In this document: piece by piece, positions 1 through 64,000 of the stretch
Layout: each line of letters opens with the position of its first letter
Position numbering within the stretch: the stretch's first letter is position 1
Origin: Tubulanus polymorphus
Lineage: Eukaryota; Animalia; Nemertea
Reading direction: 5' to 3'
Assembly: GCF_964204645.1 (NCBI RefSeq)
Contig: NC_134028.1
Coordinates: forward strand, 3,596,001-3,660,000
DNA: 64,000 nt
Notes under the pieces: generated by a model
Told to the model about the DNA's origin: nothing
The model's database searches: none
The model's input: only the letters and a program-made list of their open reading frames with translations
Made by a program: the position numbers and the translations under genes

Positions 1-1086
1 CGTAATTGGTTTTTTCCTTGCTATATATTTCTGAGTTTTTTCGCGTCGCCCGCTGTCGCTGCTGCTGCTGTCGTCGTCGTCGTTCAGCTTTTTATCGAAA
101 TGCATTTTTATCGAGGTTTTTTCAAAATGTGCGAAAAATTGTTTCAGCAGATCGAACTAGAAAAAGTGCTGCCACCGCCGCCGAAATGTAACGATTGTAT
201 GAACGTAAGTAGCGCCGTCTAGTGTATAGCCTGAGCGGTTTATGCGATGCATATTTACAGCATGCCGATTTTGACTCCAGGGGGCGCCACGACGCACTGT
301 CTGTTTCGGGGTGTGGGTATTTTGCTTGTTAGAATTGTTGGCGAATATTCAAACGATCGCAAAATATGAACGAAGATAAGCATTTAAATGGATATTTTAG
401 AACTTTGCGCACAAGAATGTTTCTTTTTCTTGTATCTTATTGAAATGATTGTTTTCCACGGGAAGACGGGATGATTGTACGAGGTTATTTTTTAATTTCA
501 CTCGTCACATTTAAGCGTGCACTTTTACCGAAATGTGAAAGGCGTTTAATTTAGTTTGATGGTTTATGCACCCGAGTGGTTTTTTCATCCAGCGCACATC
601 ATCATCATTCCTTGCACAGTTTTTTGCTTCTAATTAAATTATCGCATTTTTCATGCGTGAGTTTAGTAATAATTTTGGTTAAGACGAAATCTCCATTCTG
701 TCTTTTTATGACTAAACCGTCAACAATCCAGCAAAAGAGAAAATTTTTCTCTCTGCCCGTCCTGAAATGTCAGTTACTTACGTTGATTAGAATTTTTACC
801 GTTGTCTCTTCGACAAACAAAAAGGCCGAGTTTTTATGCAACCGAGATTAAAACGAGCAGTTATGACGAAACACTAACGATTGCGGAAAGATTCGCTTTT
901 AAAATGGAGCATGACGGATGAAATAACCGGCGCCGTTCTCTTCTATGATAATTACTACTATTATTAATTGTCGAATGGCGATTTTCTGTTCATTGCTTGA
1001 CTTTATTAACAAATTCTTTGATCCACATATCGACCGACTAAAGGTATTAACATCAGCTCTCTTTGATCACCTATATCGCGGCCGAT

Positions 1087-1102
1087 GTGTATGTATATAT
1101 AC

Positions 1103-1172
<70 letters not shown>
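1087..1172. repeat. (AT)n microsatellite
   Basis: Directly visible TA/TG dinucleotide run; explains the YIYIY pseudo-ORFs. Confidence 0.97.
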
Positions 1173-1177
<5 letters not shown>

Positions 1178-1366
1178 ATCGCAACCCTTAAGGCAGATTT
1201 CTGGAACGCTTGATCCTTCCATATACGCAATAACCGACCATTTCCAGGTCTCAACTATTTCAAAAAAAGTCTTGGATATAAAGAAAAGTTATTTCGCAAA
1301 ATGAGGAATCATAATTTTGATGTTTTTATTCAAGTTTTAACAATTGTTTTTTTTTTCTCTACGCAG

Positions 1367-4300
1367 CGTACGGACCGCGCTCCGAAAGATCGTAACATCG
1401 CCGAAGTCGATCCGATAGCTTTCGCAGCGATGCTCACCGAACGTCTGGAGAAGGTGCTCAAAGAACAGGCCAGTATCGAGAAGATACGACGACTTATCGT
1501 CGAGGTAAATATTCATATCTGTTGTTTATCACTTTGGTCCATGCCGGAGCAGGGTCAAATATGCACTAAACAACTCTTAGTCTTTCTATCAATCGATGTT
1601 TGTTGCTAGATCTTAACCTTTGAAATTCAATATTTGGAACTGAAAATACTAGAATAACCATTTCTACTGATCTCGGGCACTCGGATCATTTCAGACCGAG
1701 TTCAGCCGTTTTTGATGAAAAATTTCCGGGTTTCACAATCGAAAATTTGACCCGAAGGTGAAACTGTCGGATCTGGGTGCGGCGCTTTTTTTTTAGCGCT
1801 GATTTCTTCGAAAAACTCGTTTACGGGTTATCGCCGTTTTAGACGCTTTTAACATTCTCGTTCGTGCCTTGTTGATCATCGTTGCCGCCATCGCTTTGAT
1901 GATCAAAACACGTGTTCGTACAAAAAAGAGGGGAAAAAATCCGGCGTACGCGCGATATATAAATGCCCATTTGAACTACGGAAGAACACACGGATGGAAG
2001 AAAGAACGAATCGTTTGCGTAAGCTTTTTCAGGATCAGGCTAAAAAGGGGGTTGGGGGGTACGCACTAGACGTAAAAGGCTTTATCCGTGGATCAAAGTT
2101 GTCTAGTATCGGATAAAGGTCGGTTAATACACCGCGTTCGCGTTTGATGGAAACGTAAAGCCCCGACGCTAGTATACGCGGTTAATGCGCGACGGCTTTC
2201 GATGCGACCGTCAAAGTGAAAAGTTTCCGCGTTCGCCGCGAGTGACGACGATTGATACCGCGTATCGGACGAACGAGCGTTTCGCGGAAACGCTCGTTTA
2301 TTGTCACCGCGACAAGAAAGGATTTTTTCATTGTTGTCTGATGTGAAAATAAGTTTGCCTATAAATAAAAAGATCTATAGGATAAACCCTCGTATGAGTG
2401 TCGAGTGCAAATTGAGTACTCTACGTTCATACACTAGGTGTCACTAGTGAATCCACCAGGTGTCACTAGTGGATGCATGCCACTTGTGGGCATTTCAACA
2501 ATTGTGCTGGACATCATTTCTCAAATCCAATGAATGGCCAATCTCAGTATACATGAACCTTTAGGAGTAATCTGAGTAATGATTAGTCTAATGTTTTATG
2601 TAGGCTGCTTAAAATCTAGAAAATTTAGTGAAAATTAACAAAACTTTGTGGGATATCTGGTACTGGTACAGCACGCCATCTAGTGAGAAAGTTGAGCTCG
2701 AGGAACATGGTTTTTTTCTCGTGGTGATTAATGGTTCCGTCATCTTCCGTTGTCACTGTTTTATCCGCTATTAGTCGTCGATCTTCATCAAATTTACCGT
2801 TTGATGCGCCGGGCGTCGGTTTCAACCGACGTCAACTTGAGACGACGACAACGCTTGATGAAGAGTCCTGACTCGATGACGTCTTTGAGAGTCTTTTATG
2901 AAGTTTCTTCTAAAGACGCTGTTAGTTAACCCGAGCCGGCGACGTCGCGTGACTCTTTGAAGCGGCGATTTTCTTTGTTTTAGAGAGAAAGAGAGAGAGA
3001 GATGACGGCCGACTGACGGACGAACGGACGACGCGCGGTCGCTATGCTATTTGAAGTGCGCTGGAGCTCGCTTTATGACCTCGCGGACAGCTCCCATGGG
3101 CCGCTGCGGAGAGACATCACACGCCGCAACATGTCACAGACGCTTAGAGGCTGGTGGTAATCCGTCAGATCCAGCCAGCACAAAGCACCTCAAAGAATTC
3201 ACAGCCTGTTAATACCGGCATTCTTGTGTCACTTCGTCCTTCTCAAACTGCGCACGGTTATTGATGATAGCAATCATTAAGTAATGTCCAGTTTTCTGGT
3301 CTCCGTCATAAGATCCGCCGTCATTTAGATATTAACCATATCAGATGTTAAAAGGAATATGTGAATATTGTGATAGGGCTTCACATCGCGTTCCGGTTTT
3401 CCTGTCAGATGACACCGTATACATATCAGAAGTACTCGGTCAAAGGTAGTTCATTTTGAAAGAAGTTCGATCTCAGTTTTTCGTCTTCCAATCCAAAAGT
3501 TAGACAAATCGTGCGTCTAAATAAACTCGAATGTGGCACGATTTTCAAATATTGTTTATTTAAGAAATAATCATTAGATTTTAATGGAATTAAGCCGATG
3601 AATTCAGCATTGATATCGTACCGTACACTAGTGAACCTGTGGCGGATTCCCGTTGAATTTTACTCGCCGGGAAGTAGGATTATCGGTACCCCAGTTTGCC
3701 GTATTATAGCGGCTAGATGTATGAAAAGCCAAATGCAGTTGCTGTAGACCCCTTAATGGGCTAGTTTCATTTTGTCTAGTTTTCACTTCACCGCGACCGT
3801 TGTGTGTCAAAGTTTGCGATTAATTCGCGGTTGTTTCTTATCTTTAAAAGCAAAAAAAAAAGATGAGAATGTGTCACTTTGATTCCGTTGTGCCCTCCCC
3901 CTGTGCGCTGATATTTAAGCGATTATCGCGTTTGATGCATTGTTGCCTCGTGAAGCGCACGATCGCGTTGTCAATGGCGACGATTGTCAAAGGGCGTCAA
4001 AGCGATAAGACCGCGTTCGCTCGTTCGTTCGGCGCTTTTATTTCGAGGCGCGAAAGCTCGAAATCGTTCGCTTTGAACGCGATAAAAATGATGGCTCGAC
4101 TCGACTGGGGGTCGGTCCGTTCAGAACGGTGCTGATCGGACCGACATCAAACAATTCAATGCGATGAACTGAGATAAAACGAAGCAGCGTTCGGGTGTCG
4201 TCTCTCAGCGGCTCGTCTCTTTTGAAATTTTAAAAAACCATAATTTTCTGGCTCTTTATAGAATTCTTACTCTTAAATTAAATGAAATGAATTGAAGCGC

Positions 4301-7300
4301 TAAATTTATTCTCTCTCGATTTCGGGGAAGCTTTTCAATTTCCGTTTGAAGTTTTCGGCAAGTTCTACAACATCAACAGTTCGAAGAGAGTGTTTAGATT
4401 TCCACATAATTAGTGTCAACAATAATCATAAGCTCGAATTCAAATGAACATATTTCATAGAATGGCAATATTTCAAACTTCTTCTTATCAGGGGCTAGTT
4501 CGATAAACATGGTTTAGACTTAGACTAGTCTTGGACCAAATAGTTTTATAGCCAATCTAGCAACAGCCAACCTTACAACAATAAGAGTTCTAAAGCTTCA
4601 AAGATCGTAAGATGTAAGACTTCAGTGTTCAGGGTCTGGTTACTGAGGAGGATGATATAGTCTGAAATGCTGATCGTGATTTTAAATGTATTAGCTTGGT
4701 GCGAGTTGACTGATTCAGTCAACGCATCATGAAATAATAACAGTTATCAATAGGCATTGAAGTTTTTACCCTTCAGATGTTTGGTTGGCGTGTGTATCGT
4801 CGATATTGATCCGAAACATCGATAAATGAATGACGTACTCTAAGAATATATACTGAATTCACCGTATCGATTCATAGTCATTCACTTTGATGATTTTCCT
4901 TTGTCGTTCAAAGTGACAAATTCAATGAAACGGAAACAAACTTCAATCGAGTATTCGTCGTCGATAATCATCGCGATGTTCCATCCCTTTTTCCGCGTCG
5001 GAAAATCGAAAAATTGCATATTTATAATATTCGAAATTGGATATCTAATAGTTATTTGTCGTCGTATTTTTCAGCCGGATACTTCAGCATCGATGGACGA
5101 AACGAAGTCATCGATAACACCTTATAACAAATCAGCCGCGTCGGCGACGCTGACCAGTTTAATGGCGGCGGCCGAGAAAGATCGCGAAGACAACGCGCAA
5201 AGTATTCTAGAGGAGCACGTGTCCCGTATCTGGGATTGTTCGAACGGACAGACGCCCAGTCGGTCGCCGGGCAAACACTCGCCTAAATCGAAATCGCCCG
5301 AACGGGCGTACCGAAAACTGTTAACGCCCGGATATATGGCGGGCGTTCCGAAGCCCGGATATCACGCGTCGTCGTCGTCTAAACGTAAGGATAAAGACTA
5401 CATTTCGTTGCATTCGTACGACAGCGGTGTCAGCGAACCTAGCGGTGCAATATACGACATAGCCGAACCTACGACTCATTACAAACACATACACCATCAT
5501 CACCATCATCACCACGCCGTTAGAGACGTTATCAAATCATCGAAACAACTCTACGAGGTCGACGCTGCGCAACAATGCGGCATTTCGTGTTGCGTCGACG
5601 ATGCCGGTAACGCTAATTTACGGACGTGTCCGCCGGACTCGCTGTCGATACCCGGGTATCGCGATCGTAGTCGCGAGTCGGGTAAACGTGTCGGATCGAG
5701 TAAGAAGGTTTCGGACTCTAGTAGTAATGTTTACGACAGCGGAGTGAGCGTCGCGTACGACAGGTCTCCGCCGTTACCAGTGCCAAATATGCTGAACCCG
5801 AACAATGAAAAGTAAGTATCGGTACTAAATCGTAAGTCTTCAGTTTGTTTTCTTCCAGAAAATTACAGCCTTGCATGAACCAGTGAATGAGTGTATTTTC
5901 CCCCAGAAGATTACAGTCTCATTTGAACCTGAGATCCGAATCGTTTCTCTATCGGGTCGCTCGGGGATCCTATCTCTATATGGGTGGCTCCGGGTGCACT
6001 TCGTTTTGGCCATCGTCCGATTTAACCCTGGCCTTAACTTGCTTGAGTAATTTATTGAATGATCCCTCAAGGCGCGCCCCTGACAAAGTTCTGGAATGGT
6101 GGCGATTAGTTGAACCCCGATGGATGTTGTAGTGCTTCGGTGACTGCGGCGGGTTAAGGATTCATGTATAAGATTGATAATTACGCGTATCGCACGTTTG
6201 CATTTCATAAAACATCATTATCAAGTTTAAGATACGTGTGAAGAGTTGAATTGTTTCCTCAGCGACTAATTGATTCTCGCTAACGGGCATTAATCGCGTG
6301 TCAAGAGTGAAACAGCGATCAACGGGCAGCTCAGTATCGGCAATCGTTTAACCACTTGAGATAATAAAATCTCGACGAGGACTCTCGAGTCACTCGACAA
6401 TGAGCCGATTGAGGAATACCGGGCCCGGCGAGCGATCATTCAGCTGATTACCTGCTGCTGCTAGTGCGCTGTATGTTAACGAACTAATGCTCGATGGTTC
6501 GTCTCAACAGTGTCGCTTTCGGCCAGCAATTACCGCAAATATTGTGATTTCGTTTGTCGGCTCGGCGGCCTTCCACTAATTAGCGGCGGCGCGTGCGCGG
6601 CAGAACGGTGCGACTGAGCGCGCCCGGACTCGCTCGTTCGACACCCACGGGCGTACGACGCCTCGCGTAAGCCGTCGCCGAGTAAATTTCGTTTGAAATT
6701 AGGCGAAATGAGCCGATACAAAGTGGCTGCATTCGCGTTGATTCGCTAGATTTATTTGTCTGATAATATAGATCAAAGGCGCGTTAAAAATGGTGCTGAT
6801 TCGCTGAGTGGTTCGTTGCGGTCTCTAGTTATAAGGCGTGATTTGTGTTGTGTTGTTGCTGATGGCGTCCGTTACTAATTGACTTGAATAGTGTTTAAAG
6901 CACATACGACGGACATAAACAAATTTCCGAATCTGTCGTCGTCGAGCGGTCGGGACATCTCGCTAGATGGCCGAAGGTCCCTCGTTATTCTCGCGTCTAA
7001 TTATGTAGTTTTGCGCGTTGTTTGAAGTCGGCTTTTGAAGTGGAAACGCTATTCGCGGCCACAAATGAGTCATTATGTAAAGTTTACGTCATTTACCCTC
7101 GGCTAGCAGCGTTTTGCGGTGAACTTGGGCGCGAATTAGCCTCGAACTACGTAGCGCATTAGTATCAAAGACTTTAAAACAGTTTCAATACTCGTGACAG
7201 GGTGTGGTGCTGAAAACAAAAGAAAACTCTTTTTTCGAAGCGCGTCGTATTCGTCGTTTGATATCCGTTCGGCTTTGAAAATATTCGCGAAATTCTTACT

Positions 7301-10300
7301 TCCGGCGTCAATAGTTTTAATGCGTTTTGATAAAAACAGATATTTCGGGTGTTATAGAAATTAATTGAAATTCGATATAGTTCAACTACGGCGTATCAAT
7401 CAAAGTCTCCGCCTGACGATCGATTGGAATCTATACGTTTTAAAACATCTATAGTTCGTGAAAAAAGGCTTTCATGTTTTTAAGAATAGCGTTGGTTTTC
7501 TAGGTTAGATTTTGGCGTGTCTATGTCGCGATTTCTAATATTTCATGATTCATATAATGAATAAACGCGTTTATCACTGATAAGTGAACTCGATAGTTGA
7601 ATGGCGCGTGTGAACTCACACGTAGAGAATAGATTATGAAGCCTTTTTTCTAATATTTGGGCTATGAATCCGGCTCCTGGAATTCTGCGCAAATTGTTGA
7701 ATGGCGGGCGCGTGTAAACTCACACGTAGAGAATAGATTATAAGGCCTTTTTTTCAATTATTTATGGAATGAATCTGGCTCCTGGAATTCTGCACAAAAT
7801 ATCGAATTAAAAAAAAAGGCTTTATAGTCCTTTTTAATCCATTTTCCTTTACAATTTGAAATAACAAATTTTTTCTTTTATATCTGCCTTGATTCTCAAG
7901 CTAGTAACTTGTGATAGTTATTATCATTTTAATTTTCAATTAAGCGATTTGGAAAAAAGACATTTTTTTCTGTAGTCCTTCCAAGTTTTTTGTTTGGAAA
8001 AACATTAATGATAAAAAAATTTTTTTTAGATTTTAGAAAAAGTTTCCTGTTCCCTTTCATTTGAGATGACTTTCATTCGAGATGAGCCTATTAGTTATGA
8101 AAAATTTCTTTTTTCGATTTTTTAAGAATTTTTTAAGAATTATTTTTCTTCACCCTCCCGTATTTTTCTTGAAAAAATCTGTGCTCCAAGTAATTGAAAA
8201 AGGCCCAAGAATAAATACGCTCTATATGAATTTAAAAGGTTAAGGAAACAAAATTTATTAATCATCATGAATTGAAATTAGTTTGAAGACATAATATTTG
8301 GCACCCTCTCTCGAGGTGACCGTCAGGTGTCGAATAACGGTCACATTTGCCCGATTTCTCATTCGGTCGTCGATTCGCGCGATGTGTCGCTCCTCGTTCG
8401 TTCCTGTCGCTCCTCGTTCGTTCGTCTTATCAGAAAACTCGTGTTGACGTCGGTCGTCTTCGTTTCGATCGTTTGAACAGACATTCGTCGTTTCATCTTC
8501 TTCGACTAATCATTTTCAATTAAAACTGAAAAACGAACAAACGAGAACAAACCTCTTTTCTCTCTTTCTCTCTCGCTCTTTCTCTTCTCTGCTCTGTTTT
8601 ATCTCCTCGGTCTTTTCTTGCGCTGAAAAACAATTAGGCGTTGCGTCTGGTTGTAAAAGCTTTGTGTTTTAATTTCGTCTGAAAGCCGAAGAGCGATTTC
8701 AGCGAGATATGTTTGTTGTTCTCTCTCTCTCTCTTTCTCGGTGGTTCTACGTACACAAACGACGGTGGAAAATTAGAATTTTTCGGGATGAAAGATAAGG
8801 CGGTTCCTCCTTGCCGCGAGTTGAAACGAACGGTCGGTCTCCAGTCGCAGTCGCGTTCAAACGTTTCATGTTTTTCACAAAGAGATAATTACATCAATAT
8901 CGAATCCGAGTGATGATCCTATATTGTAGTTAATCATGCTTGTAGTTCGACTCCTTTTTTTCGGCGTCGCGCGCGCGCGAGAGAAACTTGAAAGACGGCG
9001 AGTTCTCTTCACAAGAGTCAATCGGTTGCATTAAACGCTATTTGATGTATCGAGCACAAATAGAAGACACGCTACATGCGCGCAGCGATGATAACAACGC
9101 GCTACAGCTGTAAAAATATATCACTTCTTCCAAAAACTGACTCGAATCATTTTACGACTGAATTTCCAACTATTAAACCAAATATTTCCAGGTGCCTTCA
9201 TTCTGTTTTTACAACCCAAAATATATCACCGCCATTTAACCGATTTTAACTAATTTTTAGTTTAGAGTCTGAAACTATAGAATTTTAGTAATTTCCGCGT
9301 TTGGCCTGGTATTTGTTTTCATTAACTTTCGATTATGCCTTCGTGATGAGTAAAAGCTTATACTTTATTAAGTAGCTTTGGAAATTCGGACATTTAGCGA
9401 AGACAGTAAATAGTACGAAAGACCCTGAAGATTCTATCTATCTTCGCTATTTTTGGTAAAAGAAAAGGTTATTAGCAATATCCGCGGGAATATTTCGGTT
9501 GCGTGTTAATTCGTGAAGACATTCCGATTATTTGATAGAATTTGGAAAATGAGCGAACGTACGTCGTCCGGTACATCCGCGCAGACGTTCGTTCGCGACG
9601 CAGGCAGGCGACGTCATCTCCCAAAACTGAAGAGAATCCGTCGAAACTTTGAAGTGCGCCGATGTAAGATCAAGAGATGACTGCGAAGGCAAATTAAAGA
9701 AGCGCGCAAACTGCTTCAAAAGAGCACAAAGCAGAAATCACGCGCTTGTAATAGAAGGCACCTTATTGGGATGCCAACTTTCAAAGCTAGACGAAGTTCC
9801 AGCTAAGCACTTTGTTCTTTTCATATTCTTTGTACCGGCGCTCTTTTAACAGAGATACGATATATAGCGTCAGATATTAAAGGCAAAGGGAAGGGTGTAT
9901 TCATTAGTGTTGGGCTTGGATCTCAGCTGTAATATAGTCGCTTTTAGTTAACCGGTATATGCTAGGATGAAAGCCCGGGATCACGCTTTTGATTAGACGC
10001 CAGAAGTGTGATGGATAGATAGATTGCTATATTATTTGTGTCGCCGGAGTTGAAAATCTCGAAGCTTCCGCGCGTGTTTTACTAACGCGGGCTCGTCGTT
10101 CGACCGACTCGACTGGTGCACGTGTAAATTATACGTTTGTCTCCGACATCAAAATGGCTGACGCGTCTTTTATGCGTCTTCGATTTCTTTTTGAATCGAT
10201 TGCGTCATCGCAAGTACGTTTATATGATCAAATGAAAAATCTCCCGTCAAAGCAAAATGTCGAGATTAGAAAAAGATGAATAGTTGAAAGGACGATATGT

Positions 10301-12432
10301 TTGAGATTATTTCCTCATTTATTTTTCGTTGATCTCTGATACGCTAGAAAAGTCTTTTTATATCGCAGGGTTCGTACAGTCATTGAAAAATCCTGAAATT
10401 GATTTCCAGTTCTTTGAAGGTCGGGGAATTTCTGATATCGGTATAAGTCATGGAATTTTTGTTATTATGATATTTTCATGTTTTCTGGTCTGAATGGAGT
10501 TTTTTGCTGCGGTTCTTTTCGCACGAGTTAAAATTTCTGGGTCATGGAATTTTGGATTTAAAGTTTCAATGGCGTATTGGGAAGAAAGGTTATTTTAAGT
10601 CATGGCATTTGGTACAGGAACCTTGTATATTTATACCTTTCATTAATTCAGTATTTGTTGTTTTAGGGTTTTGAACTGGATGTTGGAGAATGAAAAGGTG
10701 AAAGAATGCACGACTGGTCCGACTGAGTTATCCGATCGTAGTTCATCTCATAAACGCTCATACAAATCGTCAACTGCTTCACCATCGCAACACAGACAAG
10801 GGTAAGCAAAGTGATAAAACTCTTTGACCGCCGAAGTCGGATATGTATCAAATTCTTTGGGAATCTTTCCGATTGTTAAAATGTTTCAATATGCGTGTAC
10901 GATTTGTCGCTTCAGAACGTCGAAGAAAACAAGTCAATATCCGAACACGCGTTCGGGCTCACAGGAACGGAGTGGTTTACAGCCGCAGTGGATCGGGCCC
11001 GATGGCGCCCCGCTACACCACAAGAAACCCAGCCAGCCCATTGTACAGGATCCGTCTATGCCACTGCTTACCCCTCCAAACCCGATCACTCAACTCGAGG
11101 AAGCCAAACGTCGTCTCGAAGCGAGCAAAATGCCCAAATCAAGGTAAGAATTGAGAGACAGAGAATTGAGTCATAAACTATTAACACAGTCCAGCGCCTC
11201 ACGGTCCAGTGCCTCACAGTCCAGCGCCTCGCAGTCCAGCCCCTCGCAGTCCAGCGCCTCGCAGTCCAGCGCCTCACTAGTCAATATTTGTGCAATAGTT
11301 TGTATTCTGGATTGATAAACAGGTCATTTCTTTCATAATGGTTTTAGTAAAAGCCGAAAATTTAAAACTTTCACAAATTTCTACCTCTTCAATGAGATAA
11401 TAATTGAATTGTTTTACAGGTCATTTACTGGTGCTACGGCTAAAGATAAACGTGCTGTAACAGCGACGTACGGAACTCCGCCGCGACAGCATACCGGTAA
11501 AACAACGACAACGACGACGATCATTCCTGAAGTTGAACCGTACAGTGTTGATAGTAGTCAGTCATCAACTAGTGGTAGACTAGAGTAAGTTTCATATATC
11601 ACTTTCCAGCTGTTATTTTAACAGAGTTAGAAGCAAGAGTCGCATCTCAATGATCCGTTGAGCTACATGCCCTTGCGACTGCCAGTGTGACCCCAGTCAC
11701 GCATATTCTGCTCTCTCAGCTGTTTCTCCCAGTCATGACGGATATACACTGATGACCGACTGACCGGTCGCACACTGTCACTCAATCTATGCGACCAGTC
11801 CCAGCCATGACTGACAGACTGGTCGCCCATAGTTGCTGATCGCGTTGCAGTCAATCTACACGCCCGGTCACGACTGACACAGAATAGGGCATAGTCAAAA
11901 TTTCGTAGTCAAAATGCCCTCATTCCAAACCAATCTGACTTATTATTGATGTAATGTAATGTTTAATTCTGAATTTGCAGGAAATCACAAAGAATGATGT
12001 CACCAGCGAATACGCCAGGTACGCCAGGCAGTCACACCGAAAAAACAGTCATAGGTTACTACATGTGCGGCGATCCTATACCGTACAGAAGTGTCCTAGA
12101 TGGCGCTAATATCACTCTTCGCCAGTTTAAACAGCTAATCACGAAGAAAGGAAACTACAAGTAAGTCATCATTTGACCAGCCAGACGGATTTGGGTTAAT
12201 TTTATCGGTTGCCGAATTTAATACATTGCCACGTTTTAAAAAGATGATTTCGGCCGTGAGCTTAAAAATGAATTAATGATTTTCATCGAATTTTTTCCGC
12301 AGGTTCTTTTTCAAACGAGCGAGCGATGAATTCGACACGGGCGTCGTCCACGAGGAGATCACCGACGATAACGCCGTTCTGCCGTTGTGGGAGGGCAAAA
12401 TCGTCGGCAAAGTCGAGAAAATCGAGTCGTGA
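1367..12432 (+). CDS. AXIN: Axin (Wnt destruction-complex scaffold), 3' part; N-terminal tankyrase-binding/RGS exons lie upstream of the window
   Basis: GT-AG exons with consistent phases: 1367-1504 (VDPIAFAAMLTERLEKV, GSK3-binding helix), 5075-5811 (EDNAQSILEEHVSRIW, beta-catenin-binding motif; His tract), 10667-10801 (KVLNWMLENEK), 10916-11143 (QDPSMPLLTPPNPITQLEEAKRRLE), 11420-11584, 11981-12160 and 12303-12432 (DIX domain: YYMCGDPIPYR...FKQLITKKGNYKFFFK...LPLWEGKIVGKVEKIES*). Confidence 0.97.
7590..7798. repeat. ~105-bp tandem duplication in Axin intron
   Basis: Two copies of gttgaatggcgcg..gtg(a/t)aactcacacgtagagaatagattat..ggctcctggaattctgc. Confidence 0.85.
10366..10625. mobile_element. 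MITE-like element (CAGGGTTC.TAC termini, internal gtcatggaattt repeats)
   Basis: Ends cagggttcgtac ... gtacaggaaccttg. Related copy at 12930-13241 (ggggttcttacggg ... cccgtaagaacc) and a fragment near 25883. Confidence 0.55.
11186..11277. repeat. 15-bp minisatellite (CAGTCCAGCGCCTCG) x6
   Basis: Directly visible tandem array in an Axin intron. Confidence 0.92.
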
Positions 12433-12651
12433 ACGAACTGAAAATTAAACGGTCGCGATCGATCGACTCCGCTTAACACGTATATACCTCAGGATGTTGT
12501 ATAATTACCGGAACGAACCACATGTGATAGAAAAACCGGCGAGCGACTAGTGAACTATGAACGGTTGTGAACTCTTCTAGTCGGTCGAGAATGATAACTC
12601 CTCTACTCGCGCGGTCGTCGTCGTGACACTCTGCCCGCTCGCACTGCTGCC

Positions 12652-12764
12652 TCGGTCGGTCGGTCGGTCGGTCGGTCGGTCGGTCGGTCGGTCGGTCGGT
12701 CGGTCGGTCGGTCGGTCGGTCGGTCGGTCGGTCGGTCGGTCGGTCGGTCGGTCGGTCGGTCGGT
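12652..12764. repeat. (TCGG)n microsatellite, ~28 perfect units, in probable Axin 3' UTR
   Basis: Directly visible; source of the PTDR pseudo-ORFs. Confidence 0.97.
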
Positions 12765-15700
12765 TTCATCGATGTCAATTACTCGGAACGACAATAAGAT
12801 AGAAAAGACTTTGAACTATGTGATATTATTATATTGAAAGGGTGCATTATTATGTATACGGCATTACGGTGGCTGGCTGTGTGCCGCTTTGCTCATCTCG
12901 ATATCAAATTCAATGTTGTCAAATGAACGGGGTTCTTACGGGTTTTGGAAAATGGGAATTTTTTCCTGGCCCTCGAAAAGCTATGGAAATTTTATATTTA
13001 TCGATGGCTATGGAAAGATATGGGCAAATGGTCTCGAAATAAAATTTTTTGCTTCTGTTTTGAATTTTAGGCCAAATTTCTTGCTACACATTTGATAACA
13101 AATTTTATGAGAACACTTTGACAATGGTATTGATAATTGGCACTTGAATGGGCCTACACATCGCCTGTTCTAGGTTGGCGATGTGTGACTTAGAGGTTTG
13201 AAGAAATTACACAAAATGATATTAAAAGACCCGTAAGAACCAAGAACGAAACATTTGGTTCCGTTATCGAAGAAAGATCAAACTTTTTGTTAGCGGTTCA
13301 GCAGGTGCTGGGGTCCATCATTATCAGTTCGAAACTTTGGAAATGTACAAATTTTAATTCTATGATCAAGTCAAACTTGATCCACCGAACCAGGTCCTGA
13401 CTGTTCGCAAAAGAGAATATCATTGTTTCAAAAGATTTGGATGGCATTGATTTGTATTGAACGCATTTTTGATCGGGCCGATTGTGATAGTTGGTTGTCA
13501 TAATAACGATAGAAGGACTGTGTAACTGAATGAGTTAAAGATAGATCTCTCAGGAGACAGACAGAGAGAGAGACAGCTGAAGATAGATCTCTCAGGAGAC
13601 AGACAGACAGAGTGCTGAAGGCGTTGTATTTTTTTTTTTGGTGCCTGGCTGAACGCGGGCGTGTCTTAAAACGTTTTTTAGTGACCATTCCATTTTCTCA
13701 TGTAACCATGACTACCACTCGCGTTCCCGCCCTGAGATATGACTGAGGGGTTTCGTTTTGTATATATATATAAATATATATAATGCGATTGTCGTGGGCG
13801 TATTTTTGTACATATCTGTAAGTAACTAATAATGATAATGATATAAACCCCGCCCCCCTGTCCAAATCATCATGATGCTGATCAATCTTCCGATTCAAAA
13901 CGATTGATAGTCTCTTGCTAAATTTCTTCTTTTTTTAAGACCTTCCGGATGGATTGTATACTAAGATTTAATTTGTTTTTATCGATTATTTATTATTATT
14001 ATTATTATTATCATTATTATTATTATTAACTCAACCCCGATGCTTTTCTCGTCGCGAACCCCCCCCCCCCCTCTAAAAAGGTCGGGGTTAGAAAAGATTT
14101 TTCGCGCCATTCTCATCTGGCGATACAGTAATGTTTCATCAATGTGTCGATGATTTGCACCAGTGTAGTTGGATTGATTGTATGTATGTGGGAAATCATA
14201 CGGTGCTTACAATGACTACTGCTATAATAATGAACCAGGCAATTTTTCGCTTTTCGAGCTTTTTTGCTATTATGCCACTGATTGCTTGTCGTTTATTATT
14301 TTCAAACCGTCGTCAGTCCTGTTCGGTGTGACGTGCATTTAGTGAGAGCAGTAAGAGAGGATTCGATGTTTAAGTGTGTCGTGTTTTTTTTTTGATTACT
14401 TATTTAAAGTGACGACGATGTACAATGCTCATTAATGAAAACCATCTGAACAAACTTTGCCGTAAACGGGGTCGAAATCGTACTTAATCCGTCGTAAAAT
14501 CGACTTCTTTTCGCGAGATTAGGAGTCAATTTCTAGCACGTTTAACCCGATGCTCGGGCGAGAGAACGGCCCTACGCTACGTGTATTTATGGATAATGTG
14601 CGTTGTGTGTTTTTGAAATTCTTCCAGAAACGTTGACCTTATTTCTAAAAAAAAAAATCAGGACGAACTCGCGACTAAAAACGGTGAAAATATTCATTTC
14701 TTCTTCGGATGAAAATCTGCTGATCATCAAACAGTCTGATAATCTCCAGACAATCTTCTTATATTCAATGAAACATGTAAAACTCCTGGTTCGACGTATT
14801 CGTAGTTTTTGCACGAAGCTCTTTTTAAGTTATGTAACTGATTAATTGAATTAGCATTATCCATGACAAAGCAGTCTCCTCCCCGCATAGAATGAGGAGA
14901 TTGCTTATTAATTGATTTAGGCTATATTTAGTAAGTGATTTTATGTTTGCACTGCTTAACAACCGAGCGAATATTTAACGGGAAGAATTTTATACCGCGT
15001 GCGCTGCTATCGTGATTGTGAAAGTGGGCGAATTTAGATTTAGACGCCAAGATATACCGACAAGCCCTGAATGATATATATATAACACCGAGAGTGAATT
15101 ACTGTTGAAACGATGAATGAATGATGGTTGTTTGGAAAAAGCTTTATATCATGACTAAATAAAATCTTTGTGCAGCTGGCTAGTAACTTGTATTTCATCA
15201 AATGAATCACGGGCAGAGAAATATCTGCGATCTTAATTGGAAAGTCTTTTGTTATATTTATCAACAAATCTTGGCAGTGTTTTTATTTCTGTTGTAATTA
15301 GTCACAATTCAGTTTCTGGAATCTGCTGAATCCACGCCGTTTTTCAATACACACATCTTGCAAGTGTCTTCACGCGTAACACTTTTCGCGCGAATGTAGA
15401 ATTTTTCGAAATCTTTTTTAAGTTGTTGTAATATTTTATCTAGTGTAAAAAGGCTTCTTCGAGTAGGATTTTAGTTGGCGGATTGCTATTTAAAGAGAAG
15501 AGATACGGTAGTCAAACCTGAAGCAATTACTAGTAATTTGTAGCACCGGTTATCATAATACACCGGACCTAGTTCCACATATTTGAGTCAGATTTATTTC
15601 AACGTGTCTAAAATGAGTTCAGTGTCAAATTTAACTCGCACAACTATGGAACTCGGTCCTGGTGATTTGTATTTTAGGCATAATTTTTTATTGAAGGCGT

Positions 15701-16330
15701 TTTTTTTATCAGACCACTGCAACCCGGACACCAATAGTCTATGTCCAAATGATAAGTTGATCACTGATTATCATGAATTCTCATCACCATTTTGTCATTA
15801 ATTATTGACTTCGCGATTATTTTTGTTCCCGCTAATAAAGTTTTAACTGTACAAAGTTACCCGGAATATTTGTGATTTTATTACAAACATAATAAACAGA
15901 CAATCAGAATGTAAAATAGTTCACAATCTTTCTCTTCGATTCAATGAATTTCTGTTTTTACGTGAGGATTTTCAGACTGGAAGAAAGAAAAGGAATCTAC
16001 GAAAACCTTTGCTTAATTCGGACACAAATTTTTAAGGACCACAAAAATGTTGGGGAGATGGATCATATAGCTTTGCAGAGATTGGTATTATATCGAGCTT
16101 ACTATAACGTAGTTCCCTTCCCGCTAGCTTCAGCCGGGACAGGCAACCAAACCTGTCTCCTGATTGACGGGATTGTCGCAGGTCGCAGCAAATCTTGTTG
16201 CAAGTGCCGGGGCAAATGTATATTTGAAATTCCACTTCAACCGCTGTGAAAGCTAAGATTAAGAAAAATAGTAAAATGAGGAAATTGTACAAATTCCGGC
16301 GCCACTAAAATATGCCGAATTACACTGCTT

Positions 16331-16393
16331 AGGTTCGAACCGACCGTCGACATCCCGGAATCAAGGCCGTAATGATACCCAGTGCGCTATAGG
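16331..16393 (-). mobile_element. Degenerate tRNA-derived SINE head
   Basis: Minus strand has an A-box-like TAGCGCACTGG and a B-box GGTTCGAACC at tRNA-like spacing, but no complete cloverleaf. Confidence 0.45.
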
Positions 16394-18755
16394 GATTAGA
16401 GGAGTAGATGGCAGTGACGTGGCGGTTTAGAAGACTTCCGTGACCAGTCAAGCTTGGTGAATGCATTCACTAGACCTTTGATTAACAATTCGTTAGTTCA
16501 TCAAATTCAACCATTCGTATCAGACGGCGACGGTTTAGTTCGATTGGGATTCGTAAAAATTGAATTGCACACTTTGAGGAAGGCGATCATTTTAAAAGAA
16601 CAAAAACAGTTATTAATCTTTGAACCGGTGATATTAAAGATCTGAGAATGATAGCCCGTATCAACTGAATGTAAAAATTAGCATCCAAAGCCAGAAAGAT
16701 GAAAAGTTTTTTCTTAAAGGTTTTCTACAGAGACAAGTGTCTCTGCGACTGGCATTATAAAAGACGTCGGTCTGTGTTTTCCTGCTTTTAAGGAATGATC
16801 AAAGCCAAGCTGGTTTAAGATCATCAATCTTGACTGAAAGCTGCAGTAGTTATGATATTGTTTGATCATATATACCTTACGTTCTAATTCTGAGAGGAGA
16901 GTGCCTGCAACTGCCCATATTCATCCCTTTCATCGAGCAGACTAAAAAGGAATTTTGATACAAAAATAAAGATGAAAGACCTTTAATATAATTAATAGGC
17001 AAATTATTTGAATAATAAAGAGGCTGCGTCTTTCATCGTGAATTGCAGAAATGGATAAAACAAACACCTTTCGCGACATGAAAGGAAAAGTTGTTATAAT
17101 TAATATCCCGAATTAATACCGAAATTTTGGATAAAGAGATTGTTCTAATAAATGAATACTCGATCGAACATGAAAGGGGAACGCGTTTTTGAACTCTTTG
17201 CCTTAAAAGCATCACGCCGCACATCAAAAAGCTCGCGTATACGTTGGAGAAATTTCGTCGGTGCTGATGAGAGATGATATTTATTCAGCCGTGACATCAA
17301 AGACTAAGGAAAGAGTGGTAAATGCGGCATTTCCCGTGGCGAAACACCACTGTGTCAATCCACGCTGACAGGTGGACAAACAAAACCAGATCTTTTATAC
17401 CCGACAATGAAAGCAATTTTTCATCCAATATCACTGTTGTTATAATAATGCTGGCGGTGCAACAGGGGCCTCGCCAATGCACCAGAAACAGGGTCGTCAC
17501 TGCTTCTAGCGTCTTGAGTCACACATCAGACAAACTCCACCGGGCCCTCCGGTCCATAATTACTTGCATTCCTTTTATCCCTAATTCTGAATTGACATTA
17601 AAAGTTTGTATACGAGGCGCATTTTGGGCATTCACCTGCCGGCTCTACAAGCTACATATGCCTTTTATCTAAAAATTATCACATCCCATCACAAAAGATC
17701 AAGTCATTTTCGAGATTTTCCCCAAAGCAGTTTGAACTTCTGCTTAAAACTTTTTCCTAATATAGATGAAGAGTGTGTCTATCTCTTTGATCTGAAGCAG
17801 TAAGCGGCAACAGGATTCCCCGCCTTGCTTAATACTTTTAGCCATGTTAATGATTAGTAATGCAGCAGAATTTATTAGTTCAAAAGACGTTTTAAAGTCT
17901 ATTAAAAGAATGAATGATACATGTATATGTGATGATGTATGCAATCCGTTTGATTATGAAAGCATAAATGATAAGAAAAATCGTATATAATACCAAATGA
18001 AGCACACCCTTTGATCCTTTTGAAATATGATGCCAGAAAATGGGAAAAAATTATGATTCAGCAAAGTAACGTTAAAATAGGCCTCGTAGCAAAATTCTCT
18101 TTATAATGATTGAGGAGTTTTCCATACGAAACAAGTTGTAGCAGATCAAATGATAAACGATTGAAAGTTCCTTTGAAAGATAATCGCTTTGTATACCTCT
18201 GAAGTCATACACCATAATTAATATATGTTGAATATACCAATAGCATCAGCAGAACGCGAGTCTGAGCCTCGGGGGAATGTCAATAATTTTTACCAAACAA
18301 TAGAGAAAAAGAAAAAAACAAGCAGAAAAGTCAATTATGTGTTTCGTTTATTCATCTCGATAAATAAAAGCGATATATTCTTTATTAAAAAACAACAAAG
18401 TCACCTTAAAACAGAAATAACAAACACGTAAAACTAGTATTATCAAGAAATCCTTATACCGTAGACCACCTTATTCTGTCTCTGGTCAACTTGGAAACCA
18501 CTCTGAAAGTTGGCTAATTCTACAAAGATGACAAACTCTCAATTGTAGTAATCATGCTCAACACAGGTCTAGCATTTACCAATGCTAGAAAATAAGGCAG
18601 TCCACTGAATTTGAAAATGCCATAGCTTCATTCCGTTAAATGTTTGCATTGTCTCTTTTCTTCTAAATGCTGATGCCGATGCTTAAGTTTATTGAAAAGC
18701 GTCATACATTCAACAATCATTAAATAATTTAGATTCGTCTAGACATCACTGCATG

Positions 18756-20680
18756 TCATCGCTCTTCATCAGGTGTCTTCTCATTCGAAATGCGTTCCAT
18801 GACGTTCTCAAAGGTGTCACATATTTCACTAGGTTGCCATCTCCTGTCAACATTGGGAACTAAAGGATCAGGAGCAATGACGTCTAAGAGTCTATCGCGC
18901 AGCGGAATAACTAGTCGATAGGCGTGTAACATCATGCGATACGGGGAAACATCTGTCCTATTACTGTACGCATAGTCGCCAACTATAATGTGATTGATAT
19001 ATTGACAGTGAACACGCAGTTGATGCGTTCTACCTAAAATGAGAACATTGAAATTGAGTGTGAATCGAGAATACAATAGCAGCATCCACGGAAATAGCAT
19101 CCAACTTTAAACTGTAACGGAGACAACTTTTTGATGATTGTTTGACTGACTGCGTCAGATTTAGAGGGATAACTGGGGCACGTGGTCCACCTTCAAGCCG
19201 TCTGAACGAACCATTTCAGCGCATTGTGTCTTAAAACATCAAGATACATCTTGTGGGCTTGATTTTCCAAAATTTCCAGACCACCTGTCTGACGCTTGGT
19301 GCTACCTCTAAGTCCACACCTTGATCCATGAGTCGACTGACTGATGCTATTGTCTCAAGAAAATTTACTACGAAAGAGTAGCAATATCTCATGTGACTTA
19401 GTGGTAATAAATGAATTAAATTATTGAGTATGCGTTGTAGATTAAGCTACCTGTTGATGGCATTAGCAAAACTTTAGTGGCATCATCTCCATCATATTGT
19501 CCTCGTTCTAAGACAATGAGGTTTGTTAACGCTGATCGACTGTTCACACATGCTGGATGTGTGGACGGACACATCAATGTTCTGCTTTCTATGTCACTTC
19601 TCTGACCAATATCCGCATTGATAACCATATTATTGTCCTTGCCATTGTCAACATGGCCTCTGACCTGAATGGAATTCAAATTTGCAAATGAATTCAAAAT
19701 AAGGTTCAAGTCAAAAGCAATAAAAGGATTTTTGCTACTTACTAGTGCTAGATAGTACTTTTTTACAAGCCTTCTTTCAAATGCTTTTTGACATTTGGCA
19801 GCACCTTTTCGATGTTTTCCTAAACACAGCACACCAGATGTTGCATAATCAAGTCTATGACAAAATCTGTAATATCAGAAATTAGAAGTCATATCAAAAT
19901 GGCAAAAGGGATATTTCTGCTTGATCTTAGAACCTCTAGTACTGAATATGTTGATGCCAGTAAAAATCATTGTGGTAAGTCATACCTGAAATAATGTGGT
20001 AATGAGTGATCAACAATTTCTGGTCGAAGATGAGCTAATTGGTTGGATACTGTAACTTCTGTTTCTATTTCACCATTCACCTATCATTAAAAAAGGAAAC
20101 ATGCGATGAGAAAAATTGTTAGCCTTGTATTGTTTCTGGAATGAATATTAAGCCATACGGAGAGAGGAATGTCTTACAGTTGTTTCTTTTGGCCAGAGTC
20201 TGAGCTTGATCTCCAGTTAGAAACTGGACTGATGTTCAGGTCATGATTGAATATCTAACACAAGCAGCTCTGGTAAGATTCAAGAATAGGGGACTAGTGG
20301 TTAGGATTAGGGTTAGGATTAGGGTTAGGGTTAGGTTTAGTTCCCTAATCATCATTAATTACTATATACATTACTATCATTATATATCATCATTATCAAT
20401 TACTAATATTATTACTTAATTGATTACTATCACTACATATATATTGCTATAGTCCCCTATTCTTGAATCGCACCGCAGCTCTATTGAAATAGCGTCCAGA
20501 TAAGTGTAAGCCATGCCAACAACAAAATAATACAATATAGTTTAAGTTAGCACGGGCCTACTTGTCCTACTACATATTTCAGCTTACCTTCACATCATAA
20601 CGCTTATTCACAATGATCACATCTTCGTCTTCATGTAAAACTGATATGTCAGTTAGTTTAGCGGGTGTTCCTTGCGCCAT
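18756..20680 (-). CDS. RPUSD1: RluA-family RNA pseudouridylate synthase domain-containing protein 1
   Basis: Five exons (20680-20588, 20080-19986, 19866-19743, ~19664-19451, ~19032-18756). Motifs IIVNK, FCHRLDYATSG (catalytic Asp), KYYLALVRGH, TGRTHQLRVH, IVGDYAY, RMMLHAYRL. Confidence 0.93.
20266..20480. mobile_element. MITE-like element with ~30-bp TIRs enclosing (TTAGGG)-like repeats
   Basis: gattcaagaataggggacta ... tagtcccctattcttgaatc inverted termini; ggttaggattagggttagg array at ~20299-20341; in RPUSD1 intron 1. Confidence 0.8.
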
Positions 20681-21412
20681 GACGCGTCGATGAAAGTATA
20701 TATACCGTAATCTGGCCCAGCGATAAATATTCGTGTAAATTGTTTCAATGATGGGCGCTGACATCTTGTGTATTGCGCAATACCATTTCAATTCAATTCT
20801 TTTATTGGTTTCATTTTAATCGCTTTATTGATGTAGAGCAAGCGTAAAATATATTTCTATCATCTTATCTCCCATCGTCGATCTAACTAAGGTATTTTTG
20901 AAAAAAGATACTGCACAATAGTTGATAGATGTTCCGATAGAAAATAGGGGATAATAAATTATGATTGAATTTAAATCCGGTGAGTCCGCTTACCCGGAAT
21001 TTATCTAACAGAATTCTGGGATATTCTCTAGTATTTTGACATGTACGTTTTTGACCTGTCACAAACATTAAATGTTTGTTTGATGAATTTGCATGAATTG
21101 TAGTGTTGTAAGTATGTAATACGGTTTCCATTATTTAAATCTAACGATAGGATGCCTATACCTCCAGTGAAAAATTAAGAAATTAAATTTAAATAAAAAA
21201 TGCATTCAATTTAATGAAATTCAATGTTCTCTCTACACAAATCCAAATTTTGTTGTTTTTTGGCCTATGACTATAGATTGCATTCTATCAAACTGAAGGA
21301 GGTCGTTCCAAATTCGTTTTTAGTAGGGATTTGGGCTACGCAGGAATAATTTGTTTTTTTAACAGGACAGACATCTCTAAAAAGATGTTCAAGTGATAAA
21401 TCAGCTTTAAAA

Positions 21413-34809
<13,397 letters not shown>

Positions 34810-36341
34810 AATGAGATTGTGGTGAAACAATTAACGATCATTTTGCAGCTAATTTCGTCGTCAATGTTTTGCTCGCTATCCGTGGATCTCATATCCTGCT
34901 CCCTACTCATCTCATCATGCAGTAGTATAGTAATATTACGATCAGTTTGAAATCCATCGACAAGTGACTGTCTTTTGCGAAGAAAAACTATGAGGGTTTA
35001 AGCGTCTCTTAGTCTTTCTTCCAATATTGAGTGTTTTTTTTTCAATTTTCCAATCATTTTGGAATAGTGCATACGATGATGTACATGAATGTATATAATG
35101 CAGGTTAATTTTGTCGTGTAATTTCAAGTTGATTTCGAAGCAATAATGAGTTTCAAGTAGACTGAATTGTTGCCAGAACAGGATATTTGAATTCAATACT
35201 TGATACCCTTTTACCTCCTCTGAGAAAATCATTGAATAAAGGAGTATATTGAAAAGGAATAAGTAATTCCTCAGGTCTATTGTAATTTAAAAGAGCTTTC
35301 ACTGAATCATTATGTATTTTCATCCAAATCCACAATCATTTATTTTAATGATGAATGAGATCGATATAAGTAAATCACTTATTTGTATCATAACATTAAA
35401 TCCATTTATTCGTCATAAGCATTTTGATATTTGGTTTTTGTAAAAATAAAGTTTTCTTTTTCATGTACTCGAGCAGATTCTGTATATGATATTTGGATAT
35501 GTTTTCGAGGAAATATTCCTATATTCTTCACGCGCACTTACACGCTGATTGTAACGGAGATTTTAAGATATTATTGTGGAATTTTTAGCTTGTTCGTAAC
35601 GTGCTCAATTGAAGTGTGCTTGAATCTATTGGCTTATGAGGAATGGGTGATAGGCAGTGTTGATGAATGAAGCAGATACTCGCTGTAATGTCAAAATCCT
35701 CAAATAGAAATCTGCACGCATTTCAAAACATATGTGTCTTAAGCTTATATGGTGAAATATATTATCCGGTTGTGTTCTGATGATTTATTAGTGTGGGATA
35801 TGTTATAATAATATTAGATTTTGTTGAAATCTATCTGTGATCACTTTTATAAATGTACTACCGTGTATGTAAATGTATGTTTTTCACATGAAATGCATTA
35901 AAAAGACCAAGGTTATAGATATGAAACGTGTTGATACAGCAAACTTTCATGGACCTTAAAAGATCTTAGAACCTGCTGGTTATGAGATGAATTTGCATCT
36001 GAAAACTCCATTCCAAACATGTCTCGCCTACTTACGGTTATGTTATTGCCTATCTGTAGTCACTGTGCTGTAGGTTACATCATTTTTATTGCGCGCAAAA
36101 AGTAATAAAGATATGCAAATAGTTTTCTGTAAATTCAGTTGTTCCAGTCTTTTTACTTGATTTAGGAGGAGGAATTCTAGTATTCAGAATTTTCATCCGC
36201 AAAATTTTATAACCGAAGATAAGGAATTAAGCTTTTGTAAGTTTATTTACAGGCAAGATATTTACAAGAATCGACAATACATGCACAAAAATATCTACAT
36301 CGCTGTATTTGGCAATAATTAGAATATATAAAACACGGTGA

Positions 36342-39300
36342 TCACCGTTTCCGCGAGTAAATCGTAGTTTTACGCGTACAGTTAATGTGAAACGCAGTCA
36401 CGGGATCTTCGTGTACGCATGTTAATAGCACGCTACGGAATTTATCGATCAGCGTCAATAACTGCGACCGACGCAGATTCTCGTAAAACATTATATCCTC
36501 TAAATGATGTTTACCATTGAAATACGGACACAACCTACGTGAAAAATGAGATCGAAATTCTATTCATTCATTGCATCATTCGCAGACAGCAAAATGAACG
36601 CAGGGGTGTAGAGGTAGGCTGTATGTAGCACTACAGGCCCCGGCCTACACTGTAGCCAAGTTATAACTTTTAAAGCATGTTTAATTCAAATCTAGAAATT
36701 TGCTGGATGAGTTGAAGTGACTTTATCAATTAACTTACCGACAATAATCGCAATTGAAGTGATATCAAAATAATAGATTGAGGCATGTCTTTCATATTTT
36801 CGTGCTTACAACTTTATAAATCCCAACTACGACCCCGATACTTATTACAAACAGAATTTCATCGTACCTGGCGAATAGTTTAAGGTCGTCGTTATTACTA
36901 GCAGCCGGTACGGAAAGAATGGCTTGTCTCTTGATGACTGAAAGGTTTGATAGTAGATGCTCTTGATTACGACCGGACCACGCACTGGTAGTATTACCAG
37001 CTGACAGTGATTCCGAGGAAGTTTGTGCGGCGAGAGCATTCAGACTCGCATGACTAGTCTCCGGGCTGCCGAGATCACTCGCTGAAAAATTCACAACAAT
37101 CGATCAATTTACGATCACTCAAAATTTCTAGAAAGTATTGAGCAGGGTGGCCACTTTCCCCAATTTATGAATTCCCTGAGTTTTCCATGTTATAACATAA
37201 ATTTCCTGAGTGAGTCTGCTGCGAATGCAGACATTTTAAAAATTCACAAATTTTACAATTCATTTATTTTCCATGAATTGGGTATTCATGAAAAAAAAAA
37301 CCTGGCATAATCAAATTGCCAGAGTTTTTCAGGATAGTGGCTAAATTTGTCAAATTTCCCCGATTTTTTCGCTTTCCTTTTTTCCCCAGGTTTCCCAGGT
37401 CAGCGGCCACCCTGTATTAGAAAATTCTATGCACGGTGATCCCTACCTGATCCGACATCTGACGAATAGCTCGAGCGTTTGAAGAAATCTAAACTGTCGT
37501 CGGAGGTTTGAGAAGTAGCGCGTGAATGATTGGATAAAGGTAACGGTACATTCAGATAGACGTACGTGTGAAGCTGCATCAGTAGCTGATGCTGTAACAA
37601 CCAAACTACCATACGTACATGCTCGACCTAAACAATAAATTGAAATGTTCCAAGCTCTGAAAAAATCTGCCATATTTTTGTCATATATCAGGGTGGCCAC
37701 ATTTCATACCATCCTGAGTTTTCCAGGATGTCTGTAAAACTTTATTTAAAGATATTTCTGATTCCCTAAGTTTTCTAGGTCAGTGGCCACCCTGTATATA
37801 GTCGTATAAACATGTCACAAACATCTGAGAGACTTAAGCAGAATCTACTGTACTATGAAAGCCGGTTAGATTGTGTATACCTGCTGTTGAGGGAGACCCA
37901 TGACATCTTTGTGTTCGCCATAAGGAGTTGGCAGGGAAAACTCCGATAAAAACGCCGGTAAAGACATCCCTGGAAACTCTTTCGTGAACTCTTCTACTCT
38001 ATCGGATGATCTGTAATCAATACATTACAGGAATGATAACCATTTGATGAAAACACTGAGTCTGTGTTGTAACAATTGTATAAAATCCCACAATAAGAGT
38101 GAAGTTTCCTCGAGCTGGTAGTTTATTACAATGTTCGACTATATCATAATATAGTCATTTTCAGGAATACTTAAATTACAACAAAATAATGAAGTACATA
38201 TCAAATCCAGAACCGAGAGAGAATTAATTCATACCTGATAAATTTTTTGTAACTTCGTGATGATGACAATTGGGTTGAGGATATAATTAAAACGTTGTAA
38301 CGAAGTACTCTCTCAAGGAATCATTTTGGGACCCTATTTTTTGTTCATGTTGTCAGTTTTCATATCATTGTTGCAGTAGAGGAACAAACAATGATTTTTG
38401 AACGAAACTCTACTTACAACATAGTGTCGGCGTTTGGAGAAAGCATGTAGACATTGCTCTCACAAAGCGGGTATATGATCATGGCTTTAGCCCAATACAT
38501 CAGATGACTGACGAGCTGAAACACCTGTCGGGATTAATTGCCTAGATTAGTAAATGGCAAACTTGAATACCGGTAGATAGTAAGTACATCTGGGTTCTAA
38601 TACCTGTGATAGAGCTAGGTCGGCATCCAATGCCAGTTGTTCAAGTTTTTTAACGGGTGAAGCAACGCGTATAAGCCTGACTAGAGCAGGACTGCTGTCT
38701 GGCGGCAACAAGTCTAAAAGCCGATTGTCCTCTTCTAGTAACAGAATTGCGTGGTACGGCCTTCAAATAAAAACATACCTGATGTAAGTTGTATAAAGAT
38801 CACTGGTAGACTAAACTTCTTAATCATAGAAATAGAAACAACTAATTGTTTGTATATAGATTTCTAAATTGAGCCCTAATAAGAGCCTTTGCTGGTAGTT
38901 TACTGACCGTAATCCAGATATACATTTCTGTATGGCCTCTGGCTGCAAATAGAAGTTATTTCATAGATGAGGGTCTGAAGACTACGTCGTATAGTTTAAT
39001 TCCATGGATATCTATGATTCACCTCTATTCTGTAACAGCGAGCGACTAACTTCTGATGCACTTTAAACGGCATACAATAATTGACTTCTATCCACTTATT
39101 GATTCTCAAAATCACAACTCCGGTCTGACACAAGCTTGAAAGAAATATTTTGGTTTTCAGATTAACTGCATATATCTCAGTAATTGGTATATTTCCATAT
39201 ATAAGCAGTGAACGTACTCTTGATAAATTCCCTTCATGTGTTTTGCCAGTTGTGACTTCTGCAAGATTTGTGGAAATGGTGAGACCATGCTATCTATAAA

Positions 39301-40744
39301 CGACAAACCAGTATTTCAATTCATACCTTGACCGGGGAAATAAAAACATAACAGTAGAATCTGTTTATCCCGAAGTCTTATCCCATAACGAAATACTCAC
39401 CCTCTGGCATAGTGGAAAGTTCATCTTGAATACTGATTATTTGGTTTTGTTGTCGGGTCATGTATCCACATCGGCGCTCCTCATGTCTCAGAGCTATTGC
39501 TAACTGTTTTGCCAATTCTTGATAGCAATGGATGATCGATTGAGTGGCGTTCGCCTAGAAACGAATAATTGAAAGATTTCACTGTTTAGACTGATAGACT
39601 GGTTACCTCTACAAAGCTCAGCTTAACCTATCAGTGCTGACTAATAAAATACCCTGAAGTGCTGGGGATAATTTCGAAATTCCTCCCAGTGTGTTGAATA
39701 ACAGGCAACTGCTATAATGCGTTTACATCATGTATCATTCAGTTAATAATGACAGGTGCTGCCATCTTTTCTATTTCATTAGAGTTAAAAACTGATTACC
39801 GTACATCAATACTACAGCGTAGTGCGGTGTACTAGCACAATCCATCGACGAGTTATACACCGAACCGGTCATTCTTATAACGCCAATCGAAGTCGCGAAA
39901 TACGATACGATTACAAACTTACACGCAAAGCGAAGGCGACATTAAATGAAATCATAGTCGGCAATTCACGTTTGGTCGACGTTTGAGAAGTTGAACCGCT
40001 GTGACTGTGCAGTAAAGACGGAAATCCGACGAAGCGAACTTCGTCAATTTTCATCTCTAACCGTTTGCCGCATAATTCCGATTTTACGGCCAACAAATTC
40101 GCCAGCGTTTTGTCGCAGTACCTTGAAAAGAAATCTCACATGGCCGAAAAAGAAGACAGATTTCGATTTAAAGGCGCGCAATATTTTCGAACAACTTACT
40201 GAACTAGAACTCCTCTTCGAATACAAGAGGGTTGTCGTTTTAAAGCGCTGCAATGAAGAAAATCGAGATTTCATTGAACAGTTCAGCGCAAGTTTGTAAG
40301 AATAATTTTTGGAAAATTTACCAGATGCCTACATCTGATACAAACCTGTACGCTTCAAAATCTTCAGGTATACGACTTGCATAAGGGTTCTTCTGAAGTG
40401 ATGCTAGAAATAAAGCGAAGCGCAGTCTAAGTAACCAGTCTGTGGTATAGTTTCATGATCATGAATCTATTCGCTATCCAATTAAAGCGTGAGGGTGGGC
40501 TTACCTATGAATTGATAATGTCAGTCCTGTGTGACCAACACAACAGGCTTATCCGTTGAAACTTACCCTTTACTTTCACTTCAGAGTCTTGAGGCGGTTC
40601 GGATGGATATCTAAACAGTAACCGGTCTCCTTTACTTCCCGATGAGACTAAAATAATCGCCAGCGGTCGACCTTCGTCGTAGAAATCAGATTCGCTTTCT
40701 TTTTTCTCATCATCATTATCACTGGACAGTTTTTGTGAAGACAT
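36342..40744 (-). CDS. NPRL3: GATOR1 complex subunit NPRL3
   Basis: Multi-exon. N-terminal [96 protein letters not shown]; C-terminal [41 protein letters not shown]. Confidence 0.96.
37143..37414. mobile_element. MITE, CAGGGTGGCCAC TIR family
   Basis: cagggtggccact ... agcggccaccctg. Confidence 0.8.
37689..37794. mobile_element. Short MITE, CAGGGTGGCCAC TIR family
   Basis: Perfect 12-bp TIR cagggtggccac ... gtggccaccctg, flanked by TA-rich sequence. Confidence 0.82.
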
Positions 40745-40896
40745 TTTCTCCTACCACAACAGGATGAAATGCGAGCAGTAGTTTATATCATCATCTCTCT
40801 AAAAAATCCAAAAGTTGCTTGAATTGAAAGACGACAGACCAAATGATTTTTAAAAGACTGATTTTATGCTGTTGTTATTGTAGTAGTAAAATAGTA

Positions 40897-41118
40897 AGTA
40901 GGCCTACTCACAGGGGCTCGTATTTGAAGTTTTGGGGTGAACTGTAGGTTTAGATCATCCAATATCCAACCCAAGGTACTATATAGCATAGCCAGGCCCC
41001 CTATAAAAGAAAAGTACCTTGCCGATATTGGATGATCTAAGCCCAGGCTATGTGTGTGGCACTACACTACAGTTCACCCAGCCAAACTTCACAAATGACT
41101 TGTAGTGAGTTACCTATT
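40897..41118. repeat. Nested inverted repeats upstream of the NPRL3 start codon (MITE-like)
   Basis: Outer tgaagttttggggtgaactgtag / ctacagttcacccagccaaacttca; inner ttagatcatccaatatc / gatattggatgatctaa. Confidence 0.7.
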
Positions 41119-42384
41119 ATCGTTGGTAGAAGGTTTTATAATCGGATGGGCTTATATCATACTGAGGTTTGTGAAAATAGTTCTACGTTCAGTACCTGTG
41201 TATTGGACGACGGTTTTGGTCGGTATTTAAAACCACCGTCTCACGTTATACCCGTCAGGTGCTGCCGCTATGCTCAAGATTAGCGGAATTTTCGAACACT
41301 AAGCATAAACTGACTTTGGCAGTCAACGGTTGGTAATTCTCAAATCCTTTGGCTTTGCTCGGCCTGCGCAAAAACAATTTTCCGGCGTAGTAGATTTTCG
41401 TGTACTTCAAACTTAAAAAATTATTTATGTCAATTTCGGGGAAAACCGCATTATTAGAAATAAAGCTAAAAGAAGTTTTCATCAATAAATGTTTACGTTT
41501 TTATTCTTGATTTCAATAGGACATGCGTATTGTAATAATAATATAAGGCTGCAACTCACCCTGGTAAAACAATAGACCTATACTTGATTCTCATCAGAAG
41601 TTGTGAAAATATGAGTCATTGAAGAGGGACTGTTGTAATATTCTATACCGATGCCGTACGAAATATTCCAAAAGCTCTATTATGATGGTGAAGACTTGTG
41701 TTGGCGTGAATTTTTACCGGCTGATATCGGTCGGTATAGTTTATAAATTATTCTAAAATCTAAGAAAAAAAAAACAGGCGGCGGCTATAAATTAGAAGGG
41801 AGTGCGCTGTTGCATGGGAATCAAGTAATTTATTTTTATGGCCTTATCAAAGCTCCACTATATAGGCCTATTATTGTTCAGCTGGCTGCTGGCGCGTTTT
41901 CAACCCGGCAGTAGAACCTTTTCATTCAACTTCTATAAACTCTCAATGTAAATCCATTCAACAATAGAGACACAATTGCGGCTTTTCAGAGTTGTTGATA
42001 TCATTCATATACGCGCTATTGAATACGTCACCGGCTGACCACGGTGGACACAAGCATAGGCCATTCACCTCTGCACACTCACACTGTGAACATGCTACCG
42101 TGGATTCTCCTCCTGGCGATTTTCGCTGCGCTCCCGCTCCTGCTCCTGTTCCTGCTTCCTGAGGAACGACGTCTTTATGTTTTATGTGTTACTGTTCGTC
42201 TCCGTACTGTCCTGTACTGTTCCGTGTTTGTTAATCCGTTCTATTTTTCAGGGTGTAATCCGTTTTATTTTTCAGGGCCGATTTCTCTGTCGAATTTCAA
42301 CGTTTGCTGGAACAAAACTAATGTCCGAAAGCGTCGGCTCTCCTTCACCGTCACATGTCGAGGATGTCAGACAAAGAGTCGGTC

Positions 42385-43027
42385 AGGAAATGGCTGCCCT
42401 GTACATGCCCTCATGCCGAACACGAAAACCAGGATGACGAGGCCTCACTCTCCCCACGTATCAACAGAGTGTGCTTGGTGACGTCAATGACGGGCAAGTC
42501 AGTCGGATTGCACAGGTTAAAAGTGGAGTGGTAAAGCTGGACTGTCTACTAGTATTCATTGATTCCTTTTCAGGAATTGCTTCGGACAAAGATTTAGTCT
42601 TGTCTTCCTTTGCGTTCTAGCATTCATTGATTCCTTTTAAGGGATTGCTTCGGGCAGGGATTAATTTCCCTGTCTTCCTTTGCGTGCTAGGATTCATTGA
42701 TTCACTGCGGGATCGCTTGCGTGCTAGCATTCATTGATTCCTTTTAAGGGATTGCTTCGGGCAGGGATTAATTTCCCTGTCTTCCTTTGAGTGTTAGTAT
42801 TCATTGATTCCGCGTGGGTTGCTTCGGGCAGGGCTAAGTCTTGTCTTCCTTTGGGTGCTAGTGCGGGCAATCCGGTTGCGCTGCCCTATTTTTGGCTTGG
42901 GTAATTTGATAGGTTTGTCAGTTACTGACGTCACCCAGCACACCCTGTCAGTAAATGGTGAAAGTAAGACGTCGTCATCCTGGTTTTTGCGTTCTGTGTG
43001 AGGGCGTGTAGAGGGCAGCATATTCCT
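42385..43027 (+). repeat. Diverged ~165-bp inverted repeat enclosing five tandem 37-70-bp stem-loop units
   Basis: Left arm 42393-42558 aligns almost gap-free to the reverse complement of 42852-43019. Units start at 42549, 42617, 42687, 42724 and 42794. Confidence 0.92.
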
Positions 43028-43032
43028 TGTGA

Positions 43033-43262
43033 TTAACCTTGTGATATAGATATCCAAAATCTAGATGTTTTGAAATAGGCAGAAAAATAAGTTCAGCTTG
43101 TGATATAGATACCCAAAATCTCGATGTAATAAATTAGGCAGGAAATAAAATTAACCTTGTAATACAGATATCCAAAATCTAGATGTATTGAAATAGGCAG
43201 AAAAAAAATTAATCTTGTAATATAGATATCCAATATCTCGATATTCAAATAGGCAGAGAAAT
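43033..43262 (+). repeat. ~59-bp tandem repeat x4
   Basis: Unit cttgt(g/a)atatagatatccaaaatct(a/c)gatgt..aaataggcag. Confidence 0.92.
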
Positions 43263-43497
43263 TTTTAATTATGTGCTTGGATTTAAAGAAAAAAAATTCT
43301 GTAAACTCGACCGCCGATCACACAACTATATCTGTACTTCGATTTCCGATTTTGAAAAAACTTAACACGGAGAAAACAACCAAAAAAATTAAAATTAGAC
43401 AAAATTATCTACGACCTTGTAAACTTTCGGACTATTTACACTGAAAAAACGACAAAAAATATGTAAAATTAGACGCCCAACTTAGGAGACCCTTGCC

Positions 43498-44545
43498 GAT
43501 AATGAACCCAGCAATCATAAAGGTAACTTAATATATATGGAATTATTGCGATAAATTCTAAATAAGATATTTTGTCATTACAGGATATCTTCTTTTAATC
43601 ATTGCAGCTAAATTTCAACTACAAGAAAAAACCCAGCTTGAGATCAACTACTCGTCATCAAAATCAACCAACTGGAACAGCAAACAGCAGGCCCATTAGA
43701 ATCAAACTCATCAACCAATCATCCATGCAGATAATGAACCAAGCAATCATAAAAGGTAACTTAATATGGATGGCATTATTTCGATTAATTCTAAATGAAA
43801 TCTTTTATCATTGTAAACTTGAAATGTAAGTTGATTTTGTATGGAAATAATTATGATGAATTCTAAATGAAATAATTTGTCATAACAGGATATCTTCTTT
43901 TAATCATTGCAGCTAAATTTCAACTATAAGAAAAACCCAGCTCGAGATCAACTACTCGTCCAAAATCGACCAACTGGAACAGTGCATAGCCAACTAGAAT
44001 CAAACTCATTAACCAACAAACTTAGATGATCCATCCTGATTATGAACCAAGCAATCATAAAAGGTAACTTGATATACATGGAATTATTTCGATTAATTCT
44101 AAATAAAATATTTTGTCATTACTGGATATCTTTGTTTACTCTTCAGCTAAATCCTATCTTTATGAAACTACCCATCTTTAAATCAACTACTCATCAAGAA
44201 TCTACAGATTAGCTCAGCCCATAAAACAATCCAAGCTTGAATTAACGCATTAACGGACTTAGAACATCAACCAATTCATCAACCAACCTACTAATAAGAT
44301 CATCTCTGATAATGAACCCAGCACTCGTGAAAGGTAACTTGATATACATTATTCTAAATTCTAAATGTAATGATTTTTGATACCGGGAAATAATCTTTGA
44401 ATCATTGCAGCTAAGTTTCAACTATAAGAAAAAGTCCAGCTTGAGATCAACTACTCGTCCAAAATCTACAAATTGGAACAGGGCACAGGAGAGGCCAGAA
44501 CTGAAGCCAGCAAACTCAGGTAAGTTGATATACATGGAAATTACC
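43498..44545 (+). repeat. Tandemly duplicated exon-intron units (non-coding)
   Basis: Repeated gataatgaacc.agcaatcataaag|gtaactt ... ttaatcattgcag|ctaaatttcaacta. Confidence 0.88.
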
Positions 44546-47500
44546 GGTATGTAGAAATTTCAGACCTCTATGAATATGATTTAATAAGTGACTATCATCA
44601 AAATCTATTTACTGGTCCACATGGCTGATCTTTTATCTTTAAACTTTTATCTTCGCTAGTGTTAAAAAGTGATGAACTAGTCCTACTACTGCAATCAATT
44701 ATTGGGGTTTAAATCGGCATTTGACGTCAATGAATTTTACTTTGTGAAAAACACGCTGTCTTGTAGTTTGAAATGACATGTAAATCATGTTAAATCTCTC
44801 TGAAATGTTTTGCTTTCTTCACTTTGTTCACTCAGCCAAACTACATCTCGGAAATTATGGTCTGAAGAAGACACTCACAAGTAGATGAATACTGATTGAC
44901 CCATTTGCTGATGAAAACTGCAGAAGCCCAGTTGATAAGTTGAGGAGCCAGCGACGGATTAATCACTCAACGATGGATTCTTCTACAATTGATGTTTGAT
45001 TTCTATAAAACATTTTATCAGGAGCAGCAGAGAAAAAAGTGTATCTTATAAACACTAATGTTAATGGATTATCTTATCAACACTGATTCAGGATAAACAC
45101 TGTTTTAGAAGCAGCAAAGACAATAGTGTATCTTATCAATTGAGGAGCAGCATAAACAATAGTGCATCTTATAAACACTGAGATCCAGCTGGAGCGGCGA
45201 AGACAATAGCAAACTTCTGTAGTAAAGTATTGATTCTTTTTACATGTAACCCTTTTTCGAACCAGTCTGATGGATAATATAGTCTTTTCGAGGAAACTAT
45301 TTTATAATGTGTTATGCAATGTGAGAGTAATAAAAGCTAAGCTCCATTAATTCAAATATTGGTCTTCGATCCTTGGTTGATAGATAAGTCAAGTTAGGTT
45401 AGTCACTAGGGGTAAATGTTGGCGTCGAGAGCCTAGTTTGGACTCGTAGGTCTGTTGAGTTAACACCTAAACTGAGATATAGTTTCAACATGTTATTGTG
45501 AGTTTTATCTTTGTGCTTACCGTAGTTAAGCATAGTCAACAGTGGCTATGCCCCTGTCTGGCTTTGCCCTAGATATCACATAGTTAGGAAACATAGAACA
45601 TAGCGTTAATGATTCAAATGAATGGCCAGTGTTCTATACAAATAAGTATTTGCGGAATTGTAGATGTATTAATTTGATGGCATTTTATGATATTTCTTCA
45701 AAGGCCCATGTAACTCATTTGACAAATGAATCGTATATGTCAATTTTCACATCGAGTTTTAACTTTGAGCCTCCATCAATCTGTTTGATGATCATAGCTT
45801 AGTATTTGAAAACAAAAGCTTCATCTAAAAGGAGACCATTATTTACATTTGAGAGGTAAAGCTAGGAATAACAAGGCATAAAGTTATAGCTAGGACTAAT
45901 TTTTAACGTTTTAACATTGTTTATAGCTGTTTGAACTTCTTTTATTGTAATATGTAAATCCATATCACGAGATGGCTCTCGTGAATAATCTCTTAGCTTC
46001 AAATCGGGTGTATAATGATTATTAAGGAGTGGCAGTGAATCGGTAGCGCTTTTTTAGAATGGGCCCAGAACTTTACAGTGAAAAAATGCCTGCAGTTGTA
46101 AATAGAGGAGTATAAATAATACATAATACAAAATACAAGTACATAAATTAATAAAGAATCAAATAAATAAAATAACCAATAAATAATAAATAGTAAATGA
46201 TACAAAATACAAGCACATAAATAGATAGATGATATAAGAAATAGATAAAAATAATAAACAACAATACAAACAAACAACAAATTAATATTCTATTTACATG
46301 AAAAGGCATTTTTTCAAATATTTACCAACAAGGTTCTTCAATTGAACAACCTTCCCTAAGTATGCAGAAAATCCGAGATCTTTTCTGTTGTTGTTTTAAG
46401 CATTCTATCGGACTGTTGTTGTAATGAACAAAACAAATAACCATAAACCTTAACTAAATCGAACACACTTAAAAAAATAACTGATATGATAGAATGCTTT
46501 GAATAACTGTGATGAAAGATCGACCGTCCTTTTAACGAGCTGCGCTCAATCACTGCTGTGACCGTTGATTGTTATACTGGGGTAGACTTACTATCTAAGA
46601 TCTGGTACAAACATTTTTCTTTTAAGAAAGAATGTAAAACAGCTATAAACGTAAGTTATTGATGTTGTTGATTAGTTACCGATTGTATAATTATGTTGAT
46701 GTTTTCAAAGCTGCCAGAAAAAAGGTCAGAATACTTAGTATTTAATGTCAAGGTGTTTGGACATCAAGACAAGGCAAAGTCGGTAAAATTCTAGTTCTCT
46801 AGTGAAAGTAATGATTAGTTGACACTAAGATTTCTAGAGTGAATCTGTATGTTTTATCTCTAAATTTAATGCTTTATGTTGGAGACTGTTATTGTAAAAC
46901 AGTCTGCATATTTGGAAATCAGGAACTTGCATCATGATTCCTCGAATAAGATATTATTGTTGTGTGAATAAAACGATATACATTTTCATCATTCGTGTTG
47001 AAACTTTCCAGTTTTTAAGTTTTATAGCAACAATTCCACTGTGGTGCTTTTCGGTGTTTCATAAAATACTGATTTAATTAAGGCCTTGTCAAAAATAGCA
47101 GGAGCATAGAATAGAAGGAGCAGTTTCTTTATAGGCTAACTTGAGGATACAGTGCTAGTTTTGATTATCGGTTTAACCGCGTCTTGGGCCTGTAATATCT
47201 GGGCAAGAAGAATTTCTGATTTTTATAGTATTATCAAGTTGAATAATACAATTTTAGTTACTGAATACCGTAGCTTTGTCAGTCAAAACATATTTATATG
47301 AAGATACTTGATTAATCTTAGATTATCACAAAGAAAAACCTTAAAAACCTTAGTAAAATAATGTTAATGAAAATTAAATCAAAGACTGTTTTGTTAATCG
47401 AGTCTGAATTTGTGTTTTTATCTCCGGTTTTAATGTTTTTATGTTGGAGACTTTTTTTGAAGAAATACAGGTCACGTTTTTTGTAAATGACTGCGGCACT

Positions 47501-49021
47501 TCCTTGAGGACATAAATACCGCTGTCATTTAGGTACCGGGTATGATTGTTGTTGTGGGGATAAAACGACATGTTCATGTCGATCGTTCATAAAACACTGA
47601 TTTATTAAGGTCCTATCCAATAAAGTTGAGCTTCAAAAGTTGACATGATAGATTCATATTTCATGAAAAAGTGTCGGTTATGTTGACCTCATGAATCGTC
47701 AAATTCATGATCTTTCAGACTAGTCCCAATTTTCGGTGTTTTATGCATCAAAGTTTACAATTCTTTGTGTATATTTTTTATTTTCCTATTGATGCAAATT
47801 GTATGAATCAGTAGTAGTGGAGATGTATCGTAGATAAAGACTTCAAAATACCTTACATGTAACTTTTGTGGTTTTTAAGTTAGTACAATTTCATACATAG
47901 TAATAGAAATAAATTACTATGGAAATTTGAGAAAATAAGCTAAAAGATAATAATTTGTTATATCGGAAATTAAAATGTAAATCAGATTGATTATTTAATC
48001 CTACGCTTTCCAGAGTATTTGGCCAGGTTTATCTCTGGTTTTAGTGCGGGGGCCATGGACTATAGAGTCCATGGTTGGGCCATAGACTTTTTTGTTTTAG
48101 AATCTATGGTTGTACCATGGGCGTATAAACTCTCGTTTATAGTTTATACGCCTATGGTGGTTGGACTAGTTGTTTTTTGAAAGTCCACGTGTTTGAGGAG
48201 CTTACATTATAATTCCTCGAGCACTCTTGGCATTTTGTATAATTGTTGTATGAGAATAAATATGATTGATTTTGAAATTTGTCATTCCTTAATTAAGTGT
48301 AACTAAAACAAAGCACTACTAAAAACGAAGATTATATGCACTCGAGAAAACCAACCAATTTACGTTTCATATGCGTTTGTTTATATCTTGTATTGCCTAC
48401 ACTCATTGACAGAGGTTGCTGAATACGCAGATAGCGCCCGATGTGTTGATTTCTAATGCTGAGAGCGTAGGTCTTCGTTTTAGTCATGCATATTTCTAAT
48501 ATCGCAAAGTGCATAGGTCTTCGTTTTAGTGGCGCATAGTTTTAGTAACACCCCCGTTTCACTGCCTTCCTATAAAATTCACTGCTTTTCACGGCTGGCC
48601 CGTGAATCATTTATGAACCCTGACAGTTGAATCAGTTGCAGTTTCCTGAAAAACTTTACCACACACGAGGTGCGCTTTTCATATACACGCACAGGTCACA
48701 TTGTAGCGAGTCTTGTGGCGAGCACGTGTGTGAAGCACGGCCGAATATAGTCAAAGCGCATATTCTTCCTAAACAAAATGTAATTCCAATGACAAATTGA
48801 CAAAAAAAGTGAAAGTCCATAATAAGGTTTCAACATCAGCACATTTTTATTTCTGAACAAAACATCTTTCTGACACTATAGAGTGATATGGACAACCTGG
48901 CTTTTGTTTTGACCTAAAGTTTGCCATACTCGGCGAGCTGACTGAGACCTGCTACAACTGGTTGAAGAGATCTTGGTTGCCTCGCGCTCGGGAGAATCAA
49001 CCTTTAAAAATGAAATGTCTC

Positions 49022-50110
49022 TCATCCTTTTTTCTCGCATTTCTTGCGTTCATCTTCATCGATCAAATAAGTCACAAATTCCCGAACAGTTTCGAATTCT
49101 GTGCGACCCTGTGGTTCAGTTTTTCGAGGTAAATTTGGTGTGACTGATTGAACTTTAGCACGGAATTCTTTCATCTGAAAATAAAGAAATTCCATTGTAA
49201 ACATGGATAAAAAGGTGAATTAAAGTAGTTAGTTGCCTTAGCTTTTATAATCAGATGGGCTTGTACCAACGTTGGTGAAAATATCCGATCATGAAACTAA
49301 ACCACGGACAGGTTACTGACAACTCATAGGGTGGAACCTCGAATTTGATCCCAAATTTAAGAATTCTAATAGTTCTTTAGCAGGTACTGGATATAAAAGA
49401 CCATTGGTATTCGCCCCTATAACTAACATATTTTCTGGTCACCGTCTTGTTCCCCTCAGGTTTTTCGTAACAAAGTTCTTCTATATGTCCTAAGATTGAT
49501 CGGTGAACTTCGAAAACTTACATCTTTTGCACCGACTATTTTCCAGATGCAAAATGTAAACAGAGACACACCGGTGACCGCATAAAGAGTACCTCGACCA
49601 AGTGCCCTCAGCGCTAGAGAACTACCACTCTCAACCATTTCTCTATTACCAGAAAATCCCTGCAAAAATACAAATCACATTTGAATGAACTCAACTGGCA
49701 TCACCCAAGAAATCTAAATGAATATTCTGGGACCTGAATATGGTCGAAATAAATGTTGTTTTTCCCAGGATATTGCAAGAATCACCTTCAGGAAATTTGC
49801 AGAATCTTTCTTTTTTGTTAAAGCCAATGTTGTACTAAATCCTAGAAGCAAAGACATGCTCGTTACGCCAGCCAGAAATAATCCACCTGAAAAGACAAAA
49901 TGGATTTGATACAAAAATTACATCGATCGGTTCCTTGCGGTACATATTACGTTGGCAGGTTTCTGAACTTTTAACTTTCAGTTTCTTAAAATACAGTTTA
50001 TCATCAATAACACGACTAACTATTGTAATACCTGTTAGTTTAAATAGTTTATCTGAATTTCCATCGTTTTTTAGAGACGTGTCGACCTTTTTTACGCTGG
50101 AATCAGTCAT
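49022..50110 (-). CDS. TMEM242: Transmembrane protein 242 (mitochondrial ATP synthase c-ring assembly factor)
   Basis: Four exons: MTDSS...KLFKLT / GGLFLAGV...GFSTTLALTKKKD / ESGSSLALRALGRGTLYA...WKIVG / MKEFRAKVQS...*. Confidence 0.92.
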
Positions 50111-50256
50111 ATTGAATGGTGAGCGGTGTATGGAGAGACTAGATCAGCTGTTAAAATCCGGATATGGACTTTTTTATTCAACATTCCAGGTCCGTGTTTT
50201 GCGCTTTAGGTAGAAGAGCCCCGCTAGGCAGCGGTAGTGAATGAAGATGGTGGACG

Positions 50257-53200
50257 ATGATGGAGACTAGTATTAGAGAAGGTAATTACTGCAAAATAAA
50301 CAAACAAATCTTATGTTTACAGCGTAGTTTCAGTGAAATGCACGCCTTATGTAGAAAATGCGATATTCAGAGGAGACGATAGAACAATATTTGATACGGG
50401 TACACTCTTCATTAGATTTGAAATTAGGAATTAATTATGACTACTACGTTTGTACGAGAACGAGTCGAACAAAAATTTTGATCTGGAAGTCGAAAAAAAT
50501 GTTTTGTTAATCTTTGAAAAATTTCGGATATACCTACCACGTTTCAGTTTAAGTCCTAAAAGTGCTGAATAGTAGTTACCGCTGACTTTCTAAACGTGGT
50601 TTGTTTCTTTCTAAATAAATTTTATTTTAGATCGTATCATGGATTCATGCATCTGACAAAATACCCGCTTCCTTCTTAATATCGGCTTTATCATTACAAA
50701 ACTTTTGATTTGGATAAATACCAGGAACTTATCTTTCAATTCTGATAAAAATGCTGATTGTTGACTTTTTGTTCAGTGCTGAAAAGCGTTTACCTGCCCC
50801 CAGTCTGCCCCAGTCTGTCATGGCTGCTTTTACCCGGAAATCGGGGAAAAGTCATAAGAATTTAACAATTTCTGTCTACGTTTTATATATTTGACCATAA
50901 TCGATGTAATAGGCAGGTTAAAAGCAAGTCAAATTAAAAGAGGCATCCCTTTACATACGTTAACTGTATTTGCTTCAAGCCCTTTAACCCTCTGTATGGA
51001 AGGGTAGCCTGTCTTTTGCACACTCAGTGTTGTTTATTATATTTATATGTGTTTTGTGTTTATTTTGATTGACAGCTCAAACGGCGAAGCGAGCAGTCAG
51101 GCGCACCATCCGGCTTCTACACGAGGCAATAGCTCGCAATGATTTGGAAGAGGTGAAAAGCATCGCCACCGAAAATGTTGACGTGAACTTCCACTGGCGC
51201 GGACAAAGTGCACTGCAGTTGGCCGTCCAGAAAGGTTATTACGAGATCTCGGCGTTTTTGGTGAAGAAAGGTGCAGATGTGAACAAGTGCAATGCCGAAA
51301 GTAATAGCGTTCTTAATATGGCTTGTTGGCGCGGACTTGACAGTATTGCCGAGTTGCTCATTGTCAGCGGAGCTGATGTCAATCTTCCAAATGAACAGGG
51401 TTCTACACCACTTAACTGCTGCTGTTTTAAAGGTCAGTTTATATCTCCCCGATCTTGTAGGTCTATGAACTCGGAACCTTCCGCATGCATAGATCAGGAT
51501 GGATGCCTGCTTGTTTTCAAGATGTGTAAATATGGAAAAATCCTGGGCTGGATTTCATAGATGTACAAGCAAAATAGTCCCTGGAAATTTGTCAGTTATA
51601 GCCATAGTTTCTCATTGTTACTATGGTGGTTGTTAACCAGCCAGATTTAGCAGTTATCCCTAGGGATGACTTTGATACCAGTCTATGAAACCGGGCCCTG
51701 GTATTTTGTTGTGAAAAAAGTCAATTAGAAATGTGAAAAATGTGAAATTCATCAATATGATCCCTCACATCTATTTCCCCTTTTGCTGGTAGACTTAGAC
51801 CTAGAAGATCCTAAGGTTAACGCACTTAGAGTGAAACTTGGTTCCTGAGGTTCGATCGTAATGCTTGATAATAGTTTGTATTGTTTTGTTATAGGCTTCA
51901 CAGATATAGCGCGTATGCTCATTAGAAACAAAAACTGTGATTTGAACACGGCCAACTATAAAGGCCAAACACCACTGATGACATGTGTTCGCACCGGAAA
52001 TATAGAGATGGCCGAAGAGTTGACCGAAGCCGGCTGCGAATTAGACAAAGCAGATGAGGATCATAAAACCCCGCTGATCGTTGCTGCTGAAAAAGGCAAT
52101 TTCGACCTGGTTAGAATGTTAGTTTATGCAGGTAAGCTATATCTGAAGAATGCCTTTGTCATTTCTTCGCGATCCCTGCCTTCCTATTTTCCTTGTGCGT
52201 ACAATGTGTATGTGTATGTACTAAATAGACTTCAATTGAATTCATTTCGCAGGTTGTGACCTTAATGTCTTGGACAAGAGGAATTGGACAGCTTTGTTAG
52301 AAGCAGTTTCTAATGGTCACTTGCTCATCGTTCAAGAATTACTCAACGCAGGCGCTAAAGTGAATACTGTCTCACACAAGGGAATCTCGCCTTTATTAGG
52401 TACGGATCTATTCTATATAAACAGAGTTGCCATGAGAGTGAATAACAGATTTAGAATTTTCGTGTTTCATGTTTTGTTTTCTGTATTCGCAGAGGCTGTG
52501 ATGAAAGAACATAAACAAATAGCTAAACTTCTCATACAACATCGCTCTGATCTCAACATCGCCAGTCATCTCAAACAAACCCCGCTTCACATCGCTGTCA
52601 GGCAAGGTAAAATATTCTTTTGAGATGAACAGTACTGATTAATGAGGAGTCTATTGTTATTGCGATTTGAAAGTGATGCAGACGCTTCCTCGAAATATGA
52701 AATTTTCTCCTTAAAAACTCCTAGTCCTGGACTGGGTTTCATAGATGTGGAAGCAAAATAGTCCCTGGGAACATTTTGAAATTTGCCAGTTATAAATAAC
52801 CATGGTTTCTCATTGTTACTGTGGTGGTTGTTACCCAGATTTAGCAGTTACCCCTAGGGATAACTTTGATAACAGTCTATGAACCCGGGCCCTTATATCC
52901 AGGAATGGCTTCCCAAATGATAGAGATGTTCATTTTGCCCCAGCACACCCGTGAATGCTTATTTCCTTGATTTCAGCCACTCATTATTTCGGTTCGGATA
53001 GTAATGGTAATGATATGGTTCGCGCTCTCGTCCTCGCTAAATGTAACATCAATTTACCGGATAACGAGGGATGGACTGCGTTGTATCAGAGTGTGTTCGG
53101 TGGCGACATCGGTAAGATATCACGATCGAATTAACAGTTTCACCGAAGCCTCACTTCTTCTCATACACCTCAGCTTTAGACAAAGAAATAGAAATAATAA

Positions 53201-54207
53201 GCACCTACGACTATTCTCAATTCTCTTCTAGCTATTTCAAAGTTTCTGTTGGACCACAAGGCAGATATAAGCGTTAAGACGAACAAGAATGATTCATTGC
53301 TTCATGGTGCAGTTTTCGGCAACAAAGTGGAAATAGTTAAAATGCTCATTGATGCAGGTATGAACCGTATTCACTGCTGGGTCGCGTTTCAACTTGTTTG
53401 TTACCCTTTGTAACGCGTGCCACTAATGTATATTTGTAGGATGTGATGTAAATGCAAAAAATCATAATAGTGAAATACCTCTCTATTTAGCGGTGAATTT
53501 TAAGTCAGACATACAGGTATTTCATCTTTGTTTACAATAATTGTGATGTTTTCTCAGAAGGCCAATCGTGAATTTTACCTCTTATGATTTCGTTATACAG
53601 ATAATCAAGCTACTGATCGCAGCTGGCAGTGATTTGGACATTACTGAGAATACAAACAATCAAACTATAGCCATGGCAGCAGTCTTAAATAGATATCCGG
53701 AAGCTTTAGAAATTCTTCTAGAAGCAGGTAATTCATCGGTTGAGGTCACTGCTCGTGCAGTTACTGATACAGAACTACCGCTAGATATGTCAGAATTGAC
53801 CAACTGACCATTTGGTGGTCGAGTATTAATAGTTGTTTGAATGGAAATAAGTTTTATGTTTTAAATGCTTTCAGGTTGTGATTGTAATATTGCCAACAGT
53901 TCAGGTGCTACCGTGCTCTATGAGGCTTGTATCAAAGGCGACGAACAAATGTTGGCGATGTTGTTAGCGCGGCCCGGTATCAACGTGGACGGCACACTGT
54001 CTCATATTCCATTACTTACAGCTGTCGAGCATAACAACCACCTCGTGCTCGAGAAACTTCTCGAAGCTGGATGTGACGTCAATATCGTGAGTTCTAGGGA
54101 TACTCTTAGGGTTGCTTTTAATCTTCGGTTTCGGTGCAAGACGTTTGAATCAATCATGTCTGTTCCTCTCATCCGATTCTATATATATTCTATATATAGA
54201 TAAATAA

Positions 54208-54262
<55 letters not shown>

Positions 54263-54813
54263 ATAGGATTTGCTGATATACGGAAACATTTCAAATATTA
54301 TTTCAGGTGAATAGTGATGGATTAAACGCGATGTTTTTCGCCGCCGAAACAAACAGCTTGAGAATGGTGCGAGTTCTATTGCGTTGGGGATTCGATCTCG
54401 ACTCGGTGAAAGATAACACGCGGCTGTACTCGTGCTGTAAGCAGTACGACGACTCGCATCCGCACATGGAATTAAATCCACTCTACGTCGCCATCAGACA
54501 TGACAATTTCAAGATGTTTCTTACGCTCATCTCCGCCCACTACAAAGTGCCATACCATGACCTCGACCTTCTACACGATCTCGTATTCAAGACCGGCTAC
54601 GCGGCAGAGGCTAACGTCAGTCCGCATATACTGGCGATATTTAAGGAAATCTTCGCGAAGACGGCACGTTCACCTATGACCTTACAGCATATCAGCCGCG
54701 GCGTCATCCGCCAGAGCCTCGCTCAGAGACCGCACCTCAAAGTCGATCGATTGCCGATACCAACGAAACTTAAAGAGTATATTCTTATGAAAGATGTTTT
54801 GTGGCCGCGCTGA
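50257..54813 (+). CDS. Ankyrin-repeat and SOCS-box protein (ASB-like Cullin5/ElonginBC adaptor)
   Basis: Short first exon 50257-50281 (MMETSIRE, phase 1) joins 51076. About ten further exons carry ankyrin repeats (GQSALQLA, GSTPLN, GQTPLM, HKTPLIVAA, QTPLHIA). C-terminal SOCS box SPMTLQHISRGVIRQSL...VDRLPIPTKLKEYIL. Confidence 0.9.
51545..51700. mobile_element. MITE-like element, two intronic copies (second at ~52727-52892)
   Basis: ggg(c)tggatttcataga ... tctatgaaaccgggccc termini; shared internal agcaaaatagtccctgg and ccagatttagcagtta. Confidence 0.75.
54180..54258. repeat. (AT)n microsatellite
   Basis: Directly visible in the last intron of the ankyrin/SOCS gene. Confidence 0.95.
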
Positions 54814-57800
54814 TCAGTTAATGCTTTAAAAGCCCATCCTCTGCCAGCAGGGATTCGAACCTGACTCAGCTCGGGTGTGCAGGTATCAGATTGCCCGTTG
54901 TTTAATTGCTGAAGCAAATTTAACAGAAAAGCTGTAAATGGAAAAACCTGGGCTAAAATAAAACAGGATTTGTGATGGGCTAATGATGACATCATCAAAG
55001 CTGCACTCGGGCTAATCAGACAGGGTTTCATACGGTGGCTGGGTCTGGCGATGCCGTCAGATTCAAAATCCCTGCGGGGAGGATGTAAAAGGTTTTCTTC
55101 GCACGGTTAAAATATCGATATATCTGATATTAATGATTATTGTTATTATTCTCTTTAAGGCATCAAAACGTTAATTTTGTACGAGTAGTGTATTGAATAT
55201 CAACTGTGAGATAAAAGCAAAACGGGTCCCGACAATTATAGAATTGGTTAACGACCTCCTTTTTAAATGCAATCCCTCGAAATATGCCAAAAATTGTTCC
55301 GTATGCGATATATTTGTGTGTAGTGAAACTCTTCCCGATCTGTTGAGATTTTGAACAATCATGATGTCTATTTCGATGTGAAGCACTAGCCACACTTACA
55401 GGAGTATTTACCCGCGCCAAATTTGGCCGATCATAAACATAATTTATAGCACAGGTCGAATTATTAGGTATGAATGCTCATGGATTCCCACTCGCCTCAG
55501 TGATTTACGTCACTCTCTAATTTAAGCATAAGCTGAATATGACTCGAGTCTGGTCAGGGCTAGTCTGAACCAGGGCCAAATTGTCTCCGTGTGATCGCGG
55601 CCCTTGGTTTTTTTAAAGCGCGGAGAGCAAAAATATATAAATAAATGCAACATTCTCTGATAATAAATATTAATAAGTGCCATCTCTTACTCGTAAAAGA
55701 GAAATTTGTCTCTTTCGATATGGATAGAAATATGAGATTTGGGGGTTGTAATCTGTACGTATTTCAGGTTCCATTTAGTGGCCTATGAATATTGCCAATG
55801 CCTCAATATTTGAGGAGAGGTCTTTTTATTTTTGTGATAAGTCAAGCGCGTTGTGTTTTCATTATTAAAAAACAAAGCACTAGAATTATATCGTATTATT
55901 AGTGTTTCTTAGCTGCATATCATAATCTCTTAGTATTGAAGTTTATTACCTGTCTATAAAAACCAAAACAAATATTAATCTACTGTGATTTGTCTCTTGT
56001 GTGACAATAAGCAATCATCAAATATGTGCTGAAAAAAACCTGAGATTTTTAGTCGTTTTGTATTAATGAATGATAGGAAAATGTCATCTCTCCGCAACTT
56101 TGTATAGATATATATTGTATACAACCGCATTTGTATTAGTCGAAACTGACCTTAAAACTACCAAACTTCCGCGATCAAAGTAGTATCTATTAGACAATTT
56201 GAATAGAAGATGGCTTTAGATTTGGTCAATTTGGCCACTTTGCTGCAGAATCGCTTAAGTGTTCTGTAGGTTTTCCATTTTATCAAATGAGTAGTCTTTA
56301 AAATAGAATTTCACCCGGAAGTCGTGAACTTCTTAGCATTCTCAATGTTCTCAAGCTGTTAGATATGAATTACTGTAGCACTGAATTATTTTTCAGAATC
56401 TTCTGATATTTGTTTCGACCACTTAAACGATAGTCATCATCTAATACTGATACAACATGCATAAATATATGCAAAGTGCATTGTCTATTTATACATTTAA
56501 TACACAGAATTAACCGTCATTGGTCACAACATTCTTTAGATTAACGTTTTTGTGACTGGCTCGTGAAATGCATTCATTCGTTTACGTAGATGTTAGGAAT
56601 AACTGGAGCTAGTCACTATCTCGGTATTACGGGATAAGTTTGATATTACATTGCTTTAAAAAGGAAAATTACGTGTGCAAACATTATTATTATTATTATA
56701 ACTATCAATACAATCATCCTCGCTTGCCAGGATTTGATTGCCTCCTGCCAAAGCTCACACCAACACAAACCTGGTTGCAGTCCCTTTATTGGTCTATTAT
56801 ACCGCCCAAGATTTCTTGGGGCGCACTGGTTGCTGCTCAGAGGTCGCCAGTCTATATATCCAGCCAATCAGATGCGTTGAATTGATAGAGCGAAACTGTT
56901 AGCGAAAAACAACACAGCTGATTGGCTTAATATATAGACTGGTGGTTGCTGAGCATAGAAATCTAATAGACAAATGAAGGGTCTGTGGCTTGGGTTTGTG
57001 TTAACATTAGCTTCAACGGGACACAATCAACTCTGGCAAGTGAGGATGCAATACGATCAAAAACATCGACAAATTTTATATTTAAAAGAAAAACCAATTT
57101 GAAATACAGTATTAAACCAGGATGAAGCTCAGTAGGTGTTTTTAACAAGATTGAAATGTCTTGTTTATGCGTGTACGAATGATGCTAATTACTTTTGGTG
57201 CAAATTTTGCTGTGAGCTGAGCTGCTTTTAAATTCGGGGTGATATTAAAGTACTGGTGGTTTATAGTCGAAACTGCAGCTGATAAAAACTATTAGCGAAT
57301 AAGAGTATTTCGTGTTAGTTTCATGATAGTGTGAAAAGTTTATGAGATGTCCTCACTTGTGTGTGGCGACATAGTTTCAGTGGCATTCAGAAAGAGTTTT
57401 CTGCAAGAATATTTCAGCAACCAGTTCGACAGTTGTGTCTCAATTAGGATTTTACAAGAACTGTTGAATCGGAATGTGCTTGATATGTTGGCTGAAACTT
57501 ATCAAGTGAGGTCATCAGTAGTATATATATATATATGAACGATATTTGCTGTTATGTTTTCTAGTCAATAATCCCTCCATTGATGGGCCTCGATCGGATC
57601 TTACAACGTAAATAGTTATTCGTTCAGTCCCGGTATTCCAGTTCCATACACTACAGAACACGCACATCTCCTTGAGAGAATATTCAGATTATCTGTCCAT
57701 TCGATTAAACTGAACATAAAGTGAGTCATTCCAAATACGTAGTTATTATTATGATTATCATTATTATTATTATTGTCTGTAGTGGTTTGGCTACCTGTGA

Positions 57801-58724
57801 TAATTAACGTATAATAATCTCCTCTCTGAAAGGCAGCTTGATTTATTTCTAAATTTACAATCTTGCCAAAATATTCACTTCCCAGAAGTAAACATCAGGA
57901 GTCAGTTTTGTTGGTCAGTCTTAGAGTCATTGCTATCTATTTGTCAACATGATTTCATCGCCTTGCAAACAAATGAATTACAGTAGACTCGGCTAAAGTG
58001 GAACTTATTGGAACTGTGAAAATTTGTCAGACTCGAGTGATATATTTCATATATATGGATATTATATCGTTATAAAAATATTTCATCAAACATCATTGAA
58101 CAGATCAGATTTGAGCTGAGTGTACTGTTGTCGAATTTTGAAAAAATCAATTTGATATTTTGGGAAGTAATGATATGTGATAGCTGTAACATTCCATACA
58201 ACGATGTCTAAAGCTCTGACAATATGTGAGATAACTGTTTTAGTTTGTAAGATCTGATTGAGGTTGTGTACACGGTAGTTTCATTGTTGTGTATGAATTT
58301 TCTCACTCTATTTCCCAGTAGTTGAATATAATGAATATATATATATATATCATATATCTGTTCTCTTTGTAATGATATGCAACCGCTTGTAAATGTATAT
58401 ATATATATATATTTACACATATTATTGTAAATATCGTCAGAGATGTTTTGACAAACATCTACGAGATGAAGATGGAAATGAGAATCTATTTGTCGTGGTA
58501 ATTGAATGCAATGAGCGTTAAAGCCTAAGGCCAAAAATGAATATGATATATACACGGTGGAACCTCGTCATAACAAACTTCATAGCACCAGATAATCTGT
58601 CAGTTATATCCACAATGAAATTATTAAAGTTGTCCTATTCGGGTCAAAATTCTTTTTTTTTGTAATCGCTGATGAATTGTTATATCCGAGGTCTTTATAA
58701 CGAAGTTTCACGGTTATATTTCAA

Positions 58725-58850
58725 GGACCAGTTGCTCGAAAGTTGTTCAGAGATAACCAGCGGATAGTTGTCATAGTGACGATTAAAACTTCATTGTTAC
58801 TATGGTATTTATCCGCCAGTTATCTTCGACCAACTTTTGAGCAACTGGCC
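58725..58850. mobile_element. Palindromic MITE
   Basis: ccagttgctcgaaagttg ... caacttttgagcaactgg, with inner gcggata/tatccgc symmetry. Confidence 0.8.
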
Positions 58851-61800
58851 TCAGCTGTTTGGTACTAGCTCATCTATGGCATGAACAGGTACTTCGTAAG
58901 CTCAATCGCGTAAATATTGCTTGTCTTCTTATTCACTGATTACAGTATTGTTGGTGCCTCCCTTTAATATAATTGCTCATATTATACGAGTTGTTTGTGA
59001 ATTTTTCGAAAAGCGAAACTGATACAAACAGTAAACTCGCCCAGATTGAGTGACAAAAATTGTTCGAAATTTTCTATTCGCTTTTGCAAAAATCTTACAA
59101 AATTGAAAGTAGTTTTTCCAAGTATATCCATACAGCTCATGCTTGTCGTACTGGTTTCATAGCTTCAAAACCATTTAGCACGGATGGTTAACGGGAAAAT
59201 GTGCGTACTTTCAATTTCATTTCCACTTGTTTTATTCGCATTTTTCGAAACCTAGCCTACAGGGGTAGGTGCTGGTTGTTATTATTACTACATTATTATA
59301 ACTATTATTGTTAGGCTTAACAATTTATATGATCACAACGTTGTAAATAACGGATTTTAATCGGAATTCTTGCTATTGTATTTTGTACGTGTTTGTATGC
59401 AAAACGTTAAGCCTTCCATCGTGTATATGTATTTGTATGTATGTACATATATATATCTACCTGCTTCATGCTTTGTGTGTTGTTTACCGAGTGGTTTATT
59501 AGTGACGTAATATTCATTAGTCTTATTACACTTATTATACGGACTGTTTATAGGAAAGCTGGGTTCACATTGCCGACTACAAACTGGGAATCGAATGGAA
59601 AGAATTTTTTAACTTCTGCCACTTCAGCAGGTGTTAATGTATGTCCGGCTTGATTTGCTCATTTTCTTTTCAAGGGCCAAATATGATACTTATTCGTTTT
59701 TCGCCTGCATTTTTGCCACTGCTGATATTTGAAGTTTTATGCATTGCTTACATTCCTCGGTACGTTCGCAGTGTGAATCCGGCTTATGTCGTGAATGCTG
59801 AACGATTATCAAACGCACGCATATTTTCCGAATTTAGAAATCGTATAGCAAATTCGTTCACCGGTTTTTCGTAGGTGCTACATTCGCGCGATGACGATCC
59901 GGTAGCTTCTTTTTTTTTGGGGGATTTTTCCGATTTCGACCGCGAACACTGAAAACCTTCCAAACGATATAGCAATAACTAGTAGATGATTCAGCTGACC
60001 GACGTATTTACAACACTGCTACATTCAGCTTTAAGTACTGGTGAAACATACACTGATGCAAGCAAATCTAACGTCATGTGCTTCTCTTTAACTCTCTCTC
60101 TCTCTCTCTATCAACTGCTTACTGAAAACTTTCTATAATCAAACTGTATATTATAATTATGTATGTACCTGTGGTGACACCTATATGTAACGGTGATGTG
60201 TAGTGATCGGGTGGGAATATTAACTGCTGCTTTCATAAGATTTTGTCAGTTATTCCTCGCTTGATGGATCTACCAGTATTTATTTGTTTGAATCGACGAG
60301 ATGAGTTTGTTGTATGATGAATATTTTTAAAGCGCGCTGTAGGTATAGCAGCTATTTTCACATAACATATCAATTATTTTTGGTGAAAAAACTTCTGTGA
60401 TCCTGCTTAAGATGTCTCTGGGCGAGTTCGAATATCTTCCAGATTGTTTTTGTATCCTAGATTCGATTTTCAGGATTACGAAATCAAATCAGAAATTACT
60501 GGTCGAAAATATAGTTTTCGAGGTCACATTTTCTTTTGGATCCGGCATGGGATTGTGCCAGATGTAAACAAAGATAAGAATAATACGCTGAGGTTTTTCA
60601 GCTGAAAAAAATGGCTTGATCTAAATTCAGCATGGCTTCCAAAATTGTTGGGCATTTTCAGTTCGGTTTGACTTTTTAATTAAGGTATACGTTTGATGGT
60701 ATGACTTTGATGGTACATTTTAGTGAGGCTTCCGAAAAAAAATTGAAGTAGTTTTGAATTTTCAATAGAGTAGGTACATTACAATGATCGACTTATCGAT
60801 GGATTGTGCTCCCTCGGTACAAATACGAAATTAGATGTTTCTAGAAAAATTTTGTATTTATATTATCAAAACAAAAACCGCAGGGGACAAAATATAGTGT
60901 TTTAGCCATCGTTATTTTGTCTTCATATTCTCAGAGTTTACTGATTGCTAAAAACGTATTCATTAGAGAACAAAAAGAATGAAAAGTAATGTTTACCTAA
61001 ACTTGACAATTAAACCACCGAATAACGAAAGATAAGCGTATTAATGATGAAACAAGCAATCGACATAACAATCAACATAGAAATTTATAGCTAAATCTCA
61101 GGAAATCCTTCCTCAATCGGTTTTAAGTAAGTTAGAACGGTGCAATAGTTCTTCATTTAATGCTATTATCAACTGTTTAGTGTTTGTGTTGCCGGATCAC
61201 GTATCGAATTGAAAACGATATGTTAAAAACATGATTACATAACTGTCATCTTACTACATGTATATATACACCATAGTTATGCATCTGATCTTATGATTTT
61301 CTGGTTGGTTCATACGATTACCATTATAATGTGTTTATCGTTTAGTTTCAGATCTAGTCTACGCGTGACAGTATATAAGTCTATTTGACATTGGCTGTAG
61401 TGAATATATAAACGTATAATTTAGTTCAGTTCAATCGCTTAACACCTATGTAATCGCAGATAGCCCTCAATTTAGTTTCTTTCAATTAGCTGAAGATTTG
61501 TACTCGATGTCTCGTTGCCAGCATTCTATCACGATTCACAGTATTATATTAATCATCTGTGCTGATTATGATGATGTATGAATTATCGGGAGTGGTAATT
61601 CTGCTATGGAGTCTATTTCAGCCCCTGTATATGCAGCAGTGTGTGATCGCATTTCGTTCAGTATTTTCGTTGTGAATGCAAAACTTGCAAGTACTGCTTT
61701 TATAAAATGTATTTGCTGAACACAGGGTAACTAACTAACTAACTAACTAAGCTTTCAACACGCTGCTTATGCAATTTTCAATCGCTACTTAACATCACGA

Positions 61801-62821
61801 ATATCAAATCAGCTTCGATAACGTACATGAACGGCGTCCATCTTTAAAACAGTGACTTCTATCTGGGCAAGTTTACTTAGATACCGTTAGATATGATATG
61901 TGATGTGCGTATTGCATTTTAAGTCGGGCCCGGTCAGGGAATTATCTTTGGACCCTACAGTTTCGGATCCTTTGCCACAGTTTTATGCGAAATTCAGTGC
62001 CAAAAGTTATCAATGTTAAGTCAGAAGTTCCTACCAGGAATAGTAGACACTAAATTCTCTAGTCTGGAGAAGTCTCGGTCGCGATTATCGGTTGACATTG
62101 AATCCGGAAAAGTAAACTTCGTTACAACGAACTTTATGGGCTACGCGCTGGAATCGGGTCCGTGGTCCATAAATCTCATATTGGACACAAAAGAGGCATT
62201 TCGAAACATAGCTGAAATTAATAAATGCTCGTATTTATCGGATTAGAATACGCGAGGAATATAAATCCATAGTTGAATCTAATAAAGTGCCAATCATCCA
62301 TGTATCTATGTTTGCCAAGATGACTCAGTTGCTCAAGTCAATATATAACCTGTTAATGGTATTAGATCGGTTATTAGTTATGCTAATGTACTTCTTCGAA
62401 TCCATGACACTTCTTTAGTTTTACCGATGCATAATCAAAACCAAGTGATTTTTGATGATCTCAGTCGCACACATTTCGTTTGTATCCATTCGCTATGCAA
62501 GCATTTTCCATCGCGAGTTCCAGCTATTATCGGCTCTGATGAATATCGGCGACGCAAGATCCATTTCTTCAACTGCATTCGTGTAAATTCGGTTGAGAAA
62601 AGCTTTAATGCGAATATCGTATCAATGTTTAGGAGGATTCTAGACCCAATGAAATTCCACCTCGTATATAAGAGGTGAAGTGCCTTTGTGTACCCTGCTG
62701 CTTTTTACTTCCCTTTGATGTACCCCTAGTCATCGGCTGGCATAATATATTCTTCCTGAAAATGTCGTCTCGAGTAAATGATATATTAGGTTTCCCTCTG
62801 TATTTCAATAGGCTCATCAAT

Positions 62822-63140
62822 AGCCGCGATCACACGAGCATTTTTGGCCCGGGCCAAATTTGGCCTGTGCCAAATTTGGCCCGGAACAACTGTTCACACG
62901 GGTGCCAAATGGGTCCGAGCCTATTTGGCCCGAGCCAAATTTTAGCACCAGATAAATGATTGCGTTTGAATTGCAACTGGCACCGGAAATGATCCATTTC
63001 GCTTTGTTTGAGCATTGTTTAGTATCGAGTGAATGGTTTGCGTGTGAACGCGCTCTATAATTAGGCACGGGCCAAATTTGGCCCGAGCCTGATCCGTGCC
63101 AATTTGGTCCGGGTCAAATCGTCTCCGTGTGATCGCGGCT
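62822..63140. mobile_element. MITE with AGCCGCGATCACACG TIRs and internal GGCCAAATTTGGCC palindromes
   Basis: Perfect 15-bp inverted termini. Confidence 0.85.
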
Positions 63141-63423
63141 TATAATTTTACGTTTTGACGATCGTAACATGTTTGAAGAATAAACTTGAACCGATGACTG
63201 TATTCGGTTTCGATCGGTCGATTACCTCACGATATACCGAAACAAAGTCTATTAATCTTTTGTTCTGAATGTTGTCACTCTGTCGTTAGAAATCATATGC
63301 ATTTTAAAAACGATCAAGGTAAACGCGTTAAAATCAGTTGTAACCATTGCAATCACAGGGTCTTAACAATGATCTTCATAAGGTTGTCGACGGACGTCAC
63401 ATGATATTGCGTCATATTGGCCT

Positions 63424-63644
63424 TTAAGGCTAAACAAAAATGATACCTTGTTTCTCCGCAGCGGCCGGGTCATTTTTGTAAAATATGATGAAATTTATAA
63501 ACAGTTCATTTCTATAGCGGCCGGGTCTGTTATGGTGAAATTGATCACGATTTTTAAAAAAGTAATGTATAGGGTAGATAGGCGGCCGGCCGGGTCAACA
63601 TTTAAGCTCAGCAGAGCCGAGAAACAAGGTTTTTTTTAGCCTAA
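63424..63644. mobile_element. MITE-like element with AGGCTAAA / TTTAGCCT termini
   Basis: aggctaaacaaaa..accttgtttctc ... gagaaacaaggtttttttagcct; internal gcggccgggtc repeats. Confidence 0.7.
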
Positions 63645-63895
63645 GTTTGGCGTTTTTATTTCAGTAAGACGCTCACGCTTGACGGTCAATATGACGCTCT
63701 GTGACGTCACGCGTATATAACCTCATAATATGGACACGATTTCAAGCTCAATTGTTCAACTGCTTGATGTAACAAACAAAAAACTGCCGAATAAAAAGTC
63801 CTGATCTTCATGTATGACTTAAAATCGATGCTTCCAGCACAACTTGACGAGTTTTGTACACACTATAGCAACCCGTCTGTATTTTGTGATACCTT

Positions 63896-64000
63896 TAATA
63901 AGATAAAATCCCACTATTTACAGATTAAAAGAATTTAAAAACAAGAATTTATTTATTAAATCTAAAATATTTAAAAGACACGACGTTTCGATCTCACCCT
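63896..64000 (-). mobile_element. Third copy of the hammerhead-bearing Penelope-like pLTR, truncated by the window end
   Basis: Reverse complement reads agggtgagatcgaaacgtcgtgtcttttaaatattttag...gggattttatcttatta, near-identical to 24640-24743. Confidence 0.88.

Follow-up and report, generated by a model that had tools for sequence, protein, structure and literature searches.

A multi-copy fold-back with an RNA-like wobble helix and a branched tandem-module head in the nemertean Tubulanus polymorphus

The fold-back at 42385-43027 of the window (the 64,000-nt stretch of Tubulanus polymorphus DNA analysed here) is real, RNA-like, multi-copy and previously undescribed, while its function is inferred. 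Its RNA-type signature spans about 440 nt (42488-42924) rather than 640. The pairing of the inner stem and of the branched head has probably been selected at the RNA level. The element that carries them is predicted, with somewhat less assurance, to be or to have been transcribed and spliced on the + strand. In our preferred reading, put forward tentatively and at a little under an even chance, the inner 440 nt are a selected RNA domain that serves as a protein-binding scaffold for the repeat's own predicted transcript.

Alignment of the arms (42385-42558 with 43027-42852) gives 174 pairs with a single 2-nt gap. Read as + strand RNA, these comprise 121 Watson-Crick pairs (69.5%), 28 G-U pairs, 12 A-C mismatches and 13 mismatches of the transversion type, and the longest unbroken runs of pairs are 18, 15 and 14. 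The inner left arm (42488-42558) forms a wobble-rich helix with the inner right arm (42852-42924), in which 64 of 71 pairs hold as + strand RNA (41 Watson-Crick, 23 G-U, 3 A-C, 4 other) and G-U pairs make up 23 of the 30 differences. The 103 pairs between the outer left arm (42385-42487) and the outer right arm (42925-43027) carry no RNA-type bias (80 Watson-Crick, or 78%, 5 G-U, 9 A-C, 9 other). The original prediction had described near-gapless arms of about 70% identity over nearly the same extent, with some 23 of about 30 inner differences of the G-U type and about 9 A-C-type mismatches in the outer half; all of this was borne out. The inner 23:3 ratio of G-U to A-C departs from 1:1 (p=9e-5), and the inner and outer mixes differ from each other (Fisher p=0.001; p=0.01 in a change-point permutation that allows for the choice of cut).

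One rival is a neutral relic: a dead repeat that contains an internal inverted duplication plus a minisatellite and mutates with a strand bias (A>G and C>T on the + strand). Transitions make up half of the substitutions at the variant places of DNA run X1 (145 transitions, 145 transversions), which sets the neutral expectation at a 25/25/50 mix of G-U, A-C and transversion-type differences. The outer 5:9:9 mix is compatible with such decay (p=0.29), whereas the inner mix rejects it (23/30 G-U against an expected 25%, p=4e-9). The element is also multi-copy and non-coding, as a relic would be, and a mild skew of the same sign is seen in the unstructured repeats downstream (14 A>G or C>T changes vs 9 G>A or T>C overall; 11 vs 6 in the 300-nt units). 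This skew is too weak to yield 23:3 (p=0.0016 for a mutational skew of 60%); a skew of 75% would suffice (p=0.08). The relic therefore requires a skew of about 75%, together with a deficit of transversions (4/30), confined to the inner arm and loop. Decay of CpG does not account for the inner G-U pairs, because only 4 of the 23 have T before G. We consider a neutral origin of the whole structure improbable. We interpret the outer 100 or so pairs as an inverted duplication or conversion tract that arose at the DNA level and is free of RNA constraint. The proposal of a selected + strand helix finds support in the inner 71 pairs (and, independently, in loop modules that had gone unmentioned) and none in the outer 103. 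An exact 16-bp stretch and the palindrome TGACGTCA, which we take to be CRE-like, are kept in both outer arms (42425-42487 and 42925-42987), and a DNA-level constraint there is possible.

The fold-back had been pictured as a rod; its central 290 nt instead form a branched tandem array. This head (42549-42861, + strand) consists of five tandem modules of 37-70 nt joined at CUAG. Units 1, 2, 4 and 5 start at 42549, 42617, 42724 and 42794 (68, 70, 70 and 64 nt), and unit 3, which starts at 42687, has 37 nt and lacks the second hairpin, P3. A full unit is predicted by the computed fold to be a three-way junction, P1-UU-P2-GCUUC-P3-UCCUU-P1', and the junction words UU and GCUU are identical in all five units. 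The module helices were picked from the + strand fold, with one A of unit 1 counted as a bulge; their 117 positions hold 84 Watson-Crick pairs, 28 G-U pairs, 5 others and not a single A-C. Between units, 15 of 17 variant pair types remain paired on the + strand (10/10 in P2 and P3), where random changes would keep at most 47% paired (expectation 0.34-0.47; p=5e-4), a test that rests on about four independent units since units 2 and 4 are 96% identical. Covariation in P3 takes the form of an A-U/G-U/G-C series at two positions and A-U/C-G/U-G at a third. This carries weight because conversion between the long arms can mimic compensation in the stem, but not inside short hairpins, and the neutral relic leaves both the two-sided P3 changes and the absence of A-C from the modules unexplained. 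Folded alone, units 2 and 4 beat shuffles (z -3.4 and -3.7), and units 1, 3 and 5 do no better than shuffles (z -0.8, -0.5 and -0.9). Judging from the P1 sequences, which are common to the units, nested and local pairing may be alike possible. Two other candidates were set aside: an ENE-type triple helix, as on inspection the junction strands are not mirror images, and an Sm-like site at 42887-42895, where the loose ends of other copies differ.

The same pairs bear on a further alternative raised with the original prediction, namely that A-to-I hyper-editing was fixed by reverse transcription and left as a fossil. Formally, each inner G-U pair can be derived from A-U with the A read as G, and both orientations occur (12 G-T, 11 T-G). 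ADARs avoid a 5' G neighbour, yet one is present at 7 of these 23 Gs, and 15 A-T and 7 T-A pairs persist in the inner arm. The module covariation also disfavours editing: the exchanges G-C vs A-U and C-G vs A-U need T>C changes and transversions. With no retroelement hallmark in addition, an editing fossil is highly improbable.

Folding both strands against shuffles, a check suggested in advance, gave energies that are not similar: -331 kcal/mol on the + strand (z -18) and -233.6 on the - strand (z -12), with 20 shuffles for each strand. The two strands differ by -97 kcal/mol, as against -11.5 +/- 18.6 in 50 window tiles of the same length, the most extreme of which (-69) overlaps the hairpin itself. 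Strand difference tracks G+T content across the tiles (r=-0.8), and the + strand is G+T-rich here (57-68% in 42500-42999), which in itself favours + folding and counts for the neutral relic. G+T content alone predicts about -41 kcal/mol for the hairpin, however, and the observed difference exceeds this by about 56. The 42488-42546 duplex reaches -54.9 kcal/mol on the + strand vs -25.8 on the - strand, whereas for the middle of the outer arm (42443-42487) the - strand gives the lower energy (-59.9 vs -46.4). A cruciform cannot give a one-strand G-T bias because both strands fold in it, and the bias would therefore require a single-stranded form or a mutation skew.

Such a single-stranded form could be DNA, if the host repeat were a non-autonomous rolling-circle (Helitron/Helentron-like) element with the folds acting on the peeled + strand and the modules being repeated 3' ends. 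Helitron 3' ends follow a pattern of a hairpin, a short spacer and a CTAG-type end, and in units 1, 2, 4 and 5 P3 is followed by 11 nt and then CTAG or TTAG; a further hairpin with CTAG lies at 48114-48169. DNA tolerates G-A and G-G mismatches about equally to G-T, but those tolerated in the inner arm are almost all G-T (23 G-T, 3 G-A, 0 G-G), which counts against a DNA signal. The host repeat has several tandem arrays and exon-like debris and no terminal or long direct repeats, and non-autonomous Helentrons are reported to bear tandem arrays in oyster (PMC7492417). Against a rolling circle, no Rep/helicase remnant was detected in 123 frames, and the left edge has only one exact 12-bp inverted match against 45300-49000. 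DNA parameters, moreover, favour the + strand of the inner domain by only 9 kcal/mol, compared with 99 under RNA parameters. We regard rolling-circle transposition as an improbable source of the signal, to the same degree as neutral decay. Since the advantage is 99 vs 9 kcal/mol, the mismatches tolerated there are nearly all G-U and the downstream skew is too weak, the inner stem and head are read as a selected RNA domain.

The fold-back is part of an unclassified host repeat at 41743-46000, whose left end falls within 41480-41850 and whose right end lies beyond 46000 according to the depth profile and joints of run X1. Its left flank (42012-42384, + strand), of higher copy number by X1 depth, contains two acceptor-like sites (42251 and 42275) and a short frame (42321-42437). 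Immediately past the right arm, also on the + strand, a 59-nt unit is repeated four times in tandem (43032-43262; multi-copy), and at 43476-44520 there are tandem units of about 300 nt with exon-like pieces whose frames are broken by stops and shifts. The single-copy baseline of X1 is a depth of 43-45 on four long unique contigs. Summed depth, which is a rough guide to copy number only, amounts to 12,371 in 42012-42345, about 1,900-4,700 in the left arm, 900-1,900 in the covered part of the loop (the cover gap 42556-42603 was left out of the analysis), 15,800-33,600 across the tandem arrays downstream and 2,000-2,900 in 44684-46000 (about 46-67 times single-copy). At 42988-43011 it rises to 15,544 vs about 44 for single-copy sequence, and loose ends and opposite-strand joints occur there too. 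Expressed as multiples of single copy, depth goes up to about 280-350 in the outer arm and left flank and is about 20-50 in the inner arm and loop. The hairpin therefore has tens of genomic copies. It lies 1.6 kb upstream of NPRL3 in divergent orientation, but it is not the unique locus, alignable by NPRL3 synteny, that had been assumed. Because both flanks are multi-copy, the inverted repeat is internal to the host repeat, and no joint bypasses the hairpin among 15 listed of the 69 X1 joints, nor among those of a second stretch with little flank. A high-copy transposon with perfect terminal inverted repeats had been named beforehand as the outcome that would overturn an RNA interpretation; the high copy number is there, but the inverted repeat is not terminal.

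The surroundings contain several other elements. Pfam identifies host genes over 4844-54813, namely Axin (+), an RNA pseudouridine synthase (-), an RCC1-domain gene (+, presumably HERC-like), NPRL3 (-), a DUF1358 gene (-) and an ankyrin-SOCS box gene (+), and the exon at 54277-54810 encodes a sequence with 100% identity to a protein of Tubulanus polymorphus. Another dispersed repeat has pieces at 40900-41179, 49243-49320 and 29010-29120, and its other genomic copies run from 41179 into sequence found near 49284; going by this arrangement, the intervening 8 kb may be an insertion into that repeat or a stretch between two of its copies. At 48040-48185 a stem encloses three adjacent near-perfect hairpins (z of -7.9 for the + strand and -8.6 for the - strand), the last of them followed by CTAG at 48166; they may be the end of the host repeat or of another element. 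Small inverted-repeat elements are present at 48297-48551 (46-bp arms, 80%) and at 46079-46316 (28-bp arms around a strongly A-rich tract). A young MITE at 24538-24743 has 85-bp arms and copies elsewhere in the window (34247-34379 and 63896-64000) that are 95-99% identical.

Transcription and splicing on the + strand are predicted from splice-like signals. The exon-like pieces end in AAG|GTAAC at 43523, 43756, 44064 and 44334 and in CAG|GTAAG at 44520. The donor-like word AGGTAA occurs six times on the + strand and never on the - strand of 41700-46000, with four of the six from one duplicated unit, and the strand of the donor words is the strand that folds. Upstream, a stop and a start overlap in TAATG at 42319; the frame of 38 codons that begins there terminates at 42437, within the left arm. 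This frame and its stop are preserved in the right arm, and the match of one contig family to the arm extends just up to the stop (loose end before 42974). Protein searches found no relative for this frame (42321-42437) and no match for the upstream frame and one exon-like frame, which is weak evidence given such short queries.

None of the 120 frames of at least 32 aa in 41100-49400 reached the Pfam cut-off, and the sole match among 123 frames was the host DUF1358 gene (49459-49674). The frames screened contain no remnant of a reverse transcriptase, transposase, gag/pol or Rep/helicase, and no long terminal direct or inverted repeat of the host repeat was found within the window. In keeping with the earlier statement that the fold-back belongs to no recognised RNA family, Rfam gave no match above gathering score in the 64-kb window; three weak matches to miRNA covariance models (E 1.3-4.8) all lie outside the hairpin. 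Self-cleaving ribozymes were not found either: CUGANGA is absent from both strands of 42300-43100, and no ribozyme family reached E<=10 in 40000-46000. Of nine metagenome motif matches none has BLAST similarity to 41800-45400, viral motif matches numbered zero, and a scan for bacterial promoters and terminators, which is not relevant to this host, returned none. A literature search found no publication on this element.

Arm and module are common to diverged copies of the repeat, as judged from their sequences. A deeper family, seen in a contig of run X3, has 26 differences in 153 left-arm nt, and its left arm runs into the module start (loose end at 42546). Of the 40 variant rows listed out of 56, 35 lie in the arms (the 5 in the loop were excluded). 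Judged against the window's partner or a variant partner, 22 of these 35 listed arm variants end paired and 13 unpaired, figures that are unphased and come from arms that cross-map. The left arms of other copies also map onto the right arm (opposite-strand joints, loose ends at 43021-43027), and the outer part of the right arm draws contigs of higher-copy arm-like sequences. At a loose end before 42903, C at 42898 stands opposite the G that most copies carry at 42514; provided the two bases derive from a single family, an A-U pair would have become G-C there. Of the nine outer A-C mismatches, those at 42950, 42966 and 42969 read as C-G in most of the X1 depth, consistent with recent decay of the window's copy or with cross-mapping. 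Runs X2 and X3 looked exon-shaped, but their depth is unchanged through the last NPRL3 intron and some of their pieces end on GATC (3/12 ends in X2 and 3/14 in X3, compared with 0/8 in X1, where about 0.02 is expected by chance for each end); we therefore take them for DNA of the proximity-ligation type and not for RNA. Run X4 gave no cover, even on NPRL3. Counts of A>G and T>C (6/5 in X2, 8/6 in X3, 6/6 in X1) come from DNA runs and are uninformative on editing.

Copy number and layout bring in one more explanation, an endo-siRNA precursor or 'killer' copy, in which the inverted duplication of a higher-copy repeat is transcribed and diced and silences the other copies. The arrangement, with its long inverted repeat, dispersed copies and predicted spliced transcript, recalls the Drosophila hpRNAs (PMC10317233). 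With the outer arm and left flank so much deeper than the inner arm and loop, hairpin-free targets may exist, and siAGO proteins are kept in nemerteans according to PMC11114477. The same source reports that DICER2 was not found in Nemertea and that gonad small RNAs of Notospermus geniculatus gave no endo-siRNA signature. Each of the longest uninterrupted runs of pairs falls below one siRNA length. Silencing also leaves the conserved junction modules of the loop unexplained, as well as the lack of an RNA signature in the outer arm, the very part that is homologous to the targets. On balance an siRNA precursor, the leading rival, seems unlikely, though less so than the neutral or rolling-circle accounts.

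Under our preferred reading, the selected RNA domain, the wobble-rich helix and five branched modules would be a domain of the repeat's predicted + strand spliced transcript and would provide a multivalent scaffold to the RNA-binding proteins by which the element's own RNA is handled. The repeated junctions with their invariant single-stranded words suggest, in the predicted structure, one protein-binding site present several times over. With no run longer than 18 pairs, the interrupted stem would suit dsRNA-binding proteins above processive dicing. A plausible but tentative mechanism is that the helix binds dsRNA-binding proteins while the junctions supply multiple copies of one predicted site, and that the scaffold serves export, stability or packaging. 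The wobbles and branched cap might keep the helix a poor substrate for dicing, by analogy with what is reported for rncs-1. It is much more doubtful, though conceivable, that the fold-back represents an undescribed nemertean RNA class: a spliced multi-copy ncRNA whose wobble-rich rod bears a variable-length array of a new three-way-junction module, amplified minisatellite-like to tune the number of protein sites, and which possibly feeds or titrates the orphan siAGO/Dicer-1 machinery left in a lineage without Dicer-2.

Structured long RNAs are nearly uncharted in Nemertea. If the repeat is transcribed, its RNA module would be new, and the tens of natural variants that a single genome contains would lend themselves readily to covariation analysis and probing; it would also supply a concrete substrate for the question posed in PMC11114477 of what siAGO does in nemerteans without DICER2. 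If the fold is merely repeat-borne, it would still represent RNA-type selection inside an unclassified mobile element.

Among known systems, C. elegans rncs-1 has a helix of about 300 bp with branches at both ends, and it reportedly inhibits Dicer unless the branches are removed (described in PMC4175353, the inhibition second-hand). By description, both structures have a long central helix that ends in a branched structure. The nemertean helix differs in having 174 pairs, an inner part that is 58% Watson-Crick, a head of tandem modules and tens of copies. Drosophila hpRNAs (hp-CG4068, hp-Nmy/Tmy, hp-ODox2) are described as spliced transcripts with tandem or dispersed copies and arms that are sometimes repeat-derived (PMC10317233). 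They share with the present element a long inverted repeat able to form a duplex (174 pairs here, with a longest run of 18), but they are defined by Dcr-2-dependent siRNAs, which sets them apart from a phylum in which PMC11114477 reports no DICER2. In the present element, furthermore, constraint falls on the interrupted inner stem and the structured loop.

The HIV RRE is a long stem with a branched head. Together with the MPMV CTE, the musD/IAP elements and the MLV PTE it belongs to the multi-stem RNA domains that recruit export proteins (as described in PMC4588558), and a multi-stem RNA domain inside a mobile element is common to these and, as predicted, to the fold-back. The nemertean host repeat, unlike theirs, shows no gag, pol, LTR or other retroelement feature and no Rfam match, and with no direct repeat at its edges and no gag/pol domain it does not place the domain within an LTR element or LINE. 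Cg_HINE and DINE-1 Helentrons are dispersed non-coding repeats with tandem arrays and short palindromes, the former in a lophotrochozoan (PMC7492417), and the host repeat likewise is dispersed, non-coding and rich in tandem arrays. It differs in that no subterminal repeat pair or microsatellite module was identified in it, none of its 120 frames holds a Rep/helicase remnant, and a 174-bp G-U-biased internal inverted repeat is absent from the features given in PMC7492417. MITEs and foldback elements are also multi-copy and non-coding with a long inverted repeat, but here the inverted repeat is internal to a repeat of about 41.8 kb to beyond 46 kb rather than at its ends, and the true MITE of the window (24538-24743) has arms that are 100% complementary. 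Retrozymes, viroid-like and Penelope ribozyme repeats have a self-cleaving core, which is lacking here. In its likely mode of action the fold-back, which qualifies for none of these classes on the features compared, by analogy most resembles rncs-1 or a retroelement transport element, and in its layout it resembles hpRNA loci.

Follow-up and report, generated by a model that had tools for sequence, protein, structure and literature searches.

A predicted tree of three-way junctions capping a long, imperfectly paired hairpin in a non-coding, multi-copy animal repeat

Five short and closely similar sequence units in an intergenic stretch of animal DNA raise the question of whether they fold as a structured RNA and, if so, what kind of element carries them. 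A preliminary description made from this sequence alone had seen in them an array of covarying stem-loops capping a rod and had read it as a multivalent protein-binding array or a repeated three-way junction. The window, i.e., the whole stretch of 64,000 nucleotides that was analysed, contains genes with short exons, among them Axin, a pseudouridine synthase, an RCC1/HECT ligase and an ankyrin-SOCS gene. The array lies in a repeat-rich intergenic stretch 2.4 kb upstream of an NPRL3-like first coding exon (39914-40135, minus strand; PF03666 with an E-value of 1.3e-5, under the curated cut-off), and the repeat containing it spans the region 1.6-2.9 kb upstream of the same exon. Other repeats were also noted in the window, namely a second imperfect hairpin element at 40895-41125 (67 matched positions; five G-T against one A-C), a young MITE-like palindrome with perfect arms of 85 nt that is present in three copies or part copies (24538-24743, 34247-34379, and 63896-64000), and small MITE-like elements with short matching inverted ends (37143-37417 and 37690-37797).

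The five tandem units are real, with the boundaries listed in Table 1. Measured from start to start they are 68, 70, 37, 70, and 64 nt long, unit 5 reaching 68 nt when the closing CTAG is included, and unit 4 is part of a 94-nt duplication (96% identical, 107-nt spacing). The deletion of helix B from unit 3, which had been described before, was found again, and the linkers between the helices, previously described as almost invariant, are invariant. Across the five units 93.6% of 110 cells pair, the variation consisting mostly of one-sided exchanges between G-U and Watson-Crick pairs. The covariation that had been claimed among the units is not significant, as only one of 25 pairs changed on both sides and 287 of 500 shuffles did equally well. 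Nor do the loops of helix A vary freely, as had been stated, given that the loop of unit 3 (A3) is complementary to that of unit 5 (A5). The preliminary observation is thus confirmed in part. A covariance model built from the five units and run on the window as well as on 19 of the 26 loci from a pattern scan (see below) recovered the four source units that contain helix B, while unit 3 was recovered at an E-value of 2.2 only; the best match outside the array, at locus L023, had an E-value of 0.01, and this locus had been chosen by the same motif. The window contains one copy of the family.

Table 1. Features of the array and of the repeat that carries it (positions in the window; helices are named by letter and unit number; P, pairing probability)
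Feature	Position	Strand	Remarks
Left part of the repeat family, unstructured	41745..42307	+	fold z -1.2 to +1.4; may reach about 41400
Outer left rod arm	42308..42384	+	partner absent from this copy
Left rod arm	42385..42548	+	137 of 162 register positions pair
Unit 1	42549..42616	+	closes junction 1; A1 predicted as a local hairpin; helix-B strands predicted to pair with unit 5
Unit 2	42617..42686	+	predicted self-contained terminal three-way junction; helices P 0.86-0.97
Unit 3	42687..42723	+	without helix B; A strands predicted to pair with the A strands of unit 5 (16 bp, P 0.96)
Unit 4	42724..42793	+	second predicted terminal three-way junction
Unit 5	42794..42861	+	predicted second strands of A3:A5, B1:B5, and the closing helix C
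Right rod arm	42862..43027	+	ends at 43027 in this copy; loose end behind, agreement 0.96

The preliminary description had drawn every helix within its own unit, with helix C as a hairpin closed by a CTAG loop. This topology of exclusively local hairpins has a predicted energy of -88.3 kcal/mol compared to -129.4 kcal/mol for the free fold, which is hence 41 kcal/mol better; when both cross-pairings of the free fold were penalised, the best fold still obtainable was at -111.0 kcal/mol. The unit-by-unit fold is therefore probably wrong, as far as energy models can tell. The predicted alternative is a nested tree, in which the rod leads via junction 1 into a 21-bp duplex between B1 and B5 and from there into junction 2, where two branches part: the first ends at unit 2, whereas the second passes the duplex between A3 and A5 to end at unit 4. 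Mean pairing probabilities of the ten predicted helices range from 0.84 to 0.98 (0.93 for B1:B5). The tree would comprise four three-way junctions with letter-identical strands, two of them built from different units, and a fifth junction that is two-way and lacks helix B. Regarding the interpretation as an array of three-way junctions on an RNA rod, the junctions and the rod are thus supported, while the simple row of independent units gives way to a nested topology in which two of the four junctions mix units; taken as a whole, the earlier interpretation is partly supported.

Among the possible cross-pairings of helix A, A3:A5 is better than two separate hairpins by 16.1 kcal/mol, compared to 1.2-7.4 kcal/mol for the other nine. 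In 5000 loop replacements of each kind, this gain was equalled by 0.1% of loops drawn from random letters and by 3.9% of shuffled ones. For helix B, the gain of B1:B5 amounts to 12.1 kcal/mol and that of the other five pairings to at most 1.4 kcal/mol. Forbidding B1:B5 in the whole fold costs only 6.9 kcal/mol, making it weaker evidence than A3:A5. Two considerations bear on how these numbers are to be read, as cross-pairing is open to tandem hairpin repeats of any sort, and unit 3 may owe its 13-nt spacer to template-switch copying of A5 instead of to a selected match.

The tendency to fold is strongly biased toward one strand. The array has a z-score of -10.4 on the plus strand and of -1.3 on the minus strand (30 dinucleotide shuffles), unit 4 alone folds better than all of 300 shuffles, and the corresponding values for the 731-nt region are -15.2 and -10.8. 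With DNA parameters the z-score of the array drops to -2.4 and five of the ten helices fall to probabilities of 0.02-0.25. As pairing is kept on one strand and G-U pairs are tolerated, while neither sequence nor reading frame is kept, these observations suggest that the element passes through a single-stranded phase, and from the energetics of the fold this phase would be RNA.

The array sits at the end of a rod whose arms, including the array ends, extend over 42385-42558 and 42852-43027. As described before, the rod is continued by 42549-42558 and 42852-42861, all 10 positions of which pair with each other at a mean probability of 0.98. Comparison of 42385-42522 with 42890-43027 showed the arms to be 73% complementary, with no uninterrupted run of pairs above 18 bp in this copy. 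Behind position 43027, where this copy is truncated, 595 reads continue as a loose end that pairs with 42355-42384 at 29 of 30 positions, of which 21 are Watson-Crick pairs and eight G-U pairs, with no A-C opposition (counted by hand). In 358 reads, with a short side of 25 letters, 42332 is joined to 43027 on the opposite strand. Since intact copies thus run past 43027, with pairing continuing leftward, and since reads reach 42332, the rod is about 250 bp or longer. Within this copy alone G-U pairs are in modest excess over A-C oppositions when counted by alignment (28:12, p = 0.017), and the counts are 24:12 in strict register (p = 0.065). Editing by ADAR was considered as a source of the G-U pairs and rejected, as a 5′ G is not depleted (7 of 28).

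Two observations concern the immediate surroundings of the rod. Just before it, at 42232-42277, lies a pyrimidine tract with a 24-bp duplication and a splice-acceptor-like site at its end; the duplication differs among copies and could mark the end of an intron in an RNA of the element. Directly to the right of the truncation follow a 59-bp tandem array and repeats of 230-310 bp (43032-43261 and 43485-44480), which, judged from read depth, are other high-copy repeats.

Copies of the family were assessed through sequencing reads, covering some 12% of a single whole-genome run (X7). Depth is 13-15 at 41503-41704, about 250 at 41705-41906, and 1100-1400 at 42008-42310; it amounts to 265-305 over the array and to 1020-1440 over the arms. 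As yardstick for a single copy the low-depth flank was used, in which 61 reads join 41508 to 41743 and thus skip the 234-bp stretch 41509-41742. If this flank is roughly single-copy, there are about 20 copies like the one in the window and 70-100 family members. A depth of 20 to 100 times that of the flank, together with discrete linked variants, is what is expected of a transposable element, and contigs from three other runs carry the same variants as X7. The element is accordingly a multi-copy repeat with subfamilies, and we infer from the non-repeated flank that it is dispersed. Joints that skip or repeat a unit were found in five forms with only 3-6 reads each, which implies that five units are the usual state of the subfamily.

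The variants among the reads allow the pairing to be followed between subfamilies. Each arm of one diverged subfamily differs from the window at 10 of 30 letters, and its two loose ends pair at all 17 overlapping positions, including four two-sided changes (by hand, unphased); four of the five changes on the left meet one of the six on the right (hypergeometric p about 0.03). For the 34 variants listed at 42435-42546 and the partner positions, 92 of 112 pairs remain compared to a null mean of 80.1, and only one of 20000 permutations kept as many as 92. Pooling of all unphased variants turned eight of 38 affected positions from a pair into a mismatch, and part of these losses reflects the clipping of reads, which removes the changes on the partner side. 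The picture is mixed at 42435-42464, where the diverged subfamily shows four breaks beside repairs (by hand). Among the 40 variants listed at a frequency of at least 25%, five lie in the array, four of which keep pairing and one of which breaks a pair. At 42812, 158 of 326 reads carry a variant that costs A3:A5 one of its five extra pairs, and the variants listed at 25% or more include no change at the partner position. Another subfamily (103 reads) has kept the C strand and the UU linker, its 5′ strand of helix A being different. Taken together, the data indicate that the repeat family carries an RNA-like structure that is real and under selection, and the fold predicted for it is more unusual than the one initially described.

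No credible Pfam match was found in the element, and none of 88 + 27 pieces contained a gag, reverse transcriptase (RT) or YR domain. This copy, the termini of which are out of view, showed no RT, gag, integrase, recombinase, LTR, primer site, poly(A) tail or target duplication. A coding function of the left arm was rejected, as it has neither a Pfam nor an Atlas match, as none of 75 candidates (lengths of 83-266 aa only) was a homologue, as only one of seven changes listed at 42450-42477 is synonymous (by hand), and as 932 of 1228 reads carry a one-letter insertion. The pattern scan matched 0, 5, and 0 viral contigs, two metagenome contigs, and 19 prokaryote genomes. All of these 26 loci were judged to be chance matches, as blastn aligned none of them with the element and the matched stretches gave no fold resembling a unit, so that no relatives were found in the viral, metagenome, and prokaryote collections. 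Since these collections hold little animal DNA, this result says little about the spread of the family among animals. Three contigs of one archaeal bin seen in the same material (L012, L013, and L021; 601-668) share a repeated stretch near their ends that is probably an insertion sequence and is unrelated to the array. A scan for bacterial promoters and terminators yielded nothing over shuffles and is not relevant here. In the literature, covered at the level of abstract openings, no description of such an element was found, and repeat collections may well contain the family already under an unclassified entry.

The Xist A-repeat and roX, to which the array had been likened, are repeats of single-locus lncRNAs. 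As the repeat described here is dispersed and multi-copy, with subfamilies, this likeness misses its context. Closer in architecture, and in architecture only, are the cis-acting RNA elements of retroelements. The HIV-1 RRE is described as a long bulged stem I with a multibranched head and several Rev sites (PMC4488727), and transport elements of retroelements as about 400-500 nt in length (PMC4588558). The predicted fold likewise has a long bulged stem, the multibranched head on top of it measuring a few hundred nt, as do the HIV-1 RRE, the MusD MTE, and the HTLV RxRE, which all carry several protein sites. The sites of the RRE are purine-rich and mutually unlike, in contrast to the four identical, pyrimidine-rich junctions that tandem duplication would have produced here, and the RRE is located in env, whereas the array lies in a non-coding, invertebrate-type repeat and has no sequence match.

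Our preferred reading, to which we assign a probability of roughly 0.5, is that the array caps a long, imperfectly paired hairpin in a non-coding multi-copy repeat and that its plus strand would form an RNA tree of four identical three-way junctions, which are likely to be protein sites serving the RNA handling of a non-autonomous retroelement. For four identical junctions on a long stem the repeated binding of one protein would be the simplest use, and the bound protein would serve export, packaging or recruitment of the reverse transcriptase of a helper. That the repeat is transcribed, passes through an RNA intermediate, binds a protein, and depends on a helper element of a particular class is our inference. 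The head probably began as one Y-shaped cap, which was then duplicated between the CTAG words flanking the unit, and unit 3 appears to have lost helix B between two CTT words. Since neighbouring units share one CTAG, cross-unit pairing alone gives every C helix its full length; the complementarity of B1 with B5 and of A3 with A5 may then have fixed the nested fold. A bolder version, which we regard as speculative and unlikely, is a new class of non-coding, RNA-borne animal mobile element, in which a viroid-like, G-U-rich rod would carry the self-similar four-junction tree as a replication device, either a new ribozyme or a docking site for reverse transcriptase, its higher valency being the result of tandem duplication and held in place through pairing across units.

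A single-stranded phase could also be one of DNA. If the repeat were a rolling-circle element of the Helitron or Helentron type, the array might be a signal in the displaced strand, in which G-T pairs would be kept, and any one-strand bias would be compatible with this. Canonical Helitron 3′ ends have a palindrome of 16-20 nt about 11 bp from CTRR (PMC4067079), a layout that four of the units reproduce with helix B, 11 nt, and YTAG, the hairpin, the spacing, and CTAG being the shared features. Helentron-type elements possess central tandem repeats, and the Helentron-derived HINE/DINE-1 and the clam element DTC84 are non-coding dispersed repeats with a short ordered central array as well (PMC4067079, PMC3879986). 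Helentrons and HINEs are characterised by subTIRs of 12-15 bp, a 3′ palindrome, and a T-rich target, all of them features of termini, which lie outside this copy. Yet read depth crosses 42861 and none of the six loose ends listed (of 62) lies there, so that the CTRR is not a 3′ end; CTAG is internal here, and the array is embedded in a covarying rod of at least 250 bp that pairs past the last CTAG, compared to 12-15 bp for known subTIRs and more than 200 here. Together with the loss of the junction helices under DNA parameters and the RNA-like fold, this renders such an origin unlikely. The rod might instead be what matters, serving as a Dicer substrate for endogenous siRNAs, with the head only capping or regulating it. 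A duplex of about 250 bp or more maintained via compensatory change would fit, and multicopy and tandem hpRNAs occur in Drosophila (PMC12697358). However, a target should constrain the siRNA sequence, while the arms change jointly between subfamilies; moreover, uninterrupted pairing in this copy extends over 18 bp at most, and the four identical junctions would be left unexplained. We hence consider a hairpin-RNA family to be rather unlikely.

The invariant junction strands amid variable helices, and the retention of the C strand and UU linker in the diverged subfamily, would also suit a new self-cleaving or self-ligating ribozyme in a retrozyme-like or viroid-like RNA element. CUGANGA is absent from both strands of the array and the hammerhead core (CUGANGA...GAAA) from both strands of 41400-43030, in support of the earlier statement that this is not a hammerhead; a partial hammerhead-like run on the minus strand lacks essential positions, and the minus strand does not fold. 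In the 64 kb no match to any Rfam family, among them twister, pistol, hatchet, HDV, hairpin, SRP, and RRE, reached the gathering score, and around the element none was under an E-value of 4 (best 4.4, in 41700-43100). The junction strands are almost entirely pyrimidine, and we know of no catalytic core resembling them. Animal non-LTR retrozymes and the pseudo-LTRs of Penelope-like elements do carry tandem ribozymes as structured RNA motifs, and inverted repeats occur in them (10.64898/2026.07.22.740005, PMC8557442), but they differ in the hammerhead and in an inverted repeat made at insertion, whereas the present one is shared and diverged across copies. A catalytic junction therefore seems very doubtful. 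Equally so is a non-autonomous DIRS-like element with the rod as its non-identical inverted repeats. The 73% complementary arms, which need not be terminal, resemble the non-identical inverted terminal repeats of DIRS-1, and DIRS elements pass through RNA and single-stranded cDNA stages (PMC7192593). DIRS-1 has ORFs and an internal complementary region (ICR), neither of which was found here, a comparison of the array with the left part yielding one 13-nt stretch of 85% only (the right end being missing), and the family reaches several hundred bases to the left of the demonstrated arm. Finally, the structure might be the unselected by-product of a decaying foldback element with slippage duplications, in line with the non-significant covariation among the five units, the cross-pairing inherent in tandem repeats, and CpG-type decay in this copy. 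The rod speaks against such a neutral origin through the two-sided changes between subfamilies, the permutation result, and the eight G-U against no A-C in its extension, as does the strand asymmetry of the array fold; we consider this origin extremely unlikely.

What the array means for the biology of the family depends on whether an RNA stage exists, as it would otherwise be just an unusual hairpin internal to a transposon. If the predicted fold holds, it would represent a natural multivalent RNA scaffold that arose by tandem duplication, with two of its four identical junctions spanning repeats. It would then also illustrate that a unit-by-unit reading of tandem RNA repeats can mislead on their structure, units 2 and 4 would offer a new small RNA motif of 74 nt, and the array would provide a handle on how non-coding repeats of invertebrates recruit helper machinery.
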